From Patescibacteria group bacterium (lineage in GTDB: Bacteria > Patescibacteriota > Minisyncoccia > Phycocordibacterales > PALSA-1337): DNA of 45,570 nucleotides. Made by a program: the position numbers and the translations under genes. This document shows positions 1 through 45,570 of this stretch, one piece after another. Position 1 is the stretch's first letter. Every line of letters starts with the position of its first letter. The notes under the pieces were generated by a model that ran no database searches, was not told where the DNA came from, and saw only the letters and a list, made by a program, of their open reading frames with translations. The stretch is taken from positions 1 to 45,570 of the forward strand of contig JAZKBV010000003.1 of assembly GCA_040388415.1 (NCBI GenBank), in the 5' to 3' direction.

Positions 1-71
1 CCCTTAGCTCAGTTGGTTAGAGCACAGAGCTTATACCTCTGGGGTCCTTGGTTCGAATCCAAGAGGGCGGA
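1..71 (+). tRNA. tRNA-Ile(UAU), about 3 nt missing at the 5' end (window edge)
   Basis: Cloverleaf: GCTC/GAGC D-stem, CAGAG-CT TAT AC-CTCTG anticodon arm (anticodon 32-34), CTTGG-TTCGAAT-CCAAG T-arm, 3' acceptor strand AGGGCGG-A; no encoded CCA. Confidence 0.93.
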
Positions 72-80
72 CAAGTATTT

Positions 81-2444
81 TTACTCAAAATGAGTCTCGA
101 TCTTCTTTGATGCCACCTCTTTTTTGAGTTCAGGATATTTCGATAGGGTGATGTCTTCTATGATCAGTCGTCCTGCTTCTTCGCGCGCAGCCTCGACCAT
201 CTTGAGATTTTTGAGCGCCTCCATAGCAATGTCGGAGACGCCCCATTGGCGCATACCAGAGAGTTCGCCGGCGCCGCGAGCCATGAGGTCGAGCTCGGCC
301 AGCTCAAAACCATTTTTAGCATTCTGCAGAGCCTTGAGGCGGGTGATCGATTTTTCCGATGTCGTTTCAGTGAAGACGTAACAATACGCCTGATGACTGC
401 TGCGCATGACGCGGCCACGGAGCTGATGGAGCTGGGAGAGACCGAAGCGCTCAGCGCCTTCGATGAGGATGACAGTGGCATTGGGCACATTTACTCCGAC
501 TTCGACGACTGAGGTGGCGCAGAGGATAGTGATCTCACCGCGTTTGAACTGGCCCATGACGCGATCTTTTTCTTGCGGTGGCATTTTGCTATGCATCACG
601 CCGACTTCATATTCAGGAAATATCTTTGCTTGAAGGCGTTTTGCTTCTTCTTTGACCGACTTGGCATTGAGAGCTTGCTCCTTGTCTGGATCCGGTTCAT
701 CGATGCGCGGGCAGATGACATATGCTTGTCTGCCAGCTTGGAGCTCGGTGCACATCTTTTCATAGACTGCTTCACGACCGTTTGGTAATACAAGCTCAGT
801 AATGATCGGTTTGCGGCCAGCGGGGGATTGGTCGAGGAGGGTCAGGTCGAGGTCGCCGTACATAGTGAGAGCAAGGGTGCGCGGTATCGGCGTTGCTGTC
901 ATAGAGAGGAGATGTGGTGCAATTGTATCTTTGCGGATGAGCTTGGCGCGCTGTGCGGTACCGAAACGATGCTGTTCGTCGATGATAGCGAGACCGAGAT
1001 TCTTAAATTTTACCGACTTCTGAATGAGAGCATGGGTGCCGATGAGGACATGTATGTCGCCGCTCTCGACCCATTTGAGGAGCTGGGCGCGAGATATGTC
1101 AGTCCAGCCTTTTGGGTTTATTTTTGAAGGAAATTTGCGACAACCAGAGCCGGTGATGAGACCAATCTGTATCGGCATGTATGAAAAGTATTGAATGAAT
1201 GATTCGAAATGCTGCGTCGCCAAGATTTCTGTGGGACACATATATGCCACTTGGAGATTGCCTTGACCAGTCGTTGCAAAACCTTTGGCGAGAGGGTTTG
1301 TGTTTGAACCAGCGAGACGGGGAACTTTCGGTGGACGTGACGTGATGATGGCGTATGCAGCAGAAGCGGCCACTGCTGTTTTACCTGAACCTACATCGCC
1401 TTCGAGGAGTCGTGACATAGCGTATTCGCGGCGCATATCGCTCAAGATTGTTTCAACTGCTTTGGTTTGGGCTTCTGTAGCAGTGAAAGGGAATCGTTTA
1501 ATGAATTCGCGGACATGCATATCATCGGCTTCGATCACAAATGCAGGATGCTTTTCATATTCACGACGAGCTTGCTGTTTGCCAAGCTGGATGATGAAAA
1601 TCTCTTCGAATGAAAAACGTTTGCGAGCGGAGAGCGCGTCTTCGCGTTTGAGAGGGGTGTGCATCCAGATGAGGGCGGTCTTGAGGCTGGGCAAGTGATA
1701 TTTGACGAGGAGGTGTCCAGGCAAGACGTCGATCGTGTTGTCGAGGAGACCGCTCTTGAAAAGCTTTTGGATAGCGTGGTACATCCAGCTCGACGTGATG
1801 CCACGTGATTCGGGGTATACAGGGTAGAGGGTATGAGCTTCGCCATCGTCACCAAAGAGTGAACCACCGACGCCGATAGGAAGCTTGTCGACGATTTCGA
1901 TCTTTGGGTTGGAGAAGTACAGGCGAGCAGCGCTGCCAGAAACTGCTTTTTCATTCGCTGCGTAACTCGCTTGCGCTCCGCTCATTAGATTTTCACCAAG
2001 TTGAGCGGAGCTACGCTCAGACAATACTCGCTCAGAAAAAGCAGTTTCTGGCAGCGCTTTACTAACCTTTTCTCTTCTTTGTGATACTTTCCCCTCAATG
2101 CGGACCATCGCTCCCTCTGGCGTCATCTTGGCAAGATAAGGTTGATTGAACCAGACGCACTGGATCTTGCCGGTTTCGTCTTCGACGGTGGCAGTGGCCA
2201 TGGTCATCTTGGTTTTGAATCCTTTGCTTGCTTTGAGGTTAGTTATTCTGCCAAATATAACGGCAGTGTCGCCCTTGTTGAGCGTTTCGATATTTTTTGC
2301 CTCAGCAGTGTCGCCATAGCGCACGGGGAAATGATACAGAAGGTCGCGAAGAGTGGTGATGCCTATTTTCTTGAGGGCGTCTTTTTGGATGGGGGTCAGA
2401 CGGAAATATTCAGATACGGTGATTTCAGGAGTGATGACGGGCAT
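81..2444 (-). CDS. recG: ATP-dependent DNA helicase RecG (carries an in-frame palindromic insertion)
   Basis: GDVGSGKT Walker A, DEQH, MTATPIPRTL, QLRGRV and wedge-domain WFNQPY motifs. Confidence 0.97.
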   Translation of the reverse strand: MPVITPEITVSEYFRLTPIQKDALKKIGITTLRDLLYHFPVRYGDTAEAKNIETLNKGDTAVIFGRITNLKASKGFKTKMTMATATVEDETGKIQCVWFNQPYLAKMTPEGAMVRIEGKVSQRREKVSKALPETAFSERVLSERSSAQLGENLMSGAQASYAANEKAVSGSAARLYFSNPKIEIVDKLPIGVGGSLFGDDGEAHTLYPVYPESRGITSSWMYHAIQKLFKSGLLDNTIDVLPGHLLVKYHLPSLKTALIWMHTPLKREDALSARKRFSFEEIFIIQLGKQQARREYEKHPAFVIEADDMHVREFIKRFPFTATEAQTKAVETILSDMRREYAMSRLLEGDVGSGKTAVAASAAYAIITSRPPKVPRLAGSNTNPLAKGFATTGQGNLQVAYMCPTEILATQHFESFIQYFSYMPIQIGLITGSGCRKFPSKINPKGWTDISRAQLLKWVESGDIHVLIGTHALIQKSVKFKNLGLAIIDEQHRFGTAQRAKLIRKDTIAPHLLSMTATPIPRTLALTMYGDLDLTLLDQSPAGRKPIITELVLPNGREAVYEKMCTELQAGRQAYVICPRIDEPDPDKEQALNAKSVKEEAKRLQAKIFPEYEVGVMHSKMPPQEKDRVMGQFKRGEITILCATSVVEVGVNVPNATVILIEGAERFGLSQLHQLRGRVMRSSHQAYCYVFTETTSEKSITRLKALQNAKNGFELAELDLMARGAGELSGMRQWGVSDIAMEALKNLKMVEAAREEAGRLIIEDITLSKYPELKKEVASKKIETHFE
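1929..2058. repeat. 130-bp palindromic (MITE/RPE-like) element inside recG
   Basis: Perfect 24-bp inverted repeat AGCGCTGCCAGAAACTGCTTTTTC (1929-1952 / 2035-2058) with an inner 10-bp stem (1975-1984 / 2002-2011). Confidence 0.85.
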
Positions 2445-2551
2445 GGGCTAATTATAGGCTGATTTTGTATTTTTTGCCTGTTTGAACGATAAATGTCGAC
2501 ACATTTTATTTTATTAATTTGTGCCGGCGTAAACTGTTTTGTATAGTGGGA

Positions 2552-2857
2552 TTAAATATGGAAACCGACTATGAGGAGGATAATAGGCAAAACCAAGATT
2601 GCCATTCCGATTAAAAATGTGGCATGTCCTACCCATTTAGATTCTTTTAATTTTATGCTTTTGGAAGCGAAAAAAATACCCAGTAGAATTAATATAATTG
2701 GTAACATTAAGCCTAGTAGTGGGCTAATTAAAGCAATGGTCGAAGTTAATTCAGGGAATTCACCAGCAATCATTACTGGCACGATAAAAGCAAATATAAA
2801 AGCGCTAAGGTATGAGGCAAATGATAATAAAATATTTCTATATTTTTTCATAATCAA
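2552..2857 (-). CDS. small AT-rich membrane protein (about 3 TM helices)
   Basis: Three hydrophobic stretches; start overlaps the mutY stop. Confidence 0.65.
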   Translation of the reverse strand: MIMKKYRNILLSFASYLSAFIFAFIVPVMIAGEFPELTSTIALISPLLGLMLPIILILLGIFFASKSIKLKESKWVGHATFLIGMAILVLPIILLIVGFHI

Positions 2858-3720
2858 ATTATATCAAACAATTTGATAATAGTTTTTCTTTTCACAATAA
2901 ATCCCTCTTTAGTTAGTGCTTCCACATTCTTCTCTACCTGCTCCCTCGGCCATTTTTTGAATTGTTTGACTAGAGTTTCACTGGTCATGTTTTGTTTCAT
3001 GATCAGTTTTAATATCTTTGAACGTAATTCGCGGTTTGACCCTTCAAACTTGGACTGCTTTACATGATGCGCGCTCTGGCGAGAAGGGTTGGGTAAACTC
3101 TTCTTCAAAAATGAACCATAGTCCATGAGCGCCCAGTACCATTCGCGAGGATTTTGAGCAACGCTCATATTTTTTAATGTCTGTTCAATGAGAGGTAGGA
3201 TCTCTGTGTCGCTGATTTTCTTGCATGCTTTTTTACCTTCGGCCTTTTCTATCTCAGCGAAGAAATGGTGGATGTAGACTGAGCGGATATTGGTTTCGAT
3301 GAACGGGTAGGGAATATTGAAAGCAAAAGCGAGGATCGAGCCTGCGGTATTTGGTCCGATGCCAGGGAGTAGGGTGAGCTCCTCAACAGTTTTTGGAAGT
3401 ACCCCTTTTGTTTTTCCGCTGTCGGTAATTTGTTCTGCAATTCTTTTCAAAAATAACGCGCGACGATTGTAACCAAGCCCTGACCATTCTTGGAGAACAT
3501 CTTTTGTCGAAGCTGTGGCAAGCGTTTGCCAGTTTGGAAAACGCTTTATCCATGAATTAAATTTACTGGTGACGCGATGTACTTGCGTCTGTTGGAGCAT
3601 GAGCTCAGAAACCACTACATAATAGGGGTTAGTATCAGTACGCCACGGCATGTCGCGCTTGTTTTCTTTGTAGAACTTTTTTACTGTTCTGATGAACTGA
3701 TTGATGCGGGAGATTTCCAT
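2854..3720 (-). CDS. mutY: A/G-specific adenine glycosylase (MutY-like, HhH-GPD), no Fe-S motif
   Basis: MPWR, VVSELMLQQTQV, WSGLGYNRRA, LPGIGPNTAG, ETNIR and ALMDYG motifs. Confidence 0.9.
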   Translation of the reverse strand: MEISRINQFIRTVKKFYKENKRDMPWRTDTNPYYVVVSELMLQQTQVHRVTSKFNSWIKRFPNWQTLATASTKDVLQEWSGLGYNRRALFLKRIAEQITDSGKTKGVLPKTVEELTLLPGIGPNTAGSILAFAFNIPYPFIETNIRSVYIHHFFAEIEKAEGKKACKKISDTEILPLIEQTLKNMSVAQNPREWYWALMDYGSFLKKSLPNPSRQSAHHVKQSKFEGSNRELRSKILKLIMKQNMTSETLVKQFKKWPREQVEKNVEALTKEGFIVKRKTIIKLFDII

Positions 3721-4100
3721 GAGAGTATATCGTTCCCATAGAGTGCCACAGAGAGGAGTCCAGTTGCAATACCGACGTCACGGATGCCGATAGGACTGAG
3801 TCCGAGAGTTGAGATGATGCCGAGCATGTGCAAGAAGAGAAGGGTGGCAAGTGGACGGATGCAGAAGCCGAATGCCACGAGTGTGCCGGCGATGACTTCA
3901 AAAATACCATTTACTATGACGAACGATTTTGCTGTCATTCCGGTGATGGTGACGATCCAATCGGGGATGAATGATGTCCACATGCTTTGATCGAGGAGCT
4001 GTGACGTGCCGAACCAGATGACGACACCTGCCACGCCGAGACGGAGGATGACGGGAGCGAATAGAGGGAGCTTAGGAAGGTATGATTTCATAGTGTTCAT
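3681..4100 (-). CDS. DoxX-family membrane protein
   Basis: ILRLGVAGVVIWFG...GIFEVIAG...IRDVGI pattern; start re-called at MNTMKS because the ORF-track extension overlaps the next gene. Confidence 0.8.
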   Translation of the reverse strand: MNTMKSYLPKLPLFAPVILRLGVAGVVIWFGTSQLLDQSMWTSFIPDWIVTITGMTAKSFVIVNGIFEVIAGTLVAFGFCIRPLATLLFLHMLGIISTLGLSPIGIRDVGIATGLLSVALYGNDILSWKSPASISSSEQ

Positions 4101-4117
4101 ATAAGTAAAAGTAATAA

Positions 4118-4564
4118 CTACTGTGTGAGGATGCCGATCTTGAAGCTGGCAAGTTCGCTTGCAGGGCGTGCTTGTCCACCGTGCTGGCCATTGAAAGCGT
4201 CCGAGCCGTCTATACCACAGAGACCGAGGATGGCCTGCTGTCCTCCTGGATGCTGACTGATCCAAGCAGTGACATCATAGACTCCGCCGTTGATCGTGGT
4301 CCAACAGCTCGAAGCGTCTTTGTGAGTAGCGACTTCGGCGAGGGTATAGGTTTTTACTTTTGTTGAAGGATTTGTTGTAGGTGTAGCTGATGTAGTTGTT
4401 GTTGGAGTTGTTCCTGTTGAAGCATTTGGATTGGTTGTTTCGTGCGATGCAGATGTTGGATATGGGCGAGACTTGCTCTCAGTGAAACGCGAGTAAGCAG
4501 TACCAGCTGCGATGAGTAATATGAGCGCGCCAAGTATCAGGCCGATTTTTTTATGTGTAGTCAT
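4118..4564 (-). CDS. membrane-anchored cytochrome b5-like heme-binding protein
   Basis: N-terminal TM, Thr/Pro linker, YTLAEVATH..SCW..VYDVTAWISQHPGG..CGIDGSDAFNGQH; TATAAT lies 6 nt before the ATG. Confidence 0.9.
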   Translation of the reverse strand: MTTHKKIGLILGALILLIAAGTAYSRFTESKSRPYPTSASHETTNPNASTGTTPTTTTSATPTTNPSTKVKTYTLAEVATHKDASSCWTTINGGVYDVTAWISQHPGGQQAILGLCGIDGSDAFNGQHGGQARPASELASFKIGILTQ

Positions 4565-4612
4565 ATGGGTATTATACGATACTAAAACATTTTTTGGTTC
4601 AAAATAATTCAA

Positions 4613-5113
4613 TTACATTTCAACCTGAGTATACTTTCTTACTTCTTCAATCAACTGTTCGAGTGGAACAGCGATGTTTTGTTGAGCGATTGCAAACGGT
4701 GCCCCAAACATGCGCACATTAGCTTTAAAAGTAAACCGAAAAAATAGATTTTGCTCCGCTAAAAAAGCACTCATATCTTTTGGATAGAAAAACATCATTT
4801 TAGTTAAAAGACCGTTGTATTTAACTTTTTCTAAATCAGACCATCTAACAAATCTTGGACAAATTAATGCAGAGTTATCCTTGATACCTTCAGAGGTAAT
4901 GATTACACCAGATTTATGGGTTACTAATGAAACAATAAATAAGATTAAAGAAATCAGACCAAATAGAAAAGCCGCAATTCCAATAACTTTATATCCAAAT
5001 GAATTATTGAGAGTTTGAACAAAAATCACTCCAATAATAATGAAAAATATTGATCCAAAAAAACCAACTAGGCGACTCTTAACTGAAGACTTTATAAAAA
5101 CTTTATTATTCAT
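4613..5113 (-). CDS. AT-rich 2-TM membrane protein with a PH-like soluble domain
   Basis: Two TM helices then IITSEGIKDN...VRWSDLEKV; TATAAT-N6-ATG start. Confidence 0.7.
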   Translation of the reverse strand: MNNKVFIKSSVKSRLVGFFGSIFFIIIGVIFVQTLNNSFGYKVIGIAAFLFGLISLILFIVSLVTHKSGVIITSEGIKDNSALICPRFVRWSDLEKVKYNGLLTKMMFFYPKDMSAFLAEQNLFFRFTFKANVRMFGAPFAIAQQNIAVPLEQLIEEVRKYTQVEM

Positions 5114-5145
5114 TGTGACATTATAGCTCACTTGCTACGGATAGG

Positions 5146-5290
5146 GGGATTCGAGTCTTACAGACTCAGTACAGTCTTCGTATTTCTTCAAAGCATAGCT
5201 TCTCAGAAATATACTCAGACTTTTCTCATCCCACTCACAAAGCCCGCAGGGGCTTTGCTTCTCTCCTTACTCATTCACTTCGTTCATTCG
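5146..5290 (-). repeat. structured tRNA 3'-trailer element (Ser-ACU copy)
   Basis: Antisense copy of the tRNA 3' end (GGAGAGA...GAGTGGGAT) split by hairpin CAAAGCCC/GGGCTTTG; terminal hairpin GAGTCT-GTA-AGACTC followed by GAATCCC. Confidence 0.65.
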
Positions 5291-5291
5291 T

Positions 5292-5381
5292 TGGCGGAGA
5301 GAGTGGGATTCGAACCCACGGTTCCCGTAAGGGAACGGCGGTTTAGTAAACCGCTGCCTTAAACCACTCAGCCATCTCTCC
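5292..5381 (-). tRNA. tRNA-Ser with ACU anticodon
   Basis: GGAGAGA acceptor strand, GCGGT-TT ACT AA-ACCGC anticodon arm, long variable arm GTTCCC/GGGAAC, G73, encoded CCA. Confidence 0.93.
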
Positions 5382-5481
5382 AATCCTTGCATGGATTAAA
5401 ATAGGTTAGCACGAATGTAGTCTTTTGCAAAAAGATTTTTCTTTTGATTAATGAGCTTTTTTATGACAGAATAGCTCGACT

Positions 5482-5568
5482 GGAACCGTGGTGGAGTGGT
5501 CTAACATACCTCTTTGCTAAAGAGGCAGGCCTTAACGGGCCTCGAGGGTTCGAATCCCTCCGGTTCCG
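5482..5568 (+). tRNA. tRNA-Ser(GCU)
   Basis: GGAACCG/CGGTTCC acceptor stem, CCTCT-TT GCT AA-AGAGG, long variable arm, GAGGG-TTCGAAT-CCCTC, G73. Confidence 0.95.
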
Positions 5569-5598
5569 CAATGAACGAACGTAGTGAGTGAGTAAGTT

Positions 5599-5976
5599 CT
5601 ACTTCGCCTTTTCATCTACTTCAAAGATGCCAAATACATTGTTGTCTGTATCTAGAAAATAACCCTGCCAACACTTATTTGGTATAGCAAATTTCGACAT
5701 CGCGACTATTCCACCATTATCGAGTATCTTTTTTGCTGTCTCATCAAAGTGAGAAACCTCTATCGAACAGGTGAATGCATTCGTGCCAGATCTTTGAGGA
5801 GGAACAGGTACGGGACGTTTGAGGATAGCTCCGCCGATGCCCTCGGTCTCGATGCGGTAGTACTCGATAGGTATCTGCTCATCTTTGGTAATCTTCCAGC
5901 CAAAAACAGTATGGTAAAACACGACTAGCTTGTGCGGGTCAGTAGCCTGAATTTCAAAGTATGCGATAGTATTCAT
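5599..5976 (-). CDS. VOC/glyoxalase family protein
   Basis: YFEIQATD..FYHTVFGW, GGIVAM..K, YFLDTDNNVFGIFE. Confidence 0.88.
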   Translation of the reverse strand: MNTIAYFEIQATDPHKLVVFYHTVFGWKITKDEQIPIEYYRIETEGIGGAILKRPVPVPPQRSGTNAFTCSIEVSHFDETAKKILDNGGIVAMSKFAIPNKCWQGYFLDTDNNVFGIFEVDEKAK

Positions 5977-5982
5977 TTTTAT

Positions 5983-6450
5983 TTATTTCCCCTCAAACTC
6001 CTCCTGCAATTTCTTGAGGTCGAACTTCTTCATCTTGAGAAAAGCCTGAGTGACACGACCGACCTGCTCCTTGGTACCCGTCGACATCATTTCACTCATG
6101 GTATCGGGCACGACCTGCCATGACAAACCATATTTGTCCTTACACCAGCCGCACATGCTTTCTTGTCCACCATTTGTCGTGAGCTTATCCCAATAGTAGT
6201 CAATCTCAGCTTGATCCTTACAACTGATCATGAAAGATACTGCTTCATTGAACTTGAACAGGGGACCAGCAGTCATCAGGCTGAATTCTTGTCCGAATAT
6301 CTCGAGCGTCGCTGTCTCAACGTTACCTGATGGCGTGTCAGAAAGTTCTCCGGAGCTAGTTACCTTGGCGCCAGGGAAGATCGATATGTAGTAGTCGGTG
6401 ATCTCTTTGAGATTTTTATCGAACCAGAGAAAGGGGGTGATTTTTTTCAT
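5983..6450 (-). CDS. VOC family protein (PhnB / 3-demethylubiquinone methyltransferase-like)
   Basis: KITPFLWF, FKFNEAVSF, CGWCKDKYGLSWQVVP, AFLKMKKFD. Confidence 0.9.
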   Translation of the reverse strand: MKKITPFLWFDKNLKEITDYYISIFPGAKVTSSGELSDTPSGNVETATLEIFGQEFSLMTAGPLFKFNEAVSFMISCKDQAEIDYYWDKLTTNGGQESMCGWCKDKYGLSWQVVPDTMSEMMSTGTKEQVGRVTQAFLKMKKFDLKKLQEEFEGK

Positions 6451-6467
6451 AGAGTTTTAGCTGTAGT

Positions 6468-6890
6468 TTAGCGCCAAGCTCCGATGATTGCTCCCATAGC
6501 AGCCATGACGATGAGGGAACAGACAACTTCAAATAACCAGAGTTTAGCACTGCGACCCATCCAGATAACTTCGATCGATGATGAGGTGACCAAGAAGCCG
6601 AGCCAGACCCAGAGAGCGACGATGATGCCGGCGGATGCACCAGTTGTGTTGATAAAAGGGGACGATGAAGCGAATAGATAGATAACAGCCAATACGTATG
6701 CAGTGACGAAGTTCGAAAGAAGATTCCATAACATCTGAGGGACCATGTCTGAAAATTTCTCATTTCCCGTTGGGTGGATGTTGGCGAGCTTCATCCAGAG
6801 CTTTCCTGATATTGGTCCATGGAATAAGAAGCCGAGAACAAATGCGACGACTGCTGCTACGAGCACTGCGAGCACGTTGATTGGAAGCAT
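6468..6890 (-). CDS. DUF1761-like membrane protein
   Basis: INVLAVLVAAVVAFVLGFL..GP..GKLW; 4 TM helices. Confidence 0.8.
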   Translation of the reverse strand: MLPINVLAVLVAAVVAFVLGFLFHGPISGKLWMKLANIHPTGNEKFSDMVPQMLWNLLSNFVTAYVLAVIYLFASSSPFINTTGASAGIIVALWVWLGFLVTSSSIEVIWMGRSAKLWLFEVVCSLIVMAAMGAIIGAWR

Positions 6891-7005
6891 ATATTTTTTA
6901 TATATTTAACAATATTAAATACCCTATGCATCAATTATAACCAATAATCTGAGTATAGGATATGTGTTATAATAGGGTCATATTAGCTAACCTCAATATA
7001 TTACT

Positions 7006-7329
7006 ATGATGTACTCAACATTTGGTTACGGTCACATGTATGGCTCACCATGGGGCTATGGCTTCGGTCCAGGTATGATCTTGCTCGGTATCCTTGCAGC
7101 GGTCTTTTTTGCTTTGGTCATCGCCCTCAAAGGGTATGCGCTCTGGCATGCAGCAAAGCGTGATGAGAAGTGGTGGTTCATCGCTCTCCTCATCTTGAAC
7201 ACCGCCGGCATACTCGAAGCCGTCTATATCATCTTCTTCGTCAAAGAGTGGCATAAGAAGCGAAACAACCACGCGTCATATTCTCATACTGAGCATCATG
7301 GGGATCATCCACATACACCAGCGCAGTAA
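7006..7329 (+). CDS. DUF5652-like membrane protein
   Basis: LKGYALWHAAKRDEKWWFIALLILNTAGILE; His-rich tail. Confidence 0.8.
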   Translation: MMYSTFGYGHMYGSPWGYGFGPGMILLGILAAVFFALVIALKGYALWHAAKRDEKWWFIALLILNTAGILEAVYIIFFVKEWHKKRNNHASYSHTEHHGDHPHTPAQ

Positions 7330-7381
7330 GAATTTCAGTCCGCGCTTAATGGACGTTGCGCGGACATGATTTCGCTAAATC

Positions 7382-7411
7382 AAAAAACTACCTTATATAA
7401 GGTAGTTTTTT
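7382..7411. terminator. bidirectional intrinsic terminator
   Basis: Perfect palindrome AAAAAACTACCTTATATAAGGTAGTTTTTT between convergent genes. Confidence 0.85.
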
Positions 7412-7414
7412 TGT

Positions 7415-7750
7415 TTACGCGTATTTCGTCCCATATACCCTCATAGCATCGATGACTGTGCTCAGATGCGTACCTTGCTTGGTGATGGAATAGTAGTGCG
7501 ATTCCTCATCTTTGGTGATGACTTTCTCTTTCACGAGCTTCTTGAGCTTGAGAGTGAGTGTGCGCGTGCTGACACCTTCGAGGGATCGTTCGAGCTCGCA
7601 AAAACGCATCGGTCCATTGAGGAGATCGCGGATGATGAGCATGGTCCAACTATCAGACAAAAGCTCTGCAACTTCGGCGACAGGGCAGGTCTTAGTTGAG
7701 TGTATTGGTGCCATCTCGGCTTTATGAGTAGGTGAGTGTGCCATAGACAT
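7415..7750 (-). CDS. HxlR (MarR/DUF24) family transcriptional regulator
   Basis: CPVAEVAELLSDSWTMLIIRDL..GPMRFCELERSLEGVSTRTL; conserved N-terminal Cys. Confidence 0.9.
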   Translation of the reverse strand: MSMAHSPTHKAEMAPIHSTKTCPVAEVAELLSDSWTMLIIRDLLNGPMRFCELERSLEGVSTRTLTLKLKKLVKEKVITKDEESHYYSITKQGTHLSTVIDAMRVYGTKYA

Positions 7751-7766
7751 AGGCTAGCATGCGTGG

Positions 7767-7812
7767 TTTACTATGTAAAGTACTTTACAAAGTAAAGTAA
7801 TGTGCGTATGAT
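7767..7812. promoter_or_regulatory. 30-bp palindromic operator overlapping the nitroreductase promoter
   Basis: TTTACTATGTAAAGTACTTTACAAAGTAAA (7767-7796, one mismatched pair); TTTACA-N17-TATGAT (7784-7812). Confidence 0.75.
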
Positions 7813-7818
7813 GTCCGT

Positions 7819-8451
7819 ATGAATACACTTACCCAACAGCTCGAATGGCGTTATGCAACAAAGAGGATGACTGGCGCAACGGTTCCGCAAGAAAAGATCG
7901 ATGCTATCTTGGAGGCGATTCGTCTCGCTCCATCATCATATGGCCTCGCTCCTTATAAGGTTTTCGTTATCACTAATCCAGAAGTTCGCAAGAAGATCCA
8001 GCCAACCGCATGGATGCAGCCACAGATCGTAGAGAGCTCGCATCTCCTCATTTTTGCAGCATGGGACACCATCACCGAAAAGAATGTGGATGATTACTTG
8101 AAGCTTATTGCTGATACGCGTGGTATGGATGTCGCCGCTCTCGATGGCTTTAAGCAGTACATTATGGGTACGGTAAATAGCCTCGATCCAGCAGGTAAGG
8201 TTGCGTGGGCATCAAAGCAGGCATATATCGCTCTCGGTATGGGTCTCTCAGCTGCCGCAATGGAAGGCGTCGACTCTACTCCTATGGAAGGGTTCGAGCC
8301 AGCAAAGCTCGACGAAGTCCTCGGTCTCAAAGAAAAAGGCTTGAAGAGCGTCGTCATCCTCGCTCTCGGCTATCGTGACACAATAAATGATGCCTCTGCA
8401 TCATACAAAAAAGTCCGTCGCGCGAAGGAAGACCTCTTTATCACGGTGTAA
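7819..8451 (+). CDS. NAD(P)H nitroreductase (NfsB-like)
   Basis: WRYATK, LAPSSYGL, DSTPMEGF, ALGYR, KVRR. Confidence 0.93.
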   Translation: MNTLTQQLEWRYATKRMTGATVPQEKIDAILEAIRLAPSSYGLAPYKVFVITNPEVRKKIQPTAWMQPQIVESSHLLIFAAWDTITEKNVDDYLKLIADTRGMDVAALDGFKQYIMGTVNSLDPAGKVAWASKQAYIALGMGLSAAAMEGVDSTPMEGFEPAKLDEVLGLKEKGLKSVVILALGYRDTINDASASYKKVRRAKEDLFITV

Positions 8452-8520
8452 CACTACAAAATAGAGCTCTATTGGCGGGAGGTATTTTTTGTTTGAGAGA
8501 TTAATGGTAATATGGCTTTT

Positions 8521-9735
8521 ATGAAACCAATGTCGATTGACGAAAAACAAATAGATGAACTTTTGTCCCGAAGCGTTGTTGGAGTGCTCCCGACAAAAGA
8601 TTTGTTAAAGAAGGAATTGTTGTCAGGAAGACAGTTACGCATATATATTGGTGCCGATGCCACCGGCTCAGCACTACATATTGGGCATGCCACGAACTAC
8701 ATGATTCTTGAGAAATTGAGAAAGCTAGGCCACAAAGTTATTGTTCTTGTCGGCGATTTTACTGCACGCATTGGTGATCCTACTGATAAAACTGCTGCGC
8801 GAGTGCAGTTAACGCGAGATCAGGTTGTTGAAAATACAAAGACATGGATGAAACAATTGGAACCGATTCTTGGTTTTAATGATAAAGAAAACCCTGTCGA
8901 GATTGTGTATAACAACGACTGGCTCTCGAAGATGAATTTTGAAGACGTGATTAACCTCGCCTCAAATTTTACTGTTCAAAGAATGCTTGAGAGAGATATG
9001 TTCGAGAAAAGAATCAAAGAAGAGAAGCCTATTTATCTTCACGAATTTTTCTATCCGCTTATGCAAGGGTATGACAGCGTGCATCTTGATGTTGATATTG
9101 AGATTTGTGGCAATGACCAAACTTTCAATGCTTTGGCCGGAAGAACGCTCATGCAAAGATACAAGAACAAAGAAAAATTTGTTTTTGTCACGACACTGTT
9201 GGAAAATCCGCTGACAAAAGAAAAGATGATGTCAAAGAGCCAAGGAACCGGCGTGTTTTTGGATATGTCGGCAAATGATATGTATGGCAAAGTAATGGCT
9301 CAGCCAGATGCAAATATTCCACAGCTTTTTACTGACTGCACGTACCTTGCCTTGGATGATATTCAAAAGATAAAAGATGGTTTGAAAGATGGCACGGCAA
9401 ATCCTCGCGAGATAAAAGGAAAACTTGCTTTTGAGATTACAAAAATTTATCACAGTGAAGCCGCGGCAAAATCAGCTGAAGAAGCTTTCATAGCTACCTT
9501 TGCAAAGGGAGGTGTGCCTGATGATATTTTGGAAATACGAATAGATGCGAACCAGCCTATTGCGGATATGCTTATTTCAGCGGGGGTAATTGCTTCAAGA
9601 ACTGAATGGCGTCGTCTCATCACTGATGGCGCAGTTAGAAACGAGAAAGATGAAAAGATCACCGACCCTGCATTTGTGCCAACGAGCGGAACTATTTTGA
9701 AGATTGGTAAGCGTCGCTTTGTTAAGGTGCTTTAG
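8521..9735 (+). CDS. tyrS: tyrosine-tRNA ligase
   Basis: GADATGSALHIGH, DFTARIGDPT, YPLMQGYD, GNDQ, MMSKS and a C-terminal S4 domain (KIGKRRF); start could be 8512, 8521 or 8530. Confidence 0.96.
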   Translation: MKPMSIDEKQIDELLSRSVVGVLPTKDLLKKELLSGRQLRIYIGADATGSALHIGHATNYMILEKLRKLGHKVIVLVGDFTARIGDPTDKTAARVQLTRDQVVENTKTWMKQLEPILGFNDKENPVEIVYNNDWLSKMNFEDVINLASNFTVQRMLERDMFEKRIKEEKPIYLHEFFYPLMQGYDSVHLDVDIEICGNDQTFNALAGRTLMQRYKNKEKFVFVTTLLENPLTKEKMMSKSQGTGVFLDMSANDMYGKVMAQPDANIPQLFTDCTYLALDDIQKIKDGLKDGTANPREIKGKLAFEITKIYHSEAAAKSAEEAFIATFAKGGVPDDILEIRIDANQPIADMLISAGVIASRTEWRRLITDGAVRNEKDEKITDPAFVPTSGTILKIGKRRFVKVL

Positions 9736-9736
9736 T

Positions 9737-9764
9737 TTGTATCTTGGTTTTTGGGATTTGGAAT
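9737..9764. repeat. degenerate heptamer tandem repeat
   Basis: TTGTATC TTGGTTT TTGGGAT TTGGAAT between convergent tyrS and comF. Confidence 0.5.
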
Positions 9765-9771
9765 TTTATTC

Positions 9772-10500
9772 CTAATGCGCCACCGAAAGTCCGGACACAT
9801 TTACGAATCCGGATTTTTTCATAGTATCGATAGCTTCGCGCATGGTACTGCCGGTCGTGATGACATCGTCAATGATGATCACTTTTACTTGAGTCAGAGG
9901 TTCCTTTCCGCTTTTGTTAAATTCAATACTTAATTTATTTAATATTTTCTCATCCACCCCAAATATTCCTTTAGCGCTCTCAACTCTATCCGCGCGGCCT
10001 TTCAATGTATGCCGTCCATCATGGTGCGTACGGATCAGCAAGTTATTTTCAAATATGAATCGCGCAGCACATGTATCGTCGAGCTTATTATTTGTTTCAT
10101 GCTCTAGGCACAGTCGTCTCATCTCATTCGTCAGTAATTCGCACTGATTATACCCGCGCTCGCGACGGCGTTGCTTCGTGATAGGCATAGGTAGAATAAG
10201 GCACGCCATATCGGTCGGTTGTTTATTTATGTATTCAAATAATGAATAACCCGCTAACTTTACTGCCTGCGCAGACTTTTTATATTTGATATTCCAAACC
10301 AACTGCTCAACCCGCTTATCTTTATATGCAAATAGAGACCCGCTTTCAGGTAAAGGAACTGCAAGACCTGAATAACTGGGCGCTGGTGGTAGGGTTTTTG
10401 AAATATCTGCAACTGAATATGAAAAAAGCTCCTTCTCAGTCTCAGATAAAGGGAAGAGCGCTTCGATTATGGTCTCATAGAGCAAATAAAAAATGCGCAT
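9772..10500 (-). CDS. comF: ComF-family phosphoribosyltransferase-like protein
   Basis: RRERGYNQ, IIIDDVITTGSTM; divergent from the pilus cluster. Confidence 0.88.
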   Translation of the reverse strand: MRIFYLLYETIIEALFPLSETEKELFSYSVADISKTLPPAPSYSGLAVPLPESGSLFAYKDKRVEQLVWNIKYKKSAQAVKLAGYSLFEYINKQPTDMACLILPMPITKQRRRERGYNQCELLTNEMRRLCLEHETNNKLDDTCAARFIFENNLLIRTHHDGRHTLKGRADRVESAKGIFGVDEKILNKLSIEFNKSGKEPLTQVKVIIIDDVITTGSTMREAIDTMKKSGFVNVSGLSVAH

Positions 10501-10574
10501 AGGCAGTTATATTCTAAGGGTTTATCCAGCGTTAACAACTTTTCAGTTTAGTATTTTCAATGTACACTAGTGAC

Positions 10575-11684
10575 ATGGCATCTCTCAGTTCGCTTTTCGG
10601 TTCATTTTTCAAAAAAGAGACCAGTGTCTTGGGTATTGATATTGGCTCATCTGCAATAAAAATCGTGCAGATCAAGAAAAAGCGCGGTCGCGCCGTGCTT
10701 GAGACCTATGGTGAGCTCGCCCTTGGCCCGTATGCGAATACCGAAGTGGGCCGCGCTGTATCGCTCCAAACTGACAAAACAATCGAAGCTATCAAAGATA
10801 TCTTGCGTGAAGCCAAGACGACCACTCTTTCGTGCGGAACAGCCCTTCCTTTGTCTTCAAGCCTCATCACATTCATCACCGTGCCTCCCGTTCCAGAAAA
10901 ACAGCTTGGCGAAGTAGTCGCTATCGAAGCGCGCAAATATATTCCTGTGCCCCTCAACGAAGTGTTGCTCGATTGGTCAGTCATTCCAAAAGAAGAGACG
11001 TATGTCACTGAAGAAGATGCTTCAAAGACCGAAAAGCAAGGAAGCGATGTGCTTGTCGTCGCTATTCATAATGAGTATCTCAATTCATATCAAGCGATCA
11101 TGACTGGTAGCGCGCTCAACCCGAGTTTTTATGAGATAGAGATCTTCAGTGCTATACGCGCGGTAGTTGATCAAGGATTGGCGACGAACATGATCATCGA
11201 TTTTGGTGCACGTTCAACCAAGCTCTACATAGTTGAGCGCGGCATATTGCGCACGGCCCATATCATCAACAAAGGAAGTCAGGATATCACGCTCGCTCTC
11301 TCAAAGGCGCTCAGTATCCCCGTGAGCGAAGCAGAGTCGATGAAGCGTCTTTTCGGTTTGAAAGGCGGTCCTGAGTACAAGGAGCTCACGGAGATCATTA
11401 CGGTGAATCTCGACTACATCTTCTATGAAGCAAATGCGACATTGCTCAACTATCAAAAGAAATACGCCAAAAATATCAGCAAAGTCATACTGACAGGCGG
11501 GGGAGTGCTACTCAAAGGCTTTACAGACCTTGCCAAGATCAGCTTTCAAACTGATGTTGTCTATGCCGACCCCTTCGGTAAACTTGAAACCCCTGCATTT
11601 TTGGCTGAAGAGTTCGCTCAAGCAGGACCAGAATTCGCTGTTGCTATCGGCACCGCTCTGCGCAGGCTCGCAGAACAGCAGTAG
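10575..11684 (+). CDS. pilM: type IV pilus assembly protein PilM
   Basis: LGIDIGSSAIKIV, IEARKYIP, IDFGA, ILTGGG, FAVAIGTALR; TACACT-N6-ATG start. Confidence 0.93.
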   Translation: MASLSSLFGSFFKKETSVLGIDIGSSAIKIVQIKKKRGRAVLETYGELALGPYANTEVGRAVSLQTDKTIEAIKDILREAKTTTLSCGTALPLSSSLITFITVPPVPEKQLGEVVAIEARKYIPVPLNEVLLDWSVIPKEETYVTEEDASKTEKQGSDVLVVAIHNEYLNSYQAIMTGSALNPSFYEIEIFSAIRAVVDQGLATNMIIDFGARSTKLYIVERGILRTAHIINKGSQDITLALSKALSIPVSEAESMKRLFGLKGGPEYKELTEIITVNLDYIFYEANATLLNYQKKYAKNISKVILTGGGVLLKGFTDLAKISFQTDVVYADPFGKLETPAFLAEEFAQAGPEFAVAIGTALRRLAEQQ

Positions 11685-11738
11685 GAGACTTATTCACAGT
11701 ACTTGTTTATTTAATTCCTGCTATAATTTAAGGGAATT

Positions 11739-12473
11739 ATGGAGACCAAATTCCAAACCTCTTTTATACCAAAGAAGCCGACGGCATCTGCTATCGGCGG
11801 CGTTTCTTCTGGCTCGGCGCCACGAAGGCATCATACGAGCATATTCATGACGATCGCCACGGTTATTTTCATCGTCTCTCTTGGAGGCGCGGGAGCGGTG
11901 TATGCCTACAAACAATATCTCATCAATGATCAGGTCACTCAAAAAGAGCAGCTCGCAGCGCGCGAAAAAGAATTCAATACTGACCTTATCGAAAAGCTCA
12001 AGAACCAATCGATAAAGATCGATTATGCCCATAAGCTTTTGAATAACCACCTTGCCTTGTCGCAGATATTCGACATTATTGGCCGTTTGACTATCGAGAA
12101 TGTCCGCTTCATGAGTCTTGATCTCTCAGCGCCTGCGACCAATTCGAGCGATGGCATCAAAGTGTCACTCCAAGGATATGGTACAAGCTTGAGCTCAGTC
12201 GCATTTCAGTCCGATGTGCTCTCAAAGCTCGATGAGCTTGGTTTACGTAAGATCGTAAAAAATCCAGTTATCTCAAATCCTGCCCTCAATACGAGTGGGG
12301 CAGTCTCATTTGGTTTTTCGGCAACGATTGATCCAACGACATTGACATATGAAAAGCTCGTAACGCCTGCAGCTGCAGCGCCAGCAGCCAACGCGTCTAC
12401 GCAGACGTCCCAGACTCAACAAGATGATCAGGTTCCTGTCGATACTACGCCAAATCCGTTCACCACAAAATAA
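11739..12473 (+). CDS. pilN: PilN-like alignment subcomplex protein
   Basis: FQTSFIPK N-terminus, single TM, coiled coil; position after pilM. Confidence 0.7.
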   Translation: METKFQTSFIPKKPTASAIGGVSSGSAPRRHHTSIFMTIATVIFIVSLGGAGAVYAYKQYLINDQVTQKEQLAAREKEFNTDLIEKLKNQSIKIDYAHKLLNNHLALSQIFDIIGRLTIENVRFMSLDLSAPATNSSDGIKVSLQGYGTSLSSVAFQSDVLSKLDELGLRKIVKNPVISNPALNTSGAVSFGFSATIDPTTLTYEKLVTPAAAAPAANASTQTSQTQQDDQVPVDTTPNPFTTK

Positions 12474-12477
12474 TTTT

Positions 12478-13068
12478 ATGAATCGAAACATCACCGCTAC
12501 AATTCTGCTCGTTCTCGCTGGTGCCCTCTATTTCACATATACCAAAGGTATATGGATGGAAGCGCAGGATGTCAAAACCGTCAACGACCAATACGTTTCA
12601 GCTATATCAAACGCTGAGCGCTTGATTACGCTTCGCAAAAAGGCGAATGACGATTACAACAGCATTACGGCTGATGATCGAGAAAAGCTCGACAAGATGA
12701 TTCCGGACACAGTCGATAATATCCGACTCATCATAGATCTCAACAATGTTGGCGTTCAAAATGGCTTGTCATTGAAAAACATCACCGCATCAGCAAAGTC
12801 GAGCAGCGGTTCAGCGTCAGGCGCTACGTCTCAAAGCTCGTCAGGCGGTTTTGGTAAAAAAGACACGAGCGGCATCAATATACCAAATATCGACACTGTC
12901 GGCGTTTCTTTCAGCGTCTCGGCGACATACCAGCAGTTCATCAACTTGATGCAAGCGCTTGAGGCCAACATGCGCATTATGGATCTCACACATTTGAGCG
13001 TCACCGCGAACGACACGGGGACGTATGATTTTTCAGTCCAGCTCAATACCTACTATCTCCATCAATAA
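12478..13068 (+). CDS. pilO: PilO-like protein
   Basis: Single TM, KMIPD, ATYQQFINLMQALEANMRIMD. Confidence 0.78.
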   Translation: MNRNITATILLVLAGALYFTYTKGIWMEAQDVKTVNDQYVSAISNAERLITLRKKANDDYNSITADDREKLDKMIPDTVDNIRLIIDLNNVGVQNGLSLKNITASAKSSSGSASGATSQSSSGGFGKKDTSGINIPNIDTVGVSFSVSATYQQFINLMQALEANMRIMDLTHLSVTANDTGTYDFSVQLNTYYLHQ

Positions 13069-13073
13069 TCTTT

Positions 13074-13421
13074 ATGAATAACAACAAACCATCATCAACT
13101 AAATCAATGATCTGGATCCTAGTTATTATTGCTGGAGTTGTTCTTGCATACTTCTATTTCTCATCGACTGCGACGCCCGCTGATTCGACTTCATTGGTCG
13201 GCACAGATTCTGCTACAGCAGTGGAAGGCGTGCGCGTGCTCAATCTGCTCAATCAGGTGCAGTCGCTTCAGATCGATACGAAGCTCTTCAAGGACGCGGG
13301 ATTTAAAACGCTTGTTGACTATTCAGTTGTGATACCTCCAGTCAATGTTGGTCGCCCTAATCCGTTCGCACCGTTGCCTGGTTTTTCGGCGCAAGGCGCA
13401 GGTACGCATAGCACACGCTAA
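13074..13421 (+). CDS. small membrane-anchored pilus protein (PilP position)
   Basis: Single TM; GRPNPFAP motif reminiscent of the PilP RxPF motif. Confidence 0.7.
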   Translation: MNNNKPSSTKSMIWILVIIAGVVLAYFYFSSTATPADSTSLVGTDSATAVEGVRVLNLLNQVQSLQIDTKLFKDAGFKTLVDYSVVIPPVNVGRPNPFAPLPGFSAQGAGTHSTR

Positions 13422-13426
13422 CTCAT

Positions 13427-15211
13427 ATGAGTGTAATAGATATTCTTCTTCAAAAGAACCTCCTCAACAAGGATGATATCCGTGCGATACGAACGCAAAT
13501 GGGTTCAGGAGCGAGCCTCGATGAGGCATTGATCGCGCATGGGGTCAAACCAGAAGATATCCTCGTCGCCCGCGGGGAGTTTCTCAGCATGCCAGTCCGT
13601 TCTATTGCTGACGCCTCTATCCCATTTGAAGCGCTCGATTATATCCCCGAAGAGTCAGCGGCTCACTACCGCTTTGCGCCAATCGGCCTCAAAGAAGGTG
13701 TCCTCGAAGTGGGTATCGTCGATCCAGACAACATGGAAGCGCGAGACGCTCTCAACTTTCTTGCGGCAAAAAAGAATATTCCCTATAAGATGTTTCTGAT
13801 CACTGTCGATGATTTCGGTAAAGTCATCGAAATGTACAAGGGCATTACGGGGGAAGTGACTCAAGCTCTCTCTGAGCTTGAAACTGAGCTGTCGATCACT
13901 CCTGAAGATACTATCAAAAAAGAGTCAGGGCCGAGTGATGGCAAGCCCGGTGCTAAAGGACAAGAAAAAGATGAATCTCTCATCGTCGAAGATGCACCGA
14001 TCGTCAAGATCGTGGCGACTGTCGTTCGTTATGCAGTGGAAGGTGAAGCGTCTGATGTGCATATCGAGCATATGCGCGACAAAGTGCGCGTCCGTTTCCG
14101 TGTCGATGGCGTTTTGAATACAAGTCTCGTATTGCCACCACAAGTACATTCGGCCGTGGTTGCGCGCATCAAAGTTATTTCCAATATGCGTTTGGATGAA
14201 AAGAGAAAGCCTCAAGACGGGCGCTTCTCGGCGCGCATCGACGGCCGTCGCGTCGACTTCCGTGTTTCGACATTCCCCTCATACTTTGGCGAGAAGGTGG
14301 TGATGCGTATCTTGGATCAAGCAAAAGGTGTTCGTACGATTGATCAGCTCGGTCTTTCAAAGAAAAATCTCGCCATGCTGAAGGACGCTATCAACAGGCC
14401 ATATGGACTCATTCTCATCACCGGTCCGACAGGTTCAGGAAAATCAACGACGCTCTACTCGGTCCTTTCTGAAGTCGATCGTGAGAGTTACAACGTGCTC
14501 TCCCTCGAAGATCCAGTTGAGTACACCATTGAAGGCGTGAGCCAGTCGCAAGTCCGTCCAGAGATTGGTTATACCTTCGATACTGGTTTGCGTACAACTC
14601 TCCGTCAGGACCCAGATATCATCATGGTGGGCGAGATCCGTGATAAGGAAACTGCTCAGCTCGCCGTCCAAGCGGCGCTTACGGGTCACCTCGTATTCTC
14701 GACATTGCACACCAACGACTCCGCTGGCGTCATCCCTCGTCTCATCGATATGGGAGTCGATCCGTACTTGATCGCGCCAACGCTCGTGCTTGCTATTGCT
14801 CAGCGTCTGGTGAGCCTGTTGCCGCCAGGGCAGGGCGAGCCGGTGCCTGTTGAAGGCAGTCTCAAGGCAATGATCGATCATTCATTTAGCGATCTGCCAG
14901 AGCAATATAAAAAAGAGATACCATTTTCAACGACTGTTATGAAAGCCAAGCCGACCCCAGAATTTCCAAAAGGAACTCGTGGTCGCATGGCCGTGTTCGA
15001 GATGTTCACTATGGACAAGGACATTGAAGAGGCTATCTTGAAAAATCCAAATGCGTCTGAGATATCGCGCATCGCGCGCAGCAAGGGTATGTTGCGCCTC
15101 AAAGAGGATGCCATGATCAAAGCCTTTGAAAAAACAATTCCGATCGAAGAGGTCAAGAAGCTGGGCTACGATGAACTCCTCTTTGAAGATGAGGACAAGA
15201 TCAAAGCCTAG
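13427..15211 (+). CDS. pilB: type IV pilus extension ATPase PilB (GspE/PulE)
   Basis: ASDVHIE, PQDGRF, GPTGSGKST, LRQDPDIIMVGEIRD, TGHLVFSTLH. Confidence 0.95.
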   Translation: MSVIDILLQKNLLNKDDIRAIRTQMGSGASLDEALIAHGVKPEDILVARGEFLSMPVRSIADASIPFEALDYIPEESAAHYRFAPIGLKEGVLEVGIVDPDNMEARDALNFLAAKKNIPYKMFLITVDDFGKVIEMYKGITGEVTQALSELETELSITPEDTIKKESGPSDGKPGAKGQEKDESLIVEDAPIVKIVATVVRYAVEGEASDVHIEHMRDKVRVRFRVDGVLNTSLVLPPQVHSAVVARIKVISNMRLDEKRKPQDGRFSARIDGRRVDFRVSTFPSYFGEKVVMRILDQAKGVRTIDQLGLSKKNLAMLKDAINRPYGLILITGPTGSGKSTTLYSVLSEVDRESYNVLSLEDPVEYTIEGVSQSQVRPEIGYTFDTGLRTTLRQDPDIIMVGEIRDKETAQLAVQAALTGHLVFSTLHTNDSAGVIPRLIDMGVDPYLIAPTLVLAIAQRLVSLLPPGQGEPVPVEGSLKAMIDHSFSDLPEQYKKEIPFSTTVMKAKPTPEFPKGTRGRMAVFEMFTMDKDIEEAILKNPNASEISRIARSKGMLRLKEDAMIKAFEKTIPIEEVKKLGYDELLFEDEDKIKA

Positions 15212-15243
15212 CTGTCCACTCGGGGATGCACTATAATATCTAC

Positions 15244-15651
15244 ATGGAAATTACACCTAACAACACTTCAGTAAAAAAAGTCCTTTTGGTTGATGATGAC
15301 CAATTTTTGCTCGATATGTATGCCATCAAGTTCAGTAAAGCAGGATATGACGTAAAGACCGCTGATGCTACGGCGACCGCGCTCAAGCTCGTCACAGACG
15401 GTTATGTTCCAGATGTTATCCTTTCGGATATCGTTATGCCAGGCATGGATGGTCTCGAGCTGGTGGCAACGCTCCGCAAAGAAAATATCGTGCCGAACAC
15501 AGTCATCATCATGCTTACCAATCAAGGGTCTTCAGACGATGTAGCGCGCGCAAAAAAACTGCATGTCGATGGGTATATCGTAAAGGCCACGACGATCCCT
15601 TCGGAAGTACTCGCTCAAGTAGAAAAGATAACTGCAAGTAAAAAAGCTTAA
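15244..15651 (+). CDS. single-domain response regulator (CheY-like receiver)
   Basis: LLVDDD, ILSDIVMPGMDG, IMLTN, YIVK; TATAAT-N6-ATG start. Confidence 0.92.
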   Translation: MEITPNNTSVKKVLLVDDDQFLLDMYAIKFSKAGYDVKTADATATALKLVTDGYVPDVILSDIVMPGMDGLELVATLRKENIVPNTVIIMLTNQGSSDDVARAKKLHVDGYIVKATTIPSEVLAQVEKITASKKA

Positions 15652-15667
15652 TATTTAAATAATATCC

Positions 15668-16726
15668 ATGGACTACACAAAAGAAATCAATGAGCTGGTC
15701 AGTTTGATCATCAAAGACGGAGCATCCGATCTTCATTTGTCTGTCGGTAGAACGCCGATCATCCGTTCTTCAGGCGAGCTGATCCCGTTGGTCAAAAAAG
15801 CAGTCCTCACCGAAAAAGACCTCAAGGGTTTCGTGGATGTTTTTCTCTCAGAGAGCAATAAAGTGATGCTCGAAAATAAGCGTGACGTGGACTTTTCATA
15901 CAACATGCAGAATGCGCGCTTCCGTGGCAACGTCTTCTATCGCCAAGGAACACTCGCTATCGCTCTTCGTCTCATCCCAAAAGGGATACGTACTCTCGCT
16001 GAGCTCAAATTGCCGCCAATATTGGAGACATTCACCCGCAAGCCCCAAGGCTTCTTTTTGGTGGTTGGTCCGATCGGTCAAGGAAAGACGACGACCCTGG
16101 CTTCACTCGTTGAGATCATCAATCAGACTCGTACGGAGCACATCCTCACCATCGAAGACCCTATCGAATATCTTTTTGAATCAAAGAAATCTATCATCGA
16201 TCAGCGCGAAGTCCGTTTGGATACGCCAGATTTCACCGACGCACTTTCAGCTATGTTCCGTGAAGATATCGATGTATGTATGGTGGGCGAGATGCGCAAT
16301 ACTGAGACTATCGCTACTGCTGTCACAGCCGCTGAGACAGGCCATCTCGTATTCTCTACGTTGCATACGAACAACGCTGCTCAGACTATCGATCGCATCA
16401 TCGATTCATTCCCTGCAAATCAGCAAGATCAGATCCGTGTTCAGCTTGCCGGGTCACTCACTGGTATCTTTTCACAGCGCCTCATCCCTCGCATATCAGG
16501 TGGCCTCATCCCTGCGTATGAGCTCCTCATCAATAACAACGCCATCTCCAACCTCATCCGCGAGCGCCGTACTCACGAGATCAATACCGTCATTGAGACA
16601 AGTTCACAAGAAGGTATGATCGATCTCAATCGCTCATTGGCAGAGCTCGTCCGTGCAGGTGAGATCACCGTAGAGAGCGCATACCTCAACTCGCTCAACC
16701 CAAAGAACCTCGAGAGGATGATCTAA
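15668..16726 (+). CDS. pilT: type IV pilus retraction ATPase PilT
   Basis: ASDLHL, GPIGQGKTTT, TIEDPIE, AAETGHLVFSTLHT, AISNLIRE. Confidence 0.95.
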   Translation: MDYTKEINELVSLIIKDGASDLHLSVGRTPIIRSSGELIPLVKKAVLTEKDLKGFVDVFLSESNKVMLENKRDVDFSYNMQNARFRGNVFYRQGTLAIALRLIPKGIRTLAELKLPPILETFTRKPQGFFLVVGPIGQGKTTTLASLVEIINQTRTEHILTIEDPIEYLFESKKSIIDQREVRLDTPDFTDALSAMFREDIDVCMVGEMRNTETIATAVTAAETGHLVFSTLHTNNAAQTIDRIIDSFPANQQDQIRVQLAGSLTGIFSQRLIPRISGGLIPAYELLINNNAISNLIRERRTHEINTVIETSSQEGMIDLNRSLAELVRAGEITVESAYLNSLNPKNLERMI

Positions 16727-16750
16727 TATTTATCATTATATTCAAACTAT

Positions 16751-17962
16751 ATGCTATTTAATTACGAAGCAGTTGACCAGACAGGAGCAAAAAGAACCGG
16801 ATCGATCGATGCGGTCAATACTGATATTGCTATTGCATCTCTCCAGCGTCGCGGGCTTGTCCTTACTTCTATTCACGAGGAAGGCGCAAACAATTCTGTC
16901 TTGTCGATGAACTTGGCTATATTTGATCGCGTCTCCAACAAAGATGTGGTCATCTTGTCTCGCCAGCTCTCAACGCTCTTCGAAGCGCAAGTGTCCGCAC
17001 TCCGCGTTTTTCGTTTGCTCGGCAATGAGACAGAGAACCAAGTCCTCTCCAAAAAACTGACCGAGATCGCTGATGACCTCCAGTCTGGTAGCGCTATCTC
17101 AGCAGCTCTCGCGAAGCATCCAAAAGTGTTCTCAGATTTTTATGTGAGCATGGTCAAGGCTGGTGAAGAGTCAGGAAAGCTCGATCAGACATTCCAGTAT
17201 CTCGCGGACTATCTCGACCGTGCCTATGAGCTCACCTCAAAAGTGAAAGGGGCCCTCATTTATCCTGCCTTCATCGTCATGACATTCTTTACGGTTATGA
17301 TCCTTATGTTCACGGTCGTCATCCCGAAGATCAGTGCTATCCTCGTTGAGAACGGGGGAGATTTGCCTTCATATACCAAAGTCATCATGGGTATCAGTAA
17401 CTTCCTGGTCCAGTATGGTTTTGTTCTTTTGGCTGTAGCTATCGTCGGCGGGTTCTTCCTCGTGCGCTTTATTCGCACACCACCGGGACGTCTCGCATTC
17501 GACAACTTCAAGCTCGGCATCCCATACGTAAGCTCTCTCTACCGCAAGCTGTATCTCTCACGCATGTCAGATAACATGTCGACCATGCTCGCATCAGGCA
17601 TACCGATGGTCCGCGCTCTCGAACTGACTTCGACGGTCGTCAATAACCAGATATATCAAAATATCATTTCAAATGCGGTCGAGTCGGTCAAAGGAGGAAA
17701 GACGCTTTCAGACTCGCTTTCAAATAATCCACGTGAGATCCCGGGTATCATGGTTCAGATGATGAAAGTGGGTGAAGAAACAGGTGAGTCGGGCACTATC
17801 TTGAAAACAGTGGCTCACTTCTATGCCCGTGAAGTTGAAACAGCTGTTGAGTCGCTCGTATCGCTCATCGAACCGCTCATGATCGTGATGCTCGGTGGTG
17901 GCGTGGCTGTTCTCTTGGCTTCAGTGCTCATTCCTATCTATAACATCGCTAGTTCACAGTAG
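16751..17962 (+). CDS. pilC: type IV pilus platform protein PilC (GspF)
   Basis: SRQLSTL, KAGEESGKL, ALIYP, VGEETGE, LIEPLMI. Confidence 0.95.
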   Translation: MLFNYEAVDQTGAKRTGSIDAVNTDIAIASLQRRGLVLTSIHEEGANNSVLSMNLAIFDRVSNKDVVILSRQLSTLFEAQVSALRVFRLLGNETENQVLSKKLTEIADDLQSGSAISAALAKHPKVFSDFYVSMVKAGEESGKLDQTFQYLADYLDRAYELTSKVKGALIYPAFIVMTFFTVMILMFTVVIPKISAILVENGGDLPSYTKVIMGISNFLVQYGFVLLAVAIVGGFFLVRFIRTPPGRLAFDNFKLGIPYVSSLYRKLYLSRMSDNMSTMLASGIPMVRALELTSTVVNNQIYQNIISNAVESVKGGKTLSDSLSNNPREIPGIMVQMMKVGEETGESGTILKTVAHFYAREVETAVESLVSLIEPLMIVMLGGGVAVLLASVLIPIYNIASSQ

Positions 17963-18079
17963 GAGGTTGCGTTATCCCCATATCGGTTTCACTTGCTTTT
18001 TTACAGGAGTGATATAATAGGAACAACAACCTTATTAGGTCTGTTTATTAGGATATTTTATAAATAATTTATTTCAATT

Positions 18080-18631
18080 ATGAAGAAAATGAATAAGAGA
18101 GGTGGTTTCACCCTCATCGAATTGCTCGTCGTTATCGCTATTATCGGTATTTTGTCATCAGTCGTTCTCGTTTCTTTGAACTCAGCTCGTTCAAAGGGTA
18201 AGGATACACACATCATTTCTGGTGTAAACCAGTTGAGAACTCAGATCGAAAGTGATGGTAGTGGATCGAGTTACAATAATGCATTCATAGGTGCAGGCAC
18301 AGCTTTTCCTTTTCTTGGTACCAATACTTCTGGTAGTTCAGTTACAACAGCGTATGCAACTTACAACCAGATATTTGCTGATTTGCACACAAATACAGCC
18401 GCAACAGTTTCTTCAACAACAAAGGCTGTCGGTGCTACAGCATTGACAACTAGTCCTGAATTGATCGTTGTTGTAAACGGTGCATCAGGTACAGCCGGAA
18501 ATCCTATCACTGGATATTCTATCCACGGATATTTGAGTACAGGCGTTTACTTCTGTATTGACTCAACAGGCAACACAAACCCTTCAGAAACAGTTGCAAA
18601 CGCAAGAACATTGAGTGTAACTTGTCTCTAA
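18080..18631 (+). CDS. pilA: type IV pilin, probable major pilin
   Basis: GG|FTLIELLVVIAIIGIL; C-terminal Cys pair; own extended -10 (TGATATAAT 18010-18018) and terminator; biased codon usage. Confidence 0.85.
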   Translation: MKKMNKRGGFTLIELLVVIAIIGILSSVVLVSLNSARSKGKDTHIISGVNQLRTQIESDGSGSSYNNAFIGAGTAFPFLGTNTSGSSVTTAYATYNQIFADLHTNTAATVSSTTKAVGATALTTSPELIVVVNGASGTAGNPITGYSIHGYLSTGVYFCIDSTGNTNPSETVANARTLSVTCL

Positions 18632-18664
18632 TTTAGTCTCCTAATCTAACATCTTAGATTCTCT

Positions 18665-18690
18665 CCACCCGCTCAGTGAGCGGGTGGTTT
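18665..18690 (+). terminator. intrinsic terminator after the major pilin
   Basis: CCACCCGCTCA-G-TGAGCGGGTGG followed by TTT. Confidence 0.75.
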
Positions 18691-18749
18691 GCGTATGGGG
18701 CAGGGTGCTCCACACCTTACATTCAATATATCCATGCTATAATTTACCC

Positions 18750-19280
18750 ATGAAATTCACATCTAATCGTTCCGTGTTCATTAACAATAGTGCGCGTCGC
18801 GGGTTCACCTTGATTGAGCTTTTGGTCGTCATCGCCATCATAGCTATTCTTACTGGTATCGTCGTCACCGGCCTCACTGCCTCAAAATCAAAATCACGTG
18901 ATGCCCAGCGTGTCTCTGATCTCAATCAGATCCAGTTGGCCCTCGAGCAATATTTTGACCGTTGTGGGCAGTATCCAGCAACAGGAGGTACAGATGGGCC
19001 ATCTACATCACCTACCTGTAATGTCGGTGGTTCAGAGGTAACGATAAATTCATATATCACGAAGATTCCAAAGGATCCATCAACAGGTGCTAAATATGAT
19101 TATGTAGTAAATGACGCTACTACTGCGACCGACTATGTACTGCATACCACTCTCGAAAATGCCAACAATGCTCAGGCAAATAGTTTTCCTGAGATCACTA
19201 CAAATAAACCGGGATGGATAACCTTTTCATGTTTTGACGCGTCGGCAGGAAATAAAAATTACTGTATAAGCACAAAATAA
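18750..19280 (+). CDS. type IV pilin / GspG-like pseudopilin
   Basis: G|FTLIELLVV, SRDAQRVSDL, IPKDP; TATAAT-N6-ATG start. Confidence 0.88.
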   Translation: MKFTSNRSVFINNSARRGFTLIELLVVIAIIAILTGIVVTGLTASKSKSRDAQRVSDLNQIQLALEQYFDRCGQYPATGGTDGPSTSPTCNVGGSEVTINSYITKIPKDPSTGAKYDYVVNDATTATDYVLHTTLENANNAQANSFPEITTNKPGWITFSCFDASAGNKNYCISTK

Positions 19281-19283
19281 TCT

Positions 19284-20102
19284 ATGGACACCCTCTCGCT
19301 CATCCTCACTTTCATCTTTGGTGTCGTCGTTGGAAGCTTCTTGAATGTAGTCGCGCTTCGTTTCAACACGGGCATGGGCCTCGGTGGACGATCAAAGTGT
19401 ATGTCCTGTGGTACCTCTCTCACGTGGAAAGAATTGATCCCGCTCTTCAGTTTTGCTGTGCAAAAAGGCTCATGCCGCAAATGTAAGAGCAAGATCTCAT
19501 GGCAGTATCCTCTCGTCGAGTTCATCGCTGGCGCTATCTTTGTTTTGATATTCTTCGCTTTTCCTCCGACGGAACCACTGAGCTCAGTCGTAACGCTCTT
19601 TCAGATCGCTATGGCATGTCTCTTGGTCGTTATTTCGGTTTACGATATCAAGCACAAGATCATTCCTGATAGTTTTGCCTATTCATTCGGTGTGCTTGCG
19701 CTCGCAAGTCTCTTTATCGGTGGTAGTTCATGGTGGCATATCCCAAGTGTTGAGATGCTTATCGCCGGACCAGTGCTCGCGGTGCCATTTGCTTTGCTCT
19801 GGCTTGTTTCAAGAGGGGCGTGGATGGGGCTTGGCGATGCGAAGCTCACTCTCGGTGTCGGCTGGTTACTCGGCGTGAGCGCGGGCGTCAATGCGCTTGT
19901 ATTGGCTTTCTGGATCGCCGCAGCCGTTTCGGTCATATGGTTGCTCGCTACGCACAAAAAGTTCAAGCCGCGCATCGAGATCCCATTCGGTCCGTATATC
20001 ATCCTCGGACTGTATCTTGTATTGCTATTCCATGTTCAAGTACTCGATGTCCACTTATTGAAAGATATAGTCATGTCATATCTCTCTACTTTCACGCTAT
20101 AA
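19284..20102 (+). CDS. pilD: prepilin peptidase
   Basis: GSFLNVV, CMSC/CRKC, YPLVE, YDIKHKIIP, MGLGDAKL, IPFGPY. Confidence 0.95.
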   Translation: MDTLSLILTFIFGVVVGSFLNVVALRFNTGMGLGGRSKCMSCGTSLTWKELIPLFSFAVQKGSCRKCKSKISWQYPLVEFIAGAIFVLIFFAFPPTEPLSSVVTLFQIAMACLLVVISVYDIKHKIIPDSFAYSFGVLALASLFIGGSSWWHIPSVEMLIAGPVLAVPFALLWLVSRGAWMGLGDAKLTLGVGWLLGVSAGVNALVLAFWIAAAVSVIWLLATHKKFKPRIEIPFGPYIILGLYLVLLFHVQVLDVHLLKDIVMSYLSTFTL

Positions 20103-20109
20103 TGTACCT

Positions 20110-20709
20110 ATGAATCGAGCCTTCACACTCATTGAACTCATCATTTCCATCGCCATCTTCGCTGCGATGACTGCGCTCGTCATCGCGAAATACGGCAGTT
20201 TCAATCAAGGCACGATTATCACCAATATGGCCTATGACATGGCGCTCACTATCCGCACTGCTCAGACGTATGGCCTGAGCGTCAAAAGCACGACCGCTGG
20301 CACAGACAATTTTAGCTCGGCATACGGCGTACATTTTGAATATGACACACCTACGCAGTTTATCTTTTTTGCTGATACAAACTCTTCAGAGCATCATGAT
20401 CATATATATGATAGCGATAGCGGGGAAGCGGTCACGACGTATGCAGTCACTCAGGGCGCGCTGATAACGTCGATCTGTCTCGCATCTCAATTGTCGGATT
20501 GTACTGATGACGGTTCTGGTGCAATAGTTTTGGATTCTGGAGACAGACTCGATATTACGTATAAGCGTCCAAATCCAAATGCATCTTTTTATTACCGAGG
20601 CGAGTCTGTTCCTCAACCGATCGCTTTCATCACGTTGACATCATCTGACGGCAGCAATAGCCAAGTGGTATATGTTCGAAAAAATGGTCAGATATCAGTA
20701 AATAACTAA
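20110..20709 (+). CDS. minor pilin (FimT/GspH-like)
   Basis: A|FTLIELIISIAI prepilin motif. Confidence 0.85.
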   Translation: MNRAFTLIELIISIAIFAAMTALVIAKYGSFNQGTIITNMAYDMALTIRTAQTYGLSVKSTTAGTDNFSSAYGVHFEYDTPTQFIFFADTNSSEHHDHIYDSDSGEAVTTYAVTQGALITSICLASQLSDCTDDGSGAIVLDSGDRLDITYKRPNPNASFYYRGESVPQPIAFITLTSSDGSNSQVVYVRKNGQISVNN

Positions 20710-20712
20710 CAT

Positions 20713-21375
20713 ATGAAATCACGCGGCTTTACACTCATTGAAATCATCGTCTCTCTCGGCATATTCTCTATTGTCGCTGTGATTGCCGTGGGTGCTCTCG
20801 TGCGCGTGACGAGCGCTAACCATCAGGCTCAAGCCATCCAGTCAGGTGTCAATAATGTGAGCTTTGTCCTCGATGCGATCAGTCGCGAGATGCGTGTGGG
20901 TACGACGTATAGTTGTTCAGTCAATCCGAGCCTTCAAGGAACATTTTATAATGGCGGCGGGGGATTGACTTCCACTCCATGCCCGACCACCTCAAGCCCA
21001 AATAATGTGATCATCGCTTTCTCATCTTCAAACGTTGATCCAAATGACAGGTCATGTAATCTGATCTACGCCTATCTTTTTCATATTGAAACCGATGGTA
21101 ATACCATGATCTATAAGGCAGAAGAAACAAGTTGCGATCAAAAAATCCAAGGCGTACAGGGCGTAACAGGCTTGCCGAATGACGGGTCGACAGCATTTTA
21201 TCCAGTGACATCAAGCAGTATAAAAATACTAGCTTATAAAGCAGGGGTATATGGAGGTAGCGGATCGACCCCGTACGGTTCTGTCTTTATCCGTCTGTAT
21301 GGGTATGCGGGTACAAAGATCAAGGATCAGTCGGTCTTTGACGTCGAGACGACAATATCTCAGCGTTCACAATAA
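20713..21375 (+). CDS. minor pilin (PilW/GspJ-like)
   Basis: G|FTLIEIIVSLGI, ISREMR. Confidence 0.85.
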   Translation: MKSRGFTLIEIIVSLGIFSIVAVIAVGALVRVTSANHQAQAIQSGVNNVSFVLDAISREMRVGTTYSCSVNPSLQGTFYNGGGGLTSTPCPTTSSPNNVIIAFSSSNVDPNDRSCNLIYAYLFHIETDGNTMIYKAEETSCDQKIQGVQGVTGLPNDGSTAFYPVTSSSIKILAYKAGVYGGSGSTPYGSVFIRLYGYAGTKIKDQSVFDVETTISQRSQ

Positions 21376-21383
21376 TACTCATT

Positions 21384-21926
21384 ATGAATACTCAACACAC
21401 AAAAAATGGCTTTACCTTGGTTGAGACGCTGGTAGCAGTGGCGATTCTCATGATCGCTATCGCTGGACCGCTGACTGTTGCAAATAAAGCTCTCACTGCT
21501 GCTCTCGGCTCTCGCAATGGCATGATCGCCACATTTCTGGCTCAGGAGGGCATGGAGTCGGTCAAAAATGTTAAAGATAATAATGTAGTACTTTCAGGTC
21601 CGAGCGGATTCTTGAATCATTTGGGTGACGGATCAAGCTTTTGTTCGTTATCAGCACCATGTCAGACACCAGTAGCGTGGACTAACAACGGATTTGTAAC
21701 TGCCTCAGCAAGCTCATGCAGTGCAAACTGCTCGCTTTATGTCGATGATTCAGCGGACTATAATTATCAGTCTGCCGGTCGCCTGACGCCATTCAAGCGC
21801 TACTATTACATATCAAATGGAAGCAATACTGATGAAAGAATAGTTACTGTTGTCGTTTCTTGGTCAGATGGCACGCTGCCCAATAGTATAAGTTTACAAG
21901 AGCTCATGACTAATACACCACGCTAA
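21384..21926 (+). CDS. minor pilin (PilV/GspI-like)
   Basis: G|FTLVETLVAV, LAQEGME, VTVVVSW. Confidence 0.85.
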   Translation: MNTQHTKNGFTLVETLVAVAILMIAIAGPLTVANKALTAALGSRNGMIATFLAQEGMESVKNVKDNNVVLSGPSGFLNHLGDGSSFCSLSAPCQTPVAWTNNGFVTASASSCSANCSLYVDDSADYNYQSAGRLTPFKRYYYISNGSNTDERIVTVVVSWSDGTLPNSISLQELMTNTPR

Positions 21927-21927
21927 T

Positions 21928-24544
<2,617 letters not shown>

Positions 24545-24547
24545 AAA

Positions 24548-24569
24548 ACCACGGAATAAATTCCGTGGT
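24548..24569. terminator. hairpin terminator between convergent genes
   Basis: ACCACGGAAT-AA-ATTCCGTGGT preceded by an A-tract (U-tract on the minus strand). Confidence 0.7.
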
Positions 24570-24581
24570 GGTGAGAGTTAT

Positions 24582-24977
24582 TCAAGCAAATATTGAACTT
24601 TTTTTGCGAGCCAATCCCGCACGTCTAGTTTTCTTTAAATCAGCAGCGAATCTTTTGCGCAGGGCAGCCATGATTTCTTCGGTCGCAGTGTCGGCTTGAT
24701 CTGTCGTTATCTCAAGTTTGCTTTTTGATGCAGCCTTGATTGCAATTCCGATGTGAGGTTTAACGTCGGCAAATATCTTTTCCGGCTCATATTTGAGTAT
24801 CTGTAGAAATGTCTCTTTAGCTCCAGGCTGGGACAATTGACGAAAAGTCTTATTATCCAAAAGCAATATAGACATGAGGTCGGCGGGGATAATCGGCATA
24901 CGTCCTTTCAATATGACATTGTTGTGTACTGCGGTTGTTTGCTCCTCAACATACCTGATAAACGCACTCCACGTCAA
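24582..24977 (-). CDS. hypothetical protein
   Basis: 131-aa ORF filling the ligA-gatC gap; TTG start uncertain, may be a remnant. Confidence 0.45.
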   Translation of the reverse strand: MTWSAFIRYVEEQTTAVHNNVILKGRMPIIPADLMSILLLDNKTFRQLSQPGAKETFLQILKYEPEKIFADVKPHIGIAIKAASKSKLEITTDQADTATEEIMAALRKRFAADLKKTRRAGLARKKSSIFA

Positions 24978-25017
24978 CCTGTTGAATGAAAGGTGAGAGC
25001 CTGTTACACTTCATTTC

Positions 25018-25308
25018 ATGATAACTACCGCAGAACTCGAAAAACTCGCCACTCTTGCGCGTATCAAGCTCACTGACGATGATAAGAGTTCGCTCGTCAC
25101 AGAATTTGATTCTATTTTGAAATATGTCGACCAGCTCAAGAAAGTAGATGTTTCACTCGATGCCGAGGGTCGTGTTGGTGCAGTAAAGAATGTGGCACGA
25201 CCAGATGAAGTTCATTCGACGAGCCCAGCCGATAGAGAAGGGCTTCTCAATGAAGCGCCGTACAGAGAAGGCGATTTTATTGCGGTCAAGAAGATGATAG
25301 AGCAATAA
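25018..25308 (+). CDS. gatC: Asp/Glu-tRNA amidotransferase subunit C
   Basis: KLATLARI, ILKYVDQL, ARPDE; TTGAAT-N17-TACACT-N7-ATG. Confidence 0.92.
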   Translation: MITTAELEKLATLARIKLTDDDKSSLVTEFDSILKYVDQLKKVDVSLDAEGRVGAVKNVARPDEVHSTSPADREGLLNEAPYREGDFIAVKKMIEQ

Positions 25309-25325
25309 AGCGGGATACAAATACA

Positions 25326-26786
25326 ATGAACATCGACCTTAAAACACTTACTATACAGAAAGCCCATGAAGCCTTGAAGAAAGGCGGATATACTTCTGTT
25401 CAATTGACGCAGGCATATCTCGACGAGATCAAAAAGAGGAACCCAAGCATCAATGCGTATCTTGAAGTGTTTGCTGATGCGCTTGATCAGGCACAGAAAG
25501 CAGATGAAAAAATCGCTGATGCGAAAAAAAGAGGTACAGATTTTCCTCTACTCTGCGGTATTCCGTGTGGCATCAAAGATAATATTCTTATTCAGGGACA
25601 TATCGCTAGCGCAGCCTCGAAAATGCTTGAGAACTATCATGCTACATACGATGCGACAGTTATCCTTAAACTCAAAGAAGCCGGCGCAGTATTTCTTGGA
25701 CGATTGAACATGGATGAATTCGCCATGGGTGGTTCGACTGAAAACTCTGCGTATGGGCCAACGAAAAATCCTCATGATGAGAGCAGGGTAGCAGGTGGCT
25801 CTTCGGGCGGTTCAGCTGCCGCAGTAGCTATGCATGGAGCACTCTTCACTCTCGGTTCAGATACGGGCGGTTCTATCCGTCAGCCGGCGAGTTTCTGCGG
25901 AGTTGTTGGGCTCAAGCCAACTTATGGTGCAATCTCGCGTTATGGGGTTATGGCCATGGGTTCATCTCTCGATCAGATTGGTCCTATCGCCAATACAGTG
26001 ACTGACACTGAAAGCATTTTTAATGCTATCAAAGGACAAGATATAAAAGATGGGACAACTATTAGTGGGGATACATATAAAGCTGGAGATAAGAGCTATG
26101 AGGTAGGAGGTAAGAAGCCGATCATCGGCGTGCCTCGCGACTTCCTTAAAGGTGATGGTATCGATTCTGCAGTGCTCGCATCGTTCAATGACTCGCTCGA
26201 TTCATTCAAAAAAATGGGCTATGAGATCAAAGATATTTCATTGCCGAACATTTCATATTCTCTCATGGTCTATTATGTCCTCATGCCTGCAGAAGTATCT
26301 TCGAACATGGCCCGTTTCGACGGCGTGAAGTATGGTCTGCATACGGATGGCGCGAATGTCATCGAAGATTATTTTGAAACGCGTCGCGCCGGTTTTGGTA
26401 AAGAAGTCATTCGTCGTATTCTCCTTGGCACCTATGTGCTCACATCAGGCTACTATGACGCATACTACAACCGCGCCAATGCAGTGCGCCAAATGATTAC
26501 GAACGATTTTCTCAAAGCATTTGAGTCAGTTGATATTATTGCTACACCAACTGCACCATCTCCTGCTTTCAAGATAGGGGAGAAGACTGCTGATCCTGTC
26601 GCTATGTACCTCGAGGATATATTTACGGTCACCGCTAACCTCACTGGTTTGCCAGCGCTCTCAGTTCCTTGTGGAGAAGTTGAGAAAGAGGGGAAGAACC
26701 TTCCTATCGGGCTACAGCTCACCGCTCGTCACGGCGATGAAAAGACGCTTTTTGATGCGGGTAAAGATTTTTTGAAGGAAGTGTAA
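25326..26786 (+). CDS. gatA: Asp/Glu-tRNA amidotransferase subunit A
   Basis: IKDN, NMDEFAMG, GGSSGGS, SDTGGSIRQPA, GYYDAYY. Confidence 0.97.
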   Translation: MNIDLKTLTIQKAHEALKKGGYTSVQLTQAYLDEIKKRNPSINAYLEVFADALDQAQKADEKIADAKKRGTDFPLLCGIPCGIKDNILIQGHIASAASKMLENYHATYDATVILKLKEAGAVFLGRLNMDEFAMGGSTENSAYGPTKNPHDESRVAGGSSGGSAAAVAMHGALFTLGSDTGGSIRQPASFCGVVGLKPTYGAISRYGVMAMGSSLDQIGPIANTVTDTESIFNAIKGQDIKDGTTISGDTYKAGDKSYEVGGKKPIIGVPRDFLKGDGIDSAVLASFNDSLDSFKKMGYEIKDISLPNISYSLMVYYVLMPAEVSSNMARFDGVKYGLHTDGANVIEDYFETRRAGFGKEVIRRILLGTYVLTSGYYDAYYNRANAVRQMITNDFLKAFESVDIIATPTAPSPAFKIGEKTADPVAMYLEDIFTVTANLTGLPALSVPCGEVEKEGKNLPIGLQLTARHGDEKTLFDAGKDFLKEV

Positions 26787-26831
26787 GCGTGTGCGAACAG
26801 TGCGATAGTCGTATATAATATAGGGGTTACC

Positions 26832-27521
26832 ATGGCTGATAAAAAAGAAAAAAAGGAGATTGAAGTAGCTGGCCTCGAAATCGGCGCCCTTATACTGCTC
26901 ATCGTGCTCGTTGCTGCCTGGGCCTCTATCTCTGAGTATTTGCAAGTGCTTCTCAATGCGTTCGGCATCCCTCATGCTCTCGATGTAGTCACAAAGTATA
27001 CTGGCGTATACTCGCCGACTGTCGCTCTCTATGCAAAAAAAATATTGAGCATCTGCATAGCCCTCGCTTTTCCTGTGGCGCTCTTCTTCTTGGTAGGTAT
27101 TATCTATTGTGTCGAGCAACTCAAGCATATCCGCAAAAAAGAAGCAGAGAAGTATGATCTCAAAGTTGAACCTGCTTATGAAGAGGGAGTCAAAGCTGAC
27201 CGCGTCCTTGCTGAGCGTTGGGAGCGCGTTCAAACGCATGTCAGTTCAGAGAATCCAAATGACTGGCGCCAAGCGATCATGGAGGCGGATGTCATGCTCG
27301 ACGATGTTCTCACCACTCTTGGATATCAGGGCGAAGGCATCGGCGAAAAGCTCAAGAGAGTGGAAAAAGGGGATATGCATACCCTCCAAGATGCTTGGGA
27401 TGCGCATCTCGTGCGCAATAAAATCGCTCATGAAGGATCAGATTTTGCACTCACAAAATATGAAGCACAACGCGTTATCAACCAATATAAAAAGGTTTTT
27501 GAGGAATTCTACTATATTTAG
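26832..27521 (+). CDS. conserved hypothetical membrane protein
   Basis: 2 TM helices then WRQAIMEAD..GEKLK..AWDAHLVRNKIAH (RxxxxH motif). Confidence 0.8.
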   Translation: MADKKEKKEIEVAGLEIGALILLIVLVAAWASISEYLQVLLNAFGIPHALDVVTKYTGVYSPTVALYAKKILSICIALAFPVALFFLVGIIYCVEQLKHIRKKEAEKYDLKVEPAYEEGVKADRVLAERWERVQTHVSSENPNDWRQAIMEADVMLDDVLTTLGYQGEGIGEKLKRVEKGDMHTLQDAWDAHLVRNKIAHEGSDFALTKYEAQRVINQYKKVFEEFYYI

Positions 27522-27538
27522 TTTTTAGACACTGCTTG

Positions 27539-27610
27539 TTGCGGGGGACGGAATCGAACCGTCAATCTTCAGGTTATGAGCCTGACGAGCTACCGTTGCT
27601 CTACCCCGCG
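27539..27610 (-). tRNA. initiator tRNA-fMet(CAU)
   Basis: CGCGGGG 5' end with C1:A72 mismatch; TCAGG-CT CAT AA-CCTGA. Confidence 0.92.
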
Positions 27611-27716
27611 ATAGAAGGGTATTGTGGCACAAAATTTCACTCGATGCAAATACCTCGGGTAATTGAGCTCGATTGTAATTGCATATTCGCGTTATTTTGG
27701 GTATTGTAGTGTGACT

Positions 27717-27787
27717 GTCGGTGTAGTTCAATGGTAGAACGAAGGACTCATAAGCCTTAGACAATGGTCCGATTCCATTCACCGACA
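27717..27787 (+). tRNA. tRNA with CAU anticodon, probably elongator Met
   Basis: GTCGGTG/CACCGAC acceptor stem, CT CAT AA loop, T-loop TCCGATT. Confidence 0.85.
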
Positions 27788-27856
27788 CAATATTTCGAGC
27801 TTGCGTAATCGCGTTTTCTTGTCTTTTCTGCATTTTTTGCTACACTACCTTTCACT

Positions 27857-27930
27857 GCGCCCGTAGCTCAGCTGGTTAGAGCGCTCCCCTGTCACGGGAG
27901 AGGTCATGGGTTCGAGTCCCACCGGGCGCG
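27857..27930 (+). tRNA. tRNA-Asp(GUC)
   Basis: GCGCCCG/CGGGCGC, CTCCC-CT GTC AC-GGGAG, G73. Confidence 0.95.
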
Positions 27931-27933
27931 CAG

Positions 27934-28116
27934 AAAAAATCCCCTTTAGGGGATTTTTTGCGCCCGAGCAAGCCAATAGTTTGGCTTGCGTGTGGGACTC
28001 GAACGCCGGAGCGATGTTTCGTGTGGCAACACGAAACCGCGAGGCGGTGCCCAACCCGAACGAGGCGGGTAGCCGAGTGAGAGGTGCGGGTGAGTCCCCG
28101 TAGGGGAAGAGTCCCA
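27934..28116 (+). repeat. structured tRNA 3'-trailer element (Asp copy)
   Basis: Hairpin 27934-27959, then antisense copy of the tRNA 3' end (GCGCCCG 27960-27966, GTGGGACTCGAAC 27992-28004) split by hairpin GCAAGCCAA/TTGGCTTGC; further hairpins; TCCCC-GTA-GGGGA then GAGTCCCA. Confidence 0.7.
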
Positions 28117-28135
28117 GTTGTTGTACAATACCTCT

Positions 28136-28894
28136 ATGAAAATACTTCTTATTTTTGGAGCGATAGTCGCTGTGGTGGTTCTAGCATTTGCTCCTATTAT
28201 CCCCGTTAGTGTCGAAAAGTTACCTGAACACACTTTGTTCAACTTCCAGCGCGTCGGTGGCATTGCTGGTTTCAATGACAATATCTCTGTCGACTATGGT
28301 GGCAATGTCTTCAAGACAGACAGAAGTGTCGGTAAGCTCGATGATACACAACTCGCTGCACTCAATGCCTATATTTCAGATAAAAAATACACTGCAGACG
28401 TTACTTCGTTCATTGATTTGATAAAATCGAAAGTACAGAAACCAGAATCGTATCCAGATATGATGACTGTGTTGGTGCGCATCCAAAACGGCTCAAAGAC
28501 GGTCAAGGTGCTTCAAGATACATTTATCAACGACTTGGTCGCGCAACTCACTGAGCTGATTAACACCGGTCCGACGATCAGTGCAATTAATCCATCGAGT
28601 GCTCATATAGGAGATCGTGTCGAAATCGACGGAACACATTTTAGCGGTTTTGAAGGTGATAAGTACGCTTGGATGGAAAACTCGGCCACTGGCGTGAAAG
28701 GTATTATTTACAATGATGTCGGCTCGACTGATAGTTTGATCAAGTTCACGTTGAAAGATAAATACTGTACGGCAGATACATCCTACTCAGGAAAGTCGTG
28801 TCCGTCGTATCTGACTATCGTTCCTGGGGAGTATAACGTTTTTGTATACCCTTGGGGACGAATGAGTAACAAGATGAAGTTCATCGTCGAGTGA
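28136..28894 (+). CDS. secreted/anchored protein with a C-terminal IPT/TIG-like domain
   Basis: Hydrophobic N-terminus; PTISAINPSSAHIGDRVEIDGTHF...PGEYNVFV...SN. Confidence 0.75.
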   Translation: MKILLIFGAIVAVVVLAFAPIIPVSVEKLPEHTLFNFQRVGGIAGFNDNISVDYGGNVFKTDRSVGKLDDTQLAALNAYISDKKYTADVTSFIDLIKSKVQKPESYPDMMTVLVRIQNGSKTVKVLQDTFINDLVAQLTELINTGPTISAINPSSAHIGDRVEIDGTHFSGFEGDKYAWMENSATGVKGIIYNDVGSTDSLIKFTLKDKYCTADTSYSGKSCPSYLTIVPGEYNVFVYPWGRMSNKMKFIVE

Positions 28895-28923
28895 TTGAAA
28901 TAATCTCATAAATAGACTATTCT
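28895..28923 (+). promoter_or_regulatory. sigma70-type promoter for tRNA-Thr
   Basis: TTGAAA-N17-TATTCT. Confidence 0.55.
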
Positions 28924-28952
28924 TAGCACCACGCGAAGTAATTTGAAAATTC

Positions 28953-29228
28953 GCCGTTGTAGCTCAGTTGGTAGAGCACGCCATTGGTAGGTCGTAAGAC
29001 CCTGCCCACGTACTTGGTAACATATACGTGAATCCCGAATTACGGTTAAAGTCCTTTTGATTTCAAGAAGGATAAGACCGTGGCGTGAATCTTTTATTAT
29101 GTAGAAGATTTACGCCCGAACGACTGACAAGGGTTTCCATGCTTATGGAAAAAGATACAGTCTAGTCCTCCTGTAAAGAGAGGTGTAAACGAATGGCGAG
29201 GTCTCCGGTTCAATCCCGGACAACGGCT
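28953..29228 (+). tRNA. tRNA-Thr(GGU) interrupted by an intron (exons 28953-28988 and 29192-29228)
   Basis: Joined exons give a 73-nt cloverleaf: GCCGTTG/CAACGGC, CGCCA-TT GGT|AA-TGGCG, TCCGG-TTCAATC-CCGGA. Confidence 0.92.
28989..29191 (+). ncRNA. group I self-splicing intron, 203 nt, no internal ORF
   Basis: 5' exon ends in U paired to G in P1, intron ends in G; P4 TTACGGT/ACCGTGG, P7 GACTG/CAGTC within the S-like motif AAGATACAGTCTAG, P8 TTTCCAT/ATGGAAA, P9 with a GTAA loop. Confidence 0.9.
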
Positions 29229-29241
29229 CCCTTAAATATTT

Positions 29242-29270
29242 TTGACGATGTTTGGTAGATTGGATATACT
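29242..29270 (+). promoter_or_regulatory. promoter of the HNH gene (leaderless)
   Basis: TTGACG-N17-TATACT, with ATG 7 nt downstream. Confidence 0.7.
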
Positions 29271-29277
29271 CGACATC

Positions 29278-29733
29278 ATGCCAATGCCGAGGAAAAATAA
29301 AAATGTATGTCCAGTCTGTTCCACGATGCCAGAGCGTTCTAGGTATATGTATTGTAGCAATAAGTGCCAATTAGAATTTCAGCGTAGAAGATATATCGAG
29401 AAATGGAAATCGGGTGAGATAAGTGGCCTCAGTAATATTGGAACTGTGTCAGTAGTTGTAAAGGAATACTTGAGAAAGAAGTATGATAATAAGTGTGTAT
29501 TATGTGGGTGGTCGATAATGAACCTTAAAACTGGTATAGTTCCTTTGGTTGCAGATCATATTGATGGCAACTGGCGTAATAATGTTGAGAGTAATCTGAG
29601 GTTGCTCTGTCCCAACTGTGATTCTCTCACGCCAACATATGGAGGTTCCAATAAAGGATATGGGCGCGTTAATAGGGCAGTGAGCAAAAGAGTGTCAGAG
29701 GGACGTTTGTTATCAAGGGTCTTGCCAAATTAG
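29278..29733 (+). CDS. free-standing HNH endonuclease with an N-terminal Zn ribbon
   Basis: CPVC..CSNKC; CVLC..DHIDGNWRNN..NLRLLCPNCD; stop codon lies inside the next tRNA. Confidence 0.88.
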   Translation: MPMPRKNKNVCPVCSTMPERSRYMYCSNKCQLEFQRRRYIEKWKSGEISGLSNIGTVSVVVKEYLRKKYDNKCVLCGWSIMNLKTGIVPLVADHIDGNWRNNVESNLRLLCPNCDSLTPTYGGSNKGYGRVNRAVSKRVSEGRLLSRVLPN

Positions 29734-29794
29734 TTCAATGGTAGAACACTGCTTTCGTAAAGCAGGGATATGGGTCCGATTCCCGTATTTGGCT
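29724..29794 (+). tRNA. tRNA-Thr(CGU)
   Basis: GCCAAAT/ATTTGGC, CTGCT-TT CGT AA-AGCAG, T-loop TCCGATT. Confidence 0.9.
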
Positions 29795-29805
29795 CACTTA
29801 AATTT

Positions 29806-30693
29806 ATGAAGTCCGACAAAGACCAAATCCAACAAAAAATAACCGACCTCGAGACCGCAATGGCAGGTGCTGATTTCTGGCAGGATAAAAATAAAGCTCA
29901 ATCAGCCATCAAAGAGCTCCAAAATCTCAAAGACAGCCTCGAGGGTATAGGGAAGTATGATAAGGGCAATGCCATCCTCTCTATACTCTCTGGCGCAGGA
30001 GGCGATGATGCTGAAGATTTTTCAGCTATGCTTATGCGCATGTATCGTCGCTATGCTGAAGGTAAAGGATGGAGTTTCGGCATCATCCACTCAAATGAGA
30101 ACGATCACGGTGGCTATAGAAATATCACTATTGAAATAACTGGTAAGAATGTTTATGGCACCCTCAAAAATGAATCGGGTGTCCATCGTCTCGTGCGCAT
30201 CTCTCCCTTTAACTCTGCGCAAAAGCGTCAGACTTCTTTTTCGCTTGTCGAAGTCATCCCTGAATTTGAAAAGACTTCATCTGATGATGTGGTTGTTGAA
30301 GACAAAGATCTTGAAATATCGATCGCTAAGTCAGGCGGTCCAGGAGGTCAGAACGTGAACAAGCGCGAGACGGCCGTACGACTCCTCCATAAACCTACGG
30401 GCATATCTATCCATGTCACCTCTGAGCGTTCGCAGGCGCAGAACAAAGAAAAAGCTCTCGATATCCTCCGTGGCAAGCTCTGGAAACATATGGAAGATGC
30501 ACGCAAAGCAAAAGAGAAGGGTATGCAGATATCTTCGACCACTGCCATCGAGTGGGGTAACCAGATTCGCTCATATGTTTTGCATCCATATAAGATGATC
30601 AAGGATCACAGAACTGATGTCGAGACTTCTTCAGTGGATAAGGTGCTCGAGGGCGATATTGATATGTTTATTGAGGCAGAAAAGGAGCTGTAG
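29806..30693 (+). CDS. prfB: peptide chain release factor 2 (shortened domain 1, no frameshift)
   Basis: [27 protein letters not shown]; upstream of ftsEX; the ORF-track start at 29770 lies inside the tRNA. Confidence 0.93.
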
Positions 30694-30709
30694 TGATATA
30701 ATTGGAGGC

Positions 30710-31390
30710 ATGATCTACTACGACAAAGTCTCAAAAATATACCCCGACAAGTCCGTTGCTCTCGACAATGTCAGCTTTGGCGTTGAACCAAAGGAGTTCG
30801 TCACTATTGTGGGCCATTCTGGTGCAGGCAAGACCACTCTCATGAAGCTTCTCATCGCTGAGGATTATCCGACCGAAGGCTCAGTATTCCTCGAGTCTAC
30901 CAATGTCCATAATCTGAACAAAAAGCAGATGTCCAAGCTACGCCGACGCATCGGCACAGTCTTCCAAGACTACCGTTTGATACCGAACAAGACCATTTAC
31001 GAAAATATAGCTTTTGCTATGGAAGCATCTGGTCATACAGACCATGAGATCTCCGCTGACGTGCCTCATGTCCTCGAGCTCGTCGATCTTGCTCATAAGA
31101 TCTGGAATTTTCCTCATGAACTCTCAGGTGGCGAACGTCAGCGTGTGGCTATCGCACGTGCAATCGTCACTCAACCTGATATCATCATCGCCGATGAGCC
31201 GACCGGTAACCTCGATCCGACCAATACCTTCGAGATCGTTCGTATTTTGAAAAAGATCAATGAGATGGGTACGACTGTTCTTCTCACCACCCACAACAAA
31301 GGCGTCGTTGATGCTGTCGGTGGACGCGTCATCACTATGGAAAATGGCAAAGTGATTAGAGACGATAAGTCAGGAAAATATATTTTATAA
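30710..31390 (+). CDS. ftsE: cell division ATP-binding protein FtsE
   Basis: GHSGAGKTT, RRRIGTVFQDYRLI, LSGGERQR, ADEPTGNLD. Confidence 0.95.
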   Translation: MIYYDKVSKIYPDKSVALDNVSFGVEPKEFVTIVGHSGAGKTTLMKLLIAEDYPTEGSVFLESTNVHNLNKKQMSKLRRRIGTVFQDYRLIPNKTIYENIAFAMEASGHTDHEISADVPHVLELVDLAHKIWNFPHELSGGERQRVAIARAIVTQPDIIIADEPTGNLDPTNTFEIVRILKKINEMGTTVLLTTHNKGVVDAVGGRVITMENGKVIRDDKSGKYIL

Positions 31391-31394
31391 CATT

Positions 31395-32351
31395 ATGATT
31401 TTCACCACTTTCAAACGCATAACACGCACCGGCTTCGTCAACTTTTGGCGTAATGGTTTTCTTTCATTTGCCGCTATAGTCGTCATCACGCTTTCACTCT
31501 CAGCTTTTGGCGGACTCGTTTTTGCAAGTGCCTTCGGACGTTCGCTCCTGACTGATGTCAAAAATAAAGTCGACATCAATGTGTACTTCACATTAACTGC
31601 GCCAGAAAAAGACATCCTTTCGCTCAAAAAAGAGATCGAGGCATTGCCTGAAGTTTCTGACGTCGAGTATGTCTCTGCAGATCAAGCCTTGAGTTCATTC
31701 AAAGACAAATGGCAGAACAATGCGCTCATCATGCAAGGTCTCACCGAAGTCGGTGGCAATCCATTTCCTGCAGCGCTCAATATCAAAGCAAAAGATCCTG
31801 GCCAGTATGGCAATATCGCCAACTTCCTGACCAGCAAAAATACTGAAGATCAGACCGGCACGCCTATCATTGATAAAGTTAACTATGAAGAGAACAAACT
31901 TATCATCGATCGTTTGAGCGCTATCATTCCAACCGTTGAGCAGGTGGGTGCTACGATCGCTCTTATATTGATACTCGTGGCTATCATCATCGTTTGGAAT
32001 ACTATTCGTCTCATCATCTATACCGCTCGCGATGAGATCTCAGTCATGAAGCTCGTTGGAGCAAGTAATATCTACGTTCGTGGACCATTCGTCATCTCAG
32101 GCATCATGTATGGCGTTGTCTCGGCGGTACTCACTCTCATTCTCATGGCTGGTTTTGCGTACTGGAGCGACTCGATCGTTCTACGGTTGGCCGGTGTCGA
32201 CGTCGCTGCGAACTTTTCTCTTATTGTGAATGTTCTCTCGGCTTATTTTGTCCATAACTTCCCGCAGATTTTTGTTCTCATCATGGGTGCAGGTATTCTC
32301 CTCGGTGGGGTATCGAGCTATATTGCAGCAAGGAAGTATTTGAGAGTATAA
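31395..32351 (+). CDS. ftsX: cell division permease FtsX
   Basis: NFWRN, NPFPA, NTIRLIIY.ARDEI.VMKLVGA..YVRGPF. Confidence 0.93.
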   Translation: MIFTTFKRITRTGFVNFWRNGFLSFAAIVVITLSLSAFGGLVFASAFGRSLLTDVKNKVDINVYFTLTAPEKDILSLKKEIEALPEVSDVEYVSADQALSSFKDKWQNNALIMQGLTEVGGNPFPAALNIKAKDPGQYGNIANFLTSKNTEDQTGTPIIDKVNYEENKLIIDRLSAIIPTVEQVGATIALILILVAIIIVWNTIRLIIYTARDEISVMKLVGASNIYVRGPFVISGIMYGVVSAVLTLILMAGFAYWSDSIVLRLAGVDVAANFSLIVNVLSAYFVHNFPQIFVLIMGAGILLGGVSSYIAARKYLRV

Positions 32352-32358
32352 TAGCTCC

Positions 32359-34032
32359 ATGAAAAAACCTCCCCACAAATACATCTTCGTCATCGGCGGT
32401 GTGATGTCGGGAGTCGGCAAGGGCATCGCCACCTCATCGATCGGCACGGTCCTCTCTGCCAAAGGCCTCCGCATCAATCTCGTCAAAGTCGACCCTTACC
32501 TCAACGTCGACGCAGGCACCATGAACCCCACCGAGCACGGTGAGGTTTTTGTTTTGAACAATGGCCTCGAGACGGATCAGGACATGGGCAATTATGAGCG
32601 CTTCTTGAACCGCGACGCCAGCGACTATGACTACATGACTTCAGGCATGATCTACAAGGATGTTATCGAAAAAGAGCGCGCGCTCAAGTACGGCGGCAAA
32701 TGTGTCGAAGCTATACCGCATATCCGCGATGAGATAGTTCACCGTTTCGAACATGCAGCACTGCTCAATAAGTCCGATATCTCTATCGTGGAGATTGGTG
32801 GCACCATTGGCGACTATCAGAACGTCATGTTCATTGAAGCGGCGCGCATGCTCAAGATGAAGCGTCCCGCTGACGTGGTGTTCATCATGGTTTCATATCT
32901 GCCGACGCCAGGGAAGCTGGGTGAGATGAAGTCGCGTCCGACACAAAACGCTGCGCGACAGCTGGCATCCTATGGAGTGAATGCCGACTTCATCATCGCG
33001 CGCGCGGAGACCCCTCTCGATATCCGTCGCAAAGAAAAGATCGCTATTTCCTGTAACATACCGACCGAGCATGTCATCTCAGCGCCGGACATAGAGAGCA
33101 TATATGATGTGCCAGTTAACTTTGAAAAAGATCGCCTGGCGGAGATACTGATGACCTCACTCAGTTTGCCTGCGCGAAAGATCGGTCCAGCATTTACTGA
33201 ATGGAAGAAGTTCGCCAAAGGTATCAAGAACTTTACTGACCACCCCCTCAATATCGCTATTGTAGGCAAGTATTTTAATACAGGTGACTTTGTGCTGACC
33301 GATGCCTATATCTCTGTCCTGGAGGCCATAAAGTTCTCAGGATATGCCGCCAAGGTAAAGCCGGTTATCCATACGGTCAATTCACGTGATTTTGAGGGCA
33401 AAAAGCCAGACTACTCAGTGCTTGATCAGTTCGATGGCATCATTGTACCTGGTGGCTTTGGTGAGAGTGGTATCGAAGGTAAGTTGAATGTCATTAGATA
33501 CTGCCGTGAAAATAAGATTCCTTATTTTGGCCTTTGCTACGGTATGCAACTTATGACGATAGAGTATGCTCGCAATGTTCTTGGGTTAGTTGGTGCACAT
33601 ACTGCTGAGATTGATCCAAAAGCAAAACATCTCATCATCGACATCATGCCTGATCAAAAGAAAAAGATCGCTGAGGGTGACTATGGTGGCTCGATGCGTC
33701 TCGGCAAGTATCCGGCAAAGTTGGTGAAGGGAAGCATCGCTGAGGGTGCATATGAGAGCGCCGGTTGGATCAAACACGGTTCGATCGAAGAACGCCACCG
33801 CCACCGCTATGAGGTAAATCCAGAATATATACAGCAGATAGAAGATGCTGGTCTCGTATTCTCAGGCAAGTCGCCAAACGGCACGCTCATGGAGATCGCC
33901 GAGCTCCCTCGTTCAGTTCATCCGTTTTTCCTCGGCACACAGTTCCATCCCGAGTTTTTAGCACGACCATTGGCGCCGCACCCGCTCTTTACTGAGTTCA
34001 TGAAAGCGGCCAAGAAGAGAAAGGGTAAATAA
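32359..34032 (+). CDS. pyrG: CTP synthase
   Basis: GGVMSGVGKG, DPYLNVDAGTMNP, GLCYGMQ, ERHRHRYE, QFHPE. Confidence 0.97.
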   Translation: MKKPPHKYIFVIGGVMSGVGKGIATSSIGTVLSAKGLRINLVKVDPYLNVDAGTMNPTEHGEVFVLNNGLETDQDMGNYERFLNRDASDYDYMTSGMIYKDVIEKERALKYGGKCVEAIPHIRDEIVHRFEHAALLNKSDISIVEIGGTIGDYQNVMFIEAARMLKMKRPADVVFIMVSYLPTPGKLGEMKSRPTQNAARQLASYGVNADFIIARAETPLDIRRKEKIAISCNIPTEHVISAPDIESIYDVPVNFEKDRLAEILMTSLSLPARKIGPAFTEWKKFAKGIKNFTDHPLNIAIVGKYFNTGDFVLTDAYISVLEAIKFSGYAAKVKPVIHTVNSRDFEGKKPDYSVLDQFDGIIVPGGFGESGIEGKLNVIRYCRENKIPYFGLCYGMQLMTIEYARNVLGLVGAHTAEIDPKAKHLIIDIMPDQKKKIAEGDYGGSMRLGKYPAKLVKGSIAEGAYESAGWIKHGSIEERHRHRYEVNPEYIQQIEDAGLVFSGKSPNGTLMEIAELPRSVHPFFLGTQFHPEFLARPLAPHPLFTEFMKAAKKRKGK

Positions 34033-34061
34033 AAAACCGGCTCCATTGCTGAAGCGCGGTT
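34031..34061 (-). terminator. intrinsic terminator with a GCAA tetraloop
   Basis: Minus strand AACCGCGCTTCA-GCAA-TGGAGCCGGTTTTTT. Confidence 0.65.
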
Positions 34062-34075
34062 GTGAGTAAAAGGAA

Positions 34076-34684
34076 TTATGCTTTGACCTTCATTTCCTCC
34101 CAAACGTAGGTTGTAGTTTTGTTGAATTCTTCGAACACATATTCTGGGTGATACAGTTCGAGAGGCATGCAATAGCTGTATTTCCGTCGATTCAGCTCAA
34201 GCAGAAGAGGGGGATATGCAGGAGATGTGAAAGGCTCAAACGTTTCTCGGCAGAAACCTGAAAGATCACCCGCTGACACTTCTTTGAGCCTGAGTTCTGT
34301 CTGGCTCAGTTTCTCGAGCCCCCGGAGCGCGGCGTTGAGCGCTGTTTCGGTATGCACCATTGTCTCTCCCAATGAACCATCGAGCCCATGTCTGAATTGA
34401 TACTGGTTGTGCCTGAAGACTTGCGACTTTTCGCGTAACTGGAATGTTTTTCCTTCCCGCTGGCATGTCACATAGAGGACTGACACGTCTTTGCGGAGCA
34501 TTTCAGGTTCGCTTTCGTCCCAGGTGATCCGATTTTTCCCTAGGGCGTCGAGCAGCGTGGGGAATGTTTCGCTGGCGCCATCCTTACCCCACTTTTCGTA
34601 AGGTATGCCTATGTCGTCGAGCGCTTGCTTAACTTTGGCCTCGAGCGTAGGTGCGTTGCCGTTCTGTTGAGTCAGTGATTTCAT
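34076..34684 (-). CDS. hypothetical protein, degenerate Nudix-like paralog of the next gene
   Basis: Motif order matches 34803-35483; GGAGG SD before the ATG at 34684. Confidence 0.75.
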   Translation of the reverse strand: MKSLTQQNGNAPTLEAKVKQALDDIGIPYEKWGKDGASETFPTLLDALGKNRITWDESEPEMLRKDVSVLYVTCQREGKTFQLREKSQVFRHNQYQFRHGLDGSLGETMVHTETALNAALRGLEKLSQTELRLKEVSAGDLSGFCRETFEPFTSPAYPPLLLELNRRKYSYCMPLELYHPEYVFEEFNKTTTYVWEEMKVKA

Positions 34685-34771
34685 GTTTTCCTCCAATATT
34701 GGTTTTTGTTTTACTGCGAAGTCCGCTTGTTTTTATACCCCTTTTAAGGTTATTTCGCAAGGTACATATAT

Positions 34772-34800
34772 AAAAATACCCCGCATTGCTGCAGGGCATT
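34772..34800 (-). terminator. intrinsic terminator with a GCAA tetraloop
   Basis: Minus strand AATGCCCTGCA-GCAA-TGCGGGGTATTTTT. Confidence 0.7.
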
Positions 34801-34802
34801 GG

Positions 34803-35483
34803 CTAGGCGGCGATGCTGAAGCCTACAGGATTAGGCGCAGGAGGAATCTCATCCTCTGGACACTCTTGATTTGTCATCAATTTCCATTTGAAGGTAAAGA
34901 CGCGTCCAGATTTTTCATCAACATGAACGTATCTTTTATGGAATAATTTTGGGTGAATGAGGCACCGGAAATGGTAACGAACGAAGTGCTCTGGCAACCC
35001 AGGATAATAGTCGCTTGAAACGACGATTTCACGATGTCTCCGAACAAGGTTAAAATGACCGCGGCTTTTGAAGAGTGGTTCAGTCTGGCCAAGTTCTTCG
35101 CCGATCTCCCGTCGAATCGCCGTAAATAAGCCGTGATTATCAAGTGACTCAGTGCGAAGTGGCTTTCCTGCGACACTGCCATTGAATTGCGTGCGTTTTT
35201 TCCGTTGTCTCGTTTTTGGCGAAAAGACGCTATGTTCGTAGAGTTTGTGCCACGTGTCAGTGTTTTCACTGTAAACTTGAATGTGGGCAACAACTACATT
35301 CACACGAAGGATCAACTTCTTTGACCCTCTGTTGTCATGCTCCTCAAGTTGGATCGCATCATTCTCCAAGCTTTCCATCAACTGTTCGATCGTTTTGTAT
35401 TTCCCGCCATCCCAGAGATGGGTAGGGGTGTTGTGACGTTTCAAGGCCTTACATGCCTCGGTAGGGTCGGTAATAATTTTCAT
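34803..35483 (-). CDS. Nudix-like hypothetical protein
   Basis: G-x5-E...AIRREIGEELG resembles a Nudix box; AAGGAG SD. Confidence 0.75.
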   Translation of the reverse strand: MKIITDPTEACKALKRHNTPTHLWDGGKYKTIEQLMESLENDAIQLEEHDNRGSKKLILRVNVVVAHIQVYSENTDTWHKLYEHSVFSPKTRQRKKRTQFNGSVAGKPLRTESLDNHGLFTAIRREIGEELGQTEPLFKSRGHFNLVRRHREIVVSSDYYPGLPEHFVRYHFRCLIHPKLFHKRYVHVDEKSGRVFTFKWKLMTNQECPEDEIPPAPNPVGFSIAA

Positions 35484-35545
35484 TGTGCTCGGGTCTCCTT
35501 TATTTGATTTATACTGTTTTTTAGGTTATTCTGCAAGGACCATTT

Positions 35546-35619
35546 TGCCAGATCGTCTAATGGTAGGACCGCAGCCTCTGGAGCTGTGTATCTTGGTTCG
35601 AATCCAAGTCTGGCAGCCA
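35546..35619 (+). tRNA. tRNA-Gln(CUG)
   Basis: TGCCAGA/TCTGGCA (U1-A72), GCAGC-CT CTG GA-GCTGT, encoded CCA. Confidence 0.95.
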
Positions 35620-35693
35620 ACCTGGTAGAAATACCAAATCGAAGTTCATTCTCCCGAAGGATATGGAGGAGTAGCGTGTGCTATTATTATCAG

Positions 35694-36347
35694 ATGCAAA
35701 ATATAAAGAATAAGACCAATCAACAGTGGTATCTCGAATGGTTTGGCGTGGCCCTGTTTTTTGCCGTCTCGCTTGCTGTGTATTATCTCGTAAAGACGTA
35801 TCTTGTGGGCGCGCCTCAGATAATAGGAGCGACGCTATGTGTGATATCCGCTTTCCTCTCAGGTCTGATCTTTATCGTCAGGACTTTAGGCATCATAATG
35901 CTGATCGCTTCTCCAGAAAAAGTAGCCTATGATATCAGATTTGATGAAAAGAACATTCAGATATTCGCCAAAGGCGGCGGCGTAAAGGTGTATCCATGGT
36001 ATATGGTTGACAGGATCATCTTGGGCGAGGATTTCGACGGAATCTACATCGATGCTACAGATGGGAAAGAATCGTATGACTTGCCGATGCCGTACAGGAC
36101 CATTGAGAATAAATTGGACGAAGCTATCGCCAAAGGATGCCTTTCATTTAAAAAGGAAAAGCAATGGATAGATAGTAATCAGGAAGGGCTCGACAAACAC
36201 AAAGACGCGACTGGCGTTAAGAGAAATTATTTTACGAGGAGGTCCTTAAATTACGCTCGATGGGTAAATAATATTGTTGAATCAGGAAATGGTATAGAAA
36301 CAGTATCTTATTCAAAGATCGATACCGCTGTTGATCAGTTTAAATAA
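35694..36347 (+). CDS. hypothetical 2-TM membrane protein
   Basis: Two TM helices then a soluble domain; TATTAT-N6-ATG start; the ORF-track start lies inside the tRNA. Confidence 0.7.
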   Translation: MQNIKNKTNQQWYLEWFGVALFFAVSLAVYYLVKTYLVGAPQIIGATLCVISAFLSGLIFIVRTLGIIMLIASPEKVAYDIRFDEKNIQIFAKGGGVKVYPWYMVDRIILGEDFDGIYIDATDGKESYDLPMPYRTIENKLDEAIAKGCLSFKKEKQWIDSNQEGLDKHKDATGVKRNYFTRRSLNYARWVNNIVESGNGIETVSYSKIDTAVDQFK

Positions 36348-36546
36348 TCCAAATGTGTTCAATTCCTGTCGAACCCCCCCCGAACTCATTTTTGAAATGG
36401 GTGTATATGAGTACGGCAGCACGCTCCGCTTTTCACATCGAGGTTCGAATGTCGTCTAAGTCCCCCCCAGCATTTATAAAAAAGTTTCTGAAGACCCAGA
36501 CGCGTCAAATTATCGGTATTTTTTGACATAAGTTATAATATTGATT

Positions 36547-37044
36547 ATGAAAGTTACTTCTGCTGTTGGTTGCCTCAAACTCATCTCTACAGACAGAAAT
36601 GTAGTTATTGGTGCGACTAATGGCACCGAAACACTCGCCTCCGCTAGCGACGTGTTCGGCTATATCAGCCCCGACTTCAAAAATTGGGGATGTGACAAAG
36701 CTGAGCAAGCGACTCCCGAAGTGTCCGTTAAGATATATGAGCAAACAAAAGATGCTGAGTATCCTATGATCTTTGGTAGTATCGACCAGAACTTTGATCG
36801 TTTGGTATTAACAACCCCGCAAATTAAGAGCTTTATTCTTAATAATGCAAAGGATTATCTGCTCGAAGCAGAATGGACATGTTTCCGCTTTCTCTTCAAG
36901 ACAAGTGACGAATTCTTCGTTGCAGATGTGCGGGTTCTCTCCGACGGCAACCGCGACATCCGCGTCACTCGCTTCTTGGACGGCTCTGTCCGGCATGCCA
37001 AGTACCACCATCGCATCGTGGTTCCGCAACTGGCTGCGAATTAG
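36547..37044 (+). CDS. hypothetical protein with a DGR-target-like C-terminus
   Basis: 165-aa ORF, TATAAT-N7-ATG start; ends FFVADVRV.SDG...HRIVVPQL. Confidence 0.7.
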   Translation: MKVTSAVGCLKLISTDRNVVIGATNGTETLASASDVFGYISPDFKNWGCDKAEQATPEVSVKIYEQTKDAEYPMIFGSIDQNFDRLVLTTPQIKSFILNNAKDYLLEAEWTCFRFLFKTSDEFFVADVRVLSDGNRDIRVTRFLDGSVRHAKYHHRIVVPQLAAN

Positions 37045-37409
37045 TTCTCTTGATCCATAGACCAAGACGGGTGAGTTTAGGTTAGAAATTTCTGCTAGAA
37101 TCGCCTTACAAAGTCTCGCCTAACATAGTTCTATACCGGAGCATCCCAGCATTCTTGTTTACTATCAAACGGCAGAGATGACATGTTTGACATTTTACTT
37201 TTTTCGTGTAAAATTACCCGCCGTGCTTGTTCTTTGTAATACAAACATACTCACTCGTGGTGAGGCTTCGTTTTGATTCGAGGTTTTCTATGTGGCACGT
37301 CCATACAATTTAAAGACCAGTGTATGGTCTTTTAGGTTGGTAACCTACTAATAACAACCCGTCGACTTACGTTATAGTCCAGCGCACTTCTGTTATGTGC
37401 ACCGACCAC

Positions 37410-37868
37410 ATGAAAACGAAAATCATCACCTCAATCAAAAAAACCATCACCACTGCGTTCGTGGCGCTTGCCATCGGGCTCGCCATGTTGGCTGTTCCGC
37501 CGAAAGCATCGGCAGGCGAATTGACCAATGCCGTCTACGGTGGGCCAACTACAACGCTTACTGGGCCGGATTATTACGATTACGCAAAGATGACGAATCC
37601 GCCGTCGGGCAACTTTTGGTTGCCGCTCCTCAATACCAATGCCACGTCGTGCACGTTCACCAACTACAGTGTTCCGGTTGGCCATGCAAATTGGAGAATC
37701 ACCTCAAACAGGTTCGGCAGCACAAATTTTTTCATCGGAACCAACTCGTTGACGTTTCCTCTCACCAATGGCCCGGCGGCAAAATATCAGATTCTTTGCC
37801 AGGATTTGACCCCGCCGAGCCTTCCGAGCGGCACCAAGGTCTTCTTCAAGGGCACCTGGAGTAATTGA
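37410..37868 (+). CDS. secreted hypothetical protein
   Basis: Basic N-region, hydrophobic core, ASA cleavage site; Thr/Asn-rich mature part. Confidence 0.7.
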   Translation: MKTKIITSIKKTITTAFVALAIGLAMLAVPPKASAGELTNAVYGGPTTTLTGPDYYDYAKMTNPPSGNFWLPLLNTNATSCTFTNYSVPVGHANWRITSNRFGSTNFFIGTNSLTFPLTNGPAAKYQILCQDLTPPSLPSGTKVFFKGTWSN

Positions 37869-37922
37869 ATCATTTCGAACAGGAGGTCGCTCTTAGTTTC
37901 TAGGGGCGGCCTCTCAACTGAT

Positions 37923-38294
37923 ATGAAATCGATTCTGTTGCTCGTGCTTGCGATAAATGGTGTAGGTATTGTGAGGTCAGAAGAGATTGATCTTGTCGGC
38001 ACCATCAATTTGTTTGGTGAGCGACAGGCAATCTTTTCCACCACCAATGGGCAATTCACTATCGGATTAGGCTATACCGTAAACCACGTGACTTTGGTGA
38101 AGGTAGATTCGACCGAAGTCGTCATCGACGACCAGGGTGTTATCAAAAAGTTGCGGATCAGTAGTTTGCCCGCAACTCAACCTGTAGTTGCACCCCCTGT
38201 TCCTGCATCTGCCCCAGTTGTCTTTTCTGTGGAAGGCACCCCCACGGAATTCGAATGGCAGATATTGATGGCTGACGGACCGCCGACCGAGTAA
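37923..38294 (+). CDS. secreted hypothetical protein
   Basis: Signal peptide, small beta-rich domain, Pro-rich linker. Confidence 0.6.
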   Translation: MKSILLLVLAINGVGIVRSEEIDLVGTINLFGERQAIFSTTNGQFTIGLGYTVNHVTLVKVDSTEVVIDDQGVIKKLRISSLPATQPVVAPPVPASAPVVFSVEGTPTEFEWQILMADGPPTE

Positions 38295-38319
38295 GTTTGT
38301 TTTGAAAAACTTCAATCGC

Positions 38320-38354
38320 ACTGCCTGACCATCAAGTATGGTCAGGCAGTTTTT
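38320..38354 (+). terminator. intrinsic terminator
   Basis: ACTGCCTGACCAT/ATGGTCAGGCAGT followed by a T-tract. Confidence 0.85.
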
Positions 38355-38444
38355 ATGTATCGTATAGCTTAATTTAACCAGACCGAGACGTCCGCGTTAT
38401 CAACTGTGTTTATCGAACAAGCCATACTATAATAGTGTGTACAT

Positions 38445-38714
38445 ATGTCATATTGTAAAAAAGCGTTTGCACTCATGTGTCTAGTCACGCTCATTACAAT
38501 GGGAACTTCTAGCGCTTTCGCAGCAACACCTAAGCACGTACAACCATTACGCCCTGTGCGTATCTCACACACTCAAGGACTTTCTGGTAAAGATATGTTG
38601 GCCCTATACCGTAATAGTCACAGGAGCACGCGCAATACTATTTCAACCAGCGATCAGCGCACTCGATTGTTTGCACCGATGTTCACACAGAAGTCGCATG
38701 TAGTGCATCACTAA
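38445..38714 (+). CDS. small basic secreted protein
   Basis: Signal peptide ending AFA; stop 3 nt before the next gene. Confidence 0.55.
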   Translation: MSYCKKAFALMCLVTLITMGTSSAFAATPKHVQPLRPVRISHTQGLSGKDMLALYRNSHRSTRNTISTSDQRTRLFAPMFTQKSHVVHH

Positions 38715-38717
38715 ACA

Positions 38718-41700
38718 ATGAATAACCTCATTAAGGTAGTTCGTATTTTTCTTGTCACGGTGATTTTGATCACTGGGATACACAGTGCTCACGCATCATA
38801 CGGTGGTCTTGATTGGATGGTCATCACTGCGCCAAATGAGATAACAATTACCTATGAGCATAGTTTGGCTAGCTATGATGTGAGCATGTATACGAACCTC
38901 GGTTTAGGTCTGGAGGGACGTGCCATCACTGCTATCGTTGCTACAACTTCAAATACCGTCACCATAAGTTTTGATGGACCTCCGGTGCCCCCTAACACAA
39001 CAGGATCAATCGATGTTGGGCCGGTAGATTGGTCAGATGCTCCGGGAGGTTTTGCTGGCGGCACAGAGTATCCGGTCGATGATGGATTGTCGCCAACGCT
39101 TGGCGCGCTGACTCTACAAGATCTCGATACGTCTGGCACGCTCACGTCAGGCGATACAGTGTCATTCCGTTTCAATGAGCCGATGAATCCGAATATCACT
39201 GCGGATAATATCAATACGTTTTTGGGGCTGAGTAATGGACACACTTTCGGCACAGTGGGTCAGGGCTTGGCGATAGCATGGACCAATTCAACCACAACGC
39301 TTGTGGTGACTGTTGCCACTGACGCCACTCTCGCTTCCGGAGATACCATACTACCGACTGAGGATGTTATCGATGCATCATATTGGAATAATCCAGTGAT
39401 CGTATCGGGATCGCTTGCTATACCTGTCACCGCAACAGCTCCAAGGACACTGCATTTCTTCAGTAGTTTGTCGTACGACAGCTGGAATACACTGACCAAC
39501 TGGTGGAATGATGCCGGTCATACTGTTCATGCCTCGTCACTTCCAAATGCATATGACAATGTGGTCATCGATTCAACAGTCACTCCTGATGATTCTGCTG
39601 ATTACTATATACGTTCACTCACCATGAGTGAGATACCGGTTGATGGTCAAAGTGACATCGGACTCAACTTCTTTTATATGAATATACGGACGTCTGACGG
39701 TATTATCGTTAATAGTAATTGGAATTTCGCTGGTTCTATCATTGGTGATACGACGTTTAATGGTTTTGCTGCCGCGGGTCTTCCATTTGGAATAGTTGGT
39801 AATGCAAGTTTTTATTTTGGTCTTTCGAATATTATCGGAAACGTAACATTTAATGCTTCAACGACTGCGAACTATGGAACCATCATGGGAAATACCGCTT
39901 TTCATGGCGAGTATGGCAATGCCGGTCTCATTTATGGAAATACAACATTCAATGACTCCACCTCTAATCCGGGAATCGTTTTCGGTAATGTCATATTCCG
40001 AGATCAGACGTTTAATAGTAACGGTACAATACACGGTGATGTGGATGTATATTCTCCAGCTGAATATCCTCTCTCGGGAAGTGTTGACGGTACGATACGG
40101 TATCACGGATACGCTATGTCCATATCCGTGCATGCGCCTTCGAGGACGATAACTCTCGATGTCGATCCAAGTGATACGATTGAAAACATAAAGACCAAGA
40201 TTCAGGACCAGATCGGACTCGCTCCTCAATATCAGACGCTCAGTTTCGATGGGACGCCACTCGTAGATGGACAGACGTTAGCGCATTATTCTATTGGTGC
40301 CAGTGATACTGTCGACCTCGCCATATCGAGTCCGGAGTTTATCTTTACCGTCAAAACTGATAATGCTGGTGTCAGTGATGATCATTCATTTGAGATTCCT
40401 ACTGCGAACGGAATGACCTACAACTATGATGTTGATTGGGGCGATGGGGCTACGACGACAGGCACGACGACAAACGCTTTTCATACCTATGCAGCAGCCG
40501 GTCTTCATCAGATCAAGGTTACCGGCACATTTCCTGCGATGCTATTTATCTTTGCTGGCGACAAGGATAAGCTCATCGCTATAGATCAGTGGGGAACGAA
40601 TCATTGGTTGGCTATGGGTAGCATGTTCGCAGGATGCTCGCATGTCACCTTTGCCGCCTATGATGCACCTGACCTTTCAGGTGTCACTGACCTTATATAT
40701 ACATTCCGAGCATCAGGGCTGAGAAGCGAAAATCTGAATGGGTGGGATGTTAGCAATATAACTTATTTCCTTGGCACATTCCAAGACACGCCGTTCAATG
40801 GAAATATATCAGGTTGGAATATGAGTGGAGCAGTGAACACCGCCGCGATGTTCTATAACGACACTGCGTTCAATGGGGATGTCAGCGCATGGGATGTGAG
40901 CCATGTCACTTCGATGAGCGCCATGTTCGCGTATGATGCCGCTTTCAACAATGGCGGACAACCACTTTCTTGGGGAAGTAAGACGTCGAATGTTGCTGAT
41001 ATGTCAGCGATGTTTTATCAAGCATCTTCATTTAATCAAGATGTCAGCGGCTGGAATGTGAGCAATGTTACCAACATGAACTCGATGTTCGAAAGCGCGA
41101 CTTCATTCAATAATTCCGATGTTACGAATGCGCACCATCATCCGATTCTCTGGGGAAGTCAGACCTCGAAGGTGACGAATATGCAGGGAATGTTTTCGAA
41201 CGCTCAGCGTTTCAATCAGGATATCGGCTCGTGGGACACGTCTCAGGTGACGACGATGGCATATATGTTGAGTGGCGCGACTCTTTTTGATCAAGATCTC
41301 GGCGGATGGGATTTGAGTAATATCACTACGATGGACAATGCTTTCAGTGGAACAGCGCTTTCGACTCGGCACTACGATACGTCGCTTACGGGCTGGTCAG
41401 GACAACTTCTGCAACATGACGTGGTTGTGGGTGCGCCAAATAGCCATTATTGTAATGCTGGCGAAGCGCGGACAGTCCTTATGAGCGACCCTCTTTTCTG
41501 GACTATCAATGATGCCGGTCATGCCTGTGTCACACCACCGAGTGTTTCGTTTGACGGTTCAACTCCAAATAATAATGCAACACTTGTTGCTACGACTTCT
41601 ATTGATACCGGACTTTCCATGAGCGCGACCGGGAACAGGTATTCATTTGTGAACTCTGATCATTCACTTGAAGGATGGTGGAGATTTGAGCGGAATGGTC

Positions 41701-42701
41701 AGGATGATTCGGGTAAAAACGATGCGAACGTTTGGACAGGAACAGAAAGATATTCGTATGGGGCATTCGGAGATGCGGGATATTTTGATGGAGGGTCATC
41801 CTTTGATGTTGTTCTGCATGACCCGATACAGTCGAGCTTTACTGTCTCGACGTGGGTTTATTTGAATAGTGTCACTGAAGGGGCAGCTATCATTGGTGAC
41901 GAGAATGGTCATCTCCTACAGATCGGTGGAAGTAGTCGCTGGCAGTTCGACAATGCGTATTCTGCGGATGCGGTAGCTTCACCAAGGATCTGGACGCATG
42001 TAGTTGGAGTTTATGATGCTTCAAATGAGATGGAGACGCTGTACGTGAATGGTATGCCCGTAAGCAGTGTTAGCGGAACGAGAGCGGTGGCCGCAGCTTT
42101 GAATATTGGGAAACGTAATGATGGTATTTTCATCTTCGGAAAAATTGATGATGTTATGGTCTGGAGCAGGGCACTCGGAGCGGATGAGGTGGCAGCGCTC
42201 CATGATAGTGAGCAGAGCGGGTATGGTCATTCTTTTAATGATCTTTCATATGGAAACCATTCTTTCAAAGGATATGTCGTCGATGATAATGGAACAGCAC
42301 AATCTACTGAAGAGCGGACTGTTACTGTAAGAGATCCAAATCAACAGGATACACAGCAGCCAGTGCAAACCCCAGCCGTTACAGTCATGTCACACTCAGG
42401 GAGTAGGATATCATATATACCAGTTGCTCCGAGCGTGAAAGTGGCGACTTCTTCCAGACAATGGGTGCGTGATCTTACGTTCGGTATGAGCGGTAGTGAC
42501 GTTCTCGATCTGCAGAAGTTCCTTATCTCTGCAAAAAGTGGTCCTGCTGGGCGTGCGCTTTCGGCGCATGGTGCTACCAATTATTTCGGGGCACTGACCA
42601 GGAACGCTCTTGCTGAATTACAAAAAAAGAATGGCATACGTCCAGCTGTTGGTTATTTCGGACCCAAGACGAGAGGGTATGTTACGTCCAAGTTACAGTA
42701 A
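38718..42701 (+). CDS. 1327-aa mosaic surface protein: signal peptide, Ig-like region, beta-solenoid repeats, ubiquitin-like, PKD, DUF285/BspA repeats, LamG, peptidoglycan-binding
   Basis: AHA signal; GNxxF repeats; TITLDVDPSDTIENIKTKIQD; VDWGDG..HTY; WDVS.VT.M..MF repeats; FTVSTWV..WTHVVGVYD..GKIDDVMVWSRAL; GSDVLDLQKFL..YFGALT..GYFGPKTR. Confidence 0.9.
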   Translation: MNNLIKVVRIFLVTVILITGIHSAHASYGGLDWMVITAPNEITITYEHSLASYDVSMYTNLGLGLEGRAITAIVATTSNTVTISFDGPPVPPNTTGSIDVGPVDWSDAPGGFAGGTEYPVDDGLSPTLGALTLQDLDTSGTLTSGDTVSFRFNEPMNPNITADNINTFLGLSNGHTFGTVGQGLAIAWTNSTTTLVVTVATDATLASGDTILPTEDVIDASYWNNPVIVSGSLAIPVTATAPRTLHFFSSLSYDSWNTLTNWWNDAGHTVHASSLPNAYDNVVIDSTVTPDDSADYYIRSLTMSEIPVDGQSDIGLNFFYMNIRTSDGIIVNSNWNFAGSIIGDTTFNGFAAAGLPFGIVGNASFYFGLSNIIGNVTFNASTTANYGTIMGNTAFHGEYGNAGLIYGNTTFNDSTSNPGIVFGNVIFRDQTFNSNGTIHGDVDVYSPAEYPLSGSVDGTIRYHGYAMSISVHAPSRTITLDVDPSDTIENIKTKIQDQIGLAPQYQTLSFDGTPLVDGQTLAHYSIGASDTVDLAISSPEFIFTVKTDNAGVSDDHSFEIPTANGMTYNYDVDWGDGATTTGTTTNAFHTYAAAGLHQIKVTGTFPAMLFIFAGDKDKLIAIDQWGTNHWLAMGSMFAGCSHVTFAAYDAPDLSGVTDLIYTFRASGLRSENLNGWDVSNITYFLGTFQDTPFNGNISGWNMSGAVNTAAMFYNDTAFNGDVSAWDVSHVTSMSAMFAYDAAFNNGGQPLSWGSKTSNVADMSAMFYQASSFNQDVSGWNVSNVTNMNSMFESATSFNNSDVTNAHHHPILWGSQTSKVTNMQGMFSNAQRFNQDIGSWDTSQVTTMAYMLSGATLFDQDLGGWDLSNITTMDNAFSGTALSTRHYDTSLTGWSGQLLQHDVVVGAPNSHYCNAGEARTVLMSDPLFWTINDAGHACVTPPSVSFDGSTPNNNATLVATTSIDTGLSMSATGNRYSFVNSDHSLEGWWRFERNGQDDSGKNDANVWTGTERYSYGAFGDAGYFDGGSSFDVVLHDPIQSSFTVSTWVYLNSVTEGAAIIGDENGHLLQIGGSSRWQFDNAYSADAVASPRIWTHVVGVYDASNEMETLYVNGMPVSSVSGTRAVAAALNIGKRNDGIFIFGKIDDVMVWSRALGADEVAALHDSEQSGYGHSFNDLSYGNHSFKGYVVDDNGTAQSTEERTVTVRDPNQQDTQQPVQTPAVTVMSHSGSRISYIPVAPSVKVATSSRQWVRDLTFGMSGSDVLDLQKFLISAKSGPAGRALSAHGATNYFGALTRNALAELQKKNGIRPAVGYFGPKTRGYVTSKLQ

Positions 42702-42790
42702 AAAATAATCAACAAATCCCCTAATCTGTCAACGACATTTTATTGGCGTTGAAGCGTCACACTACAGAGTAACTTAAATATTTCATATAC

Positions 42791-44221
42791 ATGGAAAATA
42801 CAGCAATACAAAATAAAAAACGCTGGTGGGCGCTCTCTATATTGTGTCTCGGCGTGCTCATGATCGTGCTCGATACGACTATCGTCAATGTAGCCTTGCC
42901 ATCTATCAGGACAAGCCTCGGTTTTGGCGAAGCATCGCTTGCGTGGGTAGTGAATGCGTACTTGCTGACATTCGGCGGGTTTCTCCTGCTCGGTGGAAGG
43001 CTCGGTGATCTCTATGGACATCGTCGTGTCTTTTTGTCGGGCCTTGTCATCTTCACACTGGCATCACTTGCTTGTGGATTTGCGGGAAGTCAGTGGTTCC
43101 TCATCGTCGCTCGAGCAATACAAGGGATCGGCGGGGCAGTGGTGAATGCGGTAGCACTCTCGCTTATGATGAATCTTTTTACAGAACCAGGTGATCGTGC
43201 AAAAGCCATGGGCGTTTTTGGTTTCGTGGCAGCGGGCGGTGGATCGATCGGAGTACTGCTCGGCGGGCTTTTGACGACGATCAATTGGCACTGGATTTTC
43301 TTGGTGAATATTCCAATCGGTATCGTAGTGTTCATCTTTTCTTTCTGGCTACTTCCTGCTACACGCCTAGAAGATGCACAGAAGCATCTCGACGTACCAG
43401 GAGCCGTTACTCTCATCGCGTCGCTGGTGCTTGCCAACTACGCTATCGTCAACGGCAATATCGTCGGATGGATGACATTTCAAACTCTCGGACTTCTCGC
43501 TCTTGCAGTGATTTTACTTGCTTTGTTCATCTGGATCGAATCTCGAGCTCGAGTGCCACTGATGCCGTTACGTCTCTTCCGCTTGCGCAATGTCGTGACC
43601 GCAAATGCTGCTGGCGTCCTCTGGGCTGCAGCTATGTTCTCATGGTTTTTTATCTCCGCGCTCTATATGCAATTCGTCCTTGGTTATTCACCGCTTCAAG
43701 TGGGCCTCGCTTTTCTACCAGCCAATCTCATCATGGCAGCTTTTTCGGTCGGTCTCTCAGCGAAGATTATCATGCGCTACGGGATCAAGAGACCGCTCTG
43801 GACGGGTCTCACATCTGCTTCGCTCGGTTTGGTATTGCTGGCATTCGCGCCTATTGGCGGACACTTTGTCGCGAATATTCTGCCGAGCATGATACTGCTC
43901 GGCATCGGGGCGGGCATCGCTTTTAATCCGATCCTTCTCGTTGCCATGAGCGATCTTCCTCAGGCAGAATCTGGTCTCGCGTCAGGGCTCGTCAACACAT
44001 CATTCATGATGGGTGGCGCGCTTGGACTCGCGATTCTCGCTAGTCTCGCCCTTGCTCGAACAGAGAGTCTTGTCCAGTCAGGGACGACCCATCTTGTCGC
44101 TCTCAATGCGGGTTATCATGCCGCTTTTCTCGTCGGCGCCAGCTTCGCAGCGCTTGCTGCTATTCTTGGCGTCGTGTTTCTGAAGGTGCCAGCGAGGGGA
44201 GTGGAGAGTTCCGCAGTTTAG
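42791..44221 (+). CDS. DHA2-family (EmrB/QacA) MFS efflux transporter
   Basis: LDTTIVNVALPSI, GGRLGDLYGHRR, WHWIFLVNIPIG; about 14 TM helices. Confidence 0.93.
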   Translation: MENTAIQNKKRWWALSILCLGVLMIVLDTTIVNVALPSIRTSLGFGEASLAWVVNAYLLTFGGFLLLGGRLGDLYGHRRVFLSGLVIFTLASLACGFAGSQWFLIVARAIQGIGGAVVNAVALSLMMNLFTEPGDRAKAMGVFGFVAAGGGSIGVLLGGLLTTINWHWIFLVNIPIGIVVFIFSFWLLPATRLEDAQKHLDVPGAVTLIASLVLANYAIVNGNIVGWMTFQTLGLLALAVILLALFIWIESRARVPLMPLRLFRLRNVVTANAAGVLWAAAMFSWFFISALYMQFVLGYSPLQVGLAFLPANLIMAAFSVGLSAKIIMRYGIKRPLWTGLTSASLGLVLLAFAPIGGHFVANILPSMILLGIGAGIAFNPILLVAMSDLPQAESGLASGLVNTSFMMGGALGLAILASLALARTESLVQSGTTHLVALNAGYHAAFLVGASFAALAAILGVVFLKVPARGVESSAV

Positions 44222-44266
44222 GTTTGAGTTTGCAACTACGTACTGGTTCCTGTAACATGCTTATAT

Positions 44267-45570
44267 ATGGCCATATTCTCAATACTACGCAAACATATCG
44301 TTATATCAACTGCAGTAGCTCTGGTGGCTATTGTTATCGCTGTCATTGCTGGAAGATCGCTCAAACAGCCAGTCTCAGCGATTAGCACCTCAACAGCAAA
44401 ACTGGTGACGACCGTGAACGCATCTACATTCCGTCAGGGCAACGTAGCCGTTTCGGCAAATGGCACTGTCGAAGCTCATTCACAGGCCGATCTGAAGAGT
44501 CAGACTTCAGCGCCCGTTTCGGTCATAGATGTCTCTATCGGTCAAAATGTTTACTCTGGTCAAGTACTTATAGAGCTTTCAAATAGCGATATTCGCGCAC
44601 AGTTGGCTCAAGCAGAAGCATCGCTTGCACTCGCACAAGGACAATATGACACTGGGGCAGTCTCACTTGATTCTGCAAGGCAGGCAGCGATCGACAAGAT
44701 CAAAGATGCATATATAAAGACCTATGACGCTATCGTGACGCAGGCCGATCCGATTTTGTACAACAACAACGGCAATGGTGGACAATTGAACTCGCTTTCG
44801 TCTGATACTGCGCTCAACAATGAGATTACAAGCATCGATCTTGAGCTCCGTAGCGCATTTTTGGACTGGAAAGCGCTCAACGATAGCCTCACTGTCAGTA
44901 CAAGCACTGACATCATAAAAGCAGCTGCTGCCACCGCGCAAAAAAATATGACGATCGCCGGTAGTCTGCTCAATGACATGTCGAAGCTATTGAATAGCTT
45001 ATCTAACTCCGCTACGCCCACATTTTTGGCTTCTCTAGATACATGGAAAGGAGTGGTCACTGCAGCGCATAACTCTGTCTCAGGTGCTCAACAGTCTTTG
45101 ACGGCTGCAAGCCAAGCCCTCAACACAGGAAGCTCGAGTCAAGGATCGACTGCTCGTGCTCAAATCGCTGCTGCACAAGCTGGCGTCGACAATCTGCGCG
45201 CTCAGCTAGCCAAGACCATCATCCGTTCTCCTGTTGCTGGAAAGATCTCAGCACTACCATTGCGCGAAGGGGAACTGGCTTCACCGGGCACTTTGCTCGC
45301 CACAGTCATCGGCAATGAAGATGGTCTTAGGATCAAGGCATATGTCAGCGGCGAAGATCTCTCTCGCATCCAAGTCGGATCAACTGTCATCGTTCAGGAT
45401 ACAGCGTCGAAAGGCATTGTCTCAAATGTTGCTCCTGGCGTAGATTCAACGACCAAGAAAGCAGAAGTTGATATTGATGTGCTTGATTCCGGCACATCTG
45501 GAGCATCAGGGCTCGTTATCGGCAGGAATGTGAGTGTTCTCATATCTCCAGCGCATGTCGCAACAACCGT
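44267..45570 (+). CDS. HlyD/membrane-fusion (periplasmic adaptor) protein, 3'-partial; absent from the ORF track
   Basis: Hand translation: MAIFSILRKH, TM, ANGTVEAHSQADLKSQ..VSIGQNVYSGQVL, long helical hairpin, KTIIRSPVAGKI..EGE; no stop seen before the window end. Confidence 0.88.
   Translation, partial: MAIFSILRKHIVISTAVALVAIVIAVIAGRSLKQPVSAISTSTAKLVTTVNASTFRQGNVAVSANGTVEAHSQADLKSQTSAPVSVIDVSIGQNVYSGQVLIELSNSDIRAQLAQAEASLALAQGQYDTGAVSLDSARQAAIDKIKDAYIKTYDAIVTQADPILYNNNGNGGQLNSLSSDTALNNEITSIDLELRSAFLDWKALNDSLTVSTSTDIIKAAAATAQKNMTIAGSLLNDMSKLLNSLSNSATPTFLASLDTWKGVVTAAHNSVSGAQQSLTAASQALNTGSSSQGSTARAQIAAAQAGVDNLRAQLAKTIIRSPVAGKISALPLREGELASPGTLLATVIGNEDGLRIKAYVSGEDLSRIQVGSTVIVQDTASKGIVSNVAPGVDSTTKKAEVDIDVLDSGTSGASGLVIGRNVSVLISPAHVATT

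Follow-up and report, generated by a model that had tools for sequence, protein, structure and literature searches.

The only tRNA-Thr(GGU) gene in the genome of this Patescibacteria group bacterium is interrupted 3′ of anticodon base U36 by an insert of 203 nt, and with a probability of roughly 0.9 this insert is a genuine group I intron: ORF-less, compact, of the tRNA (IC3-like) type and, as we infer, self-splicing by the two-step guanosine route. The gene occupies 28953-29228 of the window (the whole stretch of DNA analysed here, which is the opening 45,570 bases of contig C3). The genome comprises 782,297 bases on 6 contigs, has a GC content of ~45% and is rated 99% complete. Phage origin was considered and rejected: a distant blastn comparison with 50,697 phage records gave nothing, and the window is chromosomal, part of a 782-kb genome whose relatives are Paceibacterota, Parcubacteria and Patescibacteria.

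As the first-pass annotation of this DNA had anticipated, standard scanners pass the gene by. In the window, default ARAGORN reports 7 tRNAs and Rfam, at its gathering scores, 8 tRNA matches, with the split tRNA-Thr(GGU) in neither set. The tRNAscan-SE 2.0 paper, in its available part, describes that program as not designed for group I introns. When introns are allowed, ARAGORN places a tRNA-Thr(ggt) gene at [28953,29230] and gives it an intron of 203 nt at position 37, the same intron, at 36/37, that had been picked out from the letters.

Joining of the exons yields a 73-nt cloverleaf with acceptor stem GCCGTTG/CAACGGC, D stem GCTC/GAGC, T stem TCCGG/CCGGA and an anticodon arm whose stem is CGCCA/TGGCG and whose loop is TTGGTAA. 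The bases after the 3′ exon are CCC, hence the CCA of this tRNA is incompletely encoded. All 28 aligned copies from the family read ...GGT/intron...G/AATG, and since the first intron base is G, not A, in 9 of them, sliding of the borders by one base is excluded. The G that ends the insert, which had been remarked on from the sequence, recurs in every one of these copies and, once the exons are allowed to set the borders, in 26/26 copies from the order-level sample. The 5′ exon half has an identical or near-identical counterpart in each of the 20 intronless relatives fetched. These relatives all have an unbroken tRNA-Thr(GGU) gene with the joint GGT/AATG and the loop TTGGTAA (20/20), so the predicted ligation product exists at the DNA level. 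Their loci also hold, in 17 of the 20 cases, at least one of the tRNA genes that neighbour the split gene in the window (tRNA-Met, tRNA-Asp or tRNA-Thr(CGU)).

Table 1. Coordinates of the interrupted tRNA-Thr(GGU) gene and of the predicted elements of its intron (window positions).
Feature	Position	Strand	Remarks
5′ exon, tRNA positions 1-36	28953-28988	+	ends in anticodon GGU; U-1 is 28988
Group I intron (very probable), 203 nt, ORF-less	28989-29191	+	ARAGORN intron option; model R1 189.6 bits; RF00028 21.7 bits
P1 hairpin GGU/AGGUC, L1 GUAA (28994-28997), GACC-C-UGCC	28986-29006	+	internal guide UGCC 29003-29006
P2 hairpin, 10 pairs (2 mismatched here), L2 GUAA 29017-29020	29007-29030	+	covariation
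P3 5′ strand CCC	29034-29036	+	pairs with GGG 29131-29133; pseudoknot with P7
P4, ACGGU 29042-29046 with ACCGU 29077-29081	29042-29081	+	encloses J4/5, P5 and J5/4; RNAalifold
J4/5 UAAAG, P5 29052-29072, J5/4 UAAG	within 29042-29081	+	RNAalifold finds P5
P6 hairpin, long here (15 pairs in the single-sequence fold)	29082-29116	+	4/5 basal pairs with compensatory changes
J6/7 CGAAC, P7 5′ strand GACUG (29122-29126), J7/3 ACAA	29117-29130	+	conservation
P3 3′ strand GGG	29131-29133	+	partner of CCC 29034-29036
P8 hairpin	29134-29151	+	contains CC:GG step (putative L2 receptor); 7/7 pairs with compensatory changes
J8/7 AAGAUA and P7 3′ strand CAGUC	29152-29162	+	RF00028 aligns here to consensus AAGAUAUAGUC
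P9.0, GU 29165-29166 with AC 29189-29190	29165-29190	+	encloses P9
P9 hairpin, L9 GUAA 29173-29176	29167-29183	+	5/6 pairs with compensatory changes
Terminal G (omega G), last intron base	29191	+	G in 28/28 family copies
3′ exon, A37 to discriminator U	29192-29228	+	begins AATGG; 37 nt

The group I plan is present, with P3-P9 in canonical order, a P3/P7 pseudoknot and P4-P6 and P3-P8 domains, and P1-P9 account for all segments of the intron. P1 forms as it was originally drawn, with the last exon U opposite G: its pairs are G-C, G-C, U28988.G29004 and A-U, then comes a bulged C and then GGUC/GACC. Among the 28 family copies, the U.G wobble is kept in 27 and the flanking G-C pairs in 28 and 27, and the fourth pair is A-U in 19, G-U in 8 and G-C in 1. 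P2 carries compensatory changes in 8/10 pairs among 28 sequences and in 10/10 among 57. In P5 all five pairs do so, and its CC:GG step, apart from these, is near-invariant (55/57 for each pair). At the other extreme P4 is unchanged in 57/57 sequences, and in P7 99.6% of cells across the 57 copies form pairs, with a change in one sequence only. P3 is C-G in all 57 at its first two pairs, with C-G in 54, U-G in 2 and U-A in 1 at the third, and, being nearly invariant, it gives scant covariation evidence. The joining segments are similarly fixed among the 57 copies (J6/7 CGAAC in 57, J7/3 ACAA in 55, J8/7 AAGAUA in 54). P9.0 does vary: its first pair is G-C in 44 of the 57, A-U in 9 and G-U in 2, and its second is U-A in 41, C-G in 12 and U-G in 2. 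A convincing P10 could not be drawn, the most that is visible by eye being a pair of A29192 with U29003.

Comparative support for these helices comes from two alignments. The first, of 28 family copies including that of the window, was made with MAFFT without structural input, and the structure was drawn by hand and then scored; two copies cut by contig ends (L027 and L031) and 7 weaker matches for which no locus was returned are omitted from it. Standard pairs fill 96.3% of its 2143 cells, as against 33-43% with the 3′ partners slid by 1-3 columns, and both-side changes occur in 30/77 pairs, values reached by 0/500 shuffles. P2, P5, P6, P8 (6/7) and P9 covary. Compensatory changes are also carried by the exon stems (acceptor, anticodon and T) across relatives. 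The second alignment has 57 copies (the family and an even sample of the order) fitted to model R1, a covariance model built from 27 introns with 185 positions and 49 pairs, and it leans towards that model. Here 93.0% of cells pair compared with 34-47% when slid, and 37/49 pairs, P9.0 included, have compensatory changes. From P3, P4 and P7, which are essentially invariant in both sets, there is no covariation evidence.

RNAalifold, given the intron-only alignment and no other help, finds P2, P4, P5, P6, P7, P8 and P9, and the fold of the single sequence has the same seven helices, with a minimum free energy of −69.8 kcal/mol compared with −43.95 ± 4.11 for 200 shuffles (z = −6.29, none as good). 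The U-A/A-U pairs that RNAalifold places between columns 216-217 and 247-248 were dropped in favour of P9.0, which covaries. It is the compensatory changes in the 28 and the 57 copies, this unaided fold and the covariation between L2 and P8 described below that support the helices, and they bear out the earlier statement that P2, P4-P6 and P7-P9 can be paired.

The check that had been proposed with a covariance model came out differently for the general and the specific model. RF00028 gives 21.7 bits (E 0.0023 in a search of 481 nt) against a gathering cut-off of 50, a score that would pass at the 20-bit working threshold of Williams (2020). Its local alignment sets AAGAUACAGUCUAG and the next hairpin on the J8/7-P7-P9 part of the model and skips most of the core, and the sub-threshold score is read as a limit of the model. 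R1, in turn, scores the window copy at 189.6 bits within a family range of 155-205 and, in the window as in the genome at large, matches only the intron at 28989-29191.

Loop and receptor change together in a way that points to tertiary contacts. When L2 is GUAA or GCAA, the P8 step is CC:GG in 38/42 copies; with GUGA it is CU:AG (2/2), and with GAAA it is a step other than CC:GG (13/13). Costa and Michel reportedly found GUAA to go with CC:GG and GUGA with CU:AG. From these covarying sequences we infer that L2 GUAA docks on the CC:GG step of P8. L9 GUAA probably docks in like manner on the CC:GG step of P5, and for this contact the sign is conservation only, L9 being a GNRA loop in 33/57 copies and the P5 step near-invariant as given above. 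GNRA clamps of L2 on P8 and of L9 on P5, set on a P1-P9 core without peripheral domains, are the architecture of the IC3 tRNA introns, for example that of Azoarcus. Natural RNAs make GNRA contacts of two main classes, and the pairing of GYRA loops with helical receptors is one of them, according to the available part of PMC7913685.

In the splicing route proposed, exon bases G34-G35-U36 of the folded pre-tRNA would pair with the guide UGCC to form P1, with the U.G wobble at the splice site. Free guanosine held in P7 would attack 3′ of U28988, after which the terminal G29191, placed by the 2-bp P9.0, would occupy the same site in P7. Attack by the 5′ exon after G29191 would then join GGU to AAUGG and restore the 7-nt loop UUGGUAA. 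Throughout, the compact core would be clamped by the contact of L2 GUAA with the P8 CC:GG step and probably by that of L9 GUAA with the P5 CC:GG step.

How the 3′ splice site might be handled without P10 is suggested by a further complementarity. P1 loop bases C-G-U/Y (28993-28995) are complementary to the last three bases of the intron, A-C-G/R-Y-G (29189-29191), the terminal G included. The same tail bases form P9.0, so that the two pairings compete. Across the 57 copies the pairing of L1 with the tail is made in 83.3% of cells and has both-side changes in 10 cells, a weaker showing than that of P9.0. There are also concerted changes of all three partners, from CGU/AGU/AACG to CGC/AGC/AGCG in six copies and to CAU/AAU/AAUG in one (L040). 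Alternation between the L1-tail and P9.0 pairings at the 3′ splice site is a speculative reading of these sequences and on balance unlikely. Were it true, it would be a device for choosing that site or for ordering the two steps, and we know of no comparable L1-tail device in other group I introns.

The need for splicing follows from the gene complement. Apart from the split gene there are 39 conventional tRNA genes in the genome, and those for threonine have the anticodons UGU and CGU only. Among 287 ORFs with 300 codons or more, ACU (29.7%) and ACC (20.8%) together make up 5247 of 10385 threonine codons. This 99%-complete genome has no other GGU gene, and the split one must therefore be spliced. 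A search of the genome for the tRNA-intron endonuclease (PF01974) and for RtcB (PF01139) found neither, and control genomes gave matches. The sole GGU gene, the use of ACU and ACC, the covariation in the exons and the absence of these two proteins together make self-splicing the working explanation.

Self-splicing need not mean splicing unaided. Dependence on a protein helper, whether a chaperone or a maturase-like protein, for efficient folding or splicing would be compatible with a genuine ribozyme, and the short P3 (3 bp) and missing P10 would be in keeping with it. The intron is without an ORF, though, the HNH-like neighbour described below has homologues in only 7 of 58 intron-bearing loci (and in 0/20 intronless loci), and two tetraloop-receptor clamps are present in the intron. 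Such a pair of clamps is typical of self-sufficient compact ribozymes, and a helper of this kind seems quite unlikely.

Less room is left for the view that the group I intron has decayed and lost the ability to splice, the gene being a pseudogene and ACC and ACU being read by tRNA-Thr(UGU). In some very small genomes a single U34 tRNA does read a four-codon box, a relative with two U-to-G changes, in P7 and P9.0, indicates that members of the family may be damaged (L026, below), and the metatranscriptome contigs with the spliced joint cannot be assigned to this organism. Against this, the window copy agrees with every invariant column of the core and its R1 score sits inside the family range; its exons show conservation, and three of their stems carry compensatory changes; and separate UGU and CGU genes have been kept in a genome where ACC alone is a fifth of threonine codons (20.8%). 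Decay is accordingly judged very improbable. That the insert is no ribozyme at all, being a protein-spliced tRNA intron of archaeal or eukaryal type, a group II intron or a small transposable insertion, is scarcely credible: the ARAGORN intron mode is blind to the type of intron, but the insert lies at 36/37 where the canonical protein-spliced site is 37/38, splicing endonuclease and RtcB ligase are absent from a 99%-complete genome by searches with positive controls, 203 nt is far below group II size, and helices and junctions fit the group I plan with covariation.

The contigs just mentioned come from public RNA data. Nine RNA runs shared 5-7% of sampled words, and four metatranscriptomes (X1, X2, X3 and X8) were examined. 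The joint 28988>29192, with 203 nt skipped, occurs in one contig of X1 (depth 2), two of X2 (depth 69.9) and one of X3 (depth 73.6), and is absent from X8. Contigs bearing the joint cover the conserved exons only, the flanks of this organism being uncovered in all four runs, and intronless relatives exist as DNA; for these reasons the joint is not assignable to this gene. Contigs from soil, wastewater and freshwater metatranscriptomes hold intron-bearing relatives, for example one of 270 nt with 20 differences. Intron variants are thus present in RNA libraries, with DNA carry-over a possibility.

The intron is common among relatives and confined to one site. When the element was compared by BLAST with the family's 164 genomes (163 besides its own), it was found at full length and 65-87% identity in at least 36 of the 163, and exon halves that abut at the same locus, with no intron, were found in at least 40. 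Across the order, sampled evenly over many families, R1 has a match in 29 of 150 other genomes, 26 of them strong (99.7-189 bits), and all 26 strong copies are in tRNA-Thr(GGU) at 36/37. ARAGORN labels 16 of these as Thr and 10 as Arg or His, the latter as the result of a border shifted by 1-3 nt. The three weak matches (26-39 bits) are outside tRNA genes. Further copies in the genome and other host tRNAs were considered and rejected, R1 having a single site in the genome and all 26 strong order matches being in tRNA-Thr(GGU). From its presence in many genomes of the family and the order, always in this gene, the intron lineage is common and bound to a single tRNA site, and it is either old or mobile.

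Family copies range in size from 169 to 266 nt. In the smallest (L032:1537-1705), P5, P6 and P8 are reduced to minimal hairpins, and this copy, if active, is a very small natural group I ribozyme. The largest (L025:1537-1802) has ~78 extra nt in P9. A third (L026:1537-1716) has two U-to-G changes at otherwise invariant sites, one breaking a pair of P7 and one a pair of P9.0, so that it reads CAGGCUAGGCC where others have CAGUCUAGUCC; it may be a crippled copy.

Between tRNA-Thr(GGU) and tRNA-Thr(CGU), and overlapping the start of the latter, is an ORF of 163 aa (29242-29733, + strand) with a weak match to HNH_3 (18 bits, E 0.0023). A search that started from the HNH-like protein, and was thereby unbiased, covered the family and the order sample. 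Close homologues, of at least 57% identity, are always placed between the two tRNA-Thr genes. They abut the 5′ end of tRNA-Thr(CGU), or lie no more than ~50 nt from it, in 8/9 family loci and 9/9 order-sample loci. The tRNA-Thr(GGU) beside them has the intron in 7 of the 9 family loci and is intronless in 2, while in the order sample it has the intron in 3 of 9, is intronless in 4 and is not in the locus in 2. Distant homologues (~45%) adjoin an intron-free tRNA-Thr(UGU) in 21/21 family and 8/10 order loci. Collaborative homing of intron and HNH-like gene is therefore rejected: the gene is tied to tRNA-Thr flanks and not to the intron, and its enrichment in the family is confounded by kinship. 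By its sequence and placing, the product looks like a free-standing nuclease family of tRNA-Thr flanks, independent of the intron.

On the other side of the split gene, the gap from tRNA-Asp to tRNA-Thr(GGU) is 1021 nt (27932-28952), compared with 10 to ~280 nt in several intronless relatives. Within it lies an ORF of 258 aa (28118-28894, + strand) with a weak match to TIG (19.5 bits, below cut-off). Beside the tRNA-Met pair is another, of 229 aa (26832-27521, + strand), with sub-threshold matches to a Swt1-like HEPN (18 bits) and DUF7832. The tRNA cluster is an insertion-prone spot.

Several other features of the tRNA complement were recorded. Two divergent tRNA-Ser genes, found by both ARAGORN and Rfam, lie at 5292-5381 (− strand) and 5482-5569 (+ strand), with the anticodons ACU (unusual in having A at the wobble position) and GCU. 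The genome has Arg(GCG) instead of Arg(ACG), Gln(CUG) only with no Gln(UUG), and two CAU genes where three are usual. An 81-nt 'tRNA-Ala(ggc)' at C1:1837-1917 becomes, in the intron mode of ARAGORN, a Cys(aca) gene interrupted by an intron of 4 nt. Group I introns in rRNA are common in CPR bacteria, and a sub-threshold RF00028 match (32.8 bits) inside the 23S rRNA gene, at G000:C6:30830-31068 on the − strand (locus L001), is probably one of these.

Introns of subgroup IC3 are defined by a place in the tRNA anticodon loop, a size of ~200-250 nt, the lack of P2.1, P5abc and P7.1/7.2, and GNRA clamps of L2 with P8 and L9 with P5. Location and size fit here (anticodon loop at 36/37, 203 nt, none of the P2.1, P5abc or P7.1/7.2 extensions), and so do the clamps, by covariation for L2/P8 and by conservation only for L9-P5. 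The Azoarcus intron, of ~205 nt, has L2-P8 and L9-P5 contacts. Like the present one, the introns of Azoarcus tRNA-Ile(CAU) and Agrobacterium tRNA-Arg(CCU), of the classes Ile2.5Ug and Arg.5Ug of Williams (2020), follow the third anticodon base (loop position 5), are preceded by U and end in G, are ~200 nt long and ORF-less, and consist of P1-P9 without large peripheral domains and with GNRA loops on P2 and P9, a likeness by description and not by comparison of sequence or model. They differ from it in host, which here is tRNA-Thr(GGU) of Patescibacteria, and in that P1 here is lengthened by 4 bp and closed by a GUAA loop of its own and P10 is absent. The group I intron of cyanobacterial and plastid tRNA-Leu(UAA) (Leu.3Ug) is likewise compact, lies in the anticodon loop and goes undetected by tRNA finders, but its insertion point is inside the anticodon (loop position 3), in another tRNA and phylum. 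In the present intron the receptors are simple CC:GG steps in a helix and not the internal-loop 'IC3 motif' of IC3 introns, as the available portion of the literature on that motif describes it.

Threonine tRNA is not a classical host, as was said at the outset of this work: the four classical classes listed by Williams (2020, bioRxiv 10.1101/2020.01.27.920355), all marked IC3 in the intron database cited there, are Leu.3Ug, Arg.5Ug, fMet.2Ug and Ile2.5Ug. That study raised the number of classes to 21, with 17 new, and put the number of split tRNA genes in metagenomic assemblies of unnamed phyla at 0.49 per genome. Under its naming rule the present intron (UUGGU/a...g/AA) is 'Thr.5Ug', for tRNA-Thr, loop base 5, U at −1 and a terminal G. 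A literature search to which Table 1, Fig. 3 and the supplements of Williams (2020), the places of the 17 class names, were external found no description of a tRNA-Thr group I intron. Some tRNAs in circularised, mostly CPR, genomes have group I introns according to the available part of Lui et al. (2021). The rarity implied by the first-pass annotation was therefore too high, this family being widespread in the order and CPR tRNA group I introns being already in print. A 2025 preprint by Nakagawa et al. is said, going by its title, to concern tRNA introns of Patescibacteria, which would be the same kind of element in the same phylum. With the same intron at the same site in many related genomes, this one counts as one more clean example and not as a new kind of element, and it leaves knowledge of group I introns as such unchanged.

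Its significance is for decoding and for the family itself. Standard annotation leaves the genome without a reader of ACC and ACU, and does likewise for at least 36 of the 163 other family genomes and for 26 of the 150 sampled from the order. Such a gap could pass for loss of a tRNA or for unusual decoding in reduced CPR genomes. In this family nature has also provided a size series of very small group I ribozymes, from 169 to 266 nt. The family has clean covariation of helices and textbook covariation of loop and receptor and is for that reason useful for studies of minimal ribozymes and of folding. With the intron present in some and absent from other close relatives at one and the same locus, the gain and loss of an ORF-less intron become tractable.

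Follow-up and report, generated by a model that had tools for sequence, protein, structure and literature searches.

A free-standing HNH gene family at tRNA-Thr genes and its loose tie to a neighbouring ORF-less group I intron in Patescibacteria

The HNH gene that lies between two threonine tRNA genes of the window (the whole stretch of 45,570 nucleotides that was analysed) is probably a free-standing cassette of the homing-endonuclease type that is tied to tRNA-Thr, with the ORF-less group I intron of the preceding tRNA gene being a linked and possibly hitch-hiking neighbour. Judged from gene neighbourhoods, the family of this gene is positionally locked to tRNA-Thr genes and not to the intron. 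Nuclease activity, target, homing and the hitch-hiking of the intron are what we infer from the comparisons described below.

The locus and its two elements

The features of the locus are the following (G and L numbers are our labels for genomes and loci):

28953-29228, + strand: tRNA-Thr(GGU), whole gene, split after U36 by a 203-nt insert
28953-28988, + strand: 5' exon of tRNA-Thr(GGU), nucleotides 1-36 with the anticodon GGU at the end (direct reading; ARAGORN with introns allowed; colinear with the intron-less allele of G005)
28989-29191, + strand: ORF-less group I intron, 203 nt, between tRNA positions 36 and 37 (homologue alignment, covariation, intron-less joints)
29192-29228, + strand: 3' exon of tRNA-Thr(GGU) (direct reading; ARAGORN with introns allowed; comparison with G005)
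29242-29270, + strand: promoter-like TTGACG-N17-TATACT of leaderless type (best regional site; spacing kept in the family)
29278-29733, + strand: predicted HNH endonuclease gene, 151 aa (profile and alignment matches; single copy in the genome)
29724-29795, + strand: tRNA-Thr(CGU), an unusual allele with a GTTC/GAAC D-stem and a short D-loop (ARAGORN; Rfam tRNA 65.6 bits)
29806-30693, + strand: prfB, release factor 2 (Pfam PCRF and RF-1; right-hand flank conserved in the genus, with synteny in 30 genus loci)

The intron, the HNH gene outside the intron, the promoter, the overlap of the TAG stop codon with the tRNA and the CPNCD motif had been described in an earlier, sequence-only reading of this DNA, and each of them was found where that reading had placed it. 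A mechanical ORF listing lets the HNH gene begin at TTG 29242 (163 aa), while the family alignment puts the start at ATG 29278 (151 aa), 49 nt past the end of tRNA-Thr(GGU) at 29228. At the other end, the reading frame runs into tRNA-Thr(CGU): its last three codons and the stop fall within the first ten nucleotides of that tRNA, with the TAG stop (29731-29733) formed by nucleotides 8-10.

ARAGORN recognised the interrupted tRNA as tRNA-Thr(ggt) i(37,203) when introns were allowed and missed the gene without that option. With the Rfam model Intron_gpI the score is 21.7 bits (E 0.0014 on 301 nt), short of the 50 bits set for gathering, and the seed of this model is without bacterial introns (Williams 2020, bioRxiv 10.1101/2020.01.27.920355). 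Eighteen homologues in the same tRNA position align with the window intron, compensatory changes are found in 38 of 65 pairs (RNAalifold, 19 sequences), the U36.G wobble in P1 is invariant, and the terminal nucleotide of the intron is a G, at 29191. In DNA contigs of other organisms (runs X2, X21 and X7), position 28988 is joined straight to 29192, as expected of intron-less alleles. On these comparative grounds the 203-nt insert is a real group I intron. As it interrupts the only tRNA-Thr(GGU) of the genome (ARAGORN), splicing would be required, and the intron presumably splices. What might be an anticodon mimic in its P2 loop is more plausibly a GNRA tetraloop that caps P2. The intron is an ORF-less element separate from the HNH cassette and is widespread in Patescibacteria.

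Ahead of the HNH gene, TTGACG-N17-TATACT is the best promoter-like site in 27400-30400, with 10 of 12 positions matched; nine such sites occur in this region, no excess over the 6.0 +/- 2.3 expected by chance. Seven nucleotides separate the -10 element from the ATG, and the -35/-10 spacing to the ATG is kept in 58 anchored family loci, with T in 37, A in 41 and T in 44 of the 58 at positions -12, -11 and -7, respectively. The gene thus appears to have its own conserved sigma-70-type promoter, placed for a leaderless mRNA. Two other interpretations of conserved sequence at the cassette were set aside: the conserved MPMP start codons resemble a duplicated tRNA acceptor stem over 7 nt only, with nothing tRNA-like thereafter, and a conserved motif upstream of the cassette may well not be a tRNA T-loop remnant, since locus L051 has an intact anticodon loop there.

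The predicted protein begins with an N-terminal Cys4 zinc ribbon, which is followed by a CxxC...DH...N...N...CPNCD core. HNH (His-Me finger) nucleases are marked by a beta-beta-alpha-metal core with a general-base His after an Asp, a structural Asn and an H, N or D as the last metal ligand, often between two CxxC zinc pairs, and the sequence has this set of residues. The catalytic and zinc residues (D93-H94, N98, N102 and N106, C73 and C76, C111 and C114, and D115) do not vary among the 20 members that were aligned. Of the PADLOC models, 'HEase' matches best (E 1.2e-11), and of the PHROGs families it is PHROG 1271, HNH (E 2.5e-17), which supports the earlier assignment to free-standing HNH proteins of the homing-endonuclease type. 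The predicted structure has a mean pLDDT of 76, and its top Foldseek matches are all HNH nucleases (ScoMcrA with a probability of 0.99), the best E being 2.1e-3 and none reaching 0.001. I-HmuI (PDB 1u3e) is the only solved structure matched by sequence, weakly and in the DH...N...N core (E 0.33).

Could the gene be an inert relic, i.e. a decaying former homing endonuclease gene from which no active protein is made? The canonical last His of the motif is replaced by Asp, the Pfam models stay under their cut-offs (HNH_3 18 bits versus 24.8, HNH 10.6 versus 21.4), and broken copies exist in G232 (5 stops), G358 and G012. However, this Asp is as invariant as the rest of the motif (20 of 20 members), and by its spacing in the alignment with I-HmuI it corresponds to the metal-binding Asn of that enzyme. 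The reading frame is intact, the promoter is conserved, and dN/dS is 0.065 (G000 versus G375). As judged from these substitutions, the gene is under purifying selection and the protein functional, and we regard a relic as very improbable.

Address of the family and co-occurrence with the intron

The HNH family comprises more than 1705 proteins (1705 of 1715 candidates at E<=0.001), and relatives occur in at least 591 species genomes. In the titles, abstracts and passages of the literature that were covered, no description of the family was found. Its neighbourhood was assessed at 80 related loci, which are those most similar to the window protein and not a random sample, and adjacency was counted by motif. 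At none of the 80 loci is the nearest tRNA-Thr gene more than about 330 nt away, and in 76 of them a tRNA-Thr(CGU/UGU) lies directly downstream of the HNH gene. This neighbour is tRNA-Thr(CGU) in 69 loci, in 38 of which the HNH stop lies inside the tRNA, with 25 sharing the -10 register of the window; it is tRNA-Thr(UGU) in five. Two loci (L066, L077) were missed by the motif, yet have a tRNA-Thr just downstream, two (L036, L060) carry tRNA-Thr(CGU) 58-67 nt upstream of the HNH gene, and in a further two (L068, L073) the HNH gene comes just after tRNA-Thr(UGU). The latter arrangement is the rule in a second subfamily, which follows tRNA-Thr(UGU) in eight of eight loci, in seven of them on the same strand. 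Relatives from cyanobacteria and Chloroflexi (L071-L080) likewise adjoin tRNA-Thr genes, without the intron of the window. A plasmid collection gave one weak match only, in Curtobacterium (E<=1e-5).

This address bears on the mechanism that the sequence-only reading had proposed, namely strict collaborative homing: the HNH enzyme would cut intron-less tRNA-Thr(GGU) at or near 36/37, and the intron would protect the host allele and be mobilised by the nuclease. The nuclease gene begins 49 nt after a tRNA gene that holds an ORF-less intron, as such a mechanism would have it, and the mechanism itself is established in phages, according to passages of PMC3984707. The intron is also found more often near the HNH gene than elsewhere, in 12 of the 80 HNH loci versus 16 of 300 other whole genomes (a phylum sample, with the same BLAST cut). 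Among the 93 genomes of the window's genus, six have the HNH gene and 20 the intron, which occurs in five of the six HNH genomes versus 15 of the 87 without HNH (Fisher p 0.0015, kin not independent). When the carriers with the HNH gene upstream of tRNA-Thr(CGU) are taken, five of five have the intron directly upstream versus 15 of 88 other genomes (Fisher p 0.0003, kin not independent). Within the genus, the association of HNH gene and intron is thus stronger than simple independence predicts.

Across the family, however, neither element depends on the other. The intron is absent from 68 of the 80 HNH loci, and in 13 of the 80 an uninterrupted tRNA-Thr(GGU) even sits beside the HNH gene. Conversely, 15 of the 20 intron-bearing genomes of the genus are without HNH, so that just five of the 20 combine the two. 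Where intron-bearing tRNA and tRNA-Thr(CGU) are apart, the HNH gene stays with the latter, the intron-bearing tRNA being 600-1100 nt away (L006, L007, L041) or on the other strand (L048). A search for HNH remnants in the intron-bearing, HNH-less loci of the genus found none (tblastn, E<=0.01); their spacers to tRNA-Thr(CGU) measure 5-128 nt, some only 5-8 nt, or hold unrelated genes. Two of these spacer genes look, by eye, NUDIX-like and P-loop kinase-like, respectively. The patchy occurrence of the HNH gene and its co-occurrence with the intron in the genus above expectation agree with the collaborative proposal, whereas the HNH gene is largely independent of the intron, contrary to that proposal, and the family follows tRNA-Thr. 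From the gene neighbourhoods, the tie between HNH gene and intron is loose and not obligatory. We therefore consider strict collaborative homing quite unlikely, and this also in view of the cyanobacterial, Chloroflexi and phage relatives, which adjoin tRNA-Thr without the intron of the window.

Distribution, tRNA alleles and a possible mechanism

Strong HNH matches occur in 6 of the 93 genus genomes, and a search of 301 genomes of the phylum gave two intact copies and one broken copy. The locus with the gene order Met-Met-Asp-Thr(GGU)-Thr(CGU)-prfB is found both with and without the HNH gene. On a prfB tree of 36 genomes the six carriers are scattered (six changes), and three of them have supported non-carrier sisters (G000/G005 with 94/98, G375/G359 with 100/100, G369/G398 with 96/91). 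The distribution of the gene is thus patchy. Synonymous sites are saturated between most carriers of the genus, and vertical descent with many losses would explain the data from the genus about as well as a recent transfer of the HNH gene would. In G005, the closest relative, tRNA-Thr(GGU) is followed by a 14-nt spacer, tRNA-Thr(CGU) and prfB, with no intron and no HNH gene; this contradicts the earlier idea that the overlap and the promoter would make the gene hard to delete.

Saturated synonymous sites together with a dN/dS of 0.065 also speak for a long residence in the genus, and this would suit a domesticated or accessory host gene, that is, a defence nuclease or a factor that acts on tRNA-Thr or its precursor and is kept adjacent through co-transcription. 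The conservation of promoter and tRNA overlap could be understood in the same way, there are weak profile matches to ZorE-type defence HNH proteins, and the N-terminal zinc ribbon could bind nucleic acid. Nevertheless, we hold such a role to be unlikely. For a core function, the gene is too rare in the genus and phylum genomes searched; it is small and stands alone, without partner genes, its best PADLOC model is the homing-endonuclease one, and defence would not explain a constant tRNA-Thr address across three phyla and several phage groups.

The tRNA genes themselves carry further traces. Among 28 HNH-less alleles of the same genus, 27 share 64-79% identity with the tRNA-Thr(CGU) of the window, but its identity is 82-86% with 8 of the 72 alleles that are linked to HNH genes in other lineages. 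Likewise, G375 has the odd tRNA-Thr(CGU) allele and its sister G359 the canonical one. This suggests that the allele follows the HNH gene rather than the genus, in a comparison of 72-nt sequences that included, on the HNH-less side, alleles of the own genus only. Moreover, a truncated 5' half of a tRNA-Thr lies just upstream of the cassette in five loci (L003, L019, L028, L049, L051), and weaker ones were seen by eye in three (L014, L022, L027). The remnant of L051 spans tRNA nucleotides 1-38, including a CGT anticodon, and each remnant represents a different allele from the intact downstream tRNA. The remnants break in or near the anticodon loop, which could hint at a cut site in the very region that the intron interrupts, as collaborative homing would require; however, they are of the CGU type and not of the GGU type, which argues against that mechanism.

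In the reading that we prefer, a tRNA-Thr-tied cassette of the homing type, the inherited or mobile unit would be compact, consisting of promoter, 151-aa ORF and adjoining tRNA-Thr(CGU). By analogy with SegB of phage T4, the HNH enzyme would cut the tRNA-Thr gene or its immediate flank in cassette-less genomes, and in the repair that follows, with a cassette-bearing copy as template, nuclease gene and tRNA allele would be copied as one. At loci where 49-90 nt separate the HNH gene and the intron, the two would tend to be kept or moved together by linkage or co-conversion, without either needing the other.

One may go further and envisage a homing element that replaces tRNA genes. The enzyme would cut tRNA-Thr in or near the anticodon loop and bring along a resistant tRNA-Thr(CGU) that makes good the function lost by the cut, the truncated halves in several lineages would be the scars of such events, the intron at 36/37 would, where tRNA-Thr(GGU) is the neighbour, escape the cut and ride along, and nuclease, tRNA and intron would form one cooperative mobile module. 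With the stop codon placed in the tRNA, cleavage of a co-transcript by RNase P would in this scheme yield a non-stop HNH mRNA, and little nuclease would be made. This extended version is a tentative one, and on the whole we find it doubtful.

If the tRNA-Thr-tied cassette is active, the family would offer a natural collection of nucleases directed against a gene that is conserved universally. It would also let tRNA alleles, and gene-less introns next to them, pass between lineages that are otherwise hard to study, and so would bear on the spread of ORF-less tRNA introns. Known cases of free-standing homing endonucleases amid tRNA genes come from a few phages; the HNH family described here keeps one address, beside tRNA-Thr, in ultra-small bacteria by the hundreds, in several groups of phages and in some cyanobacteria and Chloroflexi.

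Relation to known systems

With the group I introns in the anticodon loops of bacterial tRNAs, the window intron shares its length of about 200 nt, the absence of an ORF, the insertion into the anticodon loop behind a U whose partner in P1 is a G, the terminal G and the conserved core. For bacterial tRNAs, the classical IC3 types in Leu, fMet, Arg and Ile2 and 17 newer settings have been described (Williams 2020, bioRxiv 10.1101/2020.01.27.920355). The nucleases of known collaborative homing are directed at the site where the intron inserts, and both elements occur together (passages of PMC3984707), whereas here most loci of the nuclease family (68 of 80) have no intron, and most intron-bearing genomes of the genus (15 of 20) have no nuclease gene.

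A closer parallel in terms of arrangement is SegB, a free-standing GIY-YIG homing endonuclease in the tRNA gene cluster of phage T4 (PMC2330249; PMC2988022, Table 1). According to PMC2330249, the recognition site of SegB is based on a conserved tRNA motif, that of the T-loop, and when its gene spreads by co-conversion, adjacent tRNA genes are carried along. Both SegB and the window HNH gene are free-standing nuclease genes, putative in case of the latter, that are wedged between tRNA genes. SegB is of the GIY-YIG and not of the HNH type, is a phage gene and, in the passages cited, has a relaxed specificity for many tRNA genes, whereas the window family is cellular, has a putative activity, is tied to tRNA-Thr only and has an ORF that ends inside the tRNA.

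Among HNH enzymes, I-HmuI differs from the window protein in being intron-encoded, in having no CxxC zinc pairs and in having a long DNA-binding tail. HegA of phage BF23, or F-TflIV, which has a site-specific activity according to its GenBank annotation, is a more distant protein that matches in the HNH core only and whose gene sits after tRNA-Ile. True sequence relatives are found in T5-like and other phages, with 34-43% identity over 77-98% of the query. In Streptomyces phage Jada, gp14 starts about 30 nt after a tRNA-Thr trio, the HNH gene of Cronobacter phage LPCS28 ends 1 nt before tRNA-Thr(UGU), and a 'putative endonuclease' gene of vB_EcoS_HdH2 overlaps tRNA-Thr by 1 nt. These genes differ from that of the window in being phage-borne and in having no intron as a neighbour, but they share with the window family the same tRNA-Thr address.

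Organization of the tRNA-Thr locus

In the 782-kb genome of this Patescibacteria (CPR) bacterium (window: contig C3, positions 1-45570), the HNH gene stands between two tRNA-Thr genes and in front of the release factor 2 gene prfB.

Features of the locus (window coordinates)
28953-29228, +: tRNA-Thr(GGU), interrupted, split after U36 by 203 nt
28989-29191, +: predicted group I intron, 203 nt, inside tRNA-Thr(GGU), last nucleotide G at 29191
29242-29270, +: promoter-like TTGACG-N17-TATACT, best such site in 27400-30400
29278 (ATG) to 29731-29733 (TAG), +: HNH gene, 151 aa, start 49 nt after tRNA-Thr(GGU)
29724-29795, +: tRNA-Thr(CGU), whose nucleotides 8-10 are the HNH stop TAG
29806 (start), +: prfB, 3' of tRNA-Thr(CGU)

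ARAGORN calls tRNA-Thr(ggt) i(37,203) when introns are allowed and misses it without that option, and it finds one copy each of the UGU, CGU and GGU tRNA-Thr genes in the whole genome. The interrupted gene is therefore the sole reader of ACC/ACU, so that the insert would have to be removed. The Rfam group I model gives 21.7 bits, below its gathering score of 50. When 18 homologous inserts that occupy this place in the tRNA, both in the genus and in distant Patescibacteria, are aligned with it, long blocks of the core are invariant. For tRNA plus intron RNAalifold predicts 65 pairs, 38 of them with compensatory changes; the pairs include a P1 formed between exon G34-G35-U36 and an internal guide, whose U.G wobble is invariant. 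By this comparative analysis the insert is a real group I intron, and the sequence-only reading of a tRNA-Thr(GGU) interrupted by an ORF-less intron holds. The closest relative, G005, has an intron-less allele colinear with both exons; direct 28988-29192 joints were found in three metagenome runs, on DNA contigs of other organisms. Group I introns of CPR tRNAs are mentioned in PMC8172020, and the known tRNA settings of such introns have risen from 4 to 21 (preprint 10.1101/2020.01.27.920355). ARAGORN also reports a tRNA-Ser with anticodon ACT at 5292-5381 (-), divergent from tRNA-Ser(GCT) at 5482-5569 (+); an A34 serine tRNA would be unusual, and the call may be erroneous or reflect a pseudogene.

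The number of promoter-like sites in region 27400-30400 is not above chance, and the weight of the promoter call comes from conserved position instead: in 58 family loci anchored at the start codon, a TATAnT box lies at -12 to -7 and a TTGA box at -36 to -32. As these boxes are conserved relative to the start codon, they place a putative transcript start at or beside the HNH ATG, and the leaderless promoter that had been proposed thus appears as a conserved component of the cassette. In about half of these 58 loci, an inverted repeat (approximately CGACCA-N14-18-TGGTCG) surrounds the -35 box, at about -50 to -20 from the HNH start in other lineages (e.g. L044, L012, L064, L019), with varying inner pairs; an operator or a hairpin are possible roles, and in the window and its genus the repeat is degenerate or missing. 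At the other end, the ORF overlaps tRNA-Thr(CGU), so that the nuclease mRNA would lose its last codons and its stop when RNase P cuts at the 5' end of the tRNA.

The protein carries a Cys4 ribbon at its N-terminus and has CxxC...DH...N...N...CPNCD as its core. Pfam HNH models score under their own cut-offs; PHROGs (HNH, E 2.5e-17) and PADLOC ('homing endonuclease', E 1.2e-11) give matches, and I-HmuI aligns weakly (E 0.33) by its DH...N...N stretch. A PDB search with the AlphaFold model (mean pLDDT 76) returned only HNH nucleases at the top, none at E 0.001. The terminal Asp, already noted in the sequence-only reading, is invariant together with the Cys4 ribbon and the other core residues in an alignment of 20 diverse members. 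As it stands, by spacing, at the place of the metal-binding Asn of I-HmuI, CPNCD is a family trait and not a defect. The gene is single-copy, and its dN/dS between the window's genome and G375, another carrier of the genus, is 0.065. That it is an inert relic is very improbable; a domesticated or defence role is unlikely.

The tRNA-Thr address of the nuclease family

The HNH family comprises 1705 of 1715 candidates at E<=0.001, with relatives in at least 591 species genomes and in 171 phage records. Among the best 80 loci, tRNA-Thr(CGU) lies directly downstream in 69 and tRNA-Thr(UGU) in five (cyanobacteria), and L066 and L077 also have a downstream tRNA-Thr, though missed by the tRNA motif; in L036 and L060, tRNA-Thr(CGU) is just upstream, and in L068 and L073 the gene follows tRNA-Thr(UGU). 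The HNH stop falls inside the downstream tRNA in 38 of the 69 loci with tRNA-Thr(CGU) downstream, 25 of them in the window's exact register, and an uninterrupted tRNA-Thr(GGU) lies upstream in 13 of the 80. A second subfamily (E ~1e-40 to 1e-47 against the profile) follows tRNA-Thr(UGU) by 40-90 nt in 8/8 loci of genus and order relatives (L085-L092); it occurs in 16 further genus genomes, with stop codons in some copies (G358, G012), and is absent from the window's genome. In phages, the relative follows a tRNA-Thr trio (Jada), ends 1 nt before tRNA-Thr(UGU) (LPCS28) or overlaps tRNA-Thr by 1 nt (T5-like HdH2). It is rather probable that we are dealing with a free-standing cassette for a homing-type endonuclease that targets tRNA-Thr loci. 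The literature searched, as far as its text was accessible, contained no description of such a family in Patescibacteria. An ORF matching the HNH core alone (L093; G019:C8:594-770, minus strand) abuts tRNA-Leu(UAA), which points to docked HNH genes at other tRNA genes as well.

In the adjoining tRNA-Thr(CGU) of the window, the D-stem (GTTC/GAAC) is unusual and the D-loop short. Against the HNH-less alleles of its own genus, its identity is 64-79% for 27 of 28 and 90% for that of G005; among the HNH-linked alleles from other lineages, 8 of 72 reach 82-86%. G375 has the same unusual allele, whereas its prfB sister G359 has a canonical one; by tally, non-canonical D-stems occur in ~45% of HNH-linked alleles versus 2/19 HNH-less alleles, the latter from the genus only. 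In five loci, a truncated tRNA-Thr 5' half lies ~89 nt before the HNH start.

Truncated tRNA-Thr halves (locus coordinates)
L003: 2412-2500
L019: 2412-2500, and a second half at the 3' end of the HNH gene, 2947-2997
L028: 2411-2500
L049: 2431-2500
L051: 2409-2500, nucleotides 1-38 with intact CGT anticodon

Weaker ones were seen by eye in L014, L022 and L027, and none in the window. The breaks lie in or near the anticodon loop, and the alleles differ from the intact downstream tRNA-Thr(CGU), also in L051. These halves look like scars of invasions in which a resident tRNA-Thr(CGU) was broken near the anticodon loop and a replacement was supplied.

Association with the intron and turnover at the locus

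Of the 93 genus genomes, 6 have strong HNH matches and 20 the intron. Five have both, always adjacent (G000, which is the window's genome, G375, G017, G369, G390), G344 has the HNH gene after tRNA-Thr(CGU) and no intron, and 15 have the intron alone; in some of these, tRNA-Thr(CGU) follows after just 5-8 nt, and these short spacers contain no HNH remnant. Collaborative homing of gene and intron had been proposed, with co-occurrence named in advance as the check. The association is nominally significant (intron in 5/6 HNH genomes versus 15/87 others, p 0.0015; kin are not independent), but 68/80 HNH loci lack the intron and 15/20 intron genomes lack the gene. At the same similarity cut, 17/301 genomes of a phylum sample (G000 included) have a similar intron versus 12/80 HNH loci; the two elements are thus enriched together, yet each is mostly found without the other. 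Strict collaborative homing (PMC3984707) retains a small probability because of the genus-level association and the remnant break points at the anticodon loop. It is quite unlikely, as the intron is present at just 12 of the 80 HNH loci, and as the gene still abuts tRNA-Thr(CGU) where the intron-bearing tRNA is 600-1100 nt off or on the other strand (L006, L007, L041, L048).

All four HNH/intron states are represented at the syntenic Met-Met-Asp-Thr(GGU)-Thr(CGU)-prfB locus. The expectation that the gene would be hard to delete is contradicted by G005, which, with a 90% identical prfB, lacks both elements and has its two tRNA-Thr genes separated by 14 nt. On a prfB tree covering 36 genomes, six changes are needed to explain the six carriers, at least two of them forced by strongly supported branches, and three carriers have supported non-carrier sisters. 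As synonymous sites are saturated between most carriers, the pattern in the genus can be explained by old transfers as well as by an ancestral presence followed by many losses. In two genus relatives, at L131:376-926 (G389) and L133:386-1005 (G340), an unrelated gene (by eye, one NUDIX-like, one like a P-loop kinase) lies between intron-bearing tRNA-Thr(GGU) and tRNA-Thr(CGU), and this spacer is apparently a hot spot for insertions. Between tRNA-Asp and tRNA-Thr(GGU), the window has a 258-aa ORF with a weak IPT/TIG match (28118-28894, +) where G005 has just ~100 nt, so that the tRNA cluster varies by insertion at this point too. In G367, G345 and G371, also of the genus, prfB matches in two pieces (~residues 1-129 and 101-295, boundaries vary) 6-80 nt apart; a frameshift site, an insertion or a misassembly may explain this, and the window's prfB is one uninterrupted frame.

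If the cassette is indeed aimed at tRNA-Thr loci, the intron would be an element in its own right, at times inherited together with the HNH gene because it lies within 49-90 nt. The cassette itself would act like T4 SegB, which, according to PMC2330249, recognises a tRNA motif and spreads itself together with neighbouring tRNA genes; the HNH cassette would likewise target a tRNA locus and spread with its tRNA.

Follow-up and report, generated by a model that had tools for sequence, protein, structure and literature searches.

A diverged ubiquitin-family domain within a predicted peptidoglycan-anchored surface protein of a Patescibacteria group bacterium

Positions 40116-40325 of the window (the whole 45,570-nucleotide stretch of DNA that was analyzed) encode what sequence and predicted structure identify as a genuine but diverged eukaryote-type ubiquitin (Ub)-family domain, located inside a 1327-residue protein. 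The reading favored here, with a probability of roughly 0.7, is that this diverged domain reached its present position through gene fusion, that it stems from a bacterial pool of secreted ubiquitin proteins, and that it serves as a spacer in an adhesin. That a real ubiquitin-family domain resides in a real fused gene under selection can be held with high confidence.

Architecture of the protein

The protein is encoded by a single uninterrupted frame in a 0.78-Mb genome that is 99% complete. Its features are the following (coordinates, strand, description, basis).

38718..42701, + strand: whole open reading frame, 1327 aa; modular secreted peptidoglycan-anchored surface protein (single frame, Pfam domains)
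38718..38795, + strand: predicted signal peptide, aa 1-26, with the probable cut between ..GIHSAHA and SYGG (basic N-terminus, hydrophobic core, AxA site)
38718..40112, + strand: N-module, aa 1-465, beta-rich and then with solenoid-like repeats (common to another surface-protein family)
40116..40325, + strand: ubiquitin-family domain, aa 467-536 (PF00240, PDB ubiquitin, model, junction-spanning contigs)
40326..40592, borders approximate, + strand: SSPE linker and PKD-like beta-sandwich, aa 537-625 (sub-threshold PKD_4/PKD, homology to P0299)
40593..41522, borders approximate, + strand: DUF285/BspA-type repeats (PF03382, 233 bits, 4 stretches)
41829..42194, + strand: Laminin_G_3 (concanavalin-like lectin), aa 1038-1159 (PF13385, 73.1 bits)
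42489..42674, + strand: PG_binding_1 wall anchor, aa 1258-1319 (PF01471, 23.3 bits vs a cut-off of 23)

DUF285, Laminin_G_3, ubiquitin, and PG_binding_1 are significant in the Pfam search of the protein. The proposed order of modules would be a signal peptide, a beta-rich/solenoid-like N-module, ubiquitin, a PKD-like sandwich, DUF285/BspA repeats, a LamG lectin, and a PG-binding anchor. The signal peptide is probable, its cleavage being predicted from the sequence, and the same leader is present in P0262, a homolog of the N-module.

The original prediction placed the ubiquitin domain between a beta-solenoid and a PKD/DUF285 region. The DUF285 part of this description is significant and consists of tandem repeats, as is characteristic of BspA/DUF285 surface proteins. 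In contrast, PKD_4 and PKD remain below threshold (E 0.02-0.08, aa 563-603), and aa 537-625 are modeled by AlphaFold as beta-rich with low confidence. The N-module displays periodic short strands in the AlphaFold model with pLDDT mostly 70-94. No solenoid fold was matched by the 401-residue model, all Foldseek matches listed being ubiquitin, and “beta-solenoid” is therefore best taken as an unconfirmed label for the periodic pattern of short predicted strands.

Many large ORFs, spread over 46 of the 60 genus genomes, have C-termini that are 35-50% identical to the C-terminal PG-binding module. This module is the only part of the protein to recur among these 60 genomes, in none of which a full-length ortholog was found. 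The earlier view of the protein as a secreted surface protein holds, with a wall anchor and a 0.78-Mb genome.

Identity and fold of the ubiquitin domain

Translated, positions 40116-40325 yield precisely the 70 residues named in the original prediction. On their own, these residues match PF00240 with 65.0 bits (E 5.4e-18), well above the curated gathering cut-off of 25.4 bits, so the proposed HMM check returns a significant ubiquitin match. The same family is found at 59.5 bits in the whole protein (E 2.8e-16, aa 473-537) and at 65.5 bits in the whole-genome scan, while neither the domain nor the whole protein matches a ThiS/MoaD-type Pfam family at E<=1.

Against PDB sequences, phmmer retrieves single ubiquitins with E values of about 1e-15 to 1e-16 and about 60 bits, aligning domain residues 8-69 with Ub 9-70, where 33 of 60 columns are identical. 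In a MAFFT alignment, the domain is 54% identical to a near-canonical ubiquitin, and Foldseek gives 44-51% to ubiquitins; the earlier hand count of 35/70 is about right. In the AlphaFold model, the domain has a pLDDT of 88.6 with a core above 92, and the predicted beta-grasp fold of aa 467-536 is superposable on ubiquitin. The top Foldseek matches are all ubiquitin, with TM (target) scores of 0.88-0.95 and an rmsd of 0.6-1.5 Å. Pfam, phmmer, and Foldseek agree with the original prediction in placing the domain much nearer to ubiquitin than to the beta-grasp proteins of prokaryotes.

Residue losses and possible function

The residues lost and kept are, in the alignments, those originally listed. 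The L8 position is a proline or a gap, with a one-residue deletion within the 8-10 loop, and the rest of the recognition patch is replaced (I44 by S, H68 by D, and V70 by A). Lysines K6, K11, K33, K48, and K63 are substituted with H, R, Q, T, and A, respectively, such that K27 and K29 are the only lysines retained among those compared. The LRLRGG tail is absent; the domain ends in ..VDLAI and the chain continues with SSPEF.. in the same ORF. The domain has neither the free Gly-Gly C-terminus of a conjugatable modifier nor the L8-I44-H68-V70 patch combined with chain-forming lysines.

The enzymes of conjugation were also searched for in this genome. No ThiF-type E1 was matched, with a control that matched in 12 of 14 genomes. 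The lack of an E2 (UQ_con) match carries no information, the control being silent everywhere; Prok-JAB gave a single sub-threshold match (19.6 bits vs a cut-off of 25). Because it is embedded in a longer chain, without GG and without the I44 patch, in a genome with no ThiF-type E1 match, the domain is not conjugatable, as had been proposed. In this lineage, it would have lost everything needed for conjugation and for classical ubiquitin-receptor recognition.

These substitutions also bear on mimicry, in which the domain would engage proteins with which a eukaryotic host or grazer binds ubiquitin. Many other bacterial proteins of the type signal peptide-Ub-X are surface proteins whose distal end is a near-canonical ubiquitin, which fits selection on the ubiquitin surface, and BfUbb, the ubiquitin homolog of Bacteroides fragilis, is reported to cross-react with anti-ubiquitin antibodies (PMC3352274). 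However, the patch is replaced both at this locus and in P0249, a homolog from another genome (position 8 is P or a gap, 44 is S or T, 68 is D, and 70 is A). The domain lies inside the 1327-residue chain instead of at its tip, and nothing observed indicates a eukaryotic host. A mimicry role is considered improbable for this protein.

A further suggestion is an antibacterial toxin module that, like BfUbb, acts on a PPIase in the periplasm of a competing or host bacterium. In its favor, BfUbb and BoUbb, both secreted toxins, are described as the only functionally studied bacterial ubiquitin homologs (PMC11467351). They are small stand-alone proteins whose activity needs a C-terminal disulfide (PMC11467351), whereas the 70 residues considered here contain no cysteine and lie within a wall-anchored protein of 1327 residues. 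The SusCD-type importer context does not apply here either, and a toxin function is very improbable.

The preferred role is structural. The ubiquitin domain would be one bead in a secreted peptidoglycan-anchored adhesin, likely serving as a compact and stable spacer, or as a module for interactions, by which the DUF285 and LamG binding parts are held in position. The architecture of the protein makes such a spacer function somewhat probable.

Reality of the junctions and selection

The borders of the mosaic gene are sharp, as might be seen in an assembly chimera joining unrelated sequences, and read mapping across both junctions was one of the checks proposed at the outset. The evidence here consists of assembled contigs, which show no chimera. 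One from sample X1, which may be the source sample, covers 39669-41000 with zero differences, and a 1256-nt contig from sample X2, taken in the same study, spans 39501-40618 and is free of gaps, with 28 differences. Both contigs bridge the two ubiquitin junctions. Because it differs at 28 positions, the X2 contig was assembled from a different strain. In addition, P0249 independently links ubiquitin to the same downstream modules. The probability of a chimera is close to negligible.

Synonymous changes account for 21 of the 26 differences listed for the X2 contig, and conservative replacements for the other 5; within the ubiquitin domain, five of the seven strain differences are synonymous. 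The ubiquitin-containing gene is under purifying selection. An estuary sample (X3) contains two 151-nt pieces at depth 2 that cover parts of the N-module only, one of them ending at 40114, a coverage too thin for interpretation, and next to none of the sampled words of the locus are present in sample X4.

Mosaic origin of the gene

The gene is a mosaic of three parts with different relatives. The N-module is 62% identical to aa 1-462 of P0262 (292 of 468 positions) and 52-56% identical to P0280, P0295, P0296, and P0304. The homology to P0262 stops at aa 465 (..YHGY), one residue before the ubiquitin methionine. From there on, aa 467-1324 are 69% identical to aa 1-885 of P0249 (609 of 886 aligned positions), which as called starts at the ubiquitin methionine (MQISIQAPSR..) and has no signal peptide, though its other domains are extracellular. 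A third relative, P0299, labeled Candidatus Buchananbacteria, is devoid of ubiquitin; its aa 26-830 are 53% identical to aa 535-1327. Residue 535 aligns with aa 26 of P0299, the end of the P0299 signal peptide, such that ubiquitin occupies the position of that signal peptide.

These breakpoints suggest a fusion between codons 1-465 of a P0262-type surface-protein gene and an entire “Ub-first” gene of the P0249 type. The methionine at aa 467 would be the former first residue of the Ub-first gene, kept internally. The original prediction had stressed that the domain begins exactly at the ubiquitin methionine; the position is correct, and fusion with a Ub-first gene accounts for it better than the capture then proposed. 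The direction and order of the fusion are suggested by sequence comparison. An ancestral “signal peptide-Ub-PKD-DUF285” gene is putative, since P0249 as called carries no signal peptide, and it may be that P0249 derives from this same fusion by a split.

The exact coincidence of the P0249 start with Met467, together with a homology breakpoint one residue upstream, would also be expected if the locus gave two functionally separate products, with an internal start at Met467 yielding a P0249-like Ub-first protein. However, neither a stop nor a spacer separates the upstream and ubiquitin parts, no clear Shine-Dalgarno motif is seen by eye upstream of 40116, and the mostly synonymous variation continues over the junction. 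A form devoid of a signal peptide could not export its DUF285, LamG, and PG-binding modules. Two products are unlikely, and a single fused protein is the preferred reading.

Source of the ubiquitin domain

The gene fusion leaves the source of the Ub-first gene to be considered. In the original prediction, a eukaryotic, viral, or archaeal ubiquitin gene was captured directly. Three observations are in keeping with such a capture, if fairly recent, from a eukaryote, a giant virus, or an archaeon: the domain is about 50-55% identical to canonical ubiquitin, ubiquitin itself is its best Pfam and PDB match, and it is absent from the 92 other genomes of the genus.

Composition argues against this scenario. 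The ubiquitin segment has a GC content of 0.486 and a GC3 of 0.50 (gene-window mean 0.437, sd 0.071) and a codon score of -1.185 vs -1.097 (sd 0.077), such that GC, GC3, and codon preference each differ from the remainder of the gene by about 1 sd or less. P0249, from another genome, shares the derived substitutions P at position 8, I34, D46, D68, and A70. Among 95 alignment rows, I34 is found only in the locus, P0249, and G692, a genome of the same order.

The ubiquitin tree (95 rows x 72 columns) has only six of its 92 inner branches starred and carries long-branch warnings; the pairing of the locus with P0249 is its only clear result, and no donor is drawn from it. A topology in which the four CPR-order rows form a single clade is not rejected (p-AU 0.60, lnL 7.96 above the free quick tree), a result that shares the long-branch risks of the tree. 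With the exception of P0249, the domain is about equally distant (44-60%) from all ubiquitins compared.

The exact fusion is rare. A ubiquitin fusion occurs in 0 of 92 other genomes of the genus, in 2 of 400 other genomes of the order, and above the Pfam cut-off in 0 of 400 genomes of a phylum sample. The two same-order cases are G757, which encodes a 439-aa protein of the form signal peptide-Ub-LamG-PG_binding, and G692, with signal peptide-Ub-beta-helix. NCBI gives the name “BspA family leucine-rich repeat surface protein” to many of the about 200 homologs of the 1327-residue protein, and among the 120 listed, PF00240 is present only in the protein itself, P0249, and P0292. The last, from Parapedobacter deserti, harbors ubiquitin at aa 1008-1076 and is the only other internal case seen. 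A word-indexed search of long proteins with aa 460-545 returned only the protein itself; because P0249 and P0292 surfaced in a later search, this blank reflects a limit of sensitivity and not absence.

Ubiquitin in secreted bacterial proteins is, in contrast, widespread in sequence databases. Among species-representative prokaryote genomes, 245 pattern matches yielded 224 confirmed loci, 80 of which were kept. The scan used one restrictive pattern (TITLD..) derived from the domain's own alignment and is for that reason uninformative on closeness to bacterial vs eukaryotic ubiquitins. A number of the 224 loci sit on short contigs of MAGs, where contamination is conceivable. For many loci, fused bacterial anchors and matches in complete genomes argue against it.

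In 59 of the 80 kept loci, the first ATG lies 6-60 residues ahead of ubiquitin, and a hydrophobic leader precedes ubiquitin in 58 of these 59. When 79 of the 80 kept ORFs were run through Pfam, all 79 contained ubiquitin and 16 an autotransporter barrel; other partners were TIG, Flg_new, and IPTL-CTERM (4 each), a T9SS tail (3), an archaeal pilin N-terminus (2), SLH (1), and LamG (1). An exhaustive phmmer search gave 16235 matches at E<=1e-3, the best 150 of which are all multi-repeat polyubiquitin-like proteins and do not bear on which single domain is nearest. A metagenome scan with the locus+P0249 alignment, based on the generic patterns SD[TS]IEN[IV]K and [TA]KIQD[QK]IG, gave at least 585 matches, of which 529 were confirmed and 80 kept; the best is 59% identical, and none of the 80 is a further member of the P0249 subfamily, which does not amount to evidence that such members are absent.

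Given the native composition, the signal peptide-Ub-X wall proteins of the same order (with I34 shared by G692), and the 224 prokaryote loci, it is unlikely that this genome took up the domain straight from a eukaryote, a virus, or an archaeon, and the 69%-identical P0249 with its shared residues speaks against such a capture as well. The preferred source is bacterial. The Ub-first gene would come from a pool of secreted proteins, patchily spread over prokaryotes, in which ubiquitin directly follows the signal peptide and a C-terminal anchor keeps the protein on the cell. The ultimate source would be a eukaryote-type ubiquitin and the proximate source other bacteria, an origin that these comparisons render moderately probable.

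Wider significance

More tentatively, and with less than even odds, the domain may be a diverged offshoot of a cross-phylum class of surface proteins that display a distal eukaryote-type ubiquitin and that appears to be undescribed. As part of the same tentative reading, this class would have spread among bacteria and archaea via horizontal transfer and module shuffling. Its anchors include an autotransporter barrel, a T9SS tail, a PG-binding domain, SLH, a dockerin, IPTL-CTERM, and an archaeal pilin. No paper describing a fusion of ubiquitin domains with surface proteins of bacteria was found in a search of papers outside subscription. Besides BfUbb and BoUbb, that search yielded a study of a sponge alphaproteobacterial symbiont that remarks in passing on signal peptides of “ubiquitin-like proteins” (PMC10947273).

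Hundreds of prokaryotic genomes harbor ubiquitin fused behind signal peptides. The single instance is a moderate curiosity, and the wider family deserves a proper census. If the near-canonical members are kept by selection for eukaryotic ubiquitin-binding machinery, surface display of ubiquitin would be a widespread microbial strategy, and the Patescibacteria versions would show the outcome once that constraint is released. Comparison of the locus with near-canonical members could test which features of ubiquitin matter outside the cell. In an ultra-small bacterium, ubiquitin would also have been recruited as a component of large surface adhesins. The gene offers a clean natural example of modular surface-protein assembly, with exact breakpoints and what would be a former start codon preserved as an internal methionine.

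Comparison with known systems

The prokaryotic beta-grasp modifiers (ThiS/MoaD and the Bil and CBASS-type Ubls) share the beta-grasp fold with the domain. In contrast to these modifiers, the domain does not occur as a free protein and lacks a C-terminal glycine. The ThiS/MoaD comparison further differs in the lack of any family match at E<=1 and of a ThiF-type E1 match in the genome. The domain is presumably also distinct from the Bil and CBASS-type Ubls.

BfUbb and BoUbb, the latter a B. ovatus homolog added in a 2024 paper (PMC11467351), are similar in being eukaryote-type ubiquitins exported by a bacterium and devoid of the conjugatable glycine, and BfUbb has been attributed to inter-kingdom transfer. 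BfUbb is 63% identical to human ubiquitin (PMC3352274) and is exported via a signal peptide, having lost the C-terminal glycine (PMC3463472). However, BfUbb is a stand-alone toxin, consisting of a signal peptide and ubiquitin, that has a C-terminal disulfide and targets a PPIase (PMC11467351). The ubiquitin of the locus is internal to a wall-anchored adhesin in a Patescibacteria-like genome, with no cysteine, and thus no such disulfide, and no I44 patch.

BspA/DUF285 surface proteins share the DUF285 repeats, and homologs combine them with PKD, LamG, T9SS, or PG-binding partners. The presence of PF00240, confined to three of the 120 homologs listed, sets the protein apart from this family.

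The closest likeness is to the signal peptide-Ub-X proteins, an operational group defined in this analysis, which also have PF00240 in a secreted protein with a C-terminal anchor, a part played here by PG_binding_1 at just above its cut-off. P0249 is a direct relative, and the same-order G757 and G692 use the same LamG and PG_binding modules. In G757, G692, and the 59 loci described above, ubiquitin directly follows the leader, and in the latter it is near-canonical. At the locus, by contrast, it begins at aa 467, behind a 465-residue N-module, and is much more diverged.

Identity and fold of the ubiquitin domain

The adhesin gene and its downstream neighbours comprise the following features.

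38718-42701, + strand: uninterrupted open reading frame of the surface protein, 1327 residues (frame translation)
40116-40325, + strand: ubiquitin segment, 70 residues, residues 467-536 of the protein (exact translation)
within the open reading frame, + strand: DUF285 repeats (Pfam, 233 bits)
within the open reading frame, + strand: Laminin_G_3 (Pfam, 73 bits)
within the open reading frame, + strand: PG_binding_1, borderline (Pfam, 23.3 bits against a cut-off of 23)
42791-44221: MFS transporter, downstream of the adhesin
44267-45568: HlyD-type protein, downstream of the adhesin, with an open end

The 70 residues quoted in the original prediction are exactly the translation of 40116-40325, and their ubiquitin-family identity is borne out by profile and PDB searches. 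Against the Pfam ubiquitin family (cut-off 25.4 bits), the segment scores 65.0 bits (E 5.4e-18) alone and 59.5 bits in the context of the whole protein; Rad60-SLD is a second, weaker match, and no ThiS/MoaD-type Pfam family is matched at E<=1. Single ubiquitins in the PDB match the segment at E of about 1e-15 to 1e-16. An AlphaFold model, based on an alignment of the segment with 49 of 80 bacterial ubiquitin loci kept from a genome scan (see below), has a mean pLDDT of 88.6 and the element order beta-beta-alpha-beta...beta. It superposes on ubiquitin in Foldseek, where each of the best 50 PDB matches is ubiquitin or a ubiquitin variant (target TM 0.88-0.95 for single-domain chains, rmsd 0.6-1.5 Å, identity 44-51%). 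The losses that had been listed are likewise seen in the alignments: the L8/I44/H68/V70 patch, K6, K11, K33, K48, and K63, and the LRLRGG tail are absent, and K27 and K29 are retained.

The N-terminus of the protein reads as a putative signal peptide. The flanking region, described earlier as PKD/DUF285, does contain DUF285, but its PKD matches fall below the Pfam threshold. Three small open reading frames of 157, 123, and 89 residues, encoded at 37395-38714 on the strand of the adhesin gene and immediately upstream of it, have signal-peptide-like N-termini and no Pfam family.

A mosaic gene, probably formed by fusion

A search with residues 230-700 yielded about 200 homologues, which match different parts of the protein. 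Residues 1-462 of the database protein P0262 (1206 residues) are 62% identical to residues 1-465 of the window protein (292/468, BLASTP); the homology starts at the first residue and ends at ..YHGY, beyond which P0262 has unrelated repeats. P0280, P0295, P0296, and P0304 are relatives of P0262 that match the same N-terminal part. Residues 467-1324 are 69% identical (609/886) to P0249, an 887-residue NCBI protein on a 64.5-kb contig, which as called starts at the ubiquitin Met (MQISIQAPSR..) and which Pfam shows to carry ubiquitin (54 bits), DUF285, and LamG. Ubiquitin is missing from P0299 (832 residues, labelled Candidatus Buchananbacteria) and P0298, which do share the PKD-like, DUF285, LamG, and PG-binding part; the window protein from residue 535 onward aligns with P0299 from residue 26, where the signal peptide of P0299 ends (53% identity, 433/823). 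Because of these limits of homology to P0262, P0249, and P0299, the ubiquitin segment is flanked on both sides by homology breakpoints, and it sits where the ubiquitin-less P0299 has its leader.

Gene fusion is the simplest reading of this mosaic, in which codons 1-465 of a P0262-type gene would have been joined to an entire ubiquitin-first gene. The joining of a whole gene would account for the domain's start precisely at the ubiquitin Met, as first noted; that start matches the called start of P0249 and may be read as a trace of the fusion. Less probably, initiation takes place internally, at Met467, to yield a ubiquitin-first protein; such a product would carry extracellular modules but lack a leader, and upstream of Met467 there is no clear ribosome-binding motif. 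Sixty genomes sampled from the genus contain no full-length orthologue, and the C-terminal PG-binding module alone recurs in them, in many large open reading frames; this pattern fits a wall-anchored protein family built by module shuffling.

Junctions, strain variation, and composition

The genome has 782,297 bases in six contigs, of which the window is contig 3, and is estimated to be 99% complete. Chimeric assembly is countered by contigs of two samples that cross the ubiquitin junctions; the evidence comes from assembled Logan contigs rather than raw reads, and a single study supplied the two samples, X1 (possibly the source sample) and X2. A 1536-nt contig of X1 matches 39669-41000 without a difference. 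The 1256-nt contig of X2 spans 39501-40618 with no gaps and 28 differences, so another strain carries the same junctions. Synonymous changes make up 21 of the 26 differences listed, the other five being conservative replacements; within the ubiquitin segment there are five synonymous changes and two replacements (A528S, V532I). Such a pattern is characteristic of purifying selection on a coding sequence. A minor X1 contig (depth 5.1 vs 73.7) has 14 differences over 39501-39698 (window 39500-39698), and its variants match those of the X2 contig, which places the two strains together in X1. The segment has a GC of 0.486 and a GC3 of 0.50; both values and the codon-preference score lie within about 1 standard deviation of the 70-codon windows of the gene, and nothing in this composition would mark a recent import.

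Occurrence among relatives

In the genome, PF00240 is found at this locus only; none of 24 further genomes from the genus and 16 from elsewhere in the order has it, and 400 genomes drawn from the phylum gave nothing above the cut-off and one match of 19 bits below it. Protein searches gave no match with residues 467-661 in 92 other genomes of the genus and two with residues 467-551 in 400 other genomes of the order, G757 and G692, so that the survey of relatives proposed with the original prediction finds the fused ubiquitin to be rare (0/92 and 2/400). Both genomes belong to small-genome bacteria of the same order.

L177:1426-2745: G757 protein, 439 residues, with signal peptide, ubiquitin (..YADA/MQIYV..), LamG, and PG_binding_1
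L178:1396-3234: G692 protein, at least 613 residues and open at the locus end, with signal peptide, ubiquitin, and right-handed beta-helix

These two matches show that wall-anchored proteins with ubiquitin as their leading module occur in the order, though rarely.

A wider pool of secreted ubiquitin proteins

Among the hits of a word-indexed search were metagenome proteins with a signal peptide joined to a near-canonical ubiquitin and then to a dockerin, autotransporter, OmpA, or beta-helix module. The pattern derived from their alignment, TITLD[VM][EVD][PSE][SNG][DE], was scanned against one genome per prokaryotic species and matched 245 stretches, of which 224 were confirmed by tblastn and 80 kept (L015-L094). 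The figure of 224 is a lower bound, since the pattern requires D at ubiquitin position 16; P0249, G757, and G692, which have E there, would have been missed. The kept loci, whose ubiquitin is mostly near-canonical, span many phyla, with contaminants possible on short MAG contigs, and include complete or near-complete genomes, e.g., Verrucomicrobia bacterium IMCC26134. Complete genomes include Verrucomicrobia and Proteobacteria; isolates include Acidovorax, Rhodobacter, Neptunomonas, Ochrovirga, and Belliella; other sources are Prochlorococcus single-cell genomes, rumen Firmicutes, Lindowbacteria, and archaeal MAGs. By a crude start rule and hydrophobicity test, ubiquitin starts 6-60 residues beyond the frame's first ATG in 59/80 loci, with a hydrophobic run ahead of it in 58 of these; it starts within 5 residues in 12/80 and later in 9/80.

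Table. Pfam families in 79 of the 80 kept open reading frames (L058 left out)
Ubiquitin: 79/79
Autotransporter barrel: 16/79
TIG: 4/79
Flg_new: 4/79
IPTL-CTERM: 4/79
T9SS tail: 3/79
Archaeal pilin N: 2/79
SLH: 1/79
LamG: 1/79

In two Methanobacteriota MAGs (L037:5626-6399 and L067:2261-2929), an archaeal type IV pilin N-terminal domain is joined to a near-canonical ubiquitin. The signal peptide-ubiquitin proteins of Prochlorococcus single-cell or uncultured genomes (L032, L051, L081; about 425-431 residues) have a common C-terminal part beginning ..SSTTL.TEWVQPYA. Many diverged ubiquitin-like repeats occur in metagenome proteins of 1000-2500 residues (P0005, P0007-P0010, P0083, P0087, P0182), with 16 matched stretches in P0083, 17 in P0010, 21 in P0087, and 22 in P0182; P0005 and P0007-P0010 lie on contigs of 240-600 kb, P0007, P0008, and P0010 sharing one of 241,825 bp. 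A second case of an internal ubiquitin is present at residues 1008-1076 of P0292, a 2066-residue DUF285/BspA protein of Parapedobacter deserti with a T9SS CHU_C tail; it has 'IQDQIG', 'FDG', and 'LDL' in common with the window domain at an overall identity of only 44%.

Origin

The window domain is 69% identical to that of P0249 and 44-60% identical to all others, bacterial or eukaryote-like. A tree of 95 rows and 72 columns resolved only the window and P0249 pair and carried long-branch warnings. Placing the window, P0249, G757, and G692, the rows from the order and its sister, in one clade is not rejected (p-AU 0.60, the long-branch problem being shared), and the constrained tree lies 7.96 lnL units above a free quick search. 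Among the 95 rows, only the window, P0249, and G692 have Ile at ubiquitin position 34; P0292, which is outside the tree, has it too. Because nothing prokaryotic is comparably similar, it is concluded from sequence likeness that the ultimate ancestor was a eukaryote-type ubiquitin. That part of the proposed origin stands; as the proximate source, the bacterial pool seems more likely than a eukaryote.

Function

A profile search found no ThiF-type E1 in the genome (control positive in 12/14 genomes). The E2 search was silent in every genome, control included, and the sole JAB match is below threshold. The domain lacks a free C-terminus, the GG, and the I44 patch, so that, judged by its sequence, it can neither be conjugated nor be recognised by classical receptors, in line with the expectation that it is not conjugatable. 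The domain is probably (about 0.6) a spacer or interaction module, a compact and stable unit within an adhesin that is anchored at its C-terminus and would bind through its DUF285 repeats and its LamG lectin. Under a force applied between its two ends, ubiquitin is mechanically robust.

Comparison with known bacterial ubiquitins

Pfam domain lists in databases already show the ubiquitin match. In the main text of openly searchable papers, no description was found of ubiquitin as a bacterial surface-protein module or in Patescibacteria, nor any paper describing the prokaryotic signal peptide-ubiquitin-anchor class. A sponge-microbiome paper mentions in passing symbiont 'ubiquitin-like proteins' with signal peptides (PMC10947273). 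The window case is a real, rare, internal, and diverged ubiquitin module in the adhesin of an ultra-small bacterium, probably formed by gene fusion; the more interesting lead is the wider signal peptide-ubiquitin-X family.

The bacterial homologues of eukaryotic ubiquitin in the literature are the secreted BfUbb of Bacteroides fragilis and, later, BoUbb of B. ovatus. Papers of 2012 (PMC3463472) and 2018 (PMC6194340) call B. fragilis unique in this respect, and PMC11467351 adds B. ovatus. According to the latter, the BfUbb mechanism needs a stand-alone protein with a C-terminal disulfide, whereas the window domain has no cysteine, which argues against a mechanism of the BfUbb type.
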